The notes under the pieces were generated by a model. It was given only the letters and a program-made list of their open reading frames with translations. It was not told the DNA's origin and did not search any database. A stretch of 64,000 nt of DNA, taken from NCBI GenBank assembly GCA_965223415.1, contig OZ245002.1, forward strand, positions 4,128,001 to 4,192,000, given 5' to 3'. The DNA is from Myxococcota bacterium (GTDB lineage: Bacteria > Myxococcota_A > UBA9160 > UBA6930). Positions 1 to 64,000 of this stretch are shown piece by piece (position 1 is the first letter of the stretch; each line of letters opens with the position of its first letter). Both the position numbers and the translations under genes were made by a program.

Positions 1-1078
1 AGCGCACCGGGAATCCGAGCACCCGCGCCTCGAGCATGGCCAGGGGCAGCGCGGCGCCGAGGCCGCGCTCCCGCAGGCCGTGGCCGCCGCGCCAGGCGCG
101 CCAGGCCGGACTGCCGCGGAAGGCGTCGGCGACCACACGCAACGGGCCGCGGGGCAGCACCTCCTTCACCAGCACGCCGCGGCCGCCCGCGGCCACCCGG
201 GTGATGCGCGAGCGGCCGTCGTCCTTGAGGACCGGGCCGGCATCGCCCTTCGCGAGGGCCTCGCGGTGGGCCGCCAGTGCCTCGGCGGCCGCCGTCTCGG
301 GGAAGGCGTGCCAGCGCAGGCCGCGGCCGGCGTCCGTGCGCAGCCGCGCCGCCTGCCGCCCGGCGCGCAGCAGGCGTCGCGTGCGGCTCCGGCCGTGGCG
401 CCAGGCCTTGGCGCGGGCCGCCTCGCCAATCGCCCGCAGCTCGTCCGCGTCGGGCTCGGTCGTGGCCGCGCGGCGGATCCGCAGGCGATCGGCCAGGGAC
501 GCCCGGAACCAGAGGGAGTAGTCGAGCTCGCCCAGGTCGCGGCGCCGGGCCGCCGGGCCCGCTCCCCGTCGCGCGTGCTGGAGATCGAGGAGCACCGGGC
601 CCCGGGCGGTGAAGAGCACGTTGCCGGCGTGGAGATCGCCGTGGACGACGCCGCTGGCGTGGACGGCGCGCACGGTCCGGCCGAGGGCTTCGAGCTGGGC
701 CCGGCGCCTCGCCGGCTCGGCGGCGAGGCCGGGAGCGCCGCTCTCCCCCTCGAGGAAGGGAAGCACGAGGATCCGATCGCCGCCGGCCAGGCGGCCCCAG
801 GCCAGGGGTGCCGGCACCGGCACGCCCGCCCCGTGCAGGGCCTGGAGGAAGTGGCGCTCCCGGTCCGCCGGGCTGCGACCGATCGCCGCCTTCAGGCGTT
901 CGCGCAGGGCGTGGTGCCCGCCGGTGCGGAACCGCTTGATCAGCAGGTCGTCCCGCCGCATCAGCCGACGGCGGGGGTTGTCACGCAGGACGTCCGGCTT
1001 CGCGTGGCCCTGCAGCGCCGCCTCCACCCGCCGCTGCACCTCCGCGTCGCCGCCCTGCCAGGTGATCGCCTCGCTCAT
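1..1078 (-). CDS. Lipopolysaccharide kinase (Kdo/WaaP/InaA-like), apparently two kinase-like domains; runs off the window
   Basis: Manual translation from ATG 1078 (MSEAITWQGG...) gives HGDLHAGNVL and LLDL kinase motifs; overlaps the stop of the upstream glycosyltransferase; not in the ORF track because it has no stop in the window. Confidence 0.75.
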   Translation of the reverse strand, partial: MSEAITWQGGDAEVQRRVEAALQGHAKPDVLRDNPRRRLMRRDDLLIKRFRTGGHHALRERLKAAIGRSPADRERHFLQALHGAGVPVPAPLAWGRLAGGDRILVLPFLEGESGAPGLAAEPARRRAQLEALGRTVRAVHASGVVHGDLHAGNVLFTARGPVLLDLQHARRGAGPAARRRDLGELDYSLWFRASLADRLRIRRAATTEPDADELRAIGEAARAKAWRHGRSRTRRLLRAGRQAARLRTDAGRGLRWHAFPETAAAEALAAHREALAKGDAGPVLKDDGRSRITRVAAGGRGVLVKEVLPRGPLRVVADAFRGSPAWRAWRGGHGLRERGLGAALPLAMLEARVLGFPVR

Positions 1079-2175
1079 CGCCGGACCCGCCCGTAGAGCG
1101 CGTGGAGCTCCTCGACGCAGATGGCCCAGCTGCGCGTCTCGGCGCGGGCCCGCGCGGCCCGGCCGAGGCGCTCGCGGGCACCGGCGTCGACCAGCCGCTC
1201 GAGGGCGTCGGCGAAGCCGTCGACGTCCTCCGGGTCCTCGACGGTCCAGCCGGCCTCGCCCAGCCAGCGGGCCGCGCCGTTCGCTCCGCTCGTCACCACC
1301 GGCAGGCCGCAGGCCGCGGCCTCGAGGCACACGTTGGCGAAGGCGTCGTAGCGGGTGGGCAGAAGTAGCGCGTCGGCGGCCGGGTAGAGCTCGGCCGGGT
1401 CCCGCCCGGCGCCGAGGAAGCGCACGCGGTCGGCGACGCCCAGGCGCAGGGCCAGCGCCCGGCCCGGTGCTTCCTCCCGGCCGGCGACCCACAGCACGCT
1501 CTCCTTCGGGCCCGCGCGTGCCAGGGCGCGAAGGGCCGTGTCGATGCCCTTGCGGTGGTGGCCGTGGCCGACCAGCAGCCAGACGAGCCGGTCGCCGCAG
1601 TCGAGCTCTCTTCGCAGGGCCTCCCGGCCGGCCGGGTCGCGACCCGGCCGGAAGCGCTCCAGGTCGACCCCGTTCGGGATGACGGCGACCCGCTCCGGTG
1701 CCACCGCATGGTGTTCGAAGAGCTCGTCGCGGACCATCTCCGAGTTGCAGTGCACCCACTGGCTCGGGTCGCGCAATACGGCACCCTCGATGGCCAGCAG
1801 CACCGCGTGGCGGGGTGTCGCCCGTCGGAGGCGGGCTCCGGCGGGGCCGTAGGCGCGCTCCATGTAGGCCGCGTGGCAGCCGCCGCCGGTGCGGTAGACA
1901 TCCTGGTGGCGGGTTCGCGAGAAGGCGTGCACGGCGTCGTAGGCCCCCCGCGGCGCAGCGCGGGCCGCGGCCCGCGAGAAGGCCCACACCCGCCAGGGCT
2001 GCCAGGCCGCAGCCACCGGCAACGGCTGCACCCGCGGGCCCTCGGAGCGCTCGGCGCGGCGGGCGAAGACGCGCACCTCGTCCCCGGACGTGTGGAGCGC
2101 GTGGGCAGTGGCCCACGCAGCGCCCTCCACCCCGCCCCCCGGCTCGAATCGTTCGATCACCAGCGCGATCCGCAT
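1075..2175 (-). CDS. Glycosyltransferase family 4 (WaaG/RfaG-like)
   Basis: N-terminal MRIALVIERF..GGGVE; C-terminal YDAFANVCLEAAACGLPVV GT-B motif. Confidence 0.85.
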   Translation of the reverse strand: MRIALVIERFEPGGGVEGAAWATAHALHTSGDEVRVFARRAERSEGPRVQPLPVAAAWQPWRVWAFSRAAARAAPRGAYDAVHAFSRTRHQDVYRTGGGCHAAYMERAYGPAGARLRRATPRHAVLLAIEGAVLRDPSQWVHCNSEMVRDELFEHHAVAPERVAVIPNGVDLERFRPGRDPAGREALRRELDCGDRLVWLLVGHGHHRKGIDTALRALARAGPKESVLWVAGREEAPGRALALRLGVADRVRFLGAGRDPAELYPAADALLLPTRYDAFANVCLEAAACGLPVVTSGANGAARWLGEAGWTVEDPEDVDGFADALERLVDAGARERLGRAARARAETRSWAICVEELHALYGRVRR

Positions 2176-2304
2176 CGATGCCAGGAGGCTCCCGTGGGCG
2201 GTGGTCCTCTCGCGGCCTCGGGACCCCTCGACCCTCGGGCCGAGGGTAGTATATTGCCCCGCTCGGCTCCGGCCGCAGCAACGAGAGAACTCCGATTTCG
2301 CTCC

Positions 2305-2991
2305 ATGGCGCGCTCCTTACCTGCTGCTCCTTCGCACGCCTCTTCGAACGAGGTCGGCGAGACCACACCCAAGCCGAAGGGTGAGAAGCGAGACCGCATC
2401 CTCGAGGCCGCCATCGTGGTGTTCGCCCGCAAGGGCTTCCACAAGGCGAGGGTCTCAGACATCTCCGCGGAGGCGGAGATCGCCTACGGCCTCGTCTATC
2501 ACTACTTCAAGAACAAGGACGAGATCCTCGCCACGATCTTCGAGGAGCGCTGGCACGGCTTCCTCGATGCGGTCCACGCCATCGGCCGCGGGCCCGGAAC
2601 GCTGCGCAACCAGCTGGTGTCCATCACCACGCTCGTCCTGAACGCGTTCCGTCTGCGACCGGAGTGGGTGAAGGTGCTCGTCCTGGAGATCCAGCGTTCC
2701 AGCCGCTTCGCGGAGCCCGCCCAGCAGCAGGCGGTCGCCGCGCTGTTCGGCGCCTTCGAGGAGGTGCTGCGCGGAGGGCAGGAGCGGGGCGAGCTGCGCA
2801 GCGACCTGAACCTGTCGGTGGCCGCGACGCTCTTCCTCGGCGCCATCGACCTGGTGATCACGAGCTTCGTGATCGGCGTCGCCGAGGTGCCCGAAGGGGA
2901 AGCGGCCCAGCGCGCGTTCTACCTGGAGACCGCCCATCAGATCGTGGACATCTTCCTGCGCGGCGGCGCAGGGGTGGAGGGAGAAGCTTGA
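2305..2991 (+). CDS. TetR/AcrR family transcriptional regulator
   Basis: RILEAAIVVFARKGF...DISAEAEIAYGLVYHYFKNKDEI helix-turn-helix. Confidence 0.9.
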   Translation: MARSLPAAPSHASSNEVGETTPKPKGEKRDRILEAAIVVFARKGFHKARVSDISAEAEIAYGLVYHYFKNKDEILATIFEERWHGFLDAVHAIGRGPGTLRNQLVSITTLVLNAFRLRPEWVKVLVLEIQRSSRFAEPAQQQAVAALFGAFEEVLRGGQERGELRSDLNLSVAATLFLGAIDLVITSFVIGVAEVPEGEAAQRAFYLETAHQIVDIFLRGGAGVEGEA

Positions 2992-3722
2992 TCGAGGCCG
3001 ACGGCATCACCAAGCGTTACGGAGACTTCGTCGCCGTCGACGGGGTCTCCTTCACCGCCGGGGCCGGGGAGGTGATCGGCTTCCTCGGCCCGAACGGCGC
3101 CGGCAAGACGACGACGATGCGCATCCTCACCGGCTTCCTGCCGGCGACGGACGGCACGGCGCGCATCGCCGGCCATGACATCTTCGACGAGGCGCTCGAG
3201 GCGCGCCGAGCCATCGGCTACCTGCCCGAGACGCCGCCGCTGTATCCCGAGATGGACGTGACCGGCTACCTCACCTACGTCGCCAAGCTCAAGGATGTGC
3301 CCCGGGCCGAGCGGAAGGCCGCGGTGGAGAGCGCCACCGAGCGCTGCGGCCTGTCGGACGTCCACCGGCGGGTGATCGGCTCGCTCTCGAAGGGCTACCG
3401 GCAGCGGGTCGGCATCGCCCAGGCCATCGTCCACGACCCGAAGGTGCTGATCCTGGACGAGCCCACCGTCGGTCTCGATCCGATCCAGATCCGCGAGATC
3501 CGCCACCTGATCGCGGACCTGGCGGATCCGGAGAAGGCCGCCCACACGATCGTGCTCTCGACCCACATCCTGGCGGAGGTCGAGGCCATCTGCCGGCGGG
3601 TGGTCCTGATCCACGACGGCCGGAAGGTGCTCGACCAGAGCATGGAGGAGCTGCGCCAGGCCGGCGAAGCGCTCGAGGACGTGTTCGCGCGGCTCACCCT
3701 CCGCGAAGAGGAGGCCGCATGA
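2988..3722 (+). CDS. ABC transporter ATP-binding protein (GldA-like)
   Basis: Walker A GPNGAGKT, signature LSKGYRQR, Walker B LILDEP; TTG start overlapping the TetR stop. Confidence 0.9.
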   Translation: MIEADGITKRYGDFVAVDGVSFTAGAGEVIGFLGPNGAGKTTTMRILTGFLPATDGTARIAGHDIFDEALEARRAIGYLPETPPLYPEMDVTGYLTYVAKLKDVPRAERKAAVESATERCGLSDVHRRVIGSLSKGYRQRVGIAQAIVHDPKVLILDEPTVGLDPIQIREIRHLIADLADPEKAAHTIVLSTHILAEVEAICRRVVLIHDGRKVLDQSMEELRQAGEALEDVFARLTLREEEAA

Positions 3723-4540
3723 GGCACGTCGGCGCCATCGCAGGGCGCGAGCTGCGCTCGCTCTTCGTCTCCCCCGTGGCCTACGCGGTCCTCACCCTGT
3801 TCGCCGTGCTGGCGGGATTCTTCTTCCTGCTCTCGGTGCAGGGCTTCCGCGAGACCGTGAACTACTACCAGCAGATCGGGCAGTTCGAGGTGCTGCGGGA
3901 GGTCAACCTGAACACCCAGCTGATCGGTCCCTTCGTCCAGGTGATGTGGATCGTCTTCCTGTTCCTGATCCCCGGCATCACCATGGGCCTCTTCACCTCG
4001 GAGAAGACCCAGGGGACCCAGGAGCTCCTGATGACGAGCCCCATCACGATGTGGGAGCTGGTGATCGGCAAGTTCCTGGCGGCGGCGGCCTTCGTGACCC
4101 TGCTGATCGCCATGATGGGCCTCCTGCCGTCGATGCTCTTCATCGAGGTCGGCAGCTTCGACCTGGCGGACCCGGATCCGGAAGGCCTGCAGATGGTCGC
4201 GGGGCTCCTCGGGCTCTGGCTGCTCGGCCTCACCTACGCGGCGGTCGGCACCTTCGCGTCGTCGGTCACCCGCAACCAGCTCGTCGCCTTCTTCCTCGCC
4301 CTGGCGCTGCTGCTGATCCTGTGGCTGCTCTCGGTGGTGGCGGACCTCGGCGTGGCCGAGGGCGCGGCGGGCACGGCCACGTCCGTGTCCGGGGTGCTGA
4401 CCTGGCTCTCCACCTCGGACCACTTCGACAAGCTGGCGCGAGGCCTGGTAGACACCCGGGACCTCGCCTACTTCGCCTTCATGATCGCGGCCTTCCTGAT
4501 CGCGACGAAGACCGCGGTCGAATCCGTGAGGTGGCGCTGA
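3719..4540 (+). CDS. ABC-2 type permease (GldF-like)
   Basis: Multiple hydrophobic segments; EKTQGTQELLMTSP and GLVDTRDLAYF motifs. Confidence 0.85.
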   Translation: MRHVGAIAGRELRSLFVSPVAYAVLTLFAVLAGFFFLLSVQGFRETVNYYQQIGQFEVLREVNLNTQLIGPFVQVMWIVFLFLIPGITMGLFTSEKTQGTQELLMTSPITMWELVIGKFLAAAAFVTLLIAMMGLLPSMLFIEVGSFDLADPDPEGLQMVAGLLGLWLLGLTYAAVGTFASSVTRNQLVAFFLALALLLILWLLSVVADLGVAEGAAGTATSVSGVLTWLSTSDHFDKLARGLVDTRDLAYFAFMIAAFLIATKTAVESVRWR

Positions 4541-6141
4541 TGAAGCCCTGGGCAAGCCTGTTGATGGCGCTGGGCGGCGTCCTCATCCTGTTCGCCGTCC
4601 TGTCGTTCCTGGTGCAGCTCCTCTCGGGCCCCGTGCTGCTGTGGCAGGAGCTCGTGTGGAGCATCGGCAACCTGGTCGTCGGCGTCGGTCTCCTGGCCTT
4701 CGCCCTGTTCTCCAACGCGGACGCCTACCGCGAGCGGCTCCAGACCGGCGAGGCCCGGCGGGCCAGCAAGTACGGGACCAGCGCGATCGCGAGCGCCGTG
4801 CTCGGGATCGCGCTCCTCGGTCTGCTGGCCTTCCTCTCGACCCGCTACCACACCCACTGGGACTGGACCGTGGCCCAGGCCCACACGCTCTCGGGCCAGA
4901 CCACGGGTCTCCTCGAAGACCTGGAGGGCGAGATCTCGGTGGTGGGGGTCTACTCGCCGATGGCCGCGGTGCCCGCCAAAGAGCTGCTCGAGCGGTACAC
5001 CTTCGTGTCGGACAAGCTGAAGGTGGAATGGCTGGACCCGGAGCGGCAGCCCGGCCGCCTGCGCGACCTGGGGATCGCGCCGGAGCGCCTCCAGGCCGGG
5101 CTCCTCCACGTGACGATCGGGGAAGAATCGGTCGAGGTCCGCGAGCTCACCGAGGAGGCGCTGACCAACGCCATCGTGAAGCTCACCCGGCGGGACCAGA
5201 AGAAGGTCTACTTCGTCGTCGGCCACAACGAGCGGATCACGGAGGGCGAGGGCGCCGACGAAGCGACGGGCTACGCCTTCGCTGCCGAAGCCCTCGTCAA
5301 CGAGAACTACCAGGTCGAGACGATCCTGCTGGCCCAGACCGGCGAGGTTCCTGCCGACGCGGACGTGGTGGTGCTTGCCGGGCCTACGCGGCCTCTCCTG
5401 GAGCCCGAGCACGCGGCCCTGCGCGCCTACGCCGAGGCGGGCGGCGCGCTCCTCGTGCTGCTCGATCCCCGCGCGAACACCGACCTGGCGGCGCTCGTCG
5501 CCGAGTGGGGCGTCAGGGTCGGCGAGGACGTGGTGGTCGACCTGGTGGGCGGCATGGTCGGGACCCCGACCACCCCCTTCGCGAAGGACTTCGGCCCCCA
5601 TCCGATCACCGACGAGCTGCGCGGCTTCACCGTCTACGAGTTCGCGCGCAGCGTGACGCCGACACCGGAAGCTGCCGGCGCCTTCCAATCCCTGGTGCGA
5701 ACCGGCGAGGACTCCTGGTCCGAGGTGGACCTCGCCCGCCTGGAGCAGAAGGGCGAGGTGGGCTTCGACCCGGAGGACACCCGGGGTCCGGTCACCCTCG
5801 CCGTGGCGGGGACCCTGAGCCTCGCGGAAGTCGACGCCACGGAGGAGGGCGACCCGACCGACCCGGCCCGCATCGTGGTGGTCGGCGACGCGGACTTCGC
5901 CTCGAATCAACTGATCGGTGCGTACCTCAACCGGGACTTCTTCCTCAACACGGTGAACTGGCTGCTCGGCGACGTCGAGTCGATCTCGATTCGCCCGAAG
6001 CAGGGCGTGGCGAGCCGCCTGCAGCTCACGACCGAGGATTTCCTGGATCTGCGCTACGTTTCGCTCTTCGTGCTGCCCGAGACGATCGCGGTGCTGGGGG
6101 TGATCGCCTGGTGGCGCAGGCGCCGCGCACCGGGGCGATGA
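4540..6141 (+). CDS. GldG-like ABC auxiliary component
   Basis: WDWT..HTLSGQT, KVYFVVGHNE, VVVGDADF, NRDFFLNTVNWL; terminal TM helix. Confidence 0.8.
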   Translation: MKPWASLLMALGGVLILFAVLSFLVQLLSGPVLLWQELVWSIGNLVVGVGLLAFALFSNADAYRERLQTGEARRASKYGTSAIASAVLGIALLGLLAFLSTRYHTHWDWTVAQAHTLSGQTTGLLEDLEGEISVVGVYSPMAAVPAKELLERYTFVSDKLKVEWLDPERQPGRLRDLGIAPERLQAGLLHVTIGEESVEVRELTEEALTNAIVKLTRRDQKKVYFVVGHNERITEGEGADEATGYAFAAEALVNENYQVETILLAQTGEVPADADVVVLAGPTRPLLEPEHAALRAYAEAGGALLVLLDPRANTDLAALVAEWGVRVGEDVVVDLVGGMVGTPTTPFAKDFGPHPITDELRGFTVYEFARSVTPTPEAAGAFQSLVRTGEDSWSEVDLARLEQKGEVGFDPEDTRGPVTLAVAGTLSLAEVDATEEGDPTDPARIVVVGDADFASNQLIGAYLNRDFFLNTVNWLLGDVESISIRPKQGVASRLQLTTEDFLDLRYVSLFVLPETIAVLGVIAWWRRRRAPGR

Positions 6142-6151
6142 GGGCGCGACG

Positions 6152-7576
6152 GTGAGCCCGAGGACTACGTTGCTCCTGGCCGTGGCGGTCGCCGCCCTCG
6201 GTGCCTTCGTCTGGTTTTGGGAGGTGGAGGGTGCCGCCGACCGTGCCGCCGCCGAGCAGACCGCCAAGGAGGTCTTCCCGGACCTCACCCCCGAAGCCCT
6301 GACCGCGCTGGTCGTCCGCAGCGATGAGGGCGACGAGGTCCGCCTCGAGCGCGATGGCGGCTGGCGGCTGCGTGCGCCGGTCGACGCCCCGGCGGACCCG
6401 ATGACCGCCGACGCCCTCGCCGCCGCCGTGGCAGACCTGGCCACCGAGAGCACCTTCGACGATCCCGAGCCCCGGGAGAGCTACGGCCTGACCGGAGAGC
6501 CGCGGGTGCGGGCGGAGGCCGGCGAGCGCCACGTGGCGCTGTGGCTCGGCGACGCGACACCCACCGGCACCAACACCTACGTGGCCGCCGAGGGCGACGA
6601 GCGCGTCTTTACCGTCGCGACCTACCGGACGAACGCCCTGCGCAAGAGCCTCGGCGACCTGCGCGACGCGCGCATCCTCTCCTTCGATCGGGAGGCGGTG
6701 ACCGATGTCGAGGTGACCTGGAAGGGCGGTGGCGTCGCCGTCGCGAAGGGCGAGGAGGCGTGGCGGGTTCGCAAGCCCCTCGACGCCGCTGCGGACGAAG
6801 GGACGATCTCGGGCCTGCTGTCGGATCTCTCCTACCTCCGGGCGGAGGACTACGTGGACGAGCCGGCGGCGGAGCAGCGCACCGCCCTCGGGTCGCCCGC
6901 CTATCAGGTGACGCTGCGCGGCGCCGAGGACGCGGTGCTGGCGGAGCTCCGGATCGCATTCGCCGGTGGGGACGAAGGCGAGGGCACGCGGCGCCTCGTG
7001 CAGGGCCGGGAGGGCTTCCTCTACGAGATCGCCGAGGGCCGCCTCGACGACCTGCCGCGCACGGTCACGGCCTTCCGCTTCAAGGAGCTGTCGAGCTTCC
7101 CGGTCAACGACGCGGCGCGCTTCGAGCTGGCCTTCCAGGGCGAGGGCGAGGAGCTCCTCGTCCAGGCCGAGCAGACCGCGGAGGGCAGCTGGACCAGCAC
7201 GCCCGAGCCGCTGGCGCCGGGCAAGGCGAGCCGCCTGCTGTCGGAGCTCTCGAGCCTCGAGGCCGCGGACATTGCCGCCGAGAGCATGGGACCGGACGAG
7301 CTCGCCGGCATCGGCCTCGCGCCGCCCCGGGTGACGGTGCGCGTACTGCCGGAGGAGGGCGACACCGCCCTGGCGAAGCTGCACCTCGGCCGCCTCGAGC
7401 CGGGCCGGGGGATCGCCGCCCAACGTCCGGACGACCCCATCGTCTACTGGCTCCCCGAGGCTCTCGCCGAGCACCTGCCCGTGAGCCTCGAGGCCTGGCG
7501 CAACCGCTTCCTGGCGGAGGAGGCGGAGACGGACGAGGCTCCCGAAGAGGAAGAGGGAGCGGACGAGGAGGAGTAG
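6152..7576 (+). CDS. DUF4340 domain protein
   Basis: N-terminal TM anchor, repeated W..P..A.AD...YGL..P units, typical position after GldG-like genes. Confidence 0.7.
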   Translation: MSPRTTLLLAVAVAALGAFVWFWEVEGAADRAAAEQTAKEVFPDLTPEALTALVVRSDEGDEVRLERDGGWRLRAPVDAPADPMTADALAAAVADLATESTFDDPEPRESYGLTGEPRVRAEAGERHVALWLGDATPTGTNTYVAAEGDERVFTVATYRTNALRKSLGDLRDARILSFDREAVTDVEVTWKGGGVAVAKGEEAWRVRKPLDAAADEGTISGLLSDLSYLRAEDYVDEPAAEQRTALGSPAYQVTLRGAEDAVLAELRIAFAGGDEGEGTRRLVQGREGFLYEIAEGRLDDLPRTVTAFRFKELSSFPVNDAARFELAFQGEGEELLVQAEQTAEGSWTSTPEPLAPGKASRLLSELSSLEAADIAAESMGPDELAGIGLAPPRVTVRVLPEEGDTALAKLHLGRLEPGRGIAAQRPDDPIVYWLPEALAEHLPVSLEAWRNRFLAEEAETDEAPEEEEGADEEE

Positions 7577-7579
7577 CCG

Positions 7580-8740
7580 GTGAGGATCCGAGGGACCTGG
7601 GCCGCCGCCGCGTTCTTCCTCTGGGCCCCGTCCCAGGGCGCCTGGGCCGCCGGCGCACCGGAGCCGCCGGAGGATGCCGTAGTGGCCGTGCTGCCCTTCG
7701 TTCCCGGCGATCCCACCCGCGTGATGGTGGATCTCGCGCCGGAGGGCCAGAAGCCCTTCGTGATGCTGCTCGACACCGGCGCCTCCGATTCCGTCGTTAC
7801 GCCTCGCATGGCGCGGGAGCTCGGTGTGCGGGTGCGGCGCGCCAAGACGACTCCCTACCGGCGGAGTACGAGCCTTGGACGCGACCTCCAGTTCTGGGTC
7901 GACGTCGCGAGCAGTGACACCGCCTCCAAGACCGGCTGGGAGTACGGGCTCCTCGGCGGCGAGTTCCTGGACGACTACGTGCTCGAGCTCGACTACCCGG
8001 CCCAGCGTGTCCGCTTCCTCGACCCGAAGAAGTACCGCGTCCCCGAGGTGGTCGAGGCGGCCGACGAGCGCGTCGTCCGGTTCAAGCGCTCGGGAACGCG
8101 CGTCTTTACCGAGATCGAGGTCGCTGGCGAGACGACGCGAGTGCTGCTGGATACGGGTGCGCCGGACACGGTGGTCCTCTCTGGGCGCGCGGCGCGGGAG
8201 CTCGGACTCGATCTCGAGAACCTGAAGTCCTTCGGCGAAGTGGGCACCGTGATGGGCCCGATGGAGGTCTTCCTGCTGGAGACCGAGGGGTTCCGCTGGG
8301 CCGGCTACGATTTCGACACGACGCCGATGCTGGTCGCGCCGAAGGGTTGGTACAACCAGGCGGGGGCCAACGACTCGGCGCTCGGCTACGACATCCTGCG
8401 GCAGTTCGTGATCCGCATCGACTACAAGCGCAAGCGGCTCTGGCTGAAGCGCTCCGGCGATCGGCGGGTGACCTTCGGTGGCGCAGACTGGGCCGCGGTG
8501 AAGGAGCTCGGTGCCATGCTCGCGCCCGTCGCGCCGGCCCAGTACTGGGTCTGGCAGGTGGACCCCGAGGGCAAGGCCGCGGCGTTCGGGCTGCGCGCGG
8601 GCGACTTCGTGGTCGACCAGCGAGCCGAGGGCCTCGAAGACCTGAAGGGCCTCATCGAAGCTGGCAAGTCGATCAAGGTCATGCGTCTCGACGAAGAGGG
8701 GATCGAGACGGTCTTCGACGTCGGGCCCCGGCAGCCCTGA
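7580..8740 (+). CDS. Secreted retropepsin-like aspartyl protease (two DTG domains, PDZ-like C-terminus)
   Basis: Signal peptide; LLDTGA twice; GLLGGEFL/ALGYDIL; AAAFGLRAGD. Confidence 0.8.
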   Translation: MRIRGTWAAAAFFLWAPSQGAWAAGAPEPPEDAVVAVLPFVPGDPTRVMVDLAPEGQKPFVMLLDTGASDSVVTPRMARELGVRVRRAKTTPYRRSTSLGRDLQFWVDVASSDTASKTGWEYGLLGGEFLDDYVLELDYPAQRVRFLDPKKYRVPEVVEAADERVVRFKRSGTRVFTEIEVAGETTRVLLDTGAPDTVVLSGRAARELGLDLENLKSFGEVGTVMGPMEVFLLETEGFRWAGYDFDTTPMLVAPKGWYNQAGANDSALGYDILRQFVIRIDYKRKRLWLKRSGDRRVTFGGADWAAVKELGAMLAPVAPAQYWVWQVDPEGKAAAFGLRAGDFVVDQRAEGLEDLKGLIEAGKSIKVMRLDEEGIETVFDVGPRQP

Positions 8741-8818
8741 CCAGCCGGGCGGCCGGGCGCGCCATCACCTCGAGGACGGGCTACACCAGGCGATGCGCCC
8801 GGGCCCGGAGGAGAACCC

Positions 8819-9781
8819 ATGACCCGACTCGGTTATCAGATCCCGAACTTCACCTACCCCGGCATCGGTCCGGCGGCCATCTACGACAACGTGGTCGCCC
8901 AGGCCCGGGCAGCCGAGGCGGCGGGCTACGACCGCGTCTTCGTGATGGACCACTTCTACCAGCTGCCCGGGATCGGTGCGCCGGAGGAGCCGATGTTCGA
9001 GTGCTACTCGATGCTCTCGGCCCTGGCCCAGCACACCGAGCGGGTGCGACTCTCGGCGCTGGTCACCGGCAACACCTATCGGAACCCGGCCCTGCTGGCG
9101 AAGAGCGTCACCACCCTCGACCACGTGTCGGGAGGGCGGGCCACCCTGGGCATCGGGGCCGGCTGGTTCGAGAAGGAGCACGTCGACCTGGGCTTCGAGT
9201 TCGGCACCTTCACCGATCGCTTCGAGAAGCTGGAGGAAGCCCTCCGGATCATCGCTCCCATGCTCCGGGGCGAGCGGCCGACCCTCGACGGCAAGCACTA
9301 CCGGGTGAGCGAGGCGGTGAACTCGCCGGCGCCGATCTCGAAGATCCCGATCATGATCGGCGGGCAGGGCGAGAAGAAGACCCTTCGCATGGTTGCCCAG
9401 TACGCGGACGAGTCGAACCTGGTCGGTCCCAACGAGGCGATTCCGCGCAAGCTCGAGGTGCTGGCCGAGCACTGCGAGCGTCTGGGCCGCGACCGCTCGG
9501 AGATCACCGTGACGAAGCTCATGATGGTGGCGGTGGCGCCCACTCAGGAAGAGCTCGACGCCGACCTCGCCGCGGTCGCGGAAGTGAAGGGCTGGAGCGA
9601 CGCCCACATCGCTGCGGCGAAGCAGGCGCTGATCACCGGCGACCCGGACACCGTCGGTGAGGTGCTCCAGAAGGCCGTCGCCGACGGCTTGGACGGGATC
9701 GTCGTCGACCTGCCCGCCAACGGGCACAACACCGAGCGGATCGAGCTGCTGGGCGAGATCGCCAACAAGATCCTGCGCTAG
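8819..9781 (+). CDS. LLM class (F420-dependent type) oxidoreductase
   Basis: MDHFYQ, YRNPALLAK, LDHVSGGRATLGIGAGW, PIMIGG. Confidence 0.85.
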   Translation: MTRLGYQIPNFTYPGIGPAAIYDNVVAQARAAEAAGYDRVFVMDHFYQLPGIGAPEEPMFECYSMLSALAQHTERVRLSALVTGNTYRNPALLAKSVTTLDHVSGGRATLGIGAGWFEKEHVDLGFEFGTFTDRFEKLEEALRIIAPMLRGERPTLDGKHYRVSEAVNSPAPISKIPIMIGGQGEKKTLRMVAQYADESNLVGPNEAIPRKLEVLAEHCERLGRDRSEITVTKLMMVAVAPTQEELDADLAAVAEVKGWSDAHIAAAKQALITGDPDTVGEVLQKAVADGLDGIVVDLPANGHNTERIELLGEIANKILR

Positions 9782-9834
9782 GGTGCGAGGAGCGCTTCGC
9801 TTCGACTTCTCCCGGACGTAGCGGGAGGGAGGGC

Positions 9835-10434
9835 CTAGCCGTCCGGCGACGCCGCGTTGAACAGCCGGTCCCGGGCACGCTCGATGTGCTCGCGCAGGGT
9901 CGCGAAGTGGCCGGCGGTGAGCCGGCCGAGCACCCGGGCGTCGCGACCCACGCGGACCTGGTAGCGGACCTTTCCCTCCTTCACCCACACGCCCAGACCG
10001 AAGCCCTCCACGCCGACGATGTGGGCCTCGGTCTCGAGGCCGCGGCCGCCTTCGGAAGCGACCAGCTCCAGGCTGGCCATCCCGCCGAGCAGCGTTTCCA
10101 CCTCGTGGAGGTCCAGGTAGGCGACCCGCTCCTCCGGCTCGAGCTCCGCCGCGTCCAGGTCGACGCGCAGGCCGAGCAGGCGCTGGCTCTCGTAGCCCGG
10201 CTCGAAGGCGCCGATGCCCGAGACCATCAGCGAGCCGCCGCCCTGGATGGGGATCGAGGGCTGGGGGCTCTGGCGGGTGACCAGCACCCGGCCCGTTTGC
10301 TCGAGGAAGCGCCGCAGCTCGCTCATCGTCGGCTGTGGCTGCGGCAGGGGGATCTCCGTCGGCGGCGGGTGGACCGGTTGTGCAACCGCCACGGCCGCCA
10401 ACAGAAGCGCCGCCAGGCCCAGGCTCTTGCTCAT
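9835..10434 (-). CDS. Hypothetical secreted protein
   Basis: ATG 10434 overlapping the suhB stop; signal-peptide-like N-terminus MSKSLGLAALLLAAVAVA. Confidence 0.6.
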   Translation of the reverse strand: MSKSLGLAALLLAAVAVAQPVHPPPTEIPLPQPQPTMSELRRFLEQTGRVLVTRQSPQPSIPIQGGGSLMVSGIGAFEPGYESQRLLGLRVDLDAAELEPEERVAYLDLHEVETLLGGMASLELVASEGGRGLETEAHIVGVEGFGLGVWVKEGKVRYQVRVGRDARVLGRLTAGHFATLREHIERARDRLFNAASPDG

Positions 10435-11222
10435 GCGCACCCCCGCAGCACGTCGAGCATGGGCTCGTGCAGGGCGCCGTTGCTCGCCACCACCGCGCGG
10501 CCACTCCAGTGGCCGCTTCCGCCCTCCGCATCGCTGGTGCGTCCGCCCGCCTCCTCGACGATCAGGCAGCCCGCCGCCACGTCCCAGGGCTGGAGCTTGA
10601 ACTCCCAGAAGCCGTCGAAGCGCCCGGCGGCGACGTAGCAGAGATCGAGGGCGGCGCTCCCGTCTCGACGCAACGCCCGAGCCGCCTTCAGGAAGGAGGC
10701 GAACTGGGTGATGTTGTCCTCCTCGCTCTTGCGGCGATCGTAGGCGAAGCCCGTGGCGAGCAGGCCCTTGGAGAGATCGGTCTCCGGCGAGACGCGGATG
10801 CCCTTGCCGTTGAGCCGCGCGCCCGCGCCGCGCTCGGCCTCGTACAGCTCGTCGAGGAGCGGGTCGTAGACCACGCCCAGCCACGGCTCCCCCGCCCGGA
10901 CCACGCCGATCGAGACGCAGAAGCGCGGGTAGGCGTGGGCGTAGTTCGTCGTGCCGTCCAGAGGGTCGACGATCCAGCGCAGCTCGGCGCCGGGCCGCTC
11001 CACGCCGCTGCCCTCCTCGGCGAGGATGGCGTCGTCGGGACGGGCGGTGGAGATCCCCTCGACGACGATCGCCTCGCAGGCCCGGTCGACCTCGGTCACC
11101 AGGTCGACCGCGGCGCTCTTGGTCTCGATCACCAGCTCGGTGGCATAGCGTTCCCGCTGGAGGGCGCCGGCCTCCCGGGCGAGGCGACGGGCGAGATCGA
11201 GGACGGGCGCGGCCTCCGTCAC
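10431..11222 (-). CDS. suhB: Inositol monophosphatase family protein
   Basis: DLVTEVD, WIVDPLDGTTNY, GSAALDL, WDVAAG. Confidence 0.9.
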   Translation of the reverse strand: MTEAAPVLDLARRLAREAGALQRERYATELVIETKSAAVDLVTEVDRACEAIVVEGISTARPDDAILAEEGSGVERPGAELRWIVDPLDGTTNYAHAYPRFCVSIGVVRAGEPWLGVVYDPLLDELYEAERGAGARLNGKGIRVSPETDLSKGLLATGFAYDRRKSEEDNITQFASFLKAARALRRDGSAALDLCYVAAGRFDGFWEFKLQPWDVAAGCLIVEEAGGRTSDAEGGSGHWSGRAVVASNGALHEPMLDVLRGCA

Positions 11223-12028
11223 GCCTCCTCCCCCGGCAGCCGGAAGAGCCGGCGTGCGTTGTCGGCGGTCCGCTCCGCGATCTCCTCGGCGGGGAGGCCC
11301 TTTACGTCGGCGAGCACGCGGCCCACCACCGCCACGTGGGCCGGCTCGTTGCGCTTTCCGCGGTGTCCTTCCGGGGCCAGCAGAGGGGCGTCGGTCTCCA
11401 CGAGCAGGCGTTCGAGGGGCAGGTCCGCGGCCACGTTGCGCAGGCCGCGGTCTCGCTTGAAGGTGAGGATCCCGGAGAAGGAGATCCAGAGACGGCGGTC
11501 GAGGGCGCGCCGGGCGAAGGGGAGATCATGGGTGTAGCAGTGGAGCACGCCTTCCACTTCGCCGCGGCCGCAGGCCTGCCAGATGTCGAGCATCTCCTCG
11601 TAGGCGGCGCTCTCCCGGTCGCGGACGTGGAGGCTCACCGGCAGGTCGAGCTCCCGCGCGAGGCTCACCTGCTCGGCGAAGACCTCGCGCTGCACCTGCC
11701 GCGGCGAGTTCTCGTAGAAGTAGTCGAGGCCGCACTCGCCGACGGCGACCACCCGCGGCGCCGCGAGCCACTCGCGCAGCTTCGGCCGACCCGCGTCGTT
11801 CAGCTGGTCCGCGTCGTGGGGGTGCACGCCGACCGTGGCGAAGACCCGGGGGTCGCGGGCCGCCAGCTCCACGGCGCGGCGGTTGTGCTCGACGCCGTAG
11901 CCGGCACCGACGGCGATCATCGTGGCGACCCCGTCGGCCTCGGCCCGCGCCATCACCTCGACCCGGTCCTCGGCGAAGGCGTCAGCCGTCACGTGGCAGT
12001 GGGAGTCGAGCCAGGCAGGGGCGCTCAT
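11219..12028 (-). CDS. tatD: TatD family hydrolase
   Basis: DSHCH, GVHPH, GECGLDY, LHCY, ETDAP; ATG 12028 overlaps the metG stop. Confidence 0.9.
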   Translation of the reverse strand: MSAPAWLDSHCHVTADAFAEDRVEVMARAEADGVATMIAVGAGYGVEHNRRAVELAARDPRVFATVGVHPHDADQLNDAGRPKLREWLAAPRVVAVGECGLDYFYENSPRQVQREVFAEQVSLARELDLPVSLHVRDRESAAYEEMLDIWQACGRGEVEGVLHCYTHDLPFARRALDRRLWISFSGILTFKRDRGLRNVAADLPLERLLVETDAPLLAPEGHRGKRNEPAHVAVVGRVLADVKGLPAEEIAERTADNARRLFRLPGEEA

Positions 12029-13581
12029 GCGATCTCCTCCGGGAGCTCGGCTCTGGGGAAGAGGGAATCGCCCTTGGTGGTGGCGGTGCCGGGTGCGAGC
12101 CGGTCCCAGGCCGCGGCGTCGTCCGGCAGCCGGGCGCCCGCGAGGAGCTCGGGCTGGCCGAGGCGGGCCAGGATCTCCGCGGCGGCCTCGGGGACGAGGG
12201 GCGCCAGCAGGAGCCCGATCGATCGCAGGGCCTGGCAGCAGGTGTAGAGGGTCGTGCGCACCTCTGCCTCGCGTTCCTCCTCCTTCGCCGCCTTCCAGGG
12301 CGCCCGCTGATCCAGGTACTTGTTGGTCGCGTCGACGAGGCGCATCACGGCCTCGGCCGCCCGGTGGAGCTCGAGGCTGCGCACCCGTCGATCCACCTCG
12401 GCGGCCGCGTCGGCCGCGGCCTGCCGTACGCCCGCTTCGAGCTCGGCCCCGGGGCCCGGCTCCGGCACCACGCCGCCGGCGAAGCGCGCGGTCATGTTCA
12501 GCGTGCGGCTCACCAGGTTGCCCAGGTTGTTGGCCAGGTCCGCGTTGATGCGCGTGACCAGCGCCTCCTCGCTGAAGCCGGCGTCGAGGCCGAAGGACAT
12601 CTCCCGCAGCAGGAACCAGCGGAAGGCGTCGAAGCCGTAGCGCTCGCGCATGGCGAGGGGCGAGATCATGTTGCCGAGGCTCTTGGAGATCTTGCGGTCG
12701 TCGACGTTCCAGTAGCCGTGGACGTCCAGGTGCCGGTAGAGCGGGATGTCCGCCGCCATCAGCATGCACGGCCAGAAGACGCCGTGGGGCTTCAGGATGT
12801 CCTTCGCCACCAGGTGCTCGACGCCGGCCCAGCGCTGCTCCCAGTCCGGGCCGTCGGGATAGCCCAGGCCGGCCAGGTAGTTGATCAGGGCGTCGAACCA
12901 CACGTAGCAGACGTAGTCCCGGTCGAAGGGCAGCTCGATGCCCCACTCGAGGCGGCTCTTCGGGCGTGAGATGCACAGATCGTCGAGGCCGCTGCCTTCG
13001 CGCAGCATCGCGATCACCTCGTTGCGGTAGCGCGCGGGGCGGATCCAATCGCGCTCGCGCTCGAGCTGCTCGCCCAGGGCGTCGAAATAGCGGCTCATCC
13101 GGAAGAAGTAGTTCGACTCGGTGCGCTCCTCCGGGGCGCGCTCGTGGTCCCTGCACAGCCCGTCCACCATGTCGCGCTCGGTGAGGAACCGCTCGCAGCC
13201 GACGCAGTAGAGCCCGGCGTACTCGCGGAAGTCGATATCGCCCTTCTCGTGGACGACCCCGAGGATGTGCTGGACGGCCCGGACGTGATCCCGGTCGGTG
13301 GTGCGGATGAAGCGGTCGAAGGAGATCCCGAGGCTCTCCCAGGTGGAGCGGAAGATCCCGGACACCCGGTCGGCGAAGGCCTTCGGGTCGCTGCCCTGGG
13401 CCTCCGCGGCCAGGGCGATCTTGTCGCCGTGCTCGTCGGTACCGGTGAGGAAGAAGGTCCGCTCGCCGGCCAGCCGGTGGTAGCGGGCCAGGGTGTCGGC
13501 GACGACCGTGGTGTACGTGTGGCCGATGTGGGGCTCGGCGTTCACGTAGTAGATGGGCGTCGTGATGGCGTAGTCGCTCAC
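12025..13581 (-). CDS. metG: Methionyl-tRNA synthetase (short form, no C-terminal dimerisation domain)
   Basis: ITTPIYYVN..PHIGH, GTDEHG, YVWFDAL, KISKS. Confidence 0.95.
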   Translation of the reverse strand: MSDYAITTPIYYVNAEPHIGHTYTTVVADTLARYHRLAGERTFFLTGTDEHGDKIALAAEAQGSDPKAFADRVSGIFRSTWESLGISFDRFIRTTDRDHVRAVQHILGVVHEKGDIDFREYAGLYCVGCERFLTERDMVDGLCRDHERAPEERTESNYFFRMSRYFDALGEQLERERDWIRPARYRNEVIAMLREGSGLDDLCISRPKSRLEWGIELPFDRDYVCYVWFDALINYLAGLGYPDGPDWEQRWAGVEHLVAKDILKPHGVFWPCMLMAADIPLYRHLDVHGYWNVDDRKISKSLGNMISPLAMRERYGFDAFRWFLLREMSFGLDAGFSEEALVTRINADLANNLGNLVSRTLNMTARFAGGVVPEPGPGAELEAGVRQAAADAAAEVDRRVRSLELHRAAEAVMRLVDATNKYLDQRAPWKAAKEEEREAEVRTTLYTCCQALRSIGLLLAPLVPEAAAEILARLGQPELLAGARLPDDAAAWDRLAPGTATTKGDSLFPRAELPEEIA

Positions 13582-13612
13582 GGGTAGGGACTCGTGGACG
13601 CGTCGTCGCCGC

Positions 13613-14497
13613 TCACGCGAGCGCGCCGTCCTTCAGGGCGAGGAGCGCGCGCTCGGCCACCATCTGCGGGTTGGCGTTGCGCTGGGCCAGGCTCTTGCGG
13701 CAGCGCTGCAGGGTGTCGAAGGCGGCCAGGGCGCCGTCGAGGTCCGTGCGGCCTCCCTCGGCCGCGCCGCACAGCTCGCGGTGGAGCCATGCCGAAGCCG
13801 TCGCGAGCAGCTCGTTCACGCCGGCGGCGGCGATCGCCCGGGGCCCGCGGAAGCTCTCGGCCCAGTCGAGGAGCTCCGGAATGCCGGCCCCCCCGATGCC
13901 CTCCAGGCGCAGGGCGAGGGCGGCGGCCTCCTCGCCCTCGAGAGCCTGGGAGCTGCCGACCGGGAAGGCGACTCGCGTGCAGCGCGAGCGAACCGTAGCC
14001 AGGAGCCCGGCCGGGCTCTGGGTGACGAGCACCAGGCTGGTGCGGGGCGGCGGCTCCTCCAGCAGGCGGAGCAGCGCGTTCTGGGCCTCCTGATTCAGCC
14101 ACTCGGCGTCGGCGATCACGGCGGCGCGGCGGCCGTCCTCGCTGCCCCGCAGTCGCAGCGCGGACTGGACCGCACGCACCTGGCCGATGCGCACCCGCGT
14201 GTCGTCGGCACCGCGCTCGACCCACAGGAGATCCGGGTGGTCGCCCACGTGCCGCATCGGCGGGCCCTTCTTGCCGGCCCCATCCAGGGAGATCGGCTCG
14301 CCCGGCTCCGAGCGGCGACAGCTCCGGCAGGTGCCGCAGGGCGCGCTCTCGGGAGCGCCCTGGCAGACCAGCGCGCGCACGAACGCTGCGGCCGCGTCCC
14401 TGGGAGCTGCGCCTGGGCCCGAGAGCAGGTAGGCGGAGTGGATGCGGCCCGCGATCAGGCTCTCGCGGAGCCCCGGCGGCAGCGCGGCAACGGCCAT
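13613..14497 (-). CDS. holB: DNA polymerase III delta-prime subunit
   Basis: C..PCGTCRSC zinc module, HPD, AQNALLRLLEEPP, TVRSRC; usual holB-metG-tatD synteny. Confidence 0.85.
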   Translation of the reverse strand: MAVAALPPGLRESLIAGRIHSAYLLSGPGAAPRDAAAAFVRALVCQGAPESAPCGTCRSCRRSEPGEPISLDGAGKKGPPMRHVGDHPDLLWVERGADDTRVRIGQVRAVQSALRLRGSEDGRRAAVIADAEWLNQEAQNALLRLLEEPPPRTSLVLVTQSPAGLLATVRSRCTRVAFPVGSSQALEGEEAAALALRLEGIGGAGIPELLDWAESFRGPRAIAAAGVNELLATASAWLHRELCGAAEGGRTDLDGALAAFDTLQRCRKSLAQRNANPQMVAERALLALKDGALA

Positions 14498-14693
14498 GCC
14501 GCGGCGAGTCTAGCGTTCGCCGGCGGAAGGTCAGCGCTTCACGGGGCTGCAAGGGAGCTGCGGGGGGACTTCCAAACCGTTGATTTTGCAGCCTTTTTCG
14601 AGGCGATGGCGGCGCCTGGTCAATTCCCTGGGAGCGTCCCTCAAGTTTCCCCGGCACGCGCCGAAACCGGCCACCAAGGGGGGTGCGCGACCC

Positions 14694-15134
14694 ATGGCAT
14701 TCGGACGCGGTCGAGGCGAGGAGGACGACACGATGGCAGGGAACCAACAGCCCGGAGGCAGCGGCGCGCAGCCCGGCCTCACGGCCTTCATCGACCAGGG
14801 CTCGGCCTTCGAGGGCAAGCTCTCCTTCAAGGACACGGTCCGCATCGACGGCAGCTTCCGCGGACAGATCAGCAGCGAGAACACCCTCGTGGTCGGCGAG
14901 ACCGGCGAGATCGACGCGAACATCGAGTCGAAGACCGTCGAGGTGAGCGGCCACGTCACCGGCGACGTCATCGCCACCCGCAAGATCGTGCTGCACAAGA
15001 CGGCCACCGTCGAAGGCAACCTGGACTGCCCCACGGTCGTGATCGAGGACGGCGCCAGCTTCAACGGCCAGCTCACGATGACCCGCGACAAGAAGGCCGC
15101 GCCCAAGCCGTCCGAGCCCAGCCCCCACAGCTAG
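14694..15134 (+). CDS. Bactofilin (polymer-forming cytoskeletal protein)
   Basis: FEGKLSF..VRIDG.F.G.I...G.V.GD...IEDGASFNGQLTM beta-helix pattern; start may be the later ATG near 14732. Confidence 0.85.
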   Translation: MAFGRGRGEEDDTMAGNQQPGGSGAQPGLTAFIDQGSAFEGKLSFKDTVRIDGSFRGQISSENTLVVGETGEIDANIESKTVEVSGHVTGDVIATRKIVLHKTATVEGNLDCPTVVIEDGASFNGQLTMTRDKKAAPKPSEPSPHS

Positions 15135-15149
15135 CCGCACGACCCAAAG

Positions 15150-15264
15150 CGCAAGAGCGGGGACGTTCCTTGCGTCTTTCGCTTTCCGTCGGAGACGGAG
15201 TCCCCTGGACCGGCGCCGCCCTCGCACGAGAACGCAAGTTGCAAGGAACGTCCCCGCTCTTGCG
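15150..15264. repeat. REP/REPIN-like inverted repeat pair, family A
   Basis: 24-bp arms CGCAAGAGCGGGGACGTTCCTTGC at 15150-15173 and its reverse complement at 15241-15264; the same arms recur at 35566-35643. Confidence 0.8.
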
Positions 15265-15273
15265 TTCTCGGGG

Positions 15274-15564
15274 CTAGGCGCGGGGCAGGAACCAGCGGCG
15301 GGGGCTGAGGTGGACCAGGAGGCCTTCCGGGCTGGCCTGGACGCTGAGGCCGGGCTGGGCGATGCGGATGCTGCCGTGGGAGACGCTGCCGGTCTGCAGC
15401 TCGAAGACCGTCGCGGCGCCGCAGGCGCAGCAAGTGGCGCGGACGCGGCGCTCGCCCTGCCAGGCGCGGTCGGGCTGGTCCAGCCAGACCGCCAGGTCCT
15501 GACGCTGGCCACAGGCGGGGCAGGGCAGCGGACGCAGGGCCGCCAGCGCGGCCGGCTCGGCCAC
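15274..15564 (-). CDS. Small hypothetical protein with two CxxC motifs
   Basis: CPAC and CCAC; directly downstream of the NifU-like gene. Confidence 0.5.
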   Translation of the reverse strand: MAEPAALAALRPLPCPACGQRQDLAVWLDQPDRAWQGERRVRATCCACGAATVFELQTGSVSHGSIRIAQPGLSVQASPEGLLVHLSPRRWFLPRA

Positions 15565-15568
15565 GGGC

Positions 15569-15838
15569 TCAGCCTTCCAGCGGCGTCGGATCGCCCGGGA
15601 CGGGGACGACGCCGCTCACCTCCGGTACGGCCTCGCGGACGGCGGGCTCCAGGGCGAAGCGCACGGTCGCGCTCTGGGCGGGGCAGCTGGCGCAGGCACC
15701 CTGCATCTCCAGCTGCACCGTGCCGTCGGCCGCCACGCCCAGGAGCTCCACGTTGCCCCCGTCCCGGAGGAGGCCCGGCCGGATCCGGTCGAGGGCGCGC
15801 TCGAGCTTGCGACGGACGTCTTGGGAGGCTCCGGTCAT
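15569..15838 (-). CDS. NifU/NfuA C-terminal domain protein
   Basis: IRPGLLRDGGNVEL...GACASCP. Confidence 0.9.
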   Translation of the reverse strand: MTGASQDVRRKLERALDRIRPGLLRDGGNVELLGVAADGTVQLEMQGACASCPAQSATVRFALEPAVREAVPEVSGVVPVPGDPTPLEG

Positions 15839-15891
15839 ACCCTCCTATCGGTCGTAGAGGCCCTCGGCCTGAACCGGCTAGAGTCCGCCGG

Positions 15892-16563
15892 ATGCAGGTC
15901 GTCGTGAAGCTCTTCGGCTCGATCCGCGAGGCCACCGGCGCGAAGGAGCTCGTGGTGGAGCTGCCGCCCGGGGCCGGGGTGGCGGACCTCCGGGCGCTCC
16001 TGGCCCGGGACCATCCGGCCTTCGACGAGATGGGGGAGCGCCTGCGGGTTTCGGTGAACCTGGAGTTCGTGAAGGGCTCGCCGGCCCTGGCCGACGGCGA
16101 CGAGGTGGCCTTCCTGCCCCCGGTGGCCGGCGGGCAGGGCGAGGTTGCCGGCCGCTGTCGCCTGTTGGAGACGCCCCTCGACGTGGGCGCCGTCGTCGAG
16201 CGAGTCGCGGGCCCGGACGCGGGCGGCGTCGTCACCTTCGTCGGGACCGTCCGGAACGCGTCGCGCGGCAAGGACATCCGCCACCTCGAGTACGAGGCCT
16301 ATCCGGGCATGGCCGAGCAGGAGCTGGACCGCATCTGCGAGGAGGCGGGTGCCCGCTGGCCTGGCACCCGGGTTGCCGTCGACCACCGGACGGGCCACCT
16401 CGAGATCGGCGACATCGCCGTGGTGGTGGTCGCCGCCTCGCCCCACCGCGTCGAGGCCTTCGAAGCCTGCCGCTTCACGATCGACACGCTGAAGGAGCGC
16501 GTGCCGATCTGGAAGAAGGAAGTCGCGACCGACGGCGCCTACTGGGTGGACGACCACGCGTGA
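15892..16563 (+). CDS. MoaD-MoaE fusion (molybdopterin synthase, MoaX-like)
   Basis: Ubiquitin-like MoaD part ending DEVAFLPPVAGG, fused in frame to MoaE (LEYEAYPGMA, HRTG, PIWKKE). Confidence 0.9.
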   Translation: MQVVVKLFGSIREATGAKELVVELPPGAGVADLRALLARDHPAFDEMGERLRVSVNLEFVKGSPALADGDEVAFLPPVAGGQGEVAGRCRLLETPLDVGAVVERVAGPDAGGVVTFVGTVRNASRGKDIRHLEYEAYPGMAEQELDRICEEAGARWPGTRVAVDHRTGHLEIGDIAVVVVAASPHRVEAFEACRFTIDTLKERVPIWKKEVATDGAYWVDDHA

Positions 16564-17090
16564 GCGAGCGCGAAGAATCCGCCAGCGTCCATCGTCACCG
16601 CCGCCGCGCGCCCGGAAGCCTCGCCATCGGTGTGATCACCGTGAGCGACACCCGCACCCTGGACGACGACACCGGCGGCGCGCTCGTCGTCCGCCTCCTC
16701 GAGGAGGCCGGCCACCGGGTGGCCGGCCGGGAGATCGTGCCCGACGACGTGGACGCGATCCGTTCCGCTCTCGAGGGCCTGCTCGCCCGCCCCGAGACCC
16801 GCGCCGTCGTGCTCACCGGCGGCACCGGCGTGGCCCCCCGCGACGTCACGCCGGAGGCGATCACCCCGCTCCTGGACCGGGCCCTGCCGGGCTTCGGGGA
16901 GCTCTTCCGCATGCTCTCCTTCGAGGAGATCGGTCCGGCGGCGATGCTCTCCCGCGCCACCGCCGGACTGATCGGCGAGCGTGTCGTCTTCGCGCTGCCG
17001 GGCTCCCGCGGCGCCCTGCGCACCGCCCTCGAGAAGCTCATCCTCCCCGAGCTCGGGCATCTCGTCGGGGAGGGCGGCAAGCGCGGCTAG
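16560..17090 (+). CDS. moaB: MoaB/MogA molybdenum cofactor biosynthesis protein
   Basis: ITVSDTR, TGGTGVAPRDVTPEA, LSRATAG, LPGS. Confidence 0.85.
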   Translation: MSEREESASVHRHRRRAPGSLAIGVITVSDTRTLDDDTGGALVVRLLEEAGHRVAGREIVPDDVDAIRSALEGLLARPETRAVVLTGGTGVAPRDVTPEAITPLLDRALPGFGELFRMLSFEEIGPAAMLSRATAGLIGERVVFALPGSRGALRTALEKLILPELGHLVGEGGKRG

Positions 17091-17482
17091 GCGCCCGCGT
17101 CGTTGCGCAGGGCGTCCGCTACCCGCCCGAAGGCTTTGTGCAGCAGCTTCGCGAGCTCCGGCTCCGCGCCCACCTCCCCGAGGGCCGCGTCCATGCACCG
17201 GAGCCAGGCGTCCCGCTCCGCCGGCCCGATGGCGTAGGGTGCATGGGCGGAGCGGATGCACTTGCGGTCCTCCCGCATCAGGTAGAGGGGCGGTCCGCCC
17301 AGCCAGCCGGACAGGTACTCGAAGAGGAGCTGCCGCATGGGGGCGAGGTCCGGCGCGTGCATGTCCCGGATGGCCCGCGCCTCGGGCCTCCGCTCCATCG
17401 CGTCGTAGAAGCGGTCGACCAGACGGCGCACGCCGTCCGCGCCCCCCAGCTCCCCGTACGGGTCCCGCTCGCCGGCGGCCAC
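17087..17482 (-). CDS. Group II truncated hemoglobin
   Basis: YGELGG...LVDRFYD, WLGGPPLY, AH..I...ERDAWL.CM. Confidence 0.85.
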   Translation of the reverse strand: MAAGERDPYGELGGADGVRRLVDRFYDAMERRPEARAIRDMHAPDLAPMRQLLFEYLSGWLGGPPLYLMREDRKCIRSAHAPYAIGPAERDAWLRCMDAALGEVGAEPELAKLLHKAFGRVADALRNDAGA

Positions 17483-17486
17483 CGGC

Positions 17487-17675
17487 CTACTCGGTCTTGA
17501 GGGCCTGCCGCGGGCAGAGGCGGACCGCCTCGTGCACGGCCTTCTCGTGCGCCGGCGGCACCTCTTCGATCAGCAGGGTCAGGGTGTCGTCTTCCTCGAC
17601 CCGGAAGACCTCCGGGCACTGCTCCATGCAGATCGCATTGGCCTCGCACAGGTCGCGATCGACGAGGATCTTCAT
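17487..17675 (-). CDS. Ferredoxin (3Fe-4S type, P450 partner-like)
   Basis: DRDLCEANAIC...PEVF...CPRQAL. Confidence 0.85.
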   Translation of the reverse strand: MKILVDRDLCEANAICMEQCPEVFRVEEDDTLTLLIEEVPPAHEKAVHEAVRLCPRQALKTE

Positions 17676-17704
17676 GACGGCTCCTTGGTGTTGGGGTGGT
17701 CGGT

Positions 17705-18373
17705 TCAGCCCGAGGCGACCCGGGGGTTCGGGGAGGCTTCCGCCGACGTCTCGAGGACCTCGGGTCGGCAGAGAACGCGCTCGAGCACCTCGACGATGCG
17801 CAGAGCGAGCTCCTCGGGCTCGGCGTCGGGGCTGCGCTGCAGACGGGTGGCGAGCTGGAGCTGCATCAGGCCGAACACGTTCGTGGCCATGAGCTCCGGG
17901 TCCTCGGCCCGGAAGACGCCCTCCTCGATGCCGCGCTGCAAGAGGGCGGTCCAGGCGCGGATCCCGTCCTGGAACGACGCGCTGGCCTCCACGTCTCCCA
18001 CCGCCCAGGAGCGGCCCTCGCGCAGGTCGACGCGGAGGTAGTCCGGGTGCTCCATCAGGAAGCCGACGAAGGCGTGAACGCCCCGGTGCAGACGCTCTCG
18101 CGGGTCGCCCGGCTTCTTCAGGGCCCCGGCCACCTGGGACAGGAAGGCCGCCCCGCGGAACTCGTGGAGGGCCGCGAAGACGTCCTGCTTGCTGGGGAAC
18201 GCCCCGTAGAGGGTGCCGAGGGAGATTCCTGCCTCCGCGGCTACGTCCGCCATCTTGGAGGCGTGGTAGCCGGCCTCGGCGAAGACCCGCTCGGCCGAGG
18301 TGAGCACCAGCTCCCGGTACATCTGCTCGCGGGCCTCGGCAGCTCGGGAGCGTCGGCGGGGGCGACTCGGCAT
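17705..18373 (-). CDS. TetR family regulator
   Basis: [30 protein letters not shown] helix-turn-helix. Confidence 0.9.
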
Positions 18374-18389
18374 ACTCGAATCTTACCTC

Positions 18390-18432
18390 TTGAAATCGAA
18401 ATTTCCATTACTATCATCGAAACGACGCATTC
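18390..18432 (+). promoter_or_regulatory. Candidate P450 promoter with two 14-bp operator-like boxes
   Basis: TTGAAA-N16-TATCAT; GAAATcgaaATTTC (18392-18405) and GAAacgacgcaTTC (18419-18432) in an AT-rich divergent spacer. Confidence 0.5.
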
Positions 18433-18444
18433 AGGAGGCAACCC

Positions 18445-19629
18445 ATGACGCTCGCCTACGACCCCTTCGACGAGGCCATCCGCACCGATCCCCTGCCGGT
18501 CTACAAGCGCCTGCGGGACGAGGCGCCCGCCTACTACATGGAGAAGTACGACGCCTGGGCCCTCTCGCGCTTCCAGGACATCTGGGACGCCTCGTCGAAC
18601 GACGCCTTCTCGGCGGCCCGGGGCACCACACCCGCCCAGCTGCTCACCAAGGACCAGCCCGTCACGCCCATGCTGAACGTGATGGACCCGCCGGCCCACA
18701 CCCAGCTGCGCACGGTGATCCGCCGCTGCTTCCTGCCGAAGAACGTACGCGCGGTGGAGCCCGTCGCACGCCAGCTCGTGAAGGAGCTGCTCGACGAGGT
18801 CGCCGACCGGGACGGGTTCGATGCCATCGGCGATTTCTCCGCTCGCCTGTCCGTCACCGTGGCCTGCATCGCCATCGGCCTTCCGGTCGAGGACGGGCCG
18901 ATGCTCTCGAAGCTCGTGCAGCGCTTCTTCCACCACGACCCGGGCCAGGAGGGCATCACTCCCGAAGGCTTCGCGGCGCTCACGGAGCTCTCCGCCTACT
19001 GCGAGGACATGATCAAGGCGCGCCGCAAGCAGCCGGCGGAGACCCCGGCGGCCATCGACGAGCTGGCCTCCTTCGAGCTCGCCGGCCAGCTCTTCTCCGA
19101 CGCCGACGCGGGCTCCCACGTCTCGATGCTCGTGATCGGCGGCTCCGAGACCTTCCCGAAGGTGCTGGCGAACGGCTTGCGGCGTCTGGCGGAGCACCCG
19201 GACCAGCGCGCCCAGCTCACCGCGGATCCCACCGGCATCCCCGACGCCTTCAACGAGATCCTCCGCTACGACATGCCCACCCAGTTCCTGGGCCGCACCC
19301 TCACCCGCGACGTCACGCTCCACGGGCAGACCCTGAAGAAGGACCAGCCCGTGATCTTCCTCTACGCCTCGGCCAACAAGGACGATCGCGAGTTCGACGA
19401 CCCGGACACCTTCGACATCCTGCGCCGACCGCCGCGTTTCCTCTCCTTCGGCGCCGGCAATCACCAGTGCCTCGGCACCCACGTGGCGCGCATGGAAGGC
19501 AAGATCTGTCTGGAGGAGATCCTGGCCCGCTTCCCGGATTACGAGGTCGACCTGGATCGGGCCGTCAGGCTCAAGACCGAGTTCGTCCAGGGCTTCGCAT
19601 CGCTGCCGCTGCGCATCAGCGCTTCTTGA
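18445..19629 (+). CDS. Cytochrome P450
   Basis: MDPPAHTQLR, IGGSET, EILR, FGAGNHQCLG heme-thiolate motif. Confidence 0.95.
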   Translation: MTLAYDPFDEAIRTDPLPVYKRLRDEAPAYYMEKYDAWALSRFQDIWDASSNDAFSAARGTTPAQLLTKDQPVTPMLNVMDPPAHTQLRTVIRRCFLPKNVRAVEPVARQLVKELLDEVADRDGFDAIGDFSARLSVTVACIAIGLPVEDGPMLSKLVQRFFHHDPGQEGITPEGFAALTELSAYCEDMIKARRKQPAETPAAIDELASFELAGQLFSDADAGSHVSMLVIGGSETFPKVLANGLRRLAEHPDQRAQLTADPTGIPDAFNEILRYDMPTQFLGRTLTRDVTLHGQTLKKDQPVIFLYASANKDDREFDDPDTFDILRRPPRFLSFGAGNHQCLGTHVARMEGKICLEEILARFPDYEVDLDRAVRLKTEFVQGFASLPLRISAS

Positions 19630-19685
19630 AGCTGCGGTAGGCTCTCCTCGCTCCCGAGTCCCGCACCCGGAAGGGAGAAGATGTC

Positions 19686-20249
19686 GTGCTCTGGTTGATC
19701 CTCGGCGTGCTGCTGTTCGCCGGCATGCACCTCACGAAGGCCCTCGAGGCCGGCTTCCGAGCCCGCTTCATCGAGGCACGCGGCGCCCAGCCGTGGCAAG
19801 GCGTGTTCAGCGTGGCAGTACTCGTCGGCGTCGGCCTGATGGTGCTGGGCTGGCGGAGCAGCGAGCCGAGCCATCTCTACGCGGTGCCGGCTTGGAGCCG
19901 CTGGGCGGCGAACGGGCTCATGGCCGTGGGCCTGCTGCTGTTCGTGGCCTCGGGCGTGCCGACCAACCTGAAGCGTTTCCTCCGCCATCCCCAGCTCACC
20001 GGCGTTGCCACCTGGGCCGCGGCCCACCTGCTCGCCAACGGCGACTCTCGCTCCCTCGTGCTCTTCGGCGGGCTCGGCGCCTGGGCACTGCTCGAGATCG
20101 CACTGATCAACCGGCGTGACGGTGCCTGGGAGAAGCCCGAGTCGCTGCCCTTCAGCGCGGACCTGAAGCCTCTGGTCGGGGCGGCGGTGGTTTTCGCCGT
20201 GCTGCTCTTCGTCCACCCGTGGATCGCGGGCGTGCCCGCGCTGCCCTAG
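19686..20249 (+). CDS. NnrU family membrane protein
   Basis: RHPQLTGVATWAAAHLLANGD motif. Confidence 0.85.
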   Translation: MLWLILGVLLFAGMHLTKALEAGFRARFIEARGAQPWQGVFSVAVLVGVGLMVLGWRSSEPSHLYAVPAWSRWAANGLMAVGLLLFVASGVPTNLKRFLRHPQLTGVATWAAAHLLANGDSRSLVLFGGLGAWALLEIALINRRDGAWEKPESLPFSADLKPLVGAAVVFAVLLFVHPWIAGVPALP

Positions 20250-20259
20250 CCGAGCCCGC

Positions 20260-20928
20260 TCACCGGCGGAGGTCCACGCCGAGGTCCTCCCACATGCGGG
20301 CGTAGTCGTTGTCGACGGGGTCCGGGATCTCGTACAGCCACCCGCCGAGCGCCATCACACCGACCACCAGCACCGTGCCGGCGACACCGATCGGGAGCCA
20401 GAAGCCCGCACCGTGTCGAACGCGCTCCGGCAGCGGGCGGCCGAAGACCGACGCCGCGATCCCGAGGCCGTTCGCCAGGTGGTAGAGGCCGCACAGGGCG
20501 AACAGCGTGTAGTAGGGGTAGAAGAGCGCCGGGACCCACCAGAGCGAGAAGGAGAGCCCGGCGAAGCCCGGGTGGAAGCCCAGCAGGAAGGACGGCGAGC
20601 GCGTGGCCAATACGTGGCCTCCGATGACCAGGAGCAGGTAGTAGCCGGTGAGGCGGTGGAGGCGGCTGCGCCAGGAGCGCGTCGTGCGCCGAAAGCCGCT
20701 GCGGCGCAGCCTCGCCAGGGCGGCGCCCGCGTGGACGAGGAGGGGGAGGACGACCAGCGCCGCCTCGACCAGCGGCTGCTGGTAGACTGCGCGAGCGCGC
20801 GCCTGGAAGCCGTCGTAGGCCTCGGCGCTCACGCCGGCGAAGGCGAGATTCACCAGGTGGACCGCGACGAACACGGCGAAGGCGAGCCCGGAGGCCGCCT
20901 GGATCCGCAGCAGGTTTCGGTCGGACAC
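20260..20928 (-). CDS. Integral membrane protein with His residues in TM helices (cytochrome b-like / DUF)
   Basis: GTG 20928 with upstream GGAGGAG; about five TM helices; QAASG..F..FVAVHLVN, LHRLTG, YHLANG. Confidence 0.6.
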   Translation of the reverse strand: MSDRNLLRIQAASGLAFAVFVAVHLVNLAFAGVSAEAYDGFQARARAVYQQPLVEAALVVLPLLVHAGAALARLRRSGFRRTTRSWRSRLHRLTGYYLLLVIGGHVLATRSPSFLLGFHPGFAGLSFSLWWVPALFYPYYTLFALCGLYHLANGLGIAASVFGRPLPERVRHGAGFWLPIGVAGTVLVVGVMALGGWLYEIPDPVDNDYARMWEDLGVDLRR

Positions 20929-20963
20929 GGTTCGACTCCTCCCCGGAAGCCCAGGGGAGGCGA

Positions 20964-20997
20964 GGCGGCGAGAGGTTCCCGGGAACCTCTCGCCGCC
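20964..20997. promoter_or_regulatory. Perfect 34-bp palindrome giving back-to-back GGAACC (ECF -35-like) elements
   Basis: GGCGGCGAGAGGTTCCC|GGGAACCTCTCGCCGCC between the divergent membrane-protein and ECF sigma genes. Confidence 0.6.
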
Positions 20998-21015
20998 CCG
21001 GTGCCCCTCCGGACC

Positions 21016-21504
21016 GTGGAAGACGAGCGTTCCGTTCGCGCCGCGCAGGAGGGCGACCCGATGGCCATGTCCCGGTTGCTGGACGGGCTGGCGCCGTACG
21101 TCGGCCGGATCTGCGGCGCCATCGCCCTGGACGACGGGCCCGACGCCGCCCAGGACACCCTGCTCCAGGTGTTCCGGGATCTGCCGGGCCTGCGGGACCG
21201 GTCGGCCCTGCGCCCCTGGGTGCGACGCATCGCGGTGCGCGAGGCGGTCCGCCACGCCCGCAGGGCCTTCCGCGAGCCCCCGACCCAGATCGATCTCCCG
21301 ACGGCTCCGGCGGCGGAGACCGCCGGCGACGTGCGCCGGGTGCTGGCGGGCCTCGCGCCGGACCAGCGGGCGATCCTGCTGCTGCGCGATCTGGAGGGGT
21401 ACTCCGAGGAGGAGGCGGCCCGGGAGCTCCGGGTGGCGCGGGGCACGGTGAAATCCCGCCTCCACCGGGCGCGGGGCGCCTTCGCCCGACGGTGGTCGTC
21501 GTGA
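21016..21504 (+). CDS. ECF sigma factor (sigma-70 family)
   Basis: AAQEGD, DAAQDT, WVRRIA, LLLRDLEGYSEEEAA...GTVKSRLHRAR. Confidence 0.9.
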   Translation: MEDERSVRAAQEGDPMAMSRLLDGLAPYVGRICGAIALDDGPDAAQDTLLQVFRDLPGLRDRSALRPWVRRIAVREAVRHARRAFREPPTQIDLPTAPAAETAGDVRRVLAGLAPDQRAILLLRDLEGYSEEEAARELRVARGTVKSRLHRARGAFARRWSS

Positions 21505-21953
21505 GCGCCTGGCCGACCGCCGAGCTCGACGCCGTCGTGCGGCTCCGCGTCCTTGCCGCCGGCCTCCCGCAGGTGGCGCTCGAGGAGCGGGTCGTCGCGG
21601 TCGGGTTCGCCCGGGTATGGGCGCTGCTGGGCGATCTCGAGCGGGGTGCGCCCCGCTTCGAGACGGGCATCGAGGAGGTTCGGGTCCTCGAGCGGGAGGG
21701 CGACCGGCTCCGGGTGAAGGCCCGTGGGTCCCGGGGGCCGGCCGTGGAGCTCGCGGCGGAGCTCCGAACGGGTTGGTGTCTCATGTCTTCTGCTTCCGTG
21801 GTGATCGGGATGGCCGCGGCGCCCGAGGGCTCGGGCACCCGCATCGCGCACTTCGAGGGGATGCCCGGCCTGGTCGGCCGGCTGGCCCGGCCGCTCTTCC
21901 GCTGGAAGGTCCGCCGGGAGCTGGCCCACGTCGCCCGTCTGCTCGAAGGCTGA
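21501..21953 (+). CDS. SRPBCC/polyketide cyclase-like protein
   Basis: ERVV...FARVWALLGDLE pattern; coupled to the sigma gene by a GTGA overlap. Confidence 0.55.
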   Translation: MSAWPTAELDAVVRLRVLAAGLPQVALEERVVAVGFARVWALLGDLERGAPRFETGIEEVRVLEREGDRLRVKARGSRGPAVELAAELRTGWCLMSSASVVIGMAAAPEGSGTRIAHFEGMPGLVGRLARPLFRWKVRRELAHVARLLEG

Positions 21954-21986
21954 CCGCGGTACCCTCGGCCCGCGAAGGAGAACGCC

Positions 21987-23591
21987 ATGGCGAACGCCGC
22001 TCGGCGTAGCATCTGGGCCTGGGGCCTCGAGTCCGACGAGCCGAGCCAGGAAGAGCGGATCGGGTTCGCCAGGAGCCTGTCCGAGGAATGGGGGACGGAC
22101 CTGGCCGTGCCCGAGGCCATGCCCCTCTCGGCGATCGAGCTGCGGTCGCCGCGGGCCCAGCCCGGGGACGCGCTGGCGTCCTTCTGCACGACGGATCCCC
22201 ACGAGCGGGCGTTCCACACCTACGGCAGCGCCTTCCTGGAGCGGCTCTGGGCGTTCCGCGGCGAGTTCCCGCACCCGCCCGACTTCGTGGCGCACCCGCG
22301 TGACGAGGACGAGCTCGAGCGGGTGCTCGCCGTCTGCCACGACCGGGGCTGGCGGGTGGTGCCCTGGGGCGGCGGCTCCTCGGTGGTCTACGGCCTCTCG
22401 GTGCCGGAGGACGACGTCCCCTGCGTGACCGTCGACCTCGACCGCCTGGATCGAGTGCTCGAGATCGACGAGACCTCCCGGGCGGCGCGCATCCAGGCCG
22501 GCGTGCTCGGTCCGGCCCTCGAAGACCAGCTGCGCCCGAGCGGCCACACCCTGCGCCACTTTCCCCAGAGCTTCGAATGGTCGACGCTCGGCGGCTGGAT
22601 CGCCACCCGTTCCGGCGGGCACTACGCGACGAACCACACCCACATCGACGACTTCGTCGAGTCGGTCCGCATGCTGACGCCGTCGGGCTGGTGGGAATCG
22701 CGGCGGCTGCCCGGCAGCGGCGCCGGACCGAGTCCGGACCGGCTGGCGATCGGCTCCGAGGGGATCCTCGGCGTGATCACCGAGGCGTGGATGCGTATCC
22801 AACGCCGCCCGCGCTACCGGGCCACCGCCGGCGTGCGCTTCGACTCCTGGCAGGCGGGCGCCGAGGCGGCCCGGCACGTCGCCCAGGCCAAGCTGTGGCC
22901 GGCGAACCTGCGGCTCCTCGACCCGCGAGAGGCGAGGAATGCCGGGCTCGACGGCCGCCAGGCGCTGCTGATCGTCGGCTTCGAGTCCGCCGAGCTGCCC
23001 CAGGGCGGCAGCATCGCCCAGGCCGTCGAGATCGCCCGGGCGTGTGGAGGGCAGATCGGCGACGACGAGATCCGCGTTTCCGACGCCAGCGAGAAGGCCA
23101 CTGGCCGGGAAGGCGCGGTGGGTGCTTGGCGCAGCGCCTTCATCGGCGTCGGCAAGGGGCTGAACCTGATCACCGGCCTCGGGCTGATCGCCGACACCTT
23201 CGAGACCTCCATCACCTGGGACCGCTGGCCCGCCTTCGACCAGGAGGTGCGCGCCTCGGTGGAGAAGGCCCTGGCAGAGGTGGCCGGCGGCGGTGCGCTC
23301 TCCTGCCGCTTCACCCATGTGTACCCGGACGGCCCGGCGCCCTACTACACGTTCTCCACCCGCGGCCGCCAGGGGGCCGAGGTGGAGCAGTGGCAGGCGA
23401 TCAAGGCCGCCGCCACCGACGCCGTGATCCGCGCCGGAGGCACCAGCACCCACCACCACGCGGTGGGCCGCATGCACCGCGACGGATACGACCGCCAGCG
23501 CCCCGAGCTCTTCGCCCGCGCCCTCCGCGCCGCCAAACGCGACCTCGACCCCCGGGGAATCCTCAACCCCGGCGTCCTCATCGACCCCTGA
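21987..23591 (+). CDS. FAD-linked oxidase, alkyl-dihydroxyacetone-phosphate synthase-like
   Basis: PWGGGSSV, HFPQSFEWSTLGGW, GSEGILGVIT, HHHAVG, DPRGILNPG. Confidence 0.85.
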   Translation: MANAARRSIWAWGLESDEPSQEERIGFARSLSEEWGTDLAVPEAMPLSAIELRSPRAQPGDALASFCTTDPHERAFHTYGSAFLERLWAFRGEFPHPPDFVAHPRDEDELERVLAVCHDRGWRVVPWGGGSSVVYGLSVPEDDVPCVTVDLDRLDRVLEIDETSRAARIQAGVLGPALEDQLRPSGHTLRHFPQSFEWSTLGGWIATRSGGHYATNHTHIDDFVESVRMLTPSGWWESRRLPGSGAGPSPDRLAIGSEGILGVITEAWMRIQRRPRYRATAGVRFDSWQAGAEAARHVAQAKLWPANLRLLDPREARNAGLDGRQALLIVGFESAELPQGGSIAQAVEIARACGGQIGDDEIRVSDASEKATGREGAVGAWRSAFIGVGKGLNLITGLGLIADTFETSITWDRWPAFDQEVRASVEKALAEVAGGGALSCRFTHVYPDGPAPYYTFSTRGRQGAEVEQWQAIKAAATDAVIRAGGTSTHHHAVGRMHRDGYDRQRPELFARALRAAKRDLDPRGILNPGVLIDP

Positions 23592-23676
23592 TCAAGAAAC
23601 GGGGCCGGAGTTAAGAATTCAGTTGCCCCCCTTCGGGGGGCAACTGAATTCTTAACTCCGGCCCCGTTTCTTGATC
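23590..23676. repeat. Perfect 42-bp-arm hairpin, REP-like family B
   Basis: GATCAAGAAACGGGGCCGGAGTTAAGAATTCAGTTGCCCCCC-ttc-exact reverse complement. Confidence 0.85.
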
Positions 23677-23702
23677 GCCGATAACGGGTTGTGGCTCGTC
23701 GA

Positions 23703-24971
23703 ATGCGGATTCTCCTGCTCGTGTCCCTGGCCTGCCTGCTGCTCTCGGCGGACCTGCACGTCTGGGTCGACGGGGAGGGGCGGACCCACGTCACGGACGA
23801 TCCCTCCCGGGTGCCCTCGGGGGCCGAGCGGGCGGCGGACGTGGGGGCGGTACGCGGCCTGTGGAACGGCGATCGCCTGGGCGAGCCGCTCTGGACGCCG
23901 CCCGGCTGGAGTGGGCGTCTCGAGGACCGACAGATCCGGGTCCTGCGCGACGCGGTGGCCGATCTGGGCCGCGGCGAGGCCGGTCGGGCCAGCTCGGCCC
24001 TGCGGGCGATCCTGCGCGACGAGCCGAACCGCCCGGAGCCCCACTTCTACCTGGCCCTGATCGAGGGCCGCAGGGGCCACCTGGAGCAGGCCGAGAGCCA
24101 CCTCCGCACCTTCCTCTCGGTGGCCGGCGAGCGCTTCGACCCCTGGCGCGCCTCCGCCGAGCAGCGCCTCGCGCGCCTCGACGACGAGCGCCGGCTCATG
24201 GACCAGCCCCGCGCCGGGCCCCTACGCCTCGTCGACCTGGAGCATGACGCCTTCCGGATCCAGGCCGACGCGGCGCTCCTGGCCACGGGCGAGGTCACCT
24301 TCGCCCGCACCGTGGCCCGCTACCTGGACGACGCCCGCAGCCTGGTGGGTAGCCGGGTCGGAGCCTTCCCGGCCGAGCCCACCGGCGTCGTGCTCTACGG
24401 CAAGGCGGCCTACGTGAAGGCCCACGCCCACCGCTTCAGCTTCCAGACCGTCGGCTTCTTCGACGGCCGCATCCACGTCGTCTCGAAGGCGCACCCGGCC
24501 GGCGAGCTGCGGACGCTCCTGGTCCACGAGTACACCCACGCGCTGTTCCGCGAGCAGACCGGCGGCGATCGTCCGTTCTGGCTGAACGAGGGGCTGGCCG
24601 AGATCTACGAGCGCGCCTCCCAGCGGCGCGCGTCGCTGTCCCGCAGCGAACGATCCCGGCTGCGCACCGCGATCGAGGCCGGCAGCTGGATCCGGCTCGA
24701 GCGCCTGGCACCGAGCTTCGCCGGCCTCGACAACCGCGAGGCCCGCCTCGCCTACACCATCGCCACCGCCGCCGCCGACTGGATCGAGCGCCACAGCACC
24801 CCCGCCGCCCGGGCCGAGCTGCTGCGCCGCATCGGCGAGGGCTGGCGCACCGATGACGCCCTGCGCGAGGCAGTGGGCACCACCACGACCGGCCTGGAGA
24901 AGGCGCTCAAGGACGAGCTGCGCGGCGCTCTCGCCGGCGTCCGGCCGCCGCCGGCGGCGAAGGGCCCGTAG
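23703..24971 (+). CDS. Secreted zinc metallopeptidase (peptidase MA-like) with DUF4124-like and TPR regions
   Basis: WVDGEGRTHVTD, TPR-like helices, LVHEYTH and PFWLNEGLAE. Confidence 0.8.
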   Translation: MRILLLVSLACLLLSADLHVWVDGEGRTHVTDDPSRVPSGAERAADVGAVRGLWNGDRLGEPLWTPPGWSGRLEDRQIRVLRDAVADLGRGEAGRASSALRAILRDEPNRPEPHFYLALIEGRRGHLEQAESHLRTFLSVAGERFDPWRASAEQRLARLDDERRLMDQPRAGPLRLVDLEHDAFRIQADAALLATGEVTFARTVARYLDDARSLVGSRVGAFPAEPTGVVLYGKAAYVKAHAHRFSFQTVGFFDGRIHVVSKAHPAGELRTLLVHEYTHALFREQTGGDRPFWLNEGLAEIYERASQRRASLSRSERSRLRTAIEAGSWIRLERLAPSFAGLDNREARLAYTIATAAADWIERHSTPAARAELLRRIGEGWRTDDALREAVGTTTTGLEKALKDELRGALAGVRPPPAAKGP

Positions 24972-24980
24972 ACTCGGGGC

Positions 24981-25550
24981 GTGCGCAGGCCCGACCGTCC
25001 CCACCTCCTCGGCATCGACGACGGGCCCTTCGACAAGTTCCGCGACCCCCACGCCCCGCTGGTCGGCGTCGTGACCGAGGCCGGCGACCTCGTGGAAGGC
25101 GTCGCGGTCTCGCGCCTCGAGGTGGACGGCGACGACGTGACCCGGGTGCTCGCCGCCTGGATCGCCGGCCTGCGCTTCCGCCCCGGGCTCCACGGCGTGG
25201 TGCTGGGCGGCATCACCATTGCGGGCCTGTCGGTGGTGGACGTGCCCGCCCTCGCCGAGGCCACCGGCCTGCCGGTGATGGCCGTCGGGCGAAGGCCGCC
25301 GCGGGACGAGGCCCTGGTGGCCGCCCTCGAGACCGCCGGCCTCGCCGAGCGCGCCCGGATCGTCGCCCGCACCCCGGCGGCAAAGCCCGTGAGCGAAGGC
25401 CTCTACGCCGCCTGCGCGGGCCTGCCCGACGACGTCGCCGCCGCCTGGCTGCGCGCCGCCTGCCGCAAGAGCGCACTCCCCGAGCCCCTGCGTCTCGCCC
25501 ACCTGATCGCCGCGGCCATCGCGAACGGAAGCTCCCGGGGGCGGGTGTAG
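24981..25550 (+). CDS. DUF99 family (endonuclease V-like) protein
   Basis: LGIDDGPF, LGGITIAG, PEPLRLAHLIA. Confidence 0.8.
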   Translation: MRRPDRPHLLGIDDGPFDKFRDPHAPLVGVVTEAGDLVEGVAVSRLEVDGDDVTRVLAAWIAGLRFRPGLHGVVLGGITIAGLSVVDVPALAEATGLPVMAVGRRPPRDEALVAALETAGLAERARIVARTPAAKPVSEGLYAACAGLPDDVAAAWLRAACRKSALPEPLRLAHLIAAAIANGSSRGRV

Positions 25551-25560
25551 CGGACGGGCG

Positions 25561-26052
25561 CTAGCCCTCGGCGTCGGGCCGGTAGCGGGGCGTGGGGCTC
25601 ACCCGCACGGCGTCCCCGATCCGCCAGCCGGCCTGATCGGCCGTGCCCGCCGGAACCTCCAGCACCAGGTCGATGGGCTCGCGCGGCCGGTACCGGGGCA
25701 GCGGCGGATCCACCTCGTGGGGCACCCGCGCGTGGACGTCGACGATGCGCCCCGCGCGGATCCACACGATGTCGATGTCGAAGTGCATGTCCGGCATCCA
25801 GAAGAAGGGACGCTCCGGCGGCTCGTAGGGAAACAGCATGCCGCGGCCGGCGGCGAGGGAAGGGCGACCGGACAGGCCCCGGCGCCGGCGAGCCGGCGTG
25901 TCCGCCACGTCGGCTTCGATGCGGTGGATGCCGATCTCTACCGTGGCCGTTGCCGTAGGCGTCGGCGCCGCGGCGACCGGTACGGCGTCGTCGCCGGCCT
26001 CGCAGGCGGTCGCGAGCACCATCAGGGCGAGAAGCGGCGCGTGGCTCCTCAT
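25561..26052 (-). CDS. DUF192 domain lipoprotein
   Basis: VADTPARRRRGL, GMLF, FWM.DM.FDIDIVWI, VLEVPAG; LATAC lipobox-like. Confidence 0.85.
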   Translation of the reverse strand: MRSHAPLLALMVLATACEAGDDAVPVAAAPTPTATATVEIGIHRIEADVADTPARRRRGLSGRPSLAAGRGMLFPYEPPERPFFWMPDMHFDIDIVWIRAGRIVDVHARVPHEVDPPLPRYRPREPIDLVLEVPAGTADQAGWRIGDAVRVSPTPRYRPDAEG

Positions 26053-26327
26053 CGGATCGTGAAGCCCACCAGGCCCTTCGGTGGCTCCGGCGTCACCTCC
26101 GCCGTGTCCACCTGCGCCCACCGGGGCCCCACCCGACAGAAGGCCAGCATCGCCTCCACCTGAGCCTCGCTCCCCTCGACCACCGCCTCGACGCTCCCGT
26201 CTTCCCGGTTGCGCACCCAGCCCCGGGCGCCGACCCGCTCCGCCTCGTCCCGGGTGCACGTGCGGAACGCCACGCCCTGCACCCGGCCGTGGACGCGGAT
26301 CCGCCTTCGCTGCTGGGCCTCGCTCAT
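26049..26327 (-). CDS. acyP: Acylphosphatase
   Basis: VHGRVQGVAFR, GWVRNREDGSVE. Confidence 0.9.
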   Translation of the reverse strand: MSEAQQRRRIRVHGRVQGVAFRTCTRDEAERVGARGWVRNREDGSVEAVVEGSEAQVEAMLAFCRVGPRWAQVDTAEVTPEPPKGLVGFTIR

Positions 26328-26439
26328 GGGCGCTCTAGAATGGCGGACCCCGCGTCTCGGCGGAAGCGCAGGAAGGCTCGGAAGCAAGTCTCAGGTTATC
26401 TCTCCAAATGAAGCTCAACTCATGGAATCTGAAAGGGAA

Positions 26440-26763
26440 ATGCCCCGCATCCTCTCCCAGCGCGCTGCCCGCACCCTGACCAACGTGGCCGACGCCCTCG
26501 GGCTGGAGGAGCCGGCCCGGCTGGTCGCCCTGGCTCCGGCGGCCGAGGCCTGGCTGCGCCACCGCGGAGTGAGAGCGGTTCGGCGGGCCTGGCTGGCGCT
26601 CGCCTGGATCGAGTGGCGCCCGTTGTTGCGCATCCCGCCCGGCCGGCCCTTCTCGCGCCTGCCGCGGGCCGAGCGCCGCGCCCTCTTGGAGCAGCGCCTT
26701 CCGGGCGTCGTCCGGGGCATGATCGACGCCAGCGCGAAGCCCTACTCCTCGCCGGGTGCGTAG
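26440..26763 (+). CDS. Hypothetical protein
   Basis: ATG after an AAAGGG RBS-like sequence; fills the gap between acyP and the sigma gene; no motif recognised with certainty. Confidence 0.4.
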   Translation: MPRILSQRAARTLTNVADALGLEEPARLVALAPAAEAWLRHRGVRAVRRAWLALAWIEWRPLLRIPPGRPFSRLPRAERRALLEQRLPGVVRGMIDASAKPYSSPGA

Positions 26764-27725
26764 TACTCGAAGTCGACGACGTTCTCGCGCAGGTACTCCC
26801 GGAGCCGGTCGACCAGCCCCTTCTCGAGCTGCCGCACCCGCTCCCGGGTGAGGCCGAGCTCGTCGCCGATCTCTTGCAGGGTGCGGGGATCGGACGCCAG
26901 CACCCGCTCGCTCATGATGAGGTGCTCCCGCTCGTCCAGCTCCTCCGAGAACTTCTCGACGTGCTCGAGGAAGGTGCGACGCAGGTCCTGCATCGCCATC
27001 TGGTCCTCGGCGTCCTCCCCGGCGCCGGCTGCCAGGAAGTCGCCGAAGCGGGCGCCGTCCTCCTCTTCGCCGCTCACCGGCGCGTCCAGGGACAGATCGC
27101 CCTGGGACAGACGCTGCTCCATCTCGATGACGTCCTGCTCGGACACCTCGAGCCGCTCGGCCAAGAGCTTGGGGCCGACCTCGAAGCCCTGGCGCTCGAG
27201 CTCGCGCTTCTCCCGGCCGAGCCGGAAGAAGAGCTTGCGCTGGGCCCGGCTCGAGCCCACGCGCACGAGCCGGATGTTGTCGATCAGGTACTTCAGGATG
27301 AAGGCGCGGATCCAGTACGCGGCGTAGGTGGCGAGCTTCGTGCCCGCCATCGGGTCGAAGCGCTCGACCGCCTGCACCAAGCCGACGTTGCCCTCCTGGA
27401 TCAGGTCGAGGGTGTTCGTCCAGGCGCGCCGGTACTCCATGGCGATCTTCACGACCAGCCGGAGGTTCGAGAGCACCAACCGTCGCCCCGCCTCCGCGTC
27501 GCCGTGCTCCCGCCAGCGGACGGCCAGCTCGTGCTCCTCTTCCCGGGAGATCGGCGGGTACTGGCGCAGCTCCGCCATGTAGCGGGTGAGGGCGTCGACC
27601 CGCTCGACGCCCCGCTCGGCGGTCGCGGGGACGCGCTCCTTCGAAGGCTCGGCCGGAACCGGCAGCGTGGGATCGCGATCGTCCGCGGGGGGCATCGGCT
27701 GGCAGGCTAGCTCGGGGGCCTTCAC
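26742..27725 (-). CDS. RNA polymerase sigma factor, sigma-32/RpoH-like
   Basis: LSNLRLVVKIA, DLIQEGNVGL, YAAYWIRA, QRKLFFRL (RpoH-box-like), LTRERVRQLE; true start may be near 27695. Confidence 0.9.
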   Translation of the reverse strand: MKAPELACQPMPPADDRDPTLPVPAEPSKERVPATAERGVERVDALTRYMAELRQYPPISREEEHELAVRWREHGDAEAGRRLVLSNLRLVVKIAMEYRRAWTNTLDLIQEGNVGLVQAVERFDPMAGTKLATYAAYWIRAFILKYLIDNIRLVRVGSSRAQRKLFFRLGREKRELERQGFEVGPKLLAERLEVSEQDVIEMEQRLSQGDLSLDAPVSGEEEDGARFGDFLAAGAGEDAEDQMAMQDLRRTFLEHVEKFSEELDEREHLIMSERVLASDPRTLQEIGDELGLTRERVRQLEKGLVDRLREYLRENVVDFEYYAPGEE

Positions 27726-27741
27726 GGGGCCCGGAAACGAG

Positions 27742-27773
27742 AAGGGCGGGGTCGTTCGATCGGCCCCGCCCTT
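27742..27773. terminator. Hairpin downstream of the cytochrome c gene (possible intrinsic terminator)
   Basis: AAGGGCGGGGTCG / CGGCCCCGCCCTT stem with only weak T-tracts. Confidence 0.5.
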
Positions 27774-27792
27774 TCAAATCGACGACTTGCGT

Positions 27793-28161
27793 CTATTCCT
27801 TCAGGGTCTTGATGAACGCGACGACGTTGTCCAGGTCGGCGTCGGCCAGGTGGCCCCAGGGCGCCATCACCGGGTTGCCGCCGTAGGCGGCCGCGCCGTT
27901 CTGGATCACCAGCTTGAGATCGTTGTCCTCGCCGGGCGTGCCGTTCTTGTCCGCGTCGAACTTGAATTCGCCCACCGAGAAGTCCCGGGGCGGGGGCTGC
28001 AGGGCCACGCCCGCCGGCCCGTCGCCCTTGCCGGTGGGACCGTGGCAGGTGGTGCACAGCATGTCGTAGGTGGCCTTGCCGGCGGCGGCGTCGCCCGCGA
28101 AGCCGGGGGCAGCGAGGAGCAGGAGCGCGCCGCCGAGCAGCGCGAATTGGATTCGCTTCAT
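27793..28161 (-). CDS. Monoheme cytochrome c
   Basis: Signal peptide, CTTCHG, GDGPAG...P.PRDF, distal Met in MAPW. Confidence 0.9.
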   Translation of the reverse strand: MKRIQFALLGGALLLLAAPGFAGDAAAGKATYDMLCTTCHGPTGKGDGPAGVALQPPPRDFSVGEFKFDADKNGTPGEDNDLKLVIQNGAAAYGGNPVMAPWGHLADADLDNVVAFIKTLKE

Positions 28162-28244
28162 GTCGTCTCCGTTGGATCGAGAAGGACGGTCCGGATTTGG
28201 ACGCGGATCCTAGGCAGGGGATTCATTGGCGTCCAGAACGCCTC

Positions 28245-29801
28245 TCAGCCCAGCTTCACGTCCTTCCATGCGCCCAGGAGCTCGAGCAGCGCCCGCACGC
28301 CGAAGCCCGTGGCGCCCCGGGCCTGGGTGGGGCCACCCGCCTCGGTATCCGCCACCGAGGCGATGTCCAGGTGAGCCCAGGGCAGGTCCTCGGCGACGAA
28401 ATGGGACAGGAAGGCGCCGGCGGTGATGGTGCCCGCGTCGCGGCCTCCGGTCTGCCGGACGTCGGCGATCTTGCTCTTCATGTGGTCCCGGTGGGCGTCC
28501 CACAGCGGAAGCTGCCAGAAGCGCTCGCCGGTGGCCTCGCCGGCCCGCACGACGGCTTCGGCCAGTCGGTCGTGGTTGGCCACCACGGCCGCCGCCCACG
28601 AGCCCAGGGCGATGGCTGCCGCGCCGGTGAGCGTCGCCAGGTCGAGGATCGCCTGGGGCTCGTACTCGGTCTGGGCGAGGTGGAGGCAATCGGCCAGCAC
28701 GAGCCGGCCCTCGGCGTCGGTGTTCGTCACTTCGATCGTCTTGCCGGAGCCACTCGTCAGGATGTCGTCCACCCTGTAGGCGTGACCGCTCGGCATGTTC
28801 TCGACCGCGCCCACGATGCCCACCACGTGGAGCGGGATCTTGAGCAGCGCGACGGCCCGCATGGCACCGATCACGGCGGCCCCGCCGGACATGTCGTGCT
28901 TCATCTTCACCATGCTGGCGGCGGGCTTGAGGGAGAGGCCCCCGGAGTCGAAGCACACGCCCTTGCCGACGAGGCACACGGTGGGCCGCTTGCGGGCGGG
29001 CTTCTTCTTGCCCTTCGCGCGGGTGGGTGGGTTGTGCTCGAGCACGATTAGGCGAGGCTTGTTGTGGCTGCCCTGCGCCACGGCCAGCATCGCGCCCAGC
29101 TTGCGCTTGGCGAGCTCCGCCGGCTCCAGGATGCGCGCCTTGAGCCCCACCTCTTTCGCCATCTTCTCGGCCGCCTTTGCCAGCCCTGCCGGCGGCATCA
29201 CGTTGGGCGGCTCGTTCGAGAGATCGCGCGCCAGGTTCTGGGACTCGGCCAGCGCCACGCCTCGCTGCACGCCGGCGCGGGCACCGCGCAGATCGCCGGA
29301 CTTCTCGAGGTGGATCTCGAGCTTTCCGACCGGGCCCTTCCCGCCGTTCTCCCGCCCGCTCTTCTGGTAGCGGTCGAAGCGGTAGTGGCCGAGCACGGCG
29401 CCTTCGGCGAGGGCCTGGCACAGGGCCGGCGCGCGCAGGCGACGGGTCGCCGGGGCGAGGAGCGCCGCGGCCTGGGTCTTGTGTCGGCGCGCCGCCCCCG
29501 CGGCGCGGCCGGCGGCGTCTCGGGCGGCCCGCGCGTCCACGCCCGATTCGGCGCCGAGGCCGATCAGGAGGACGCGCGCGGCGCCGCCCGCGGCCGGGTA
29601 GAGCAGCAGCGTCTCGCCGCGCTTGCCACGGAAGTCGCCGCGGGCAAGGGCGCTCGCGATGGCTCCGCCCAGGCTCTTGTCGAGGGCGGCGACCCGTCCC
29701 GGCAGCCGCCAGCGCTCCGGATCCAGCTCGGTCATGGGAATGGCGAGCAGCTCCGGCTCGTTGGCCAGCGGGCTGCGGGTGGATGCGGTGACCTGCATCA
29801 C
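28245..29801 (-). CDS. pepA: Leucyl aminopeptidase (M17)
   Basis: VGKGVCFDSGG, MKHDMSG, NTDAEGRL, DLATLTGA, WAHLDIA. Confidence 0.95.
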   Translation of the reverse strand: MMQVTASTRSPLANEPELLAIPMTELDPERWRLPGRVAALDKSLGGAIASALARGDFRGKRGETLLLYPAAGGAARVLLIGLGAESGVDARAARDAAGRAAGAARRHKTQAAALLAPATRRLRAPALCQALAEGAVLGHYRFDRYQKSGRENGGKGPVGKLEIHLEKSGDLRGARAGVQRGVALAESQNLARDLSNEPPNVMPPAGLAKAAEKMAKEVGLKARILEPAELAKRKLGAMLAVAQGSHNKPRLIVLEHNPPTRAKGKKKPARKRPTVCLVGKGVCFDSGGLSLKPAASMVKMKHDMSGGAAVIGAMRAVALLKIPLHVVGIVGAVENMPSGHAYRVDDILTSGSGKTIEVTNTDAEGRLVLADCLHLAQTEYEPQAILDLATLTGAAAIALGSWAAAVVANHDRLAEAVVRAGEATGERFWQLPLWDAHRDHMKSKIADVRQTGGRDAGTITAGAFLSHFVAEDLPWAHLDIASVADTEAGGPTQARGATGFGVRALLELLGAWKDVKLG

Positions 29802-29903
29802 GTCTCCTCACGTTGATGCGCCATGGGCGCTTTCCTAGACTGCGTCGATTCGCCTCTCGCCGCAGCGATTGCCGCAACGATGGGAGAGGCAAACGGAAGG
29901 TGT

Positions 29904-30644
29904 ATGAGCCTCATCCTCGCCGGGACGGACGTGGGGGGACGTCTCGCGAGCTTGGACCTCTTCGACCTGATCTGGCAGGCGTCGTGGATCGTCCAGCTCG
30001 TCATCCTCCTCCTGGTGGCCGCCTCGATTCTTTCTTGGGCTGCGATCGTATTCAAGTGGCGCGAGCTGAACGGCGCCGAGCAGGATAGCGAGGCCTTCCT
30101 CGAGACCTATCACGAAGCCGGTCTCGATCGCGCCTACGAGGCCGCCAAGGCCATGGAGCGTTCGCCCCTCTCGGCGATCTTCCTCACCGCCTACGGCGAG
30201 CTCCAGCGCATCGGCCGCTACGCCGGGCGGGCGCCGGACGATCCCCTCGACGAGGCCCAGGTGCACTCGCTCTCCCGTCAGGTCCACTGGGTGGCCGCCC
30301 AGGAAGAGCTTCGCCTCGAGGCCCGGCTCTCGTTCCTGGCCACGGTCGGCGCCGCGGCGCCCTTTGTCGGCCTGTTCGGAACGGTCATCGGCATCATCAA
30401 CGCCTTCTCGGGAATCGGCGCGGCGGGCAGCGCCAGCCTGGCCGTCGTGGCGCCCGGCATCGCCGAGGCGCTGATCGCGACGGCCATCGGGCTCTTCGCC
30501 GCCATTCCCGCGACCATCTTCTACAACCTCTTCGTCGCGCGGCTGCGCGAGCTTCACCGCGCCATCGAGCTGTTCGGGGACGAGCTGCTGGGCGATCTGC
30601 GGCGCCCCGGTGGGGTCCCGGCCGTGCGCGCGGTCGAGGCCTGA
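29904..30644 (+). CDS. tolQ: TolQ (MotA/TolQ/ExbB family)
   Basis: FLATVG..APFVGLFGTVIGI, VAPGIAEALIATAIGLFAAIPA. Confidence 0.85.
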   Translation: MSLILAGTDVGGRLASLDLFDLIWQASWIVQLVILLLVAASILSWAAIVFKWRELNGAEQDSEAFLETYHEAGLDRAYEAAKAMERSPLSAIFLTAYGELQRIGRYAGRAPDDPLDEAQVHSLSRQVHWVAAQEELRLEARLSFLATVGAAAPFVGLFGTVIGIINAFSGIGAAGSASLAVVAPGIAEALIATAIGLFAAIPATIFYNLFVARLRELHRAIELFGDELLGDLRRPGGVPAVRAVEA

Positions 30645-30647
30645 GCC

Positions 30648-31055
30648 GTGGCCGGGGGGCGTCTGGGCCGCGAGCACGCGGCGATGTCCGAGATCAACGT
30701 CACGCCCTTCGTGGACGTGATGCTGGTGCTGCTGATCATCTTCATGGTGACGGCGCCGATGCTGCAGCAGGGCCTCGACGTCGATCTTCCCGAGACCACG
30801 ACCCAACCGCTCCGGATGCAGGACGAGCCGCTGATCCTGACCGTCGACAAGGAGGGCGCCTACCACCTGGCGAGTGTCGAGATCCCCTTCGAGGAGCTCG
30901 GCACCAAGCTCGGGGCCATCTTCGAGGCCACCCCGGACAAGGAGATCTTCCTGCGGGCGGACAAGGAGGCGCCCTACGGGCTGGTCGTGAAGGCCATGGC
31001 GGCGGCCCGGGAGGCCGGAGCCCGCAGCCTCGGAATCGTGACCGAGCCCGAGTAG
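30648..31055 (+). CDS. tolR: TolR (ExbD/TolR family)
   Basis: MSEINVTPFVDVMLVLLIIFMVTAP, LRADK. Confidence 0.9.
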   Translation: MAGGRLGREHAAMSEINVTPFVDVMLVLLIIFMVTAPMLQQGLDVDLPETTTQPLRMQDEPLILTVDKEGAYHLASVEIPFEELGTKLGAIFEATPDKEIFLRADKEAPYGLVVKAMAAAREAGARSLGIVTEPE

Positions 31056-31092
31056 GGCGGAACCCGGCGCCGGCGACGGGCGACTGAACCAC

Positions 31093-31857
31093 GTGCAGGG
31101 AGTCCTCGAGAGTTGGGAGGCCGATCGCCAGCGGCAGTACCGCCGCTTCGTCGGGGTGTCGGCCGCCGTCCACCTGGCCGGGGCGCTCCTCTTCGTGCTG
31201 AACCCGAGCTTCGGCCGGGAGCCGGCCCTGCCGGGGGTGGTGAGAGTGGATCTGGTGGCCGTGGCGCCCCCGGCGCCCGCCCGCCGGCCCGCCCCGAAGC
31301 CCAAGGCGGCCCCGAAGCCGAAGCCCGTGCCGAAGCCCAAGCCGGCGGTGAAGCCCAAGCCCAAGCCGCCCGTCGTAGACAAAAAGGTGTTGCCCAAGGA
31401 GCCGGTCGCCAAGCCCACCCCGGAGCCGGCGCCGCCGGCCCCGGCCGAGAAACCGCTGGAGTACGAAGACGTGTTGGCTCAGCTGCGCGAGAACGCGAAG
31501 GAAGACTTCCCCGAGGCGGCGCCCCAGGTGGCGCCCCCCGCCGCCCGCACCGGGCCGATCGGCGGGCCGGGCCGGCCGATCTCGGCGGAGGAGTTCGCCT
31601 GGCGCGAGCGGGCCCGGGCCTTCGTGCTCCAGAGCTGGGTGCTGGCGCCGGGCTTCCGCTCCCAGCCGCTCGTGACCGTGGTGGACGTGGAGCTCTCCGC
31701 CTCCGGCGACATCCGCAGCACGCGCATCGCCGAGCGCTCCGGCAATCCCTGGTACGACGAGAGCGTCGAGCGGGCCATCCAGAAGGCCGGGCCCCTTCCC
31801 CCACCGCCGGAATCCGGCCGCTGGCAGTTCCGCTTCAGCCCCACGGATCTGCGATGA
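31093..31857 (+). CDS. tolA: TolA-like protein (TM, PK-rich linker, TonB_C domain)
   Basis: S...H TM motif, PKPK repeats, SGNPWYDESVERAI..A.PLPPPP. Confidence 0.75.
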   Translation: MQGVLESWEADRQRQYRRFVGVSAAVHLAGALLFVLNPSFGREPALPGVVRVDLVAVAPPAPARRPAPKPKAAPKPKPVPKPKPAVKPKPKPPVVDKKVLPKEPVAKPTPEPAPPAPAEKPLEYEDVLAQLRENAKEDFPEAAPQVAPPAARTGPIGGPGRPISAEEFAWRERARAFVLQSWVLAPGFRSQPLVTVVDVELSASGDIRSTRIAERSGNPWYDESVERAIQKAGPLPPPPESGRWQFRFSPTDLR

Positions 31858-33170
31858 GGGCAGCACTCGCCATCGGGATCGCCGTGGGGTGTCTCACGTC
31901 CGCCGCCTGGGCCCAGGGTCGCGCGCCGATCGACGTGTTCGATCCGCGGGACCGCACGCTGAAGGTGGCGGTGCAGCGCTTCGCCCAGACCTCTCGCGGC
32001 GCCGAGCGGGTGCGTGAGGAGGTGGCGACGGGCCTGCAGGCCGGCCTCGACTTCTCGGGCATGTTCACCGTCATCCGCGAGGAGGCCTTCCTCGGGCCGG
32101 TGGAGAGCCCGCGCTTCGACGACCGCCGGCCGGTCGCCTGCGACCGCTGGCGTCAGATCGGTGCCGACGCCCTGGTGCAGGGCGAGGTGCAGGCCAGCGC
32201 AGACAAGCTGCGGGTGCGCTTCCGGGTGCTGGACGTGGCCCGCGGCTGCCGTAGCCAGAAGCGCAACCAGTTCGACGCCACGCGCGACCAGGCCCGGCGG
32301 GTGGGCAAGGCGGTGGCCGACGACGTGGTCGCGGCCTTCACCGGCCGCCCGGGAGTCGCCGACACCGAGATCGCCTTCGTCTCGAACCGCGGCGGGACCA
32401 AGGAGGTCCATGTGATGGACGCGGACGGTCTGAACCTCCGCGCGGCCACCCGCAACCGCTCGATCAACTCCTTCCCGGACTGGTCGCCGGACGCCTCGTC
32501 CATCGTCTACACGAGCTACCGCCACCGGAACCGGCCGTCGCTCTTCCTACTGACCCGGGGGCGTCGCTCCCCGGGACGGATCCTGCGCAACATGCGCGCC
32601 ACCGGGCCGATCTACCGCGGGACCTTCAGCCCCGACGGCAACCTGCTCGCGCTCGTGATGAGCCACCGCGGGGCCACGGACATCTTCACCGTGGGGCGGG
32701 GCGGCACGAACCTGCGCAACCTCACCCGCCACCGGGCCATCGACGTGTCCCCGGCCTGGTCGCCGGACGGGCGGCGCATCGCCTTCGTCTCCGACCGCAC
32801 GGGCTCGCCGCAGGTCTACGTGATGGGAACCGACGGCAGCGGCCAGCGGCGCCTCACCTTCAACGGCAGCTACAACACGGCGCCGGCCTGGTCGCCGGAC
32901 GGCGAGTGGATCGCCTACGAGAGCCGCGTCGGCGGGCAGTTCGACATCTGGCTGATCGACCCCGAGGGCGGGGCGAACGTGCCACTGGTGACCCACCGCC
33001 GCAGCGACGAGCACCCGAGCTGGGCGCCGGACAGCCGCAAGCTCGCCTTCAGCTCGACCCGTCGGGGCCGGGCGGACGTCTACGTCGTCGACGTCAACGG
33101 CAAGAACCTGCGCCGGGTCACGGACGGGGGCGAGAACACGAACCCGGACTGGGGCCCCTACCGTCGGTAG
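31854..33170 (+). CDS. tolB: TolB beta-propeller protein
   Basis: Repeated P.WSPDG..IAF.S (PD40) motifs; operon position. Confidence 0.9.
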   Translation: MRAALAIGIAVGCLTSAAWAQGRAPIDVFDPRDRTLKVAVQRFAQTSRGAERVREEVATGLQAGLDFSGMFTVIREEAFLGPVESPRFDDRRPVACDRWRQIGADALVQGEVQASADKLRVRFRVLDVARGCRSQKRNQFDATRDQARRVGKAVADDVVAAFTGRPGVADTEIAFVSNRGGTKEVHVMDADGLNLRAATRNRSINSFPDWSPDASSIVYTSYRHRNRPSLFLLTRGRRSPGRILRNMRATGPIYRGTFSPDGNLLALVMSHRGATDIFTVGRGGTNLRNLTRHRAIDVSPAWSPDGRRIAFVSDRTGSPQVYVMGTDGSGQRRLTFNGSYNTAPAWSPDGEWIAYESRVGGQFDIWLIDPEGGANVPLVTHRRSDEHPSWAPDSRKLAFSSTRRGRADVYVVDVNGKNLRRVTDGGENTNPDWGPYRR

Positions 33171-33206
33171 GGTCGCTAGCCTGGCAGGACCTTCTGGGGG
33201 GATCGC

Positions 33207-34085
33207 ATGGAGATCGCGAAACGCGCACGAGGTTGGGCCCGGGTGGGTCTCCTGGCCCTGCTGGTGCCGGGCCTGGGCGGCTGCGTCACCGTGGCCGAGT
33301 TCCGCAAGCTCGAATACCAGGTGAACAAGCTCAAGGCCGGCGACGGCCCGGCGGCGGATCGAGCGCGGGTGGCGGACCTCTCCGCCGAGCTCGAGTCCCT
33401 GCGCGGCCAGGTCGCCCAGCTCGAGGGGCGGATCGAGGTGGGCGAGCACGATACCCGCCGCGCCCTCGAGGAGGCCCAGGCGGCGCGCCGGGACGCGGCG
33501 GCGCCCGCCGCCGGTGCCTACCCGCCGGCCGGTCCGCCGGGCACGGACGCCTACCCGCCGGCCGCTCCCCCGGGCACCGGAACCTACGATCCCGGGGCCC
33601 AGGGGCCGCCAGGCGGTGCCCCCCCGCCGGGCACCGCACCGTCGCCGGGCGCCTCCGCGCCGCCGGCCGGTCCCGTTCCCGGCGCCGGCCGTGCCGCCCG
33701 CGAGGAGCTCGACGCCTACCGCGCCGGCTACGACGCCTGGCGCACCGACGAGGCGGGGGCCTGTGTTGACCGGTTCCGGGCTTTCCTGCAGACTTATCCG
33801 TCTTCTGCGTACGCCGACGACGCAGCCTATTGGATGGCCGACTGCTACTTCAAGCAGGGGGACTACCAGACCGCGATCCTGCGCTTCGACGACGTGGCGA
33901 GCCGCTATCCCGCCAGCGATAAGGCTGCGGAGGCGCTCTACCGACAAGGAGAGGCTCTGCTCCAACTCGGTCCGCGCTACGGACAGGCGGCGGAGAAGGC
34001 GTTCGAAAGGGTGATCAACGAATACCCGGACTCGAGGCTGGCGCAGGAAGCCGAGCGGCAGCTGCGCTCGCTCAGCGCGGGCTAG
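33207..34085 (+). CDS. cpoB: CpoB/YbgF-like TPR lipoprotein
   Basis: Lipobox LGGC, coiled coil, Pro-rich linker, YPSS.YADDA.YW.. and YP.SDKA TPRs. Confidence 0.8.
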   Translation: MEIAKRARGWARVGLLALLVPGLGGCVTVAEFRKLEYQVNKLKAGDGPAADRARVADLSAELESLRGQVAQLEGRIEVGEHDTRRALEEAQAARRDAAAPAAGAYPPAGPPGTDAYPPAAPPGTGTYDPGAQGPPGGAPPPGTAPSPGASAPPAGPVPGAGRAAREELDAYRAGYDAWRTDEAGACVDRFRAFLQTYPSSAYADDAAYWMADCYFKQGDYQTAILRFDDVASRYPASDKAAEALYRQGEALLQLGPRYGQAAEKAFERVINEYPDSRLAQEAERQLRSLSAG

Positions 34086-34149
34086 GGTTCGGCGCCGAAA
34101 GGCGAACGCGGGCCGGGTCCGTCCGGCGCCGGCAGAACGAGGGTGAGAG

Positions 34150-34512
34150 GTGAGGAAGAGGGAACTGGAGAAGTTTCGGAAGCTCCTGTCGCAGCAGCGC
34201 GAGCAGCTGGCCGGCAACGCCAAACGTGCGGTCTCCGGCGACATCCATCTCGATCCCGACGACTTCCCGGACGAGATCGACACCGCCTCCTCGGAGATGA
34301 ACCTGGCCTTCCAGGGGCGCTTGCGGGAGCGGGAGCGCGGGCTCCTGGCCAAGATCGACTACGCCCTCGAGAAGATCGAGGACGGCGTCTACGGCGAGTG
34401 CGAGAGCTGCGGCGAGGACATCGGGGTGAAGCGCCTGGAGGCGCGGCCGGTCGCCGAGCTGTGCATCGATTGCAAGTCGGAGCAGGAGAAGCTCGAGCGC
34501 AACCTCGGGTGA
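34150..34512 (+). CDS. dksA: RNA polymerase-binding protein DksA
   Basis: DEIDTA coiled-coil tip, CESC...RLEARP...CIDCK zinc finger. Confidence 0.9.
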   Translation: MRKRELEKFRKLLSQQREQLAGNAKRAVSGDIHLDPDDFPDEIDTASSEMNLAFQGRLRERERGLLAKIDYALEKIEDGVYGECESCGEDIGVKRLEARPVAELCIDCKSEQEKLERNLG

Positions 34513-34519
34513 GCCCTCC

Positions 34520-35557
34520 GTGACCGGGCTCGTCCTCGGCATCGAGAGCTCCTGCGACGAGATGGCGGCGGCGGTGGTGCGCGCCTCCGGCGCCACGACC
34601 GAGGTGCTGGCGAGCGTGGTCGAAGGCCAGGCCGAGGTCCATGGGCCCTACGGAGGCGTGGTGCCGGAGCTGGCCAGCCGGGACCACCTGCGCAGCGTGT
34701 CCGGCGTGAGCGGGGCCGCCCTGGAGCAGGCGGGCATCGGGCCGGAGGCGCTCTGGGGTGTGGCCGTGACGGCCGGGCCCGGGCTGCTCGGCTCGCTCCT
34801 CGTTGGGCTGTCCTTCGGCAAGGCCCTGGCGTACCGCCACGGGCTGCCTTGCGTGGGCGTGCATCACCTGGCGGGGCACCTGGCCGCCGCCGAACTCTCC
34901 CGGCCCGAGCTGCGGGCGCCCTACGTGGGGCTGGTCGTCTCCGGCGGCCACACGGCGCTCTACCGGGTGCCGGGGGAGGGGGCACCGGAGCTGCTTGGCG
35001 AGACCCGGGACGACGCGGTGGGCGAGGCGTTCGACAAGGTCGCGAAGCTGCTCGGCCTGCCGTACCCCGGCGGCCCGGCCGTGTCGCAGGCGGCGGAAGC
35101 CGGCGATCCCGCGGCCGTGGACCTGCCGCGTCCGATGCAGGCCGAGCCGAACCTCGACTTCTCCTACAGCGGGCTCAAGACCGCCGTGGCCCTGGCCGTG
35201 CAGGAGCGCGAGCCCCTGGGTGCCGCCGCCCGGGCCGACCTGGCCGCATCCTTCCAGGCCGCCGCCACCGACGTGCTCGTCGCCAAGGCGCGCCGGGCCC
35301 TGCGCGAGCAGGATCTCGGGCAGCTCGCGGTGGTCGGGGGCGTCGCCGCCAATCGGCGGCTGCGCGCCGAGACCGCCCGCGCCGCCGAGCGGGACGGCTT
35401 CCTCGCCGTCTTCCCCCCGGCCGAGCTCTGCACCGACAACGCCGCCATGATCGCCGCCGCCGGCGCCCGCCTCCTCGCCGAGGGAACCCGCCACGGCCTC
35501 GACCTCACCGCCTGGAGCCGCGTCCCCCTCAGCGCCCGCCCCTGGGAACGCCCATGA
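34520..35557 (+). CDS. tsaD: tRNA N6-threonylcarbamoyltransferase
   Basis: LGIESSCDE, GGVVPELASR, HHLAGH, SGGHT, CTDNAAMI. Confidence 0.95.
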   Translation: MTGLVLGIESSCDEMAAAVVRASGATTEVLASVVEGQAEVHGPYGGVVPELASRDHLRSVSGVSGAALEQAGIGPEALWGVAVTAGPGLLGSLLVGLSFGKALAYRHGLPCVGVHHLAGHLAAAELSRPELRAPYVGLVVSGGHTALYRVPGEGAPELLGETRDDAVGEAFDKVAKLLGLPYPGGPAVSQAAEAGDPAAVDLPRPMQAEPNLDFSYSGLKTAVALAVQEREPLGAAARADLAASFQAAATDVLVAKARRALREQDLGQLAVVGGVAANRRLRAETARAAERDGFLAVFPPAELCTDNAAMIAAAGARLLAEGTRHGLDLTAWSRVPLSARPWERP

Positions 35558-35565
35558 CCCAGCAA

Positions 35566-35643
35566 CGCAAGAGCGGGGACGTTCCTTGCATCTTGCGCTT
35601 TCGACCGAAAGCGCAAGATGCAAGGAACGTCCCCGCTCTTGCG
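35566..35643. repeat. REP/REPIN-like inverted repeat pair, family A (second locus)
   Basis: 38-bp perfect inverted repeat with a 2-nt loop; contains the same 24-mer as 15150-15173. Confidence 0.85.
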
Positions 35644-35657
35644 CTTTCGGCTTCGTC

Positions 35658-36503
35658 TTGACTCCGGCGGAGATCCGGGCCTTTCTGGAGCGGCACGGGT
35701 TGGCGGCGCATCGGGGGCGGGGGCAGAACTTCCTGCACGATGCGAAGCTGGCCGACAAGCTGGTGCGGTTGGCCGGGGTCGGGAAGGACGAGGCGGTGCT
35801 CGAGATCGGGACCGGGCTCGGCATCCTCACCCGGGCGCTGGCGGCCCGGGCGCGGCGGGTGGTCACCCTGGAGATCGACGCCGGGCTGGTCCGCGGGCTC
35901 ACCGCCGACGCCGTGCTGCCGCCCGGCGTGGAGCTGGTGCACGCGGACGCCGTGGCCGCCGACTGGGGGACCTGGCTGGAGCGGGAGCCGGGGCCCTGGC
36001 GGGTCGTGGCCAACCTGCCGTACTCCGCGGCCACGCCCATTCTCCGCCGCCTGCTCGACTGCGCCGATCGGCTCGCCGGCTGGGGGGTGATGGTGCAGCG
36101 GGAGCTGGCCGCTCGCATCTCGGCCGAGGTCGGCGAGCGGGACTACGGATCCTACGCGGTGCTCCATCGGCTCTGCGTGGAGGTCACCGGAAGCCTCGAT
36201 CTTCACGGGCGTTGCTTCTACCCTGTTCCCCGCGTGGTCTCGCGATTCGTCTGCATGGTGCCGAGGGCCGACCGCCCCTCGCGTGCCGAGCTGGACGCGG
36301 TCGAGGGGGTGGTTCGGGCCGGCTTCGCCCACCGGCGCAAGACCCTCGCCAACTCCTTGCGCCGGGCCGCGCTCGTGGACGCCGCGTGGTTCGAGCCGGC
36401 GTTCGCCCGGGCCGGCATCGATCCCGGCGCCCGGGCCGAGACCGTCGCCCCCGAGCGCTGGCTGGCCCTGGCCCGCGCCCTGCACGAGGGGAGGGCGACG
36501 TGA
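35658..36503 (+). CDS. rsmA: 16S rRNA dimethyladenosine transferase
   Basis: GQNFL, LEIGTGLG, VANLPY, MVQRE, FAHRRKTL; TTG start. Confidence 0.95.
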   Translation: MTPAEIRAFLERHGLAAHRGRGQNFLHDAKLADKLVRLAGVGKDEAVLEIGTGLGILTRALAARARRVVTLEIDAGLVRGLTADAVLPPGVELVHADAVAADWGTWLEREPGPWRVVANLPYSAATPILRRLLDCADRLAGWGVMVQRELAARISAEVGERDYGSYAVLHRLCVEVTGSLDLHGRCFYPVPRVVSRFVCMVPRADRPSRAELDAVEGVVRAGFAHRRKTLANSLRRAALVDAAWFEPAFARAGIDPGARAETVAPERWLALARALHEGRAT

Positions 36504-36841
36504 CCTCCGTCGAGCCGCGCCGCGATTTCTCCGTCCCGATCCGCGTCGACGTGCGGCGCTCGAGCGGCGTCGAGAACCAGGAGTTCGCCGTCAACCTCTC
36601 GCCCCGCGGCCTGTGCATCCACACCCGGGAGGTGCTGGCGATCGGCGAGAAGGTCCACGTACGCTTCGAGCTGCCTCCCGCCGGCCCGGTCATCGATACC
36701 GCCGGTATCGTCATCTGGACGAACCGCCGCGACGACGGCGAGGCACGTTTCTGGGAGACGGGCCTGCGTCTCGACGTGGACGACGCCACCTGGGCCGTGC
36801 TCCAGGACTGGGCGAGCCAGCCGACCGACCGGCGTCGCTGA
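36500..36841 (+). CDS. PilZ domain protein
   Basis: EPRR...NLSPRGLCI (D/NxSxxG) and G..V.VRF.LP. Confidence 0.75.
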   Translation: MTSVEPRRDFSVPIRVDVRRSSGVENQEFAVNLSPRGLCIHTREVLAIGEKVHVRFELPPAGPVIDTAGIVIWTNRRDDGEARFWETGLRLDVDDATWAVLQDWASQPTDRRR

Positions 36842-37119
36842 TGGAGCCCGAGGCGATCCTCGACGCCCTGGTCGAGGTGGCGCGGGACGCCGGCGTGACC
36901 GTCCGCGTGCTGCCCCGGAGCGCCCTCCGCGAGGGCGAGCCGCTCCCCGAAAGCGACGTGTGTCGCATCCGCGGCGAGCCCTGGCTGATCCTCGCCGCCG
37001 GCGAGTCCATCGAGGACCGGATCGCCGCGGCCGCCCGCGCCGTCCGCCGCTACGCCGCCGACGAGGCCGACCGCCGCTTCCTCCCCCCCGCCGTCCGCTC
37101 CCGCCTGGACGACCCCTGA
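36841..37119 (+). CDS. Hypothetical protein
   Basis: ATG overlaps the PilZ stop; C-terminal FLPPAVR. Confidence 0.55.
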   Translation: MEPEAILDALVEVARDAGVTVRVLPRSALREGEPLPESDVCRIRGEPWLILAAGESIEDRIAAAARAVRRYAADEADRRFLPPAVRSRLDDP

Positions 37120-37180
37120 AACCAACGGAACCGGTCCCCAACGCGAATCCCCGCGGGGCCTCGAGGGGGGCGGAAGCTCG

Positions 37181-37210
37181 TTGACAGGGGCGGAGGGGCA
37201 AGCGTACGTT
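37181..37210 (+). promoter_or_regulatory. Sigma-70-like promoter for the panB leader
   Basis: TTGACA-N18-TACGTT. Confidence 0.6.
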
Positions 37211-37216
37211 CCGGTC

Positions 37217-37462
37217 GAGCCGAGAGGAATCGCAGGGCGCGATCCTCATCGAAAGCTCGGACAGCATCCCGGGCCCCCCAGCCCGGAAGACAAGGACGAC
37301 GCCAGATCCTGCGCAGTTGAACGCTTGCATCCACCGCTGGTGGAGCGAGACGGAGGCGTACGAGGAAGGCCAAGTCGCGAAGTCGCGATCGGGAGCCCCG
37401 GCTCCCGATGAGGCCCGCGCCTCCGGAGGAATCCATCCTCTGGCAGGCGCGTTTTTGTTTTT
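37217..37462 (+). ncRNA. Structured 5' leader of panB with terminator/antiterminator (pan-motif-like candidate)
   Basis: Duplicated GAGGAATC...ATCCTC hairpins, several stems, and an intrinsic terminator before the panB start. Confidence 0.5.
37416..37462 (+). terminator. Intrinsic terminator upstream of panB
   Basis: CGCGCCTCCGGAGGA-atcca-TCCTCTGGcAGGCGCG followed by TTTTTGTTTTT. Confidence 0.75.
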
Positions 37463-37498
37463 CGGCCGAGGGGATCGCCCGGGGACGGGGGATCGCCG

Positions 37499-38326
37499 AT
37501 GTCGACCGTGACCGCCGCGAGCCAGCGCGAACACCGCGTGACCACCCGCTCCCTCCAGCGCGCGAAGCGCCGGGGCGAGCCGTTCTCGATGCTCACCGCC
37601 TACGACGTCACCTTTTCCCGCATCTTCGACCAGGCGGGCATCGACGTCCTGCTCGTCGGGGATTCGGTGGGCAACACCACCCAGGGTCACGAGAACACGC
37701 TCCCGGTGACCCTCGACGAGATGATCTACCACACGCGGATGGTCGTCCGCGGCGCCTCCCGCGCGCTGGTCGTGGGCGACATGCCCTTCGGCTCCTACCA
37801 GGTCTCGCCGGAGGACGGCGTCCGCAGCGCCATCCGGCTGATGAAGGAGGGCGGCGCCCACGCGGTGAAGCTCGAAGGCGGCCGCCGGGTGAAGGAGACC
37901 CTGGCCCGCATCGCGGGCGCGGACATCCCGGTGATGGGCCACGTCGGCCTCACGCCCCAGTCGGTGCACGCCATGGGCGGCTACCGGGTGCAGGGCCGCG
38001 GCGAGAGCGGCCGGGATCGGGTGATCCAGGACGCCCTGGCGGTGGAGGCCGCCGGGGCCTTCGCCCTGGTGCTCGAGGGCGTGCCCGCGGACCTGGCCCG
38101 GGAGATCACCGCGACGGTCGGCATTCCGACCATCGGCATCGGCGCCGGCGTCGAGTGCGACGGCCAGGTGCTGGTGCTCCACGACCTGCTCGGGCTCTCG
38201 GACTGGACGCCCAGCTTCGCCAAGCAGTACGCCAACCTGGGCGCGGCCGCCTCCCAGGCCGCCCGGCAGTTCGCCGAGGAGGTGGCGCACCGCAAGTTCC
38301 CCGGCGACGAGCACTCCTACCGTTAG
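37499..38326 (+). CDS. panB: 3-methyl-2-oxobutanoate hydroxymethyltransferase
   Basis: MLTAYD, LVGDS, DMPFGSY, VKLEGG, GHVGLTPQ, DGQVLV. Confidence 0.97.
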   Translation: MSTVTAASQREHRVTTRSLQRAKRRGEPFSMLTAYDVTFSRIFDQAGIDVLLVGDSVGNTTQGHENTLPVTLDEMIYHTRMVVRGASRALVVGDMPFGSYQVSPEDGVRSAIRLMKEGGAHAVKLEGGRRVKETLARIAGADIPVMGHVGLTPQSVHAMGGYRVQGRGESGRDRVIQDALAVEAAGAFALVLEGVPADLAREITATVGIPTIGIGAGVECDGQVLVLHDLLGLSDWTPSFAKQYANLGAAASQAARQFAEEVAHRKFPGDEHSYR

Positions 38327-38341
38327 ATACTCCCTTCGTCG

Positions 38342-39337
38342 TCAACCCTTCGTGGCGAAGAATTTCTCGCCAAGGAAGTCCTGGTCGTGGCGGAGCATGC
38401 CGTAGATGGCGTGGAGCAGCTTCCGCATGACGGCGACGAGTGCTTGCATCTTGGTTTTGCCCTTGGAGAGCAGCTTCTCGTAGAAGGCCTTCACGTTCGG
38501 TTCCCAGCGTGCAGCGACCATCGCAGGAAGAAAGAGTGCGCGGCGAAGGTGGGCGTTGCCGGTCTTGCTGATGCGAGCTGGCTTGTGCACAGAGGTGCCC
38601 GATTGAAACTGTCGGGGGTCGAGGCCCGCATGCGCGACCCATTGCCGGGTCGTCATGTCCTTGGGCAAGGTGCCTAGCTCGGCGAGCAACTGGATGCCGG
38701 CTGCGTCGGCGATACCCTTGATCGATGTGATGTGGCCGAAGTCTCTGGCGAGCTCGGGGCTCTGCTCGATCACCTTCAACGCTTGCTTGCGCAGCCGATC
38801 GATTCGCCCCTCCAGGAGCTCGATCAGTTCGCGGATGTCTTGCTTCACGAACTCACTGAGCTCCTCGCTCTGGTCGTTGGCATGGAGCCGGTTCTTCTCC
38901 TGCGTCACGGTCTTGCTCAGAGCCTCCACGCGGCGGGAGAGGGCCCGTACCTCCAGAATTCGGGGGTCCGGCGGAGTCCAGGCGGAAAACTCCATGCGCA
39001 TTCCGAACTCGAGAATCGTTTCCGCATCGAGCGCATCCGTCTTGGAGCGTTGAAGCGATGCCTTGGCGAACGCGGCAATGGCCCGCGGGTTCGCCACCAT
39101 CACCTGGGACGCCTTCGCACGGTGAAGCGCGAACGCGAGGTCGAGGCCGTACACCCCGGTCGATTCCAGGACGACGCGCGCCGTCGCATTCCCCTTCGTG
39201 GCCCACCGAATCAGCCTCTGGTGGCCCTTGGGATCGTTCGCAAAGACCAGCCCGCCCTCGCGAGTTCCGTTCCGGTCGATGGCGACGACGAGCTCCTTCG
39301 CCCCGACGTCCACGCCCACGTAATGACACTTCTTCAA
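38342..39337 (-). CDS. IS110 family transposase/recombinase
   Basis: DEDD residues GVDVG, LESTG, SKTDALD; C-terminal AGLDP..QSGTS, ISKTGN..LR..L, AVMRKL; TTG start with GGAGGAG RBS. Confidence 0.95.
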   Translation of the reverse strand: MKKCHYVGVDVGAKELVVAIDRNGTREGGLVFANDPKGHQRLIRWATKGNATARVVLESTGVYGLDLAFALHRAKASQVMVANPRAIAAFAKASLQRSKTDALDAETILEFGMRMEFSAWTPPDPRILEVRALSRRVEALSKTVTQEKNRLHANDQSEELSEFVKQDIRELIELLEGRIDRLRKQALKVIEQSPELARDFGHITSIKGIADAAGIQLLAELGTLPKDMTTRQWVAHAGLDPRQFQSGTSVHKPARISKTGNAHLRRALFLPAMVAARWEPNVKAFYEKLLSKGKTKMQALVAVMRKLLHAIYGMLRHDQDFLGEKFFATKG

Positions 39338-39394
39338 GGTCTCTCCTCCCCGTGATAAGCTGGGACCCGGGTCTCCCGACCCTGCACATTCACC

Positions 39395-39555
39395 TACGGA
39401 CCTTGTAGACGCAGGCTCTCGGGCCTCGGATACTCCACGGCATGGGTGACGAGGGCGGGAGGCCCATCTAACGGACAAGCTCTCTGGCTTCAGGCAGCGA
39501 CGGCCTTTCCCGGGAACCCATCTCGGAGTCTCACTCAGGCCCGAAGAGCCTGCTC
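39395..39555 (-). ncRNA. IS110 bridge RNA (5' hairpin, target-binding loop, donor-binding loop); ends approximate
   Basis: Minus-strand guides UCGCUGCCU and CCGUUAG match target CCGCCGC-CT-AACGG; GGAGUAUC and UACAAG match donor GGAGTAT-CT-TGTA. Confidence 0.85.
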
Positions 39556-39574
39556 AGAGGTACAAGGCGGCGGG

Positions 39575-40471
39575 GTGGAGATCGTACGCGACACCCGGGC
39601 GCTCCAGGCCCTGGCCGACGGCGCCCGCGCCGAAGGCCGGCGCATCGCGCTCGTGCCCACGATGGGTGCGCTGCACGCCGGCCACCTGGCGCTGGTGGAG
39701 GCCGCGCGGGAGCGGGCCGAGCGGGTGTGCGTCTCGATCTTCGTGAACCCCTCCCAGTTCAACGCCGCTGCCGACCTCGCCGCCTACCCGCGTAACTGGG
39801 AGGCCGACCTCGTCGCCTGCCGCGAGGCCGGGGTCGACTGGGTGTTCGCGCCGGAGCCCGAGGAGCTCTACCCCGATGGCTACCAGACCTGGGTGGATGT
39901 CGAGGAGCTCTCCCAGCCCCTGTGCGGCGCCGCGCGGCCGGGCCACTTCCGCGGGGTCGCCACCGTCGTCGCGAAGCTCTTCCTCGCCGCGAAGCCCCAC
40001 ACGGCGCTGTTCGGCGAGAAGGACTACCAGCAGCTCGCCCTGATCCGCCGGATGGCGCGGGATCTGGGCTTCGACGTCGAGGTGGCCGGCGTGGCCACCG
40101 CGCGCGAGGCGGACGGCCTCGCCCGGAGCAGCCGCAACGTCCACCTGGGTGCCGGCGAGGTGCGCCGACAGGCGACGGCCCTGGTGCGGGCGCTCGACGC
40201 CGCCGAGGCGGCGGTGCTGGCCGGCGAGGTGCGCGCCGAGGCCCTGGTCGGGATCGCCCGGGAGGAGATCGGCAAGGCGCCCCTGGCCGAGATCGACTAC
40301 GCCGAGCTGCGCGACCCGGACGACCTGAAGCTCCTGCGAGGCGAAGTGACCGGTCCCTCGCTCCTCGCCCTCGCCGTCTTCTTCCCTCGTGCCGCGGGGG
40401 ACGGTGAGACCGTACGACTCATCGACAACCGCGTTCTGCAAGCGCCGCGACCCCTGGAGGAACGGACGTGA
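39575..40471 (+). CDS. panC: Pantoate-beta-alanine ligase
   Basis: [40 protein letters not shown]. Confidence 0.97.
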
Positions 40472-40821
40472 TCCGCACCATGCTCAAGTCGAAGATCCAC
40501 CGCGCGACGGTGACCGAGGCCAACATCGAGTACGAAGGCTCGATCACCATCGACACGGACCTGATGGAGGCCGCCGACCTCCTGCCCTACGAGAGGGTGG
40601 ACGTCTGGGACTGCACGAACGGAAGCCGGCTCTCGACCTACGTGATCCCCGGCGAGGCGGGCTCCGGCGAGATCTGCATCAACGGCGCCGCCGCCCACCT
40701 GGTGAAGCCCCACGACAAGGTGATCATCGCCAGCTTCGTGCAGGTGGACGACGCCGAGTGCGGGCCGCGCTGGGACGCCAAGCGCGTGTTCGTGGACGAG
40801 GCGAACCGGATCCGCCCCTAG
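40468..40821 (+). CDS. panD: Aspartate 1-decarboxylase
   Basis: [20 protein letters not shown] (G-S cleavage site), TYVI, NGAAAH. Confidence 0.97.
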
Positions 40822-40849
40822 CGGGTTCTCCAGCGGCTACCCTCCCCGG

Positions 40850-41344
40850 GTGGCGAAGAAGAAGAAGGACGGCGCCGCGGAGGGGCGCATCGCCACGAAT
40901 CGGCGGGCGCGCTTCGACTACGAGATCCTCGACACCTTCGAGGCGGGGATCGCGCTGCTCGGGCCGGAGGTGAAGAGCCTGCGGCAGGGCAATGCGAGCC
41001 TGTCCGAGGCCTACGCGGTCCTGCGGCGGGGCGAGGCCTGGTTGCGGGGCGTCCACATCGCGCCCTACGAGCAGGCCGGCCGCGAGAATCCGGACCCTCT
41101 GCGCGAGCGCAAGCTCCTGCTCCACCGCCACGAGCTGCGGCGGCTGGAGACGAAGGTGGCCGAGCGGGGTCTCACCCTCGTGCCGCTCTCACTCTACTGG
41201 AAGGACGGGCGCGCGAAGGTCGAGCTCGGCCTGGTGCGCGGCAAGCGGCAAGCCGACAAGCGCCAGACGATCCGGCGGCGCGAGGAGGACCGGGAGATGC
41301 GACGCGCCGTGCGGGATCGGGGACGCGGGCAGGGCCGGGAGTGA
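40850..41344 (+). CDS. smpB: SsrA-binding protein
   Basis: NRRARFDY, EAGI.L.G.EVKSLR, RKLLLH, GKRQADKR. Confidence 0.97.
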   Translation: MAKKKKDGAAEGRIATNRRARFDYEILDTFEAGIALLGPEVKSLRQGNASLSEAYAVLRRGEAWLRGVHIAPYEQAGRENPDPLRERKLLLHRHELRRLETKVAERGLTLVPLSLYWKDGRAKVELGLVRGKRQADKRQTIRRREEDREMRRAVRDRGRGQGRE

Positions 41345-42663
41345 GGCGCTCGGCGGCCCTCGGCCTGGCCTGCTTCCTCCTCGGGTGCGCGAGCCCGCCG
41401 ACGCCGGCCCGCGAGGAGGCGGCGGTGGAGCCGCCGCGCGCCACCTATCGCCACAACCTCCCGGACTACGCGATCTTCCGCGACACCCATCCAGGCGTGC
41501 AGGATCCGAACTACCTGCCCTTCATGGCCCACCGGGTCGGGCTCGGCGGCGGAAGGGAGCGCCTCGTGCTCTGCCACTGGGAGCCCGAGGATTTCCCCCT
41601 TCCCGTCCGCATCGTGGCGCCGCGCATCCCGCAGGAGCTTCTGGACGAGTTCCGGCCGCGGGAGGCCGGGGAGTACGTGGCGGCCGTGCGGCGGGCCCTC
41701 GGCCTCTGGGCCCGGGACCTGGGCGGCGCGGTCTCGTTCCGCGAGGTGCGGGAGGCCCGGGACGCCCGGGTGACCATTCGCCTGCTCGGCGAAGAGGCGC
41801 CGGTGCCCGTGGAGGACGTGCGGGTGCTCGGCATCGCCCGAAGCGTTGGCTCGGCCTGCCGCCACCGGAGCGGCGACCCGGCCACCGGGCGCGTCGACGT
41901 CGACTTCGCGATACCCGAGCTGCGGCTCTACGTCGCCGACCAGCACGGGCTCCTGCTGCCGGACCAGGTGGAGAAGGTCGCCCTGCACGAGGTCGGGCAC
42001 GCCCTCGGCATGCGCGGCCACAGCCCGATCCCCTCGGACCTGATGTACGCGGTCGCGCGGGACCGCATCACCCGGGATGGCCTCGGCCTCGCCGACGTCA
42101 ACTCCTTCCTGGCCCTCTACGCCCTGCCGAGTGGCACCGTCTACGCCGATCTCGAGGCAGCGCCCCGGGCCCGCGAGCTGGGCCCGCCGCGTGAGGCGCC
42201 GACCCTGGACCTGGCTCCCCATGTCGATGCCCGCCTCGGCTTCGAGCTGCAGACGCCCGAGGGCTGGGTGCGCATCCCGACCCGGTACGGGGTCGTCGCA
42301 GTCGACGGCGTGGCCTGGGACTACCGAGCGTCGCTCCAGCTGAACGTCCATCGCTTCGACACCGTCGACGAGTATCTGGCCCGCTTCGGACGCGCCCACC
42401 TGGGCTGGTCGGCGGTCGTCGAGGAGGCGGAGGTCGAGCTCGGCGAGCGCAGGGCGCGCCGTTACGTGCTGCACACCCCGCGCGAGACCCGCGAGGAGTT
42501 CACGCTTCTCGAGAGTGGCGATGGCCGGGTGCTGGTCGCGATCGGCGAGGCCCCGGCCGACGAGTACGAGACCTACCGCCCCTGGTTCGAGAAGACGCTT
42601 CGCTCCCTCGAGATCCGCGCCGGAAGTCGCGCCGCTCCCTCTCGGACGTACGACCCGGACTAG
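41341..42663 (+). CDS. Matrixin-like zinc metalloprotease lipoprotein
   Basis: Lipobox LLGC; HEVGHALGMRGH and Met-turn DLMY. Confidence 0.8.
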   Translation: MRRSAALGLACFLLGCASPPTPAREEAAVEPPRATYRHNLPDYAIFRDTHPGVQDPNYLPFMAHRVGLGGGRERLVLCHWEPEDFPLPVRIVAPRIPQELLDEFRPREAGEYVAAVRRALGLWARDLGGAVSFREVREARDARVTIRLLGEEAPVPVEDVRVLGIARSVGSACRHRSGDPATGRVDVDFAIPELRLYVADQHGLLLPDQVEKVALHEVGHALGMRGHSPIPSDLMYAVARDRITRDGLGLADVNSFLALYALPSGTVYADLEAAPRARELGPPREAPTLDLAPHVDARLGFELQTPEGWVRIPTRYGVVAVDGVAWDYRASLQLNVHRFDTVDEYLARFGRAHLGWSAVVEEAEVELGERRARRYVLHTPRETREEFTLLESGDGRVLVAIGEAPADEYETYRPWFEKTLRSLEIRAGSRAAPSRTYDPD

Positions 42664-43421
42664 CGATTCGGCAGCACGTCCTGGACGGCGGCGAATCCGT
42701 AGCCGAGCGCTCGTAGCGCCGGGATCAGGCGGCGCACGGTTTCGACGGTGCCGGAGCGGTCCGCGCCGCCGAAGGCATCGTGGCCGTCGTGCAGCACGAT
42801 GACGGCGCCCGGGTGCACGCCGGCGAGCACCCGGGCCGTGAGCCTGTCCGGGGACTGGGTCGGGCAGTAGGAGGCCGGCATCCAGAACGGGCAGGGCGTC
42901 AGCGCCACGGGCTCGCGGGTCCAGTCGCCGGCGCCGTTCGTCCCTCCGACGTGGCGGCGGCCGGTCGCGCGGAACACCCAGGCGCCCGGAAGCCCGATCG
43001 CAAGGCCGGGAGCCCGCACGTCGAGCGGCCCGGTCACCCCGAGCCCGCGCAGGAGCGCGTCGGTGCGGGCGAGGTAGGCCCGCACCCGGGAGGGCCGCAT
43101 CAGGGCCAGCCGCTCCGCGTTCCAGGAGTGGTTTCCGACGTGGTGACCCGCTTCGATCACGCGGCGGACGGTCTCCGGATGCCGCGCCACGTGCTGCCCG
43201 GTCATGAAGAGCGTCGCCCGCACGTCTCTGGCTCGGAGCACTTCCAGGATCTGCTCGGTGTAGGGCGGGTTCGGCCCGTCGTCGAAGGACAGGGCGACGG
43301 TCTTCGCCTCGCCGGGGAGCCGGTCGACGTTCTCGAAGATCGGAATCCCCAGGTAGGCGACGCGTACGGCGAGCAGCAGGCCGCCCACGCCCAGCACGGC
43401 TCCGGCGAGGATCTTCTTCAC
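42660..43421 (-). CDS. Polysaccharide deacetylase (NodB domain)
   Basis: LSFDDGP, ATLF, GHHVGNHSW, IVLHDG. Confidence 0.85.
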   Translation of the reverse strand: MKKILAGAVLGVGGLLLAVRVAYLGIPIFENVDRLPGEAKTVALSFDDGPNPPYTEQILEVLRARDVRATLFMTGQHVARHPETVRRVIEAGHHVGNHSWNAERLALMRPSRVRAYLARTDALLRGLGVTGPLDVRAPGLAIGLPGAWVFRATGRRHVGGTNGAGDWTREPVALTPCPFWMPASYCPTQSPDRLTARVLAGVHPGAVIVLHDGHDAFGGADRSGTVETVRRLIPALRALGYGFAAVQDVLPNR

Positions 43422-43532
43422 CCGGCCAACCTACCGTACACTCGTGTGCGCCATGACGTCTCTCTAGCCCGCCCTCGTCGTCTTCCTCACGACACCGCGC
43501 AGCGCGGGCTCGCCCCTGCGCCGGAGAGACCC

Positions 43533-44291
43533 ATGGATACGATCTACGACCATCCCCTGTACTACGACATCCTCTTCTCCTGGGACCGGAGCGCCGAGGC
43601 GCGCTTCTACGACCAGGTCTTCCGCCAGGCCGGCCTGGCTACCGGAGCGCGGCTGCTGGAGGTCGCCTGCGGCCCCGGCCGGGTCGCACGGCTGCTCACG
43701 GAGCGGGGCTGGCAGCTGACCGGACTCGACGCGAGCCCCGGGATGCTGGCCTTCCTGCGCGCCGAGGCGAAGCGCGAGGGCCTCGCCATCGCCACGATCG
43801 AGGCCGACATGACGGCTCTCCTTCCTCCCGCCTCCTTCGACGGTGCCTTCAACCCGATGAGCTCCTTCCGGCTCCTCCAGGACGATGCCAGCGCCCGGAC
43901 GCATCTGGGCGCCGTCGCCGCCGGGCTGCGTCCGGGGGGCGTCTACGTGCTCGATCTGGAGCTCGTCGGCTGCGCCGACGAGCCGGCGATCACCACCGAC
44001 GAACCCTGGGAGATGCAGCGCGGCGACGTTCGCGTCCGGGCCGACGACGAGGCCATCACCGTCACCGACGGAGAGGAGCACCGCGTGTTGGCCTGGGGGG
44101 AGGAGGCGCACCTCCGCCCCATGACCTGGGGCGCCTTCGAGGGGCTGGTCGACCTCGTCGGGGACCTGGAGGTGGCGTCCTGCCACCCCGAGGTCGGCCG
44201 GACGGCCTCGGGCGTGAGCCGGTTCGACGCCGACCGGCAGCACGAGGCCACGCCCGTCGGACGGACCCTGGTCGTCCTCAGGCGGGCTTGA
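43533..44291 (+). CDS. Class I SAM-dependent methyltransferase
   Basis: LLEVACGPGR, GLDASPGML, EADM, LRPGGVYVLD. Confidence 0.85.
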   Translation: MDTIYDHPLYYDILFSWDRSAEARFYDQVFRQAGLATGARLLEVACGPGRVARLLTERGWQLTGLDASPGMLAFLRAEAKREGLAIATIEADMTALLPPASFDGAFNPMSSFRLLQDDASARTHLGAVAAGLRPGGVYVLDLELVGCADEPAITTDEPWEMQRGDVRVRADDEAITVTDGEEHRVLAWGEEAHLRPMTWGAFEGLVDLVGDLEVASCHPEVGRTASGVSRFDADRQHEATPVGRTLVVLRRA

Positions 44292-45528
44292 GCTTGTAGC
44301 GGATGGGAAGGTGCTTCACGCCGCCCACGAGCTGGCTGCGCAGGCGCGCGGGCGGGCCCGTCAGCTCGATCTCGTCGATCCGCGGCAGCAGGTACTTGTA
44401 GGCCATCTCGAGCTCGAGGCGGGCGACGTGGGCGCCGGCGCAGTAGTGCTCGCCGATGCCGAAGCCGATGTGGCGGTTCGGGCGCCGGTCGACCCGGAAG
44501 GTGAAGGGATCCTCGAACACGTCCTCGTCGCGGTTCGCCGAGGGGTAGAAGAGGGCGAGGTGCTCCCCCTTCTTGATCTTCTGGCCTCGGATCTCGCAAT
44601 CCTCGGCCGCGGTGCGGGCGAAGTGGATGATCGGGCTGGTCCAGCGCACGATCTCCTCGATCCCCGGCTTGAGCAGTGACATGTCCTGCTGGATCCGCCG
44701 CATCTGGTCCTGGTGCTCGATCAGCGCCAGCATGCCCCCGCTGGTGCCGTTGCGGGTGGTCTCGTTGCCGGCGATCACCACGATCATGCACCAGGCGAGC
44801 ACGTCCATCAGGTCGAGCTTCTTGCCGTTGATCTCGGCGTTCGCGAAGAGCGTCACCAGGTCGTCGGCCGGGTTCTTCTTCTTCTCCTCGACCAGCTCCG
44901 TGAAGTAGCTGAAGATGGCGATCATGGCGCCCTGGGCCGTCTCCTGGGCGGTCTTCCCCTCCACCTGGTACTCGGGATCTCCGGCGCCGATGGTCTGGTT
45001 CGTCCAGTCGAAGAGCAGGCGCCAGTCCGAGCGGGGCACGCCGAGAAGCCACGCGATCACGGCGATCGGCAGCGGCGCCGCGACCTTCTCGACGAAATCG
45101 CACTCCCCCTCGTCGCCCTCGTCGAGGAGGCTGTCGACGATCTCCTTGGCGATGTCGTCGATGTCCTGGTGGATCTTCTTCAGCGCCCGCGGCGTGAAGC
45201 GGCCGCTGATGAGCTTGCGGTTCTTGCGATGGAGCGGGTTGTCCATGCTGATCAGCGTGTCCGGGAAGCCGGCGTCCCGCCGTCCGCCCTCGTCCTCGAA
45301 GGGCATCACCAGCATCGGGTTGCTCAGGAAGAGCTCCGGTCGCTTGCCGACGAAGACGATGTCCTCGTGCTTGGTGATCGCCCAGAAGGGAGGGCCGTCG
45401 GTGTTCGTGTACCGGTGGACCGGGGCCTCCCGGCGCAGCAGCGACCACTCGGCGTGGGGGTAGCCATGCTCGACGTAGCGGTCGGGATGGATGATCTGGA
45501 TGTCTTCCAGGCGAAGCGGCGTGTCCAT
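44278..45528 (-). CDS. Cytochrome P450 (resembles CYP124/125-type lipid/sterol oxidases)
   Basis: FWAITKH, IAGNETT, EEIVRW, SANRDE, FGIGEHYCAG. Confidence 0.93.
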   Translation of the reverse strand: MDTPLRLEDIQIIHPDRYVEHGYPHAEWSLLRREAPVHRYTNTDGPPFWAITKHEDIVFVGKRPELFLSNPMLVMPFEDEGGRRDAGFPDTLISMDNPLHRKNRKLISGRFTPRALKKIHQDIDDIAKEIVDSLLDEGDEGECDFVEKVAAPLPIAVIAWLLGVPRSDWRLLFDWTNQTIGAGDPEYQVEGKTAQETAQGAMIAIFSYFTELVEEKKKNPADDLVTLFANAEINGKKLDLMDVLAWCMIVVIAGNETTRNGTSGGMLALIEHQDQMRRIQQDMSLLKPGIEEIVRWTSPIIHFARTAAEDCEIRGQKIKKGEHLALFYPSANRDEDVFEDPFTFRVDRRPNRHIGFGIGEHYCAGAHVARLELEMAYKYLLPRIDEIELTGPPARLRSQLVGGVKHLPIRYKLKPA

Positions 45529-45648
45529 GGGTCCTCCGAGGACGGCGAGGATAACCTGTCCAGGGCGAGGCTCGGACGGTTGCGATTCGGCGACGTTGTG
45601 GGGTAGCGTTTTTCCCCCGAGGGAGGGGGATCGTCTCGAGGATTCCCC

Positions 45649-46821
45649 ATGCGCGCTCTTCGCTCCCCGCTCGCTCTCGCCTTCCTCCTGCTCCTGCTCG
45701 CCACCGCTGTCGCGGCCACGCCGACCAACGTGATCGTGATGATCGGCGACGGGATGGGCCCCCAGCACGAGCTGGCCGCCCGCTACTACAGCGGCGGTGC
45801 CCTCGCCTGGGACAGTGCCCCCTACCAGGGGCAGATGACCACCGGCTCGCTTTCGGGCATCACCGATTCGGCGGCGTCCGCCACGGCGATGGCCACCGGG
45901 AACAAGGTCACGGACTTCGTCATCAGCCAGGCGCCCGACGGCAGCGCCTACCCGACGAGCCTCGAGCACCACAAGGGCCTCGGCAAGGCCACGGGTCTGG
46001 TGACGACGGCCTTCATCGAGGACGCGACCCCGGCCGCCTTCGGCGCCCACGCGCCGACCCGCTTCTTCTACCCGGACATCACCAACGACTACATGACCCA
46101 GACCCGCCCCAACCTGCTGATGGGCGGAGCCTTCGGCGGCGGCATCGGGATCGATCCCACCATCGCCGCGGCGGGCGGCTACACGGTGGTGCAGGACCGC
46201 GCCGGCATGAACGCCCTCGACATCACCATGGAGACCCACGTCTCCGGCCAGTTCGCGCCGGTCTCGTCGCTGCCCTTCGAGTGGGACTACTCCGTCGGCA
46301 ACAACACCTTCTACGACACCAAGCCCTTCCTCTCCGAGATGACCCAGTTCGCCCTGGACTTCCTCAGTCAGGATCCCGATGGCTTCTTCCTGATGATCGA
46401 GCAGGAGAAGATCGACGAGGGCGGTCACCTGGCGAACAGCGATCCGAACAAGCTGATCAAGAACATCTTCGCCACGCTGGAGTTCTCGGCCGCCGTGCAG
46501 GTCGTGCTCGATTGGATCGCCCTGCGCCCGGATCCGACGGACACCCTCCTGATCGTCACCGCCGACCACGAGACCGGCGGCCTCGCCGTCACCCAGGACA
46601 ACGGCGCCGGCAACCTCCCCGGCCACACCTGGGCTCACTCGAACCACACCGGCGTGCCGGTGAACGTCTACGCCTGGGGGCAGAACGGGAACCTGGTGAC
46701 CGGGACGATCGACAACACGGACATCTACGGAATCACCGTTCCCGAGCCCGGCACGGTCCTGCTCGGCGTCGTGGCCTTGGTGGCCCTCAGGCGCCGCGCC
46801 GCAGGTGCCCTGTCTCGTTGA
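45649..46821 (+). CDS. Alkaline phosphatase with PEP-CTERM-like sorting tail
   Basis: IGDGMG, TDSAASATA, DATPAAF, ID..GH, TADHETGG; C-terminal VPEPGT + hydrophobic + RRR. Confidence 0.9.
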   Translation: MRALRSPLALAFLLLLLATAVAATPTNVIVMIGDGMGPQHELAARYYSGGALAWDSAPYQGQMTTGSLSGITDSAASATAMATGNKVTDFVISQAPDGSAYPTSLEHHKGLGKATGLVTTAFIEDATPAAFGAHAPTRFFYPDITNDYMTQTRPNLLMGGAFGGGIGIDPTIAAAGGYTVVQDRAGMNALDITMETHVSGQFAPVSSLPFEWDYSVGNNTFYDTKPFLSEMTQFALDFLSQDPDGFFLMIEQEKIDEGGHLANSDPNKLIKNIFATLEFSAAVQVVLDWIALRPDPTDTLLIVTADHETGGLAVTQDNGAGNLPGHTWAHSNHTGVPVNVYAWGQNGNLVTGTIDNTDIYGITVPEPGTVLLGVVALVALRRRAAGALSR

Positions 46822-47380
46822 GGGAGCGGATGCTGCGCTCGCCGGAGGAGGCCGCCAGGAAGCGGCTGACGCTGGTGTAGGCCGGCTCGAAGAAGAGGGG
46901 CTCCGCGAGGCCGAGCAGGTGGGACGCCCAGGCGTTGACCACGCCGCCGTGGCAGGCCACCGCGATCCGGCTGCCTGGGTGCCGCTCGACCATCGCTTCC
47001 AGGCTCGCGACCACCCGTCGGCGGAAGGCCGGCAGGTCCACGCCGCCATAGCCCTCGGCCGTGAGCATGGCTCGCCAGGCCTCCGGATCCTCCTGCTTGA
47101 GCTCCTCCAGCGGGATGTAGCGCTCGGACTCGTGGTCGAGCTCGATCACGCCCGGCTCGATGTCGACGCGCAGGCCGGCGGCGCGGGCCAGGGGCTCCGC
47201 CGTCTCCCGCGCCCGACGGAGCGGGCTCGCGTAGAGCGCGTCCACCCGCTCGGCCGCGAGCCAGAGGGCGACGGCCTCGGCCTGGACACGGCCTTCCTCC
47301 GAGAGCGGAGGATCGGCCGGTGCCCCCGTCTCATTCTCCTCGCGCACGGGCAAGCCATGCCGGATGAGGATCAGCTCCAT
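46787..47380 (-). CDS. Histidine phosphatase (phosphoglycerate mutase-like)
   Basis: LIRHG, SPLRRARETA, CHGG, LNETGHL. Confidence 0.9.
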   Translation of the reverse strand: MELILIRHGLPVREENETGAPADPPLSEEGRVQAEAVALWLAAERVDALYASPLRRARETAEPLARAAGLRVDIEPGVIELDHESERYIPLEELKQEDPEAWRAMLTAEGYGGVDLPAFRRRVVASLEAMVERHPGSRIAVACHGGVVNAWASHLLGLAEPLFFEPAYTSVSRFLAASSGERSIRSLNETGHLRRGA

Positions 47381-47488
47381 GGCGGCGCAGCGTACCGCGG
47401 ATCGGTGCCGGCTCGCCGCGACGAGCCGGCGGCGCAGAGCCCGCCGGTGGTCGAGGGTTCGGCACCGCCGATCGAGGCTGTAGGTGCG

Positions 47489-50400
47489 CTAGGAGCCGGC
47501 GCCGAAGGCCGCCGGCGTCGGGAAGCTCCCCGGATCCGTGCAGCGCGCGCGCCAGCGGCGGCGGAGCGCCCTCATCTCCCGTCCGCCGACCCCGGCGCCC
47601 TTCTTCAGCGCCAGCTTGTCGGGCGCGGAGACGCCGGCGGCACCCACCACGCGCACGAAGCAGGCGTTGGCCTTCTGGGAGCTCCACTTGAAGCGCCCGG
47701 TACCGTCGGCCGTGGTCATCCCGAGGACCTGGTCGGTCTCCGCGTCGCGGATCTCGAGGGCCTCCCCCGCGCCGGCGTGCTGGCCGCCCACCACGAGGAT
47801 CCGGCCCAGTCGGCTTCCGCGCATGCGGAAGCGGTGGACGCCCTCCGCCGACAGCAGCATCGGGCTGGCCGGTCCGCACTGGGCCGGAGCGTTCGTCACG
47901 GCCATACGGGCGCTCAGCTGGACGCCGGTGCGCACCTGCACGTTGCAGGGTGCCTGGGCCGGCGCGAGGCACCGGAAGACCGGGCGCTTGCCCTTGCGGC
48001 GTCGGGAGTCCCTGACCATGCGGCACTGGCCCGTCTTGAAGGCGCCACCGCGGTTGGCCATGAGCGTTGCCAGCACGTTGCCGCTGTCCGCGTCGAGGAG
48101 CTCGACCGCCGCGCCGCCGGGGGCGCCGGAGCCGCGCACCGCCAGGTGACCGCCCCAGGTATCCCACCAGATCGCCTCGTCGATCCCGAAGGCGCCCGCC
48201 CCCCCCTGGATGGCCAGGTTCACGACCTCCGAGTCGGACATCGGGGGCACGCCGTCGTCGGTTACCGTGAACGTGGCGTCGTAGCTGCCCGTCTGGCCGG
48301 TTCCCGGAGTCCAGCTGAAGCCGGCCGTACCGTCGCCGTTGTCGGTGAGGGCCGCGCCGGCCGGCAGGTTCGTCGCCGCCAGCGCCAGCCCGTTGCCGTC
48401 CGGGTCCGCCGCCATCACGGTGAAGGCGAGGGTCTGCCCCTGGAGCACGGTGCGGTTGCCGATGGGCGTGAGGGTCGGCGGGTTGTTCACGACACCGATG
48501 CCGATGGTGATCGCTTCGTTGGCCGAGAGCGAGCCGTCGGAGACCGTGAAGGTCACCGGGTGGCTGCCCACGTCGCCGGCTCCCGGCGTCCAGGTGAAGC
48601 TGCCGGTGCCGTCGCCGTTGTCCGTGAAGGTGGCGCCCATGGGCACGCCCGTTGCGCTGCAGGTCACCGCGTCGCCGTCGACGTCGGTGCCGGTGACGGT
48701 GAAGCTCAGCAGCTGGTTCGTGTTGCCGGCCTTGTTGCCGATCGGGGCCAGGGTGGGCGGCCGGTTCACGTCGCCCACGGTGATCATCACCGCCTCCTGG
48801 TCCATGGCTGCCGGCGTGCCGTCGTCGGTCACGGAGACCGTCACGTTGCGGTTGCCCGCGTCGCCGAAGCCCGGCGTCCAGGCGAGGGTGCCGGTGCCGT
48901 CGCCGTTGTCCTGCAGGGCCATGCCCAGGGGCGCCCCGGCCAGGGCGATGGTGAGACCGTCGCCGTCCGGATCCGTGGCCTGCAGCGCGAGCTGGAGGAG
49001 CACGCCCTCGTTGACGACCTGGTTGCCGATCGGCGTGAGCACCGGGGGTCGGTTCACGTTGCCGACCGAGATGGAGATCGCCTCGGTCACCGCCTGCACC
49101 GGCGTCCCGTTGTCCGTGGCCGTGAAGCTCACCTGGTGGTTGCCGCCCTGGTTGAAGGCGGGCGTCCAGGCGAAGGCGCCGGTGCCGTCGCCGTTGTCGT
49201 TCCAGGTGGCGCCGGTCGGCAGGCCGGCCACGGTGAGGGCCAGGGCGTCGCCGTCCGGATCCGTCGCGGTGACGGTGAAGCTCAGGAGCTCGTTCTCGTT
49301 CACCGCGCGGTTGCCGATGGGCGTGAGCATCGGGGGCCGGTTCACGTTGCCGACGGCGATCTGGATCGTCTCGGCGTCACTGGCAGGCGGGCTGCCCGTG
49401 TCGGTGACGGTGAAGGTGACGTTGTAGTTGCCCGTCGATCCGAAGCCGGGCGTCCAGCTGAAGCTGGCCGTGCCGTCGCCGTTGTCGGTGAAGGCCGAGC
49501 CGGTGGGCGCACTCATGGCGGTGATCGCCAGGCCGTCGCCGTCCGGGTCGCTCGCTGAGAGGTCCAGGTTCAGGGCCTCACCCTCGTTCACGGCCTGGTT
49601 GCCGATCGCCGCGAGGACCGGCGGGCGGTTCACGTCGCCTACCGAGATCATGAAGGTCTCGGCGTCCGAGAGCATCGGGCTGCCGTCGTCGGTGGCGGTC
49701 ACGGTGACCGTGAAATTGCCGGCCTGGTTGTAGCCGGGGGTCCAGGCGAGCGTGCCGGTGCCGTTGCCCGCGTCGTTGAAGGTCGCGCCGGTCGGCAGGT
49801 TCGAGGCGGCCAGGCTGAGGCCGTCGCCGTCCGGATCCGAGGCGCTGACGTTGACCATGAGGTTCGTGCCCTCGTTCACGGCCTGGTTGCCGATCGCGCC
49901 GAGAACGGGGGCCTGGTTCGCGTTGAAGACCGTGATCGCCACCGTCTCCATGGCCGTGCCGGGCGTGGCCGCGTCGTCCGACACCGCGAAGGTGACGTTG
50001 TAGACGCCCGCCTGGCCCATGGCGGGGGTCCAGTCGAAGCTGCCGGTGCCGTCGCCGTTGTCCGTGAAGGTGGCGGTGCCCGGGAGCGGAGCGGCCGTGA
50101 GCGTCAACACGTCGCCGGCGTCCGGGTCGCTAGCGCTCACGCCGAAGCTGAGGCGCTGGCCCTCGGTGGTCATCTTGGCGCCGATCGCCGCCAGGGTGGG
50201 CGCGGTGTTGCTGCCGCCGCCCACGTTGCAGAAGAAGGCGAGGTTCCCGTTGTCCCAGTGCATCTTCGCCACCGGGTCCACGTCGCCGCCGTCCGGCAGG
50301 TCGGTCGGGAAGGAGCTGTTGTGGCACATCGTGCACTCGGTCAGCATGCCGTCGCGCATGTCCGCGTAAGGGGTGGCCGGTGCGCAGATGGCGTCGACGG

Positions 50401-50494
50401 CCGTCCCGAAGGAGTCGACCGCCGAGGCGGCGGTCGGCAGCAGGAGGGTGCCGGCCAGCAGCAGGCGGAGGAGGGCGGAGACGGGATGACGCAT
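47489..50494 (-). CDS. Large secreted protein: CxxCH motif, seven cadherin/Ig-like repeats, duplicated C-terminal domain
   Basis: Signal peptide from ATG 50494; CTMCH; seven roughly 96-aa repeats N.PP.L..IGN..VNEG...DPDGD...DNGDGTG...WTP. Confidence 0.85.
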   Translation of the reverse strand: MRHPVSALLRLLLAGTLLLPTAASAVDSFGTAVDAICAPATPYADMRDGMLTECTMCHNSSFPTDLPDGGDVDPVAKMHWDNGNLAFFCNVGGGSNTAPTLAAIGAKMTTEGQRLSFGVSASDPDAGDVLTLTAAPLPGTATFTDNGDGTGSFDWTPAMGQAGVYNVTFAVSDDAATPGTAMETVAITVFNANQAPVLGAIGNQAVNEGTNLMVNVSASDPDGDGLSLAASNLPTGATFNDAGNGTGTLAWTPGYNQAGNFTVTVTATDDGSPMLSDAETFMISVGDVNRPPVLAAIGNQAVNEGEALNLDLSASDPDGDGLAITAMSAPTGSAFTDNGDGTASFSWTPGFGSTGNYNVTFTVTDTGSPPASDAETIQIAVGNVNRPPMLTPIGNRAVNENELLSFTVTATDPDGDALALTVAGLPTGATWNDNGDGTGAFAWTPAFNQGGNHQVSFTATDNGTPVQAVTEAISISVGNVNRPPVLTPIGNQVVNEGVLLQLALQATDPDGDGLTIALAGAPLGMALQDNGDGTGTLAWTPGFGDAGNRNVTVSVTDDGTPAAMDQEAVMITVGDVNRPPTLAPIGNKAGNTNQLLSFTVTGTDVDGDAVTCSATGVPMGATFTDNGDGTGSFTWTPGAGDVGSHPVTFTVSDGSLSANEAITIGIGVVNNPPTLTPIGNRTVLQGQTLAFTVMAADPDGNGLALAATNLPAGAALTDNGDGTAGFSWTPGTGQTGSYDATFTVTDDGVPPMSDSEVVNLAIQGGAGAFGIDEAIWWDTWGGHLAVRGSGAPGGAAVELLDADSGNVLATLMANRGGAFKTGQCRMVRDSRRRKGKRPVFRCLAPAQAPCNVQVRTGVQLSARMAVTNAPAQCGPASPMLLSAEGVHRFRMRGSRLGRILVVGGQHAGAGEALEIRDAETDQVLGMTTADGTGRFKWSSQKANACFVRVVGAAGVSAPDKLALKKGAGVGGREMRALRRRWRARCTDPGSFPTPAAFGAGS

Positions 50495-50742
50495 TGGGAT
50501 CGGGGCCTCGTGCGGAGATGGCTCGCAGCCGACCGGTCGACGGACCTGTCCGCGAGTTTCACCCCTTCGGACGCGGCCAAACCGCCCCGGGTGAGCCAGC
50601 TCACGGCAGGGCGTGCGCAGGCGGGAGGCACCTGCGCACGGACGAAGGGGGGGGCGGGCGGCGGGGGCCGCTGTGTGCGGTTCCAGCGGGACTGGATCCC
50701 CGTTTGCCAAGGCCCGCCACCGTGCCTAGCCTTCGTGGGCTT

Positions 50743-51111
50743 GGGGGCGATCGGCTTCGACGGGTGGTCGAAGGCGTTCGCTGCGTGTCGAGGAGGCTAC
50801 GTCCCTCGTAAATCCCGTGGCACTGTTGGTAGCTTCATACCTGCCGACGATAACTACGCTCTCGCTGCCTAGTTGACCCTGGGCTAGCGACGTCCGTCCC
50901 CGACGCCTTCTAGGGGGTCGCGGGCGTCATCAGAAGGCTCGGCCGTCGGCCGCTGGCAGGCCGCCACCGAACGGCGACATCGACGTTCTGCCAAGGAGCG
51001 CCTCCTCCCGTCCCCGCGACTGGGCGCCCCGAGATCGAGCGGGGACTACACACGTAGACGCGACCGTCGGACATCACGCGGACGCGGGTTCGATTCCCGC
51101 CGCCTCCACCA
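50743..51111 (+). ncRNA. ssrA: tmRNA; tag (A)ADDNYALAA at 50843-50872
   Basis: 5' GGGGGCGA..GGCTTCGAC, tag reading frame ending YALAA-stop, 3' T-arm GGGTTCGATTCCC and CGCCTCCACCA. Confidence 0.97.
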
Positions 51112-52373
51112 ATAACTTCTCGATTCTGCTGCGGTTTTCTTGGCGCCTTCGCGCCCTGCACCCCGTCCGCGCCCCGTGGAGGGCGCAGGACTTCGAGCAG
51201 CGCACGGTCGGCCATGCCCGCGTAGCGCCGCGTCGAGCGCACGTCGGCGTGGCCGAGGAAGGTCTGGAGGGCGCGCTCCGAGACGCCGGGGGCCGCCGCA
51301 TCCGTGGCGAAGGTGTGCTTCGTGCCGGCGTAGAGACTCACCTTTACACCCACCCGCTTGCACGCCTCGATCCAGGTGCGGCGCAAGCTGGTCCCGGACC
51401 AACGGCCGCGAGGTCGGATCCCGCGGCCGCTCCAGGGCACGGTGAAGAGCGGCTCCGCGCGGAGGCGTCCCTCGCGTGCGACTTGCTTCGCGATCCACTC
51501 CTGAAGCACCTGCGGCACCGGCAGCCGCTTCACCTTGCCCGTCTTCGTCGAGCGGATCGGCGAGTCGAGGCGGTCACCCTTGCGTGCCTTGCTCACCGTG
51601 AGCCAGCCGTCGTGGTAGTCGGCCACGTCGAGAGCCACGGCCTCACCGGGCCGCAGGCCCATGAGTGCCATGGCGAGATAGATCCCGCGCCGGTCCTCGG
51701 GAATCGCGTCGAGGATCTCGTCCTGCGTGCGCGCCGAGAGCGGCGCGGGCGTCCGTTCCCGCCGCTTCGGCCAGGGGTACTCGCGCGGGAGCTCGCGGAT
51801 CTCCTCGCGCCGGTAGAGCCAGCCGAGGAACGAGCGGAACGCCGCCAGTATGTTCCAGCGCGTCTTCGGCGACAGCCCGCGATCCGCCAGCCAGTGCGAC
51901 CAATCCTCCAGCGCCGCATAGCTCACTTCGTGGATGCTGCGCCCGGCCCACCAGGAGAAGTGGCCGTTCGGCGCCAGGTAGCACTCGAGCTCGCGCACGT
52001 ACGTCGGGCTCCGGTCGCCGGCCTCCGCTTCCCGCTTCTTCACCGCCAGCCAGTGCACGGCGCGTGCGAGCACCAGGTTGATCGCGTGGCCGGAGGGCAG
52101 GAAGATTGCCATCGCCTCGTCGACCGTGGCGCCCTGGGCGATGCGCGAACGGATCAGCTCGAGCGCACGGCTCGCGCTCTCCTCGGTCCACGGCATCCGG
52201 CCGCCCGGCACGGGCTGCGACCAGATCCGACGCTCCCCGCCACCCGCCTTGGGAAGCTCGACGTAGATGCGGCCGTCCTTGTGCCGCCTGACCGCCCCGA
52301 AGTCGCCCATCTCCAGCCAGGCCATAGCATGCGCGGCAGCGGCCTGGGAAGGGAACTGGCACCGGTACCCCAT
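50910..52373 (-). CDS. Tyrosine recombinase/integrase; C-terminus reads across att into antisense tmRNA
   Basis: GLRPGE, STKTG, YAGTKHTFAT, FLGHAD, TRRY; ATG 52373 with GGAGG RBS. Confidence 0.88.
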   Translation of the reverse strand: MGYRCQFPSQAAAAHAMAWLEMGDFGAVRRHKDGRIYVELPKAGGGERRIWSQPVPGGRMPWTEESASRALELIRSRIAQGATVDEAMAIFLPSGHAINLVLARAVHWLAVKKREAEAGDRSPTYVRELECYLAPNGHFSWWAGRSIHEVSYAALEDWSHWLADRGLSPKTRWNILAAFRSFLGWLYRREEIRELPREYPWPKRRERTPAPLSARTQDEILDAIPEDRRGIYLAMALMGLRPGEAVALDVADYHDGWLTVSKARKGDRLDSPIRSTKTGKVKRLPVPQVLQEWIAKQVAREGRLRAEPLFTVPWSGRGIRPRGRWSGTSLRRTWIEACKRVGVKVSLYAGTKHTFATDAAAPGVSERALQTFLGHADVRSTRRYAGMADRALLEVLRPPRGADGVQGAKAPRKPQQNREVIGGGGGNRTRVRVMSDGRVYVCSPRSISGRPVAGTGGGAPWQNVDVAVRWRPASGRRPSLLMTPATP

Positions 52374-53068
52374 CGATCCTCCCTCGCTCGCAGCGAGAGG
52401 CGCGGAGAACCGGATCCGGGAGGGCGACGAGAATCCACAAGAGCAATCGCCGTGCCGAAGAAGCCGTAGATCCGAGGAGCCGTTCATCAGCTCTCCGGAG
52501 CCTCACCGGCTGCTCAGGGCCCGCTCGCTGGCACTCGCTGGTTCCCGCCGTCGCGCCAACTCCCGTTGTTGGGCGGCGCCGCATCCGCAGCTGTGCCGCC
52601 AGTTGGCGGGGCGCTTGTTCGCAGGGCTACGGAAGGGCGGAGTGCACCGCGACGGAATCACGTTCGCACGGCGACGAGAACAACTCGGTGCGATCGATCG
52701 GCTGCGATGGCAGCTCGCGGTTACGGCAAGATAAGAGGGGGCCGGTGGTCGCGGAACCCATTGGTTCTACGACGGATCTCGTGGGCGGTTCGCGTGGCTG
52801 CGGGCCGGTCCGGGCCGGTTCGGCGCGGAGTACTTCGGGCGTCATCAGTCACACGTCAGGTTCGCGAAGATCGGCTCTGTCGCCTTCCATTCGTGGTCAC
52901 GACACCCGGCCGCTCGACTGCCGCGGGCCATGACGAAGGCTGAGGAAGTCGTGACCGGCTGTTGGCGCCGGGGCGTGGACGGACGGGCTCTGTTTCCTCC
53001 CATGGAACGCCGAGGCGCGTTCTCCATGCGCCTGGCAACGGGCACGGAGCTGGCAATCGCTCGTCAGG

Positions 53069-54754
53069 ATGGGCTTCGACGCTCTTCCCGTTCCCCATGG
53101 GCATGGCGCCAGCGGACATGGCAAGAAGCACGGCTACGCGCGGCGCCGCCCCGAGGAGAGCGTCCTCTACGGTGTGGTCCAGACGGAGCTCGAGACTTTC
53201 CTGGCTCGCGCGCAGGCACGTGAACGCCCTGTGCCGCGGTTCGTCGAGCGCGAGCTTCGGGGATTTCTCCGCTGCGGCATCCTCGCCCACGGCTTCGCGC
53301 GCGTGCACTGCGACGGCTGCGGACTCGACCGGGTCGTCGCCTTCTCCTGCAAGGGCCGCGGCTTCTGTCCGTCCTGCGGAGGACGACGCATGGCCGACAC
53401 GGCGGCGCACCTGGTGGATCGGGTCCTGCCGGAGGTGCCCGTCCGGCAGTGGGTGCTCTCGCTGCCCTTCGCGCTCCGCTACCGCCTCGCCTACGACGCG
53501 CCGCTCACGAGCGCCGTGCTGGGCGTCTTCGTACGCACGGTGTTCGCTTCGCTACGGCGTCGAGCGCGCAAGCGGTGGGGCGTCGCCCGCGGCCAGTGCG
53601 GCGCGGTCACCTTCGTGCAGCGCTTCGGCGGCGCTCTCAACCTGAACGTCCACTTCCACTCCTTGCTGCTCGACGGTGCCTACGCGGCGGGACCGGACGG
53701 CGCCCTGCGCTTCCTTCCCCTCCCTCCGCCAGACGATGCCGAGGTCGAGCGGGTCGTGGCGCAGGTCGCCCGGCGTCTTCGAGGGCTCCTCGAGCGCCAA
53801 GGTCTCGGCCCCGAAGCGGACCTGGCCGATGTTGATCCCCTGGCCGAGGGCGAGCCTCTTCTGGCCCAGCTCTACGGCGCCTCCGTCGCCGGACGTATTG
53901 CCACGGGCCGCCGCGCGGGCAAGCGCGTCGTCCGCGTGGGAGACCGCATCGACCTCGAGGATCTGCCGGCGCTCGAGGGCGAGCGCTGCGCGAGCGTGAG
54001 CGGCGTGAGCCTCCACGCGAACGTGGCCGTCCCGGCTCGCGACCGCCGGCGTCTGGAGCGGCTGTGCCGCTATGTGGCACGCCCTCCGGTCGCGACCGAG
54101 CGACTCTCGCGGCTCGAGGATGGGCGGCTCCTCTACCGCCTCAAGCACCGCTGGCGCGACGGCACGACCCATGTCGTCTTCGAGCCGCAGGAGCTGGTCG
54201 AGAAGCTCGTGGCCCTGGTTCCCCCGCCCCGCGTCCACCTCGTGCGCTACCACGGGATCCTGGGCCCGTGTGCGGGCGCGCGGGACCGCGTCGTGCCGGG
54301 CTCGTCGACCCCAGAGGGGCGGGTCCGCCCGCCGCCGAGAAAGCCGGCCGTGGATCTCCCTGCGGCGACATCCAGCACGACGCCAGTCGAAGAGAAACGG
54401 CGGGATTCGGCTCCCGACCGCTGCAAGCCACTGGGCCAAGACGAGAACGGAGCGACACCGGCGCCTTCCGGTCCCCAGGAGCCCGCGTCCGCGCTTGGCG
54501 ATTCGACGCCCCGCCCTCGACGACTGGCCTGGGCCGAACTCTTGCGGCGCGTCTTCGCAGCCGACGTCCTCGAATGCCCGCGCTGCGGCGGACGCATGCG
54601 GCTGCTGGCCGCGATCCAGCCGCCCGACGCCACCGGCGCCATCCTCGACTCCCTCGAGCTGCCTAGCCGTGCCCCACCCACGGCTCCGGCCCTCCCCGAT
54701 CCGCGGGATGCCGAGGAGTGGACCGGCGACTTCCAAGCGACCCTCCGAGTCTGA
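53069..54754 (+). CDS. IS91/ISCR-type rolling-circle (HUH) transposase
   Basis: CDGC..SCKGRGFCPSCG zinc domain, NVHFH (HUH), LERLCRY single-Tyr ISCR-type motif, W..LLRRVF..D...CPRCGG. Confidence 0.92.
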   Translation: MGFDALPVPHGHGASGHGKKHGYARRRPEESVLYGVVQTELETFLARAQARERPVPRFVERELRGFLRCGILAHGFARVHCDGCGLDRVVAFSCKGRGFCPSCGGRRMADTAAHLVDRVLPEVPVRQWVLSLPFALRYRLAYDAPLTSAVLGVFVRTVFASLRRRARKRWGVARGQCGAVTFVQRFGGALNLNVHFHSLLLDGAYAAGPDGALRFLPLPPPDDAEVERVVAQVARRLRGLLERQGLGPEADLADVDPLAEGEPLLAQLYGASVAGRIATGRRAGKRVVRVGDRIDLEDLPALEGERCASVSGVSLHANVAVPARDRRRLERLCRYVARPPVATERLSRLEDGRLLYRLKHRWRDGTTHVVFEPQELVEKLVALVPPPRVHLVRYHGILGPCAGARDRVVPGSSTPEGRVRPPPRKPAVDLPAATSSTTPVEEKRRDSAPDRCKPLGQDENGATPAPSGPQEPASALGDSTPRPRRLAWAELLRRVFAADVLECPRCGGRMRLLAAIQPPDATGAILDSLELPSRAPPTAPALPDPRDAEEWTGDFQATLRV

Positions 54755-54891
54755 GCGCTGGGGCCGGCTCGGGACCGACGGGCCAAGCCGTTTCGACCGC
54801 GGCTGGGCTGGCCCGAGGGAGACGTCCGCCCGCAATTCGCAGCGCAAGCGCCGACGAACGGCGACCGGACAGCGCGACCCGCTTGAATGCC

Positions 54892-54983
54892 CCGCCTACG
54901 GTCTCGCTAGACCGAAATCCCCCGGGGAGTTGTCATTTTGGGGGTTATCGGACCTCGAACGCCCGCTTGTCCGGCCTATCCGC
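54892..54983 (+). repeat. 92-bp oriIS-like end, copy 1
   Basis: Identical to 57018-57109; begins and ends with CCGC; ends CGCTTGTCCGGCCTATCCGC. Confidence 0.9.
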
Positions 54984-55862
54984 GGGACCCAGTTGCTGGA
55001 GGGGGAGGGGCGCTGTCGCCGTATCACCTGCCCCTTCCATAGCTGGGCCTATGGCTTGGATGGCAACCTACTGGCAGCGCCCCATATGGAGGCGAGCAAG
55101 AGCTTCGATCGTGCTCAATTCGGCCTGCTGGAATTGCCGCTTGCGGAGCGTGCTGGCCTCCTCTTCTTGCATTTGGGGAGTAAGCCAGGCGACCTGGACG
55201 ATCAGCTTGGCGACTTCGCCACCCTGCATGCCCCCTGGCCGCTGCAGGATTTGGTCTCGACACGGCGCCGGAACCTCGAGGTCGACTGCAACTGGAAGGC
55301 CTTCCTGGAGGTCTTTAACGAGTACTATCACCTAAGGTACGTGCATCCCAAGACCATCGACGGCCTATATCAAGCCCCCGACTTACCCGATCAAACCTCT
55401 GGCAGCTATGCCAGCCAATTCGGCGAGACCAGCGGTACCGGCGCCTTGCTGCGCGAGCAGCAGGAGCACGCCCTGCCGGTGATGCCCCGCCTAGAGGGAC
55501 GCTGGAGCCGGGGTGTGCGCTATACTTGGCTCTTCCCCAACATGACCTTCGCCGCCGGCCGCGAAGCCCTTTGGATGTACGAGGCCTATCCCCTGGGGCC
55601 AGACCGCTGCCGGGTTACTCAGACCATTTGCTTTCCGCCGGAAACCATCGCGGCTACCGGATTTGAGGATCGCGCCAGTGCCTATTACCAGCGCCTCGAT
55701 GCGGCATTGGAAGAAGACATTGTGGTTCTGGAACGCCAGCAGCGCGGCCTGGCGTCCACGCACGCGCGTGCCGGCCCCTTTGCCGCCCGTCTGGAGCCCA
55801 GCGTTGCCGCCTTCGCCGCCTGGTACGCCCGCCAACTCCTCGAAACGCCAGACACTCCCTAG
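54984..55862 (+). pseudogene. 5'-truncated Rieske aromatic ring-hydroxylating oxygenase alpha subunit
   Basis: Starts at (H)RGTQLL, retains CPFHSW and NWK..E.FNEYYH...VHP, lacks the first CxH and the N-terminus. Confidence 0.85.
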
Positions 55863-56359
55863 CCCGGCATGAAGGGAATATCGGTGTCGTCCAGCGTGCA
55901 GCCGGCGGCGGTGAGCATGGCGTGCACTTGGCCGCGGTGGTGGGTTTGGTGATTGAACATGTGGGTGACGAGCAGCCACTTGGGCTTGGATACCTCGCGC
56001 CCAACGGCACCCGAAAACCAGGCAAAATCGCCTTCAAGCCAAGCGGGATCGAGGTTTTCCGCCCAGTCGATGATGACCTGGTCGAAGGCCGGCCGCTCGA
56101 CCATCAGCTCGGACCACTCGTAGTGATTGCCTGAATCGGGGATTCCGGATGCCTTTGGAGCCGGGATGTCGGCAAAACGGCTCATCCAGATCTGATCACC
56201 CCACAAAATATGGCTCAAGGTTGCGTGGATGGAGCCAAAGAAGGCACCGCGTGGTTGCTGGCGTTCCACCTCGTTCAAGCCGCCGGCGGCCCGGTAGTGG
56301 CTTTGGTTCTGCCAGCAGTTATAGGCGGCCATCGTCTTTACATAGTCGGTTGTAATCAC
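55859..56359 (-). CDS. DinB family protein
   Basis: YN.WQN, FFGSIHATLSHILWGD..W, HMFNHQTHHRGQ. Confidence 0.9.
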   Translation of the reverse strand: MITTDYVKTMAAYNCWQNQSHYRAAGGLNEVERQQPRGAFFGSIHATLSHILWGDQIWMSRFADIPAPKASGIPDSGNHYEWSELMVERPAFDQVIIDWAENLDPAWLEGDFAWFSGAVGREVSKPKWLLVTHMFNHQTHHRGQVHAMLTAAGCTLDDTDIPFMPG

Positions 56360-56458
56360 AGTGGGTCTCCCTTCTGCGCAGTTTGCGCGACCGGCCACAC
56401 AATGCCATCGGGGCCCCGAAGGGCCCCGCGGATCGAACTGGTCTCTCTCGCAACGCCG

Positions 56459-57017
56459 CTATGAGACGTGATAGAGCGACTGCGCCGATACCATGGCGAA
56501 GAGCATGGGGATCGAGAGCAGGGTGTTGGTGCGCGAAAACAGCATCGCCGTGCGGGCGGCTGCCGCCTTGGCTGTCGCGTCAACCTCGACCATGCCCAGA
56601 GCCTTCTTCTGGTTGGGCCAAATCACGAACCAAACGTTGAACCACATGATCATGCCAAGCCACATGCCGATGCCAATAGAGGTATGACCAATCTCGCCGG
56701 AAGTGGCGCCCAGAGTAAGGGCGTCGACCAGATAGCCATTCATCATGGCCAGGATAAGGCCGGTGACGATGGTTGCCATGGCGCCCCAGCGGAACCACCA
56801 CAAGGCAGCCGGAGCAATCACCTTGCCAATCGCCGGTTTTTGGTCGTCAGGGATATTCGGCATGTTGGGAATCTGTACGAAATTGAAATACCACAAGAGA
56901 CCGATCCACATGACGCCGCTTAAGACATGCAGCCAGCGGAAGAAGAACTTGCCGAATTCGGCACCTGTGTATCCCCAGGCGAAGTAGATGATGAATAAGA
57001 TCAGCGCCAAGACAAAG
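56459..57017 (-). pseudogene. PuuD/urate-oxidase N-terminal-type membrane protein, probably 5'-truncated
   Basis: FFRWLHVLSGVMWIGLLWYFNFVQ, ALWWFRW, FSRTNT; frame runs into the 92-bp repeat; TTG at 57010 could be an alternative start. Confidence 0.7.
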
Positions 57018-57145
57018 CCGCCTACGGTCTCGCTAGACCGAAATCCCCCGGGGAGTTGTCATTTTGGGGGTTATCGGACCTCGAACGCCCGCTTGTCCGG
57101 CCTATCCGCCCTATCCGCATCCGCGGATCACGCCTATCCGACCGC
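57018..57145 (+). repeat. 92-bp oriIS-like end, copy 2, followed by stuttered CCTATCCGC units
   Basis: 57018-57109 identical to copy 1; extra CCTATCCGC 57110-57118, ATCCGC 57119-57124, CCTATCCG 57133-57140. Confidence 0.9.
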
Positions 57146-57211
57146 TTCGCGCTGTTGAGGGGGCGGAGGCACGACACACGGGCCCGACGGATTGCCTTCG
57201 GCCTCAGCTCC

Positions 57212-57613
57212 CTAGGGAGCGATGATCTCGAGCCCGGGGAAGTACGTGCGGTAACGCGTCGCATCCCGGGTAACCAGGATCAGTCCTGCGACCGCCGCAT
57301 GGGCGCCGATGTAGAAGTCGGGCAGGGGGGACCTCCGCGGGCCGCGCCGGCGCCGATATCGTACGAAGCACTTCCCGGCCAGGAAGGCCGCCTCCCAGGG
57401 CAGGGAAAGTCGGAGGAAGTCCTCCTCGGGAAGGGCGTCCTGGAGATCCTCGACCCGCTCGAACCGGATCGACACCTCGGCATAGATCAACGGGTTGATC
57501 GCGAGCGCAGAGCTCTCGGCGCACTCGGCGAGCGTCTCCCCGGACCACGCGGACCACTCCGGGTCCTCGGTCATGATGTCGAGCAGGACGTTGCTGTCGA
57601 CGAGGACGGTCAG
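57212..57613 (-). CDS. vapC: VapC (PIN domain) toxin
   Basis: VLVDSNVLLD, IYAEVS, PDFYIGAHA, LVTRD..RY; start apparently CTG at 57613. Confidence 0.85.
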   Translation of the reverse strand: MTVLVDSNVLLDIMTEDPEWSAWSGETLAECAESSALAINPLIYAEVSIRFERVEDLQDALPEEDFLRLSLPWEAAFLAGKCFVRYRRRRGPRRSPLPDFYIGAHAAVAGLILVTRDATRYRTYFPGLEIIAP

Positions 57614-57849
57614 CGACCGCCCCGGGTCAGCGCCAGGATCTCGTCCGTGGTCATTCGAACCGATCCGCGGCCGCGCAGTCGCTCGACGATGGACTTTCCG
57701 CGGCGCCCCGCACGGCCGGCGCGTCGGACCTTTCGCAGCCGGACGGCCTTGCCGACGATCTCGAACTCGACCTCGGTGTTGGGCAGCAGGCCGAGCTTCT
57801 CGCGGATCTCGACGGGGATGGTCACCTGGCCCTTGGTGGTGATCTTCAT
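57610..57849 (-). CDS. vapB: AbrB/MazE-type antitoxin
   Basis: MKITTKGQVTIPVEIREKLGL.P.TEVEF; C-terminal MTTDEILALTRG. Confidence 0.9.
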   Translation of the reverse strand: MKITTKGQVTIPVEIREKLGLLPNTEVEFEIVGKAVRLRKVRRAGRAGRRGKSIVERLRGRGSVRMTTDEILALTRGGR

Positions 57850-57850
57850 G

Positions 57851-57872
57851 GTATTACCTCGAGAAGTAATAC
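57851..57872. promoter_or_regulatory. Inverted-repeat operator of the TA operon
   Basis: GTATTAC-N8-GTAATAC immediately upstream of the antitoxin ATG. Confidence 0.7.
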
Positions 57873-58085
57873 TACAGGAGACCGGGTACGCGGGCACCGC
57901 CCGGGTGGCACCTCGTCGTCTTGTCCAGCGCCCCGTCCGCGCCCCGATCCCGGCTTGGAAGTGCCCGATTTCCCTGACTTCTTGCCTCCCTGCCGGCGGG
58001 TTCGATTCCCGCCGCCTCCACCAATAACTCCCCGGAATCGCCACGCTTCGCGAACCGCGATTCCGCCGTCCGCCCGGATGGCCAA

Positions 58086-58927
58086 TCATCCGAGGGCCTC
58101 TGAGCAGCAGAACCGCACCTTCTCTCCTGATCCGCATGGACAGGGCAAGTACGGCCCGATCCGGTTCTGGGCGCACTTCTCTTCGAGAATCCGCCGGAGA
58201 GTTTTCCACGGCCTTGTCGGCGTAGCGTACGTCGTTCCAGATGGCCGCTTGCGGAGGCCCAGTCTGAGGAGGCTTGGCGACGTACAAGCGGCTGAACTCG
58301 TCACGCGCCCGCTCCGACACGGCGGCGGGTACGGCCCGCGACAGCCCGCTGTTGACGGAGACGGCGACGTCGGCGGCTTCGCTCGCCTGCAGCCGACCGA
58401 GAACCTCCGGCCGGAGTTCGTCGGCAGCAGCCGTCCCTCGGAAAGCCCGTATCGCGTCGATGATCGCGGGCCCTGCTCCAGCGCCCAGATCCGCGGAGAA
58501 CCTCCCCGCGACGACATCTCCCGTGGCCGCTTCCGCCCATTCCTCCGCTGGTAGAGCTGCGAAGGCTGTCCCTGCAAGGAGGGCCTTCGCGAACCAAGGA
58601 CTCAAGCCGGGCTGACCCCAGCAAGTTGTGCAGCCGGTCGAGGGACCGGACTGGAGCGAACAGGCGCACAAAGCACACGAGGCCGCCGATCAGGTCGTGA
58701 ATCGCGCTCGTCTCTGGGTTGGGAAGCTCGGCGTTGAAGCGGGTGCCCGCTACCAGCTGGTTGGTGTTGCCCGATTCGCTCTGCAGGTCTGCCGTCGCGG
58801 AGGTTCTCCACGTGCCCGACGGATGGAGTTCAATCGGGTTGTTGGCGCGGGATGCGATCTCCTCGACAACCGAGATGGAGGTCCGATGATCCTTCAGCTT
58901 CTCCGGGGCGTACCGGATGACACGCAC
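58086..58927 (-). pseudogene. Fragmented SEC-C motif protein
   Basis: C-terminal CPCGSGEKVRFCC in one frame; protein-like pieces spread over three frames. Confidence 0.5.
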
Positions 58928-59089
58928 GGGCGTACCGGTCGGCGACGAAGCACGAACGGGTGGCCGCGGAGATCGGAAACGGGATCGTGTTCAAGATCCT
59001 GGTCGGCTTCGCGCCGCAGCGGTTCCTGCGGCTCGATCCCGTGGACAGCCGGTAGAGCCTAGCGCGGCACCTTCGGATAGAGTGCCGGC

Positions 59090-60208
59090 ATGGCCGTCGA
59101 CCCTCCCGCGTCCGCCGCATGGCGCGAATTCTGCCGAGCGCTCGAGCGGGCGGGTGCGGTGCTCGAACGCGAACCGCTCGCGCGTGACCCGCTGTCGCTC
59201 GCCGAGGGCCATCGCCACTTGTTGCGGATGATCCGCCTCGGTTTCGAGTGCGTCTCGGAGTATGGCGACCCCGGGCACCCCCAGCTTTTCGAGATGGCGA
59301 GCGCGACCAAGCTCTCGGAGGGCGTCACGTCAGACGCGCGCTACCACCAGGCGTTCATCGATGGCCGCGCCCACCACGTGATCCGCGGCGACCGTGGGGA
59401 AGCCCCGCTCATCGAGATCGGGGCGTACGAGGGAAGGATGGGCTTGCATCCCTCGAACGCGTTGCTCGGCTGCCTGACCGAGGCCGAGCTGGTGGTCGAC
59501 GGCGACGGGCGCTTCGAGATCGCGCTCGGCCCCGAGGAACGGCCCGGCAACTGGTTGCGCACTGACGCACGCACGAAGTGCGTGTTCATCCGCGAGTACG
59601 CCCACGACTGGAGCCGGACGCGCGGGGCCCGGCTCGAACTCGTGCGCGCTGATGCGTCCCCGGGGCTGCGCCCACCGCTCACGCTCGAGGAGATCACCGA
59701 CGCGCTCGAGCGCACCGCACGCTTCGTGGAGACAGCGCCCGCCACGTGGGCCGATATCTCCGACTACTGGGCCGGCACCGCGAAGAACCGCATCGTTCCG
59801 CAAGAAGGGGCGTCGTCCGACACGGACATCGTCGTGCCGAGTGGGCATCGGTTTGCGTGCGGTTACTTCGAGCTCGAGCCCGACGAAGCGCTGGTCGTCC
59901 GCTTCGCGCCGCCCAGGGACACGGCGTACTGGGGGATCCACCTCGACAACTACTGGTACGAGCCACTCAGCTGGGAGGATGCGCGCTCGCAGCGCAACGA
60001 TCGCAGCGTGTGCTACGAGCCCGATGGGAGCGTCGTGCTGGTCGTCTCGTCGCAGTCGCCGGGCGAGGATGCGAACTGGCTGGATACGCAGTCCCACACC
60101 CAGGGCTCGATCGTCTTCCGCTGGTCGCGGAGCGAGGCGCCGTGTCCGGCGTTCGACTGTCGCGTCGTCCCCATCGATCGTTGGCGCGACGAAGGGGGAA
60201 GGGCATGA
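59090..60208 (+). CDS. DUF1214-like protein (sulfotransferase-associated)
   Basis: DARYHQAFID, DGRFEIALG..PGNWL, L.PDEALVV, DNYWYE, NWLDT..H..G.I.FRW. Confidence 0.75.
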   Translation: MAVDPPASAAWREFCRALERAGAVLEREPLARDPLSLAEGHRHLLRMIRLGFECVSEYGDPGHPQLFEMASATKLSEGVTSDARYHQAFIDGRAHHVIRGDRGEAPLIEIGAYEGRMGLHPSNALLGCLTEAELVVDGDGRFEIALGPEERPGNWLRTDARTKCVFIREYAHDWSRTRGARLELVRADASPGLRPPLTLEEITDALERTARFVETAPATWADISDYWAGTAKNRIVPQEGASSDTDIVVPSGHRFACGYFELEPDEALVVRFAPPRDTAYWGIHLDNYWYEPLSWEDARSQRNDRSVCYEPDGSVVLVVSSQSPGEDANWLDTQSHTQGSIVFRWSRSEAPCPAFDCRVVPIDRWRDEGGRA

Positions 60209-60723
60209 CGACCGCCTCTCCCGTGCCGCGGCGGGACCGCTTCGTCGTGGGAACCGGGCGATGTGGTTCGACGCTGCTGTCGAAGATGCTGGCGCGCCAT
60301 CCGGACGTGCTGAGCCTCTTCGAGTTCTTCTCCGGCATCGACCAATTCTTCCGTTTCCGCATCGACCCGGTGCCCGGCACGGAGCTCGCGCGGCGTCTCG
60401 AAGAAGATCACCCGATGCTGACGATGGTCCTGCGGCGCGGCTACGAGGTCCCGGAGGTCGCGTATCCTTTCGGTGCCGCGCAAGCCCGCTTGACCCCGGA
60501 CGATCCGATTCCGTGGACGCTCGCGATCGCCATCGCCCGCGTGTCCGACGATCCCGACGCGCTGTTCGCCGAGATGATCGCCCGCGCGTGTCGAGGGACG
60601 TCATCTCTTGCGCGCTAAGAGGACGGCTAGTTTTGCGCACCCCCCTGGGTTGATGTTCGGTTCTTCCTTCTTCTCTTCCGCTCTCCGAAGGAGAGCACGG
60701 CCGTCAGGCCGCCCTCTGGGGCC

Positions 60724-61524
60724 TCAACGCTGGGCGCTTTGCCCCGCGGCCTGCTCGAGCTCGCGGAGCCGGTAGCTCCGCCCCGAGATGTTGAGCACCT
60801 GGCTGTGGTGGAGGAGGCGATCGAGGATGGCGGTGGCCAGCACCTCGTCGCCCGCCAGCACCTCGGGCCAGTCGGCGATGCCCTTGTTCGTGGTGATCAG
60901 GATCGAGCCCCTCCCATAGCGGTAGGAGACGAGCCGGAAGAAGAGGCTCGCCTCCTGGCGCGTCATGGGCTCGAAGCCGACCTCGTCGATGACGAGGAGC
61001 GCCACGTTCATGTGCTTGCGCCGCCGCAGCCGTTGCGGGCTGATCTCGGCGTCGCGCTTGAGGGCCGCCAGCAGGTCCTCGAGGCGATGGAAGGCCACGG
61101 AGAAGCCGTTCTCCACGGCCCGCACCCCCAGGGCCACCGCCAGGTGGGTCTTGCCCACTCCCGGCGGACCCTGGATCAGCAGACTCTCCTTGGCCCGGAT
61201 CCACGCGCAGGTGCCCAGCGTCTCGATCCGGCTCCGCTCCACACTCGGCTGGAAGGCGAAGTCGAAGTTGCCGAGGGTCTGCCCCGTGGGAAGGCCCGAG
61301 AGACGGAGCGAGGTCTTCATCCTCCGCTCCTCGCGGTGCTGCAGCTCGGCCTCGAGCAGCAGGTCGAGGAAGCGGTGGGGCACGAGGTCGTCCTTGGTCG
61401 CTCGGGCCAGCTCCTCGCCGATGTGCTCGGCCGCGTGATGGAGGCCGAGGCGCACGAGCCGCTCGCGGGTCGGGTCGAGATCCACCTTGCCGCCCTTCTT
61501 GGGCACCGGGTTTCCCGCCGTCAT
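60724..61524 (-). CDS. istB: IS21 helper ATPase
   Basis: FDFAFQP, GPPGVGKTHLA, LLVIDEVGF, TAILDRLLHH, GRSYR. Confidence 0.95.
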   Translation of the reverse strand: MTAGNPVPKKGGKVDLDPTRERLVRLGLHHAAEHIGEELARATKDDLVPHRFLDLLLEAELQHREERRMKTSLRLSGLPTGQTLGNFDFAFQPSVERSRIETLGTCAWIRAKESLLIQGPPGVGKTHLAVALGVRAVENGFSVAFHRLEDLLAALKRDAEISPQRLRRRKHMNVALLVIDEVGFEPMTRQEASLFFRLVSYRYGRGSILITTNKGIADWPEVLAGDEVLATAILDRLLHHSQVLNISGRSYRLRELEQAAGQSAQR

Positions 61525-62807
61525 CGCGCCACCTCCGCCAGATCGGCATAGAGGTCGATCGGCCGCTGCTCCGGCTCCATCGCCCACAGCTCCTGGAGGC
61601 GTCGACCCATGCGCCCGAGCGGTACGGGCGCCTCCACCCCCTCCGTGCTCGGCCCCTCGTAGTGGCTCGGGTCCAGCAGCAGGCGGCTTCGCGTGTGGCG
61701 CGGGTGCGCGGCCACCACCGAGCCCTCGGCCCAGACCTGCACCTGCCGGGCGCAGCCGCGCACCTCGACGCTCTGCTCGACGAAGCGGAAGGGGACGCTG
61801 TAGGTACGCCCCTCGAAGCGCACCGTGGCGTCGCGCCCGACACGTCGCATCACGGCCAGGTCGAAGGGCTCGGGAAGCCGCTCGGGCAGGGCCCCGAGAT
61901 GGGGCTTCTCCGCCTCCCACGCCTGGAAGACCGTCGTGCCCGTCGCCGGGCACTGCCGCCGGTGGCTCGAGCGCGCCACCTGGCCGTCCGTCCACGCTTG
62001 CAGCGACTCCAGGCTCTCGTGCTCCCGCCGACGCGGATCGAAGCCCCGCCGGTGCCCCAGGATCCGACGCTCCACCTTCCCCTTCTCCTGCGGCTGGCGG
62101 GGACGGGTGGCGTCCACGTGGAAGCGAAGGGCCCCGGCATAGCTCGCGTAAGCCGGGTTCACCGTCCCCCATGGCCCCGCCCCCTTCGCCACCGCTGTCT
62201 TCACGTTGTCGACCCGCAGCACCGCCGGCACCCCGCCCAGCCGCTCGAAGGCCCGGTTGTGCACGTCCAGCCACGCCAGCGTGTCCGCCCGCTCCGACCA
62301 CACCACCGCTTCTCGCCGCGAGTGCGAGAGCACCAGGTGGAAGGCATGCAGGTCCACCTCCTGGCCCCCGATCCGCACGCCCGGAAACTCGCCCCAGTCC
62401 ACCTGACCCTGCGCCCCGGGCGGTGTCTCCACCCGACGCCGGCTCCGCACCTTCGGTCTCGGGAACCGGGCCCGCACGTACCGCTGCACGCTCTTGGAGC
62501 TCCCCGTGTACCCGTGCTCCTCCACCAGGAACTCGTGAAGCTCCTGCAGGTTCACGCCACGGCCTCCCGAGCTCGCCTCCAGCCACTCCGCGATCACCTC
62601 GTGGACCGCCTCGGCCAGGAAGGGCTTCCCGCTCCGGCCGTCTCGCGCCCCCTCCGCCAGCCGCTTCAGCCGGTAGCGCACCGCGCTCTCCCGGATCCCC
62701 AGCTGGCGGGCGATCTCCCGGTTCGAGCACCCCCGCTCGTGCAGCACTTCGATCGTCATCACTTCCTCCTGCCTCAGTCGCCGCTGCCCCACGCCCCCCT
62801 CCCTCAC
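61521..62807 (-). CDS. istA: IS21 transposase
   Basis: N-terminal HTH, ETPPGAQGQVDWG, VDNVKTAV, KGKVER, YSVP; start may be ATG 62760. Confidence 0.95.
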   Translation of the reverse strand: MREGGVGQRRLRQEEVMTIEVLHERGCSNREIARQLGIRESAVRYRLKRLAEGARDGRSGKPFLAEAVHEVIAEWLEASSGGRGVNLQELHEFLVEEHGYTGSSKSVQRYVRARFPRPKVRSRRRVETPPGAQGQVDWGEFPGVRIGGQEVDLHAFHLVLSHSRREAVVWSERADTLAWLDVHNRAFERLGGVPAVLRVDNVKTAVAKGAGPWGTVNPAYASYAGALRFHVDATRPRQPQEKGKVERRILGHRRGFDPRRREHESLESLQAWTDGQVARSSHRRQCPATGTTVFQAWEAEKPHLGALPERLPEPFDLAVMRRVGRDATVRFEGRTYSVPFRFVEQSVEVRGCARQVQVWAEGSVVAAHPRHTRSRLLLDPSHYEGPSTEGVEAPVPLGRMGRRLQELWAMEPEQRPIDLYADLAEVAR

Positions 62808-63840
62808 GGGGAACGTGCCGCGCAGCGGCTCAACAGGAGGTGCGCAAATCTACGTGTCCTCTTAGCCCTCGAATATCACGTCCTGCGACACGCGCGAGTG
62901 GGCAGGCTGTGCAGCCCCTCGCGATGCACTACCGGGAGCTGCTCGACTGGCTCACCGAGCGCACGGGCAAGCGACTCTGGATCGAGCGCTCCGGAACGTC
63001 GATGGACTTCGCTGCCGAGCTCAAGGCCTTCTTCCCGGGCGCGCGCTTCGTGCACATCTACCGCGATCCCCAGGAGACCGCGCTGTCGATGCGAGAGTAC
63101 TCCGTGCTGCGCCTCGCCGTACCGGTCATGAACGGTCTGCTCGGGCCCGTTGAGTACTCGCACGACGGCCTCGTACGCTTTGAACAGGAGAACGCAGGGG
63201 CGATCAGTGAGACGCTGGCGTCCCGGCCGCCGGTCGAGCTCTACGGCGCCTATTGGAGTGACCAGGTCGTCCGCGGTATGGATGTGCTCGGCCAACTCGA
63301 TCCGAACGACGTGATGGCGCTGCGCTTCGAGGACCTCGTGGTCGCGCCCCGCCCGATCCTCGTGCGAATGGCCGACTTCTTCGAGCTGCCCACCGCGGAC
63401 CGCGACTGGGTCGAGGAGGCCTGCCGCCTCGTAAAGGGCGTTCCGCCCACGCGCTTCGACAGCTTGCCGGCGCCCGAGCAGGCTCGGCTCGCGGACGCGT
63501 GTGCGCCGGGCGTGGCCAGGCTCGAGGAAGCCGGCTTGCGAGAGCCCTCCTAGACGCTTCTGCGACGACCCAACCGAAGACGACGCACGTCGGCACGATC
63601 TTCTGACGCCATGCGGACCCGGGTTCGATTCCCGCCGCCTCCACCGACTTTCAAGTAGTCTGAGTTACTTGCGTACGAAATCGCCGCTCTTCGGAGACCC
63701 GCATCGGCCACTTCGAACCCGAGTGGATTCGAGGTGTTGCGCGTCTCACTTCTGACCATAGGGCGCCGGTATACGACCCGGCACACTGGCCGCCGAGGCG
63801 CTTCACGGATCGGCGATTCCGCGAGCAAGGAGGCAACGAC

Positions 63841-64000
63841 ATGGGACAGCGACTCGAGAACGCGAAGAACCTCTACCTGGAGGCGATTCGCGACGGAAAC
63901 GCGGCCGACGCCATCAACAAGTACTCGGGCGAGCGCTACACGCAGCATTCGACGCCGGTAAGGGACGGTCGAGAGGGATTCATCGAGTTCTTCCTGGATT
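63841..64000 (+). CDS. SnoaL/NTF2-like protein, runs off the window
   Basis: AGGAGG RBS; MGQRLENAKNLYLEAIRDG...RYTQHSTPVRDGREGFIEFF. Confidence 0.7.
   Translation, partial: MGQRLENAKNLYLEAIRDGNAADAINKYSGERYTQHSTPVRDGREGFIEFFLD

Follow-up and report, generated by a model that had tools for sequence, protein, structure and literature searches.

An apparently complete IS110-group insertion sequence with a predicted bridge RNA between panB and panC of a Myxococcota bacterium

The IS110 family of insertion sequences has been catalogued in thousands of members. The described systems that lie closest to the element analysed here are IS621 of Escherichia coli (PMC11208160, PMC11208158), ISCro4 (PDB 9t56), a distant orthologue that was compared at the protein level, and the IS1111-attC group with ISKpn4 and ISPst6 (PMC11187229). 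The parts of the two IS621 papers used here supply the roles of the catalytic residues, the definition of the target guides LTG and RTG, of which the RTG was analysed with four bases, and a promoter whose -35 lies in the right end and whose -10 lies in the left end of the element; the targets of IS621 in E. coli are REP elements. The members of the IS1111-attC group, in the portion of PMC11187229 on which we rely, belong to the same recombinase superfamily, choose their sites by RNA guidance and insert at one end of attC, and their long non-coding region is found downstream of the gene and is accompanied by subterminal inverted repeats. According to the same portion of that paper, the placement of the non-coding region and these repeats are the criterion that separates the IS110 group from the IS1111 group.

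The window, which is the whole 64-kb stretch of DNA that was analysed, carries an insertion between the vitamin-B5 genes panB and panC that runs antisense to the operon. We are confident that this insertion is a structurally complete IS110-group insertion sequence of the IS621 type, composed of a DEDD/serine recombinase gene and, ahead of it, 227 nt of non-coding sequence in which the bridge RNA is encoded. The Myxococcota copy is a further example of a known system and is ordinary among IS110-group elements. Its parts and the two flanking genes, in window positions, are:

38325..39566, minus strand: whole insertion with both CT cores, 1.24 kb, junctions read in the sequence
38327-39564, minus strand: element proper, 1238 bp
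39565..39566, minus strand: left copy of the CT core, junction read in the sequence; CT stands before TGTA in most relatives
38325..38326, minus strand: right copy of the CT core, equal to the AG of the panB TAG stop codon on the plus strand
39338..39564, minus strand: left non-coding end encoding the predicted bridge RNA, 227 nt, upstream of the recombinase gene
38327..38341, minus strand: right non-coding end, 15 nt, terminating in GGAGTAT
38342..39337, minus strand: recombinase gene, 331 codons, TTG start, TGA stop, ribosome-binding site GGAGGAG upstream
37499..38326, plus strand: panB (PF02548, 1.1e-114; TIGR00222), its last codons forming the right half of the target
39575..40471, plus strand: panC (PF02569, 3e-93; TIGR00018 model positions 1-282 of 283), GTG start 8 nt from the insertion

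The layout of the ends is that of the IS110 family and, within it, of the IS110 group. Terminal and subterminal inverted repeats were absent, as none of the 17 inverted pairs that were found connects the two ends, a CT core is present at both junctions, and the non-coding sequence measures 227 nt upstream of the gene compared with 15 nt downstream. The element shares the CT core and the long non-coding end upstream of the gene with IS621, while it differs in the side of this region and in the lack of subterminal repeats from the IS1111-attC group. Its GC content is 0.62-0.65, compared with 0.69-0.77 outside the element.

The recombinase (331 aa) contains the Pfam domains PF01548, the DEDD RuvC-like domain (3.8e-26), and PF02371, the Tnp domain (1.5e-20), and scores 218 bits against the NCBIfam model NF033542 ('IS110 family RNA-guided transposase'), for which the cut-off is 140. 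Its best match among solved structures was ISCro4 (E=4.1e-49, residues 4-321), and IS621 (8wt6) was matched with E=2e-46, the recombinase being aligned over residues 4-321. In the alignment with chain 8wt6_A (chain numbering +2), residues D11, E59, D102, D105 and S247-G248 of the recombinase (P0001) align with D11, E60, D102, D105 and S241-G242 of IS621; the catalytic D/E/D/D and the Ser-Gly of the Tnp domain are all kept. The two proteins agree in both domains and in all five catalytic residues, with an identity of only 36%. The first-pass annotation of this DNA had described a complete IS110 element at 38325..39566, and our analysis supports its reading of the protein, the ends, the RNA architecture and the guides.

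The left end encodes a predicted bridge RNA of about 180 nt with two internal loops, in which the guides and the handshake dinucleotides were placed as follows:

39370..39509, minus strand: target-binding and donor-binding loops, full-length match to covariance model R1
39492..39500, minus strand: LTG UCGCUGCCU, 5' side of the first internal loop, reads as the top strand CCGCCGC-CT
39468..39474, minus strand: RTG CCGUUAG, 3' side of the first internal loop, perfect complement of CT-AACGG
39466..39467, minus strand: target-loop handshake AU, directly 3' of the RTG, complements AT, with which the right end terminates
39429..39436, minus strand: LDG GGAGUAUC, 5' side of the second internal loop, reads as GGAGTAT-C, right end plus core
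39402..39407, minus strand: RDG UACAAG, 3' side of the second internal loop, complement of CT-TGTA
39400..39401, minus strand: donor-loop handshake GU, directly 3' of the RDG, its G pairing with the last target base C

Covariance model R1, for which 18 relatives but not the window were used, matched the window RNA with 158.2 bits (E=2e-31) over model positions 1-140 of 140 and without any non-standard pair being flagged, so that this check, proposed in the first-pass annotation, came out in favour of the RNA. Hits of the same model lie immediately ahead of the recombinase gene in 77 of the 79 related loci. A consensus of 19 sequences that was obtained with RNAalifold places the guides within two internal loops, as had been claimed, and comprises 28 pairs, 11 of which are compensatory. 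Across 59 distinct rows, 95.8% of the cells were paired compared with 85.6% in shuffles, and changes on both sides were found in 20 of the 28 pairs; the covariation score was reached by none of 500 shuffles, and slid controls were 27-52% paired. The folding check that had also been suggested gave a divided result, because the comparative structure of the relatives agreed with the proposal while the single-sequence minimum-energy fold of the 229-nt end was no better than shuffles (z = -1.12; 29 of 200 shuffles equal it), and the loop placement therefore rests on the comparative structure. The 5' 59 nt, folded for the window and for six relatives, likewise had energies at the level of shuffles (z -0.8 to +1.2), and we consequently claim no conserved 5' hairpin.

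Both internal loops are closed by helices and the target loop lies 5' of the donor loop, which is the order that is known from IS621. When R1 was applied to an IS621 copy, only the donor-loop half was matched, weakly (9.7 bits, E=0.14), and the target loop went undetected, the similarity of the RNA sequences being too low; homology of the two RNAs thus rests on their layout and not on a significant score. A search of Rfam 15 returned nothing in the element, but this is uninformative since the IS621 bridge RNA region gave no Rfam match either.

The first-pass annotation had taken the GC-rich site between panB and panC for the real target of the element. This holds insofar as the guides match the site, but close relatives usually target the RYYYAAC (inverse-core) end of integron attC-like repeats. 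The site between panB and panC is most likely a look-alike of that end over 12-14 nt. The targets of the close relatives are different from the REP elements of IS621, and they appear to be entered at one end of attC, as in the IS1111-attC group. A search of the window for a second good target gave one site with 2 mismatches and without the CT core, where 2.15 are expected by chance. In the part of PMC3053210 from which we took the definition, attC has RYYYAAC as its inverse core and GTTRRRY as its core, with a variable palindrome, and measures 57-141 bp. The repeats of the relatives show RYYYAAC and GTTRRRY flanking a variable palindrome, although they are 115-184 nt long compared with the 57-141 bp of the definition; GTTRRRY ends 11 of the 14 copies, one more ends in GTTAGCC and two are degenerate. 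In locus L051, four copies lie in the same orientation within 7 kb. Minimum-energy folding of the bottom strand gave a pair of extrahelical bases on the same side, separated by six nt, in 6 of 12 copies (L051 at 1003 and 4013, L020 at 2190 and 4013, L019 and L009), whereas the others fold differently. No tyrosine integrase was found among 66 open reading frames in 13 loci, in which about 3 kb was scanned on each side, and a non-exhaustive literature search found no paper on IS110-group elements that target attC. It is plausible, although we lean slightly against it, that the window element belongs to an undescribed clade of IS110-group bridge-RNA elements that is specialised on the RYYYAAC ends of attC across several phyla and is convergent with the IS1111-attC group, whose RNA is placed differently, and that the panB/panC copy is an escape from cassette arrays into a housekeeping operon.

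Where such an attC-specialised clade is considered, it may be added as a separate observation that the plus strand at panB/panC happens to read GTTAGGC across the stop codon.

A promoter across the circle junction had also been proposed for this element, and its two candidate boxes are:

38340..38345, minus strand: candidate -35 TTGACG, overlapping the stop codon
39557..39562, minus strand: candidate -10 TACCTC, weak, 2/6 to TATAAT

The spacing from TTGACG to TACCTC across the junction is 17 nt, and the boxes are distributed between the right and left ends as described for IS621. The -35 is good and the -10 is poor, although the latter is positionally homologous to the TATATT or TATATC of relatives. 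TTGAC was found in 32 of the 44 non-redundant reconstructed junctions, and of these 32, 21 have a -10 matching at least 4/6; the relatives read TATATT, TATATC or TATCTC at this position. The weak -10 is one of the points that would fit a stranded copy, which is poorly mobile or immobile, has landed once at an off-target look-alike and makes little RNA because of a degraded -10 and a weak start, an explanation that we consider improbable. In agreement with it, TACCTC matches at 2/6 where most relatives have TATATT or TATATC, the recombinase starts with TTG, the only match to the element in the 64-kb window is the element itself, and the site lies outside the attC-like repeat of close relatives, no such repeat having been found in the window by a pattern search. 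The single copy within the 64-kb window gives no hint that the element has moved recently; the recombinase's own database cluster comprises one contig, with contigs and not copies per contig being counted. However, the reading frame is full-length and every catalytic residue is kept, and the RNA scores 158 bits compared with 160 for the three-copy set L019, L020 and L051. Moreover, L002 and L003, which are the closest of the relatives whose left end is complete, have the same TGTACCTC there, so that the weak -10 characterises the lineage and is no defect peculiar to this copy.

The boundaries of this element were read from its two junctions. On the minus strand the left junction is ...CCCCGCCGC-CT-TGTACCTC... 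and the right junction is ...GGGAGTAT-CT-AACGGTAGG..., from which the empty site CCGCCGC-CT-AACGG was reconstructed, while the element ends give the circle junction GGAGTAT-CT-TGTA. The left-end TGTA and the right-end GAGTAT/CT are common to relatives that have unrelated flanks. The joined ends, ..GAGTAT/CT/TGTAC.., are nearly identical to those of IS621, which read ..ACAGTAT/CT/TGTAT.. in the copy that was examined. On the plus strand, the empty panB-panC junction is predicted to have read ...CCGTTAG/GCGGCGGGGTG..., or in codons ...TAC CGT TAG/GCGGCGGG GTG..., with a single AG where one is now present at each end of the element. It is very unlikely that the boundaries differ from these such that the right end includes CTAACGG, the stop and the last codons of panB are supplied by the element, the RTG match is internal, and panB would finish before ...TACCGTTAG. 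CTAACGG does follow GAGTAT in many close relatives and at first sight resembles conserved element sequence, but the bases past GAGTAT/CT differ among relatives and change along with the RTG, as in CTATGTAAC, CTCCGCT, CTTCAGG, CTCGCGC and CTGACGG. In addition, the unoccupied target repeats in relatives read GCTGCCT/AACGG and GCCGCCT/AACGG without interruption, the latter contiguously in loci of relatives where the element is absent from the repeat.

With the boundaries placed at the CT cores, the guides could be compared with the sequences that they would recognise. All four segments that the first-pass annotation had pointed out were found where it had placed them, on the minus strand and in bridge-RNA order. 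The right target guide is, as claimed, a perfect 7-mer (7/7), which is longer than the four-base RTG with which IS621 was analysed. The left guide matches 7/9 exactly and 9/9 with G:U allowed, so the two C-to-U differences described earlier are compatible with pairing, but position 1 (U vs C) fails to match in most relatives and probably does not belong to the effective guide, which leaves one U-for-C at position 5 as the true deviation. In a relative whose 7-nt guide is identical, this difference is seen again at two of the three occupied sites, and a single purine/pyrimidine-conserving difference between natural target and guide is also described, at position 4, in the parts of the IS621 papers used here. 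The donor segments LDG and RDG match the circle junction, as had been claimed; among 10 relatives with variant LDGs, 7 have a variant right end that agrees, while the RDG varies too little in relatives for covariation. As in IS621, the LTG and LDG resemble the top strand, to which the RTG and RDG are complementary. The handshake letters that follow the RTG and the RDG on their 3' sides correspond to A81/U82 and G166/U167 of IS621 and are the same dinucleotides, AU and GU. The AU pairs with donor A6-T7, the U of GU can wobble with the G that precedes the last target C (target G6, C7), and in relative L054, the one covarying case, the handshake becomes AC where the right end reads ..GTGT. Loop order, guide polarity and handshake letters agree with the earlier assignment to the IS621-type bridge RNA architecture.

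To estimate how often such matches arise by chance, the 227-nt non-coding end was put through 20,000 dinucleotide shuffles. The exact RTG 7-mer occurred in 261 of them, the LDG 8-mer in 135 and the RDG 6-mer in 191, whereas an LTG-like match of at least 7/9 occurred in 9,879, which is chance level in this GC-rich window, and the support for the LTG consequently comes from relatives. For these, 78 related loci and the window were analysed and the guides were extracted by alignment column, which replaced an extraction by regular expression that had caught just 25 of 79 sequences. The five variable bases of the RTG matched their own right flank at a mean of 3.84/5 compared with 1.89 +/- 0.16 in shuffles (n=43), and the seven variable bases of the LTG matched their own left flank at 4.54/7 compared with 2.80 +/- 0.17 (n=48), neither mean being reached in 10,000 shuffles; one site with 0/7 and three with 1/7 were the poor left-flank matches. 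That the matches between guides and flanks are coincidental and the protein alone picks the site deserves almost no credence, for, frequent as an LTG-like match is by itself, the four ordered matches occurred in 0 of 20,000 shuffles, each target guide covaries with its flank, and the guides sit in loops of a structure that is supported by covariation.

A shifted register was considered for loci L004, L005, L006 and L010, with the core AT and the target GCCGC-AT-CTAACGG, in which the RTG and the next two bases (CCGUUAGAU) would match 9/9. It was dropped because those two bases serve as the donor handshake guides and are present in all relatives whatever their core. The discrepancy between AT and CT persists at these four loci.

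By analogy with IS621, the element would be excised as a circle, and the circle junction would join TTGACG and TACCTC into a promoter that drives the bridge RNA. In the target loop, UCGCUGCCU would pair with CCGCCGC-CT on its bottom strand and CCGUUAG with CT-AACGG on its top strand, and the donor-loop guides GGAGUAUC and UACAAG would pair likewise with the joined ends GGAGTAT-CT-TGTA. A recombinase tetramer would exchange strands at the CT core, and after the top-strand exchange the AU and GU handshake guides could pair with the partner DNA. We infer in the same way that the RNA may be expressed, that circles may form, and that the element may be active at present and programmable. The host of the window element differs in GC content from that of IS621.

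The element adds to the natural bridge recombinases a well-annotated one whose host is very GC-rich, whose RTG has 7 nt and whose target is GC-rich. All four of its guides can be located by eye, and it may be modestly useful to those who collect orthologues for genome engineering. For the strain itself, an insertion 8 nt upstream of panC may affect pantothenate synthesis. In other hosts, cassette arrays are known to be disrupted and reshuffled by the IS1111-attC group. If the repeats of the relatives are true integron sites, IS110-group elements would have the same effect on the arrays of environmental bacteria, and their guides would record the attC family of each host.

Judged by its sequence, the element that was inserted between panB and panC, antisense to this gene pair, is a new example of a known system, the IS110 group with an IS621-type bridge RNA. 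The two genes are separated by 1,242 bases with a G+C content of 0.62-0.65 compared with 0.69-0.77 in the flanks.

Features at the insertion (window positions)
38324-38326, plus strand, stop codon TAG of panB (identity by Pfam and NCBIfam)
39575, plus strand, start codon GTG of panC (identity by Pfam and NCBIfam)
39337-38342, minus strand, recombinase gene of 331 residues, TTG start with a GGAGGAG ribosome-binding site upstream

The minus strand of the insert reads ...CCCCGCCGC-CT-TGTACCTC...(element)...GGGAGTAT-CT-AACGGTAGG..., which directly yields the empty site (CCGCCGC-CT-AACGG) and the circle junction (GGAGTAT-CT-TGTA) that the first-pass annotation had reconstructed, and all four of its guide segments were read at the positions it gave. 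Among 79 related loci from species-representative genomes (protein identity 44-83%), most have (C)T-TGTA at the beginning of the sequence upstream of the gene and GAGTAT-CT at the close of the post-stop sequence, and the DNA beyond these ends differs from locus to locus and is unrelated. The ends of an IS621 copy on an E. coli plasmid are nearly identical to these (..ACAGTAT/CT/TGTAT..). None of the 17 inverted repeats that were found in the window element pairs one end with the other. Its non-coding ends measure 227 nt upstream of the gene and 15 nt downstream, and because of the long upstream region the element belongs, according to criteria given in the seekRNA publication (PMC11187229), to the IS110 and not to the IS1111 group. 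With the insertion in antisense and 8 nt ahead of the panC start, panC is separated from whatever drives panB; the ribosome-binding-like motif AAGGCGG just before the panC GTG is kept, being made of the last element bases and the flank (39567-39577).

The recombinase carries the Pfam domains DEDD_Tnp_IS110 (3.8e-26) and Transposase_20 (1.5e-20) and scored 218 bits (cut-off 140) with the NCBIfam model 'IS110 family RNA-guided transposase'. Residues 4-321 align with the solved recombinases ISCro4 (4.1e-49) and IS621 (2e-46), and each residue that was described by Hiraizumi et al. (PMC11208158) as part of the composite active site of IS621, i.e., D11, E60, D102, D105 and S241-G242, has an identical partner. 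At least 4,159 proteins with E <= 1e-30 were found among 8,000 candidates scored, the closest non-self protein among the matches listed having 87% identity, which places the recombinase as one member of a very large family. The right donor guide region of the RNA (UCUACAAGGUC, 39399-39409) is complementary at 10/11 positions to the TTG-start stretch 39331-39341 on the minus strand. Such pairing could mask translation initiation in a read-through transcript, or may be due to chance since the start regions of the relatives differ.

A single-sequence fold of the non-coding end was uninformative (z = -1.12 vs shuffles), and Rfam gave no match in the window RNA, nor on the IS621 RNA itself. Unlike the single fold, the comparative analysis was decisive. 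RNAalifold on the window and 18 relatives returned two internal loops with 28 pairs, 11 of which have compensatory changes. GGCC/GGCC closes the first loop, which has an AAGC/GCUU hairpin as its cap and carries UCGCUGCCU and CCGUUAG on the 5' and 3' sides, respectively. The second loop has a 9-bp closing helix and an AGGC/GCCU cap, and its two segments are GGAGUAUC and UACAAG. A covariance model that was trained on the 18 relatives, with the window left out, matched the window RNA over its full length (158.2 bits, E=2e-31) and flagged no non-standard pair. With this model, 77 of the 79 loci have one such RNA immediately before the gene, and the remaining two (L007 and L041) are cut short there. 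In the model-derived alignment of 59 distinct rows, 95.8% of cells were paired compared with 85.6% in column shuffles, 20/28 pairs changed on both sides and the covariation score was reached by 0/500 shuffles, although this alignment was fitted to the model and is biased in favour of the structure. When partners were slid by 1-3 columns as a control, pairing fell to 27-52%; this drop, together with the RNAalifold result that was obtained independently, argues for a real structure. Against the IS621 RNA, the model matched the donor loop alone, and weakly (9.7 bits, E=0.14).

The guides were then compared with flanking DNA. In 20,000 dinucleotide shuffles of the window non-coding end, the 7-mer of the right target guide (RTG) occurred 261 times, the 8-mer of the left donor guide (LDG) 135 times and the 6-mer of the right donor guide (RDG) 191 times, and the four guides together in order never (0/20,000). 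The match of the left target guide (LTG) is without weight by itself because 7/9 matches arose in 9,879 of the 20,000 shuffles. Across loci, guides were extracted by alignment column for the window and 78 loci (79 sequences), de-duplicated and compared with their own flanks. Left out beforehand were 12 sequences whose GAGTAT right end could not be recognised, 25 that lacked a TGTA left end, and a further 2 and 1 from which no guide could be extracted. For the RTG, the mean match of five variable bases to the right flank of the same locus was 3.84/5 (n=43; swapped flanks 1.89 +/- 0.16), and for the LTG, that of seven variable bases to the left flank was 4.54/7 (n=48; swapped 2.80 +/- 0.17); for both, the observed match was reached by 0/10,000 shuffles. 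Some left flanks fit poorly, one at 0/7 and three at 1/7. Clear cases are, among others, L040 (RTG ..UACAUAG vs CT-ATGTAAC; LTG CCGUUACCU vs CCGTTAC-CT), L059, L027, L018, L038 and L022 (RTG CCGUCAG vs CT-GACGG). The first LTG position is seldom a match at any locus, which leaves CGCUGCCU against CGCCGCCT, with one U-for-C, as the effective left guide in the window; of the two C-to-U differences in the first-pass annotation, this one stands inside the guide and the other, at position 1, probably falls outside it. Three loci (L019, L020 and L051) share the 7-nt left guide of the window, and of their sites one is GCTGCCT and two are GCCGCCT, which signifies that the U-for-C deviation is tolerated in nature. 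This is similar to IS621, in which a guide-encoded G was described against a natural A at target position 4 (PMC11208160, PMC11208158).

Individual loci showed further features. L022, with its junctions near 776 and 1768, has an RTG that fits its right flank perfectly and is unlike its relatives there; the LTG (ACGGCGCAU) agrees with the left flank CCGCCGT-CT at only 4/7 variable positions, and AC, the handshake dinucleotide of the donor loop, would pair with ..GT of that flank; L022 may be a half-matched insertion. Identical or near-identical copies in direct orientation were found as a close pair in L023 (2541-3497 and 4297-5253) and as L043 and L044, about 400 nt apart on one contig, whose left flanks agree with the LTG at 3/7 (no match) and 6/7 (match), respectively.

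The donor guide, like the element ends, is nearly invariant. A variant LDG was found in ten loci and a matching right-end change in seven of them: GAGAAT (L063, L036, L016), GAGCAT (L056), GAGTGT (L054), and also L021 and L046; L045 and L061 have no right-end match and L060 is not truly variant. The two handshake bases directly 3' of the RTG (AU) complement the terminal ..AT of the right end, and GU after the RDG is able to pair, with one wobble, with ..GC, the final bases of the target. Positions and letters are the same as A81/U82 and G166/U167 reported for IS621 (PMC11208158), and in L054 a right end ..GT goes with a target-loop AC. In L004, L005, L006 and L010, the left junction is GCCGC-AT-TGTATA and the LTG ends in ..CAU, guide and site being altered together. 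The RTG and RDG of these loci retain the complement of CT, and the right junction, known for the first three, is still GAGTAT-CT-AACGG. The two core copies thus differ, and a target core AT might have been recombined with a donor core CT.

Joining the ends sets TTGACG 17 nt from TACCTC as a candidate junction promoter. TTGAC was found in 32/44 non-redundant reconstructed junctions, a few left ends being mis-picked by the regular expression, and a hexamer with at least 4 matches to TATAAT lies at 17 nt in 21 of these 32. The -10 box TACCTC, common to the window, L002 and L003, matches TATAAT at 2/6, so that in this lineage the promoter would be plausible by position and weak by sequence. Apart from the strength of this promoter and the RNA score against IS621, every sequence-level trait that defines an IS110-group element with an IS621-type bridge RNA is present, and the anatomy in the first-pass annotation was correct according to domains, ends, loops and guide-flank covariation. 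Related elements were also carried by L047 and L048, short contigs from bins assigned to the archaea Methanosarcinaceae or Methanovorans; RNA and ends nearly the same as in Methylococcales and Methylophaga bacteria (L052, L053, L076) suggest cross-domain transfer or a binning error.

The right flanks of close relatives have AACGGAT..GGCGCTCAGC.GCGG in common, and a motif search of the related loci found unoccupied copies of the target. L051 holds three unoccupied copies (GCTGCCT, GCGGCCT and GCCGCCT directly left of AACGG) and one occupied copy within 7 kb in one orientation. Aligned, the 14 copies define a repeat 115-184 nt long, which starts with GCCTAAC-like sequence, varies in the middle and ends in GTTRRRY in 11/14.

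Repeat copies (locus positions)
L051: 1003, 4013, 4483, 6218
L020: 2190, 4013
L003: 735
L007: 1638
L022: 2343
L019, L001, L009, L011, L004: right flanks

The bottom strand folds into a long imperfect hairpin with two single-base bulges six bases apart in 6 of the 12 copies folded; such traits define integron attC sites (PMC3053210). Amid and around the repeats were an HTH_37 protein, a GNAT acetyltransferase, hydrolases, methyltransferases, many frames without a family and other insertion sequences. As no integrase was found among the 66 frames scanned in these flanks, we call the repeats attC-like. The neighbourhoods are crowded with a different IS110-family recombinase and IS481-like, IS21-like (IstB) or Mu-like transposases.

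Other insertion sequences near the repeats (locus positions)
L051: 4677-5753
L009: 1518-2765, 5615-6730
L019: 30-740, 850-2235
L011: 86-1509
L004: 3018-4562

RYYYAAC spans the insertion point in 16 of the 47 non-redundant sites whose two junctions are known. Hairpin repeats of other kinds are used in other sub-clades, e.g., by 15 copies in one Methylophagaceae genome. On that chromosome (OZ252593.1), the element in all fifteen loci (L062, L064-L075, L077, L078) sits immediately after the 3' arm of a short hairpin repeat, for instance GTTGGAC-TAAA-GTCCAAC/CT; the LTG is GCUCGACCU in 13 and UUCCAACCU in 2, and many sites fit the other variant better than their own. The window site lies outside such a repeat, and the motif pattern found none in the 64 kb; it has only CCGCCGCCTAACGG in common with the repeat, which on the plus strand is GTTAGGC across the panB stop codon. 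Targeting of attC was published for IS1111-family elements (PMC11187229), and a non-exhaustive literature search found no such report for IS110-group elements. The repeat looks like integron attC sites and is the usual landing site of the close relatives of the window element; this attC-like target is the most interesting by-product of the analysis.
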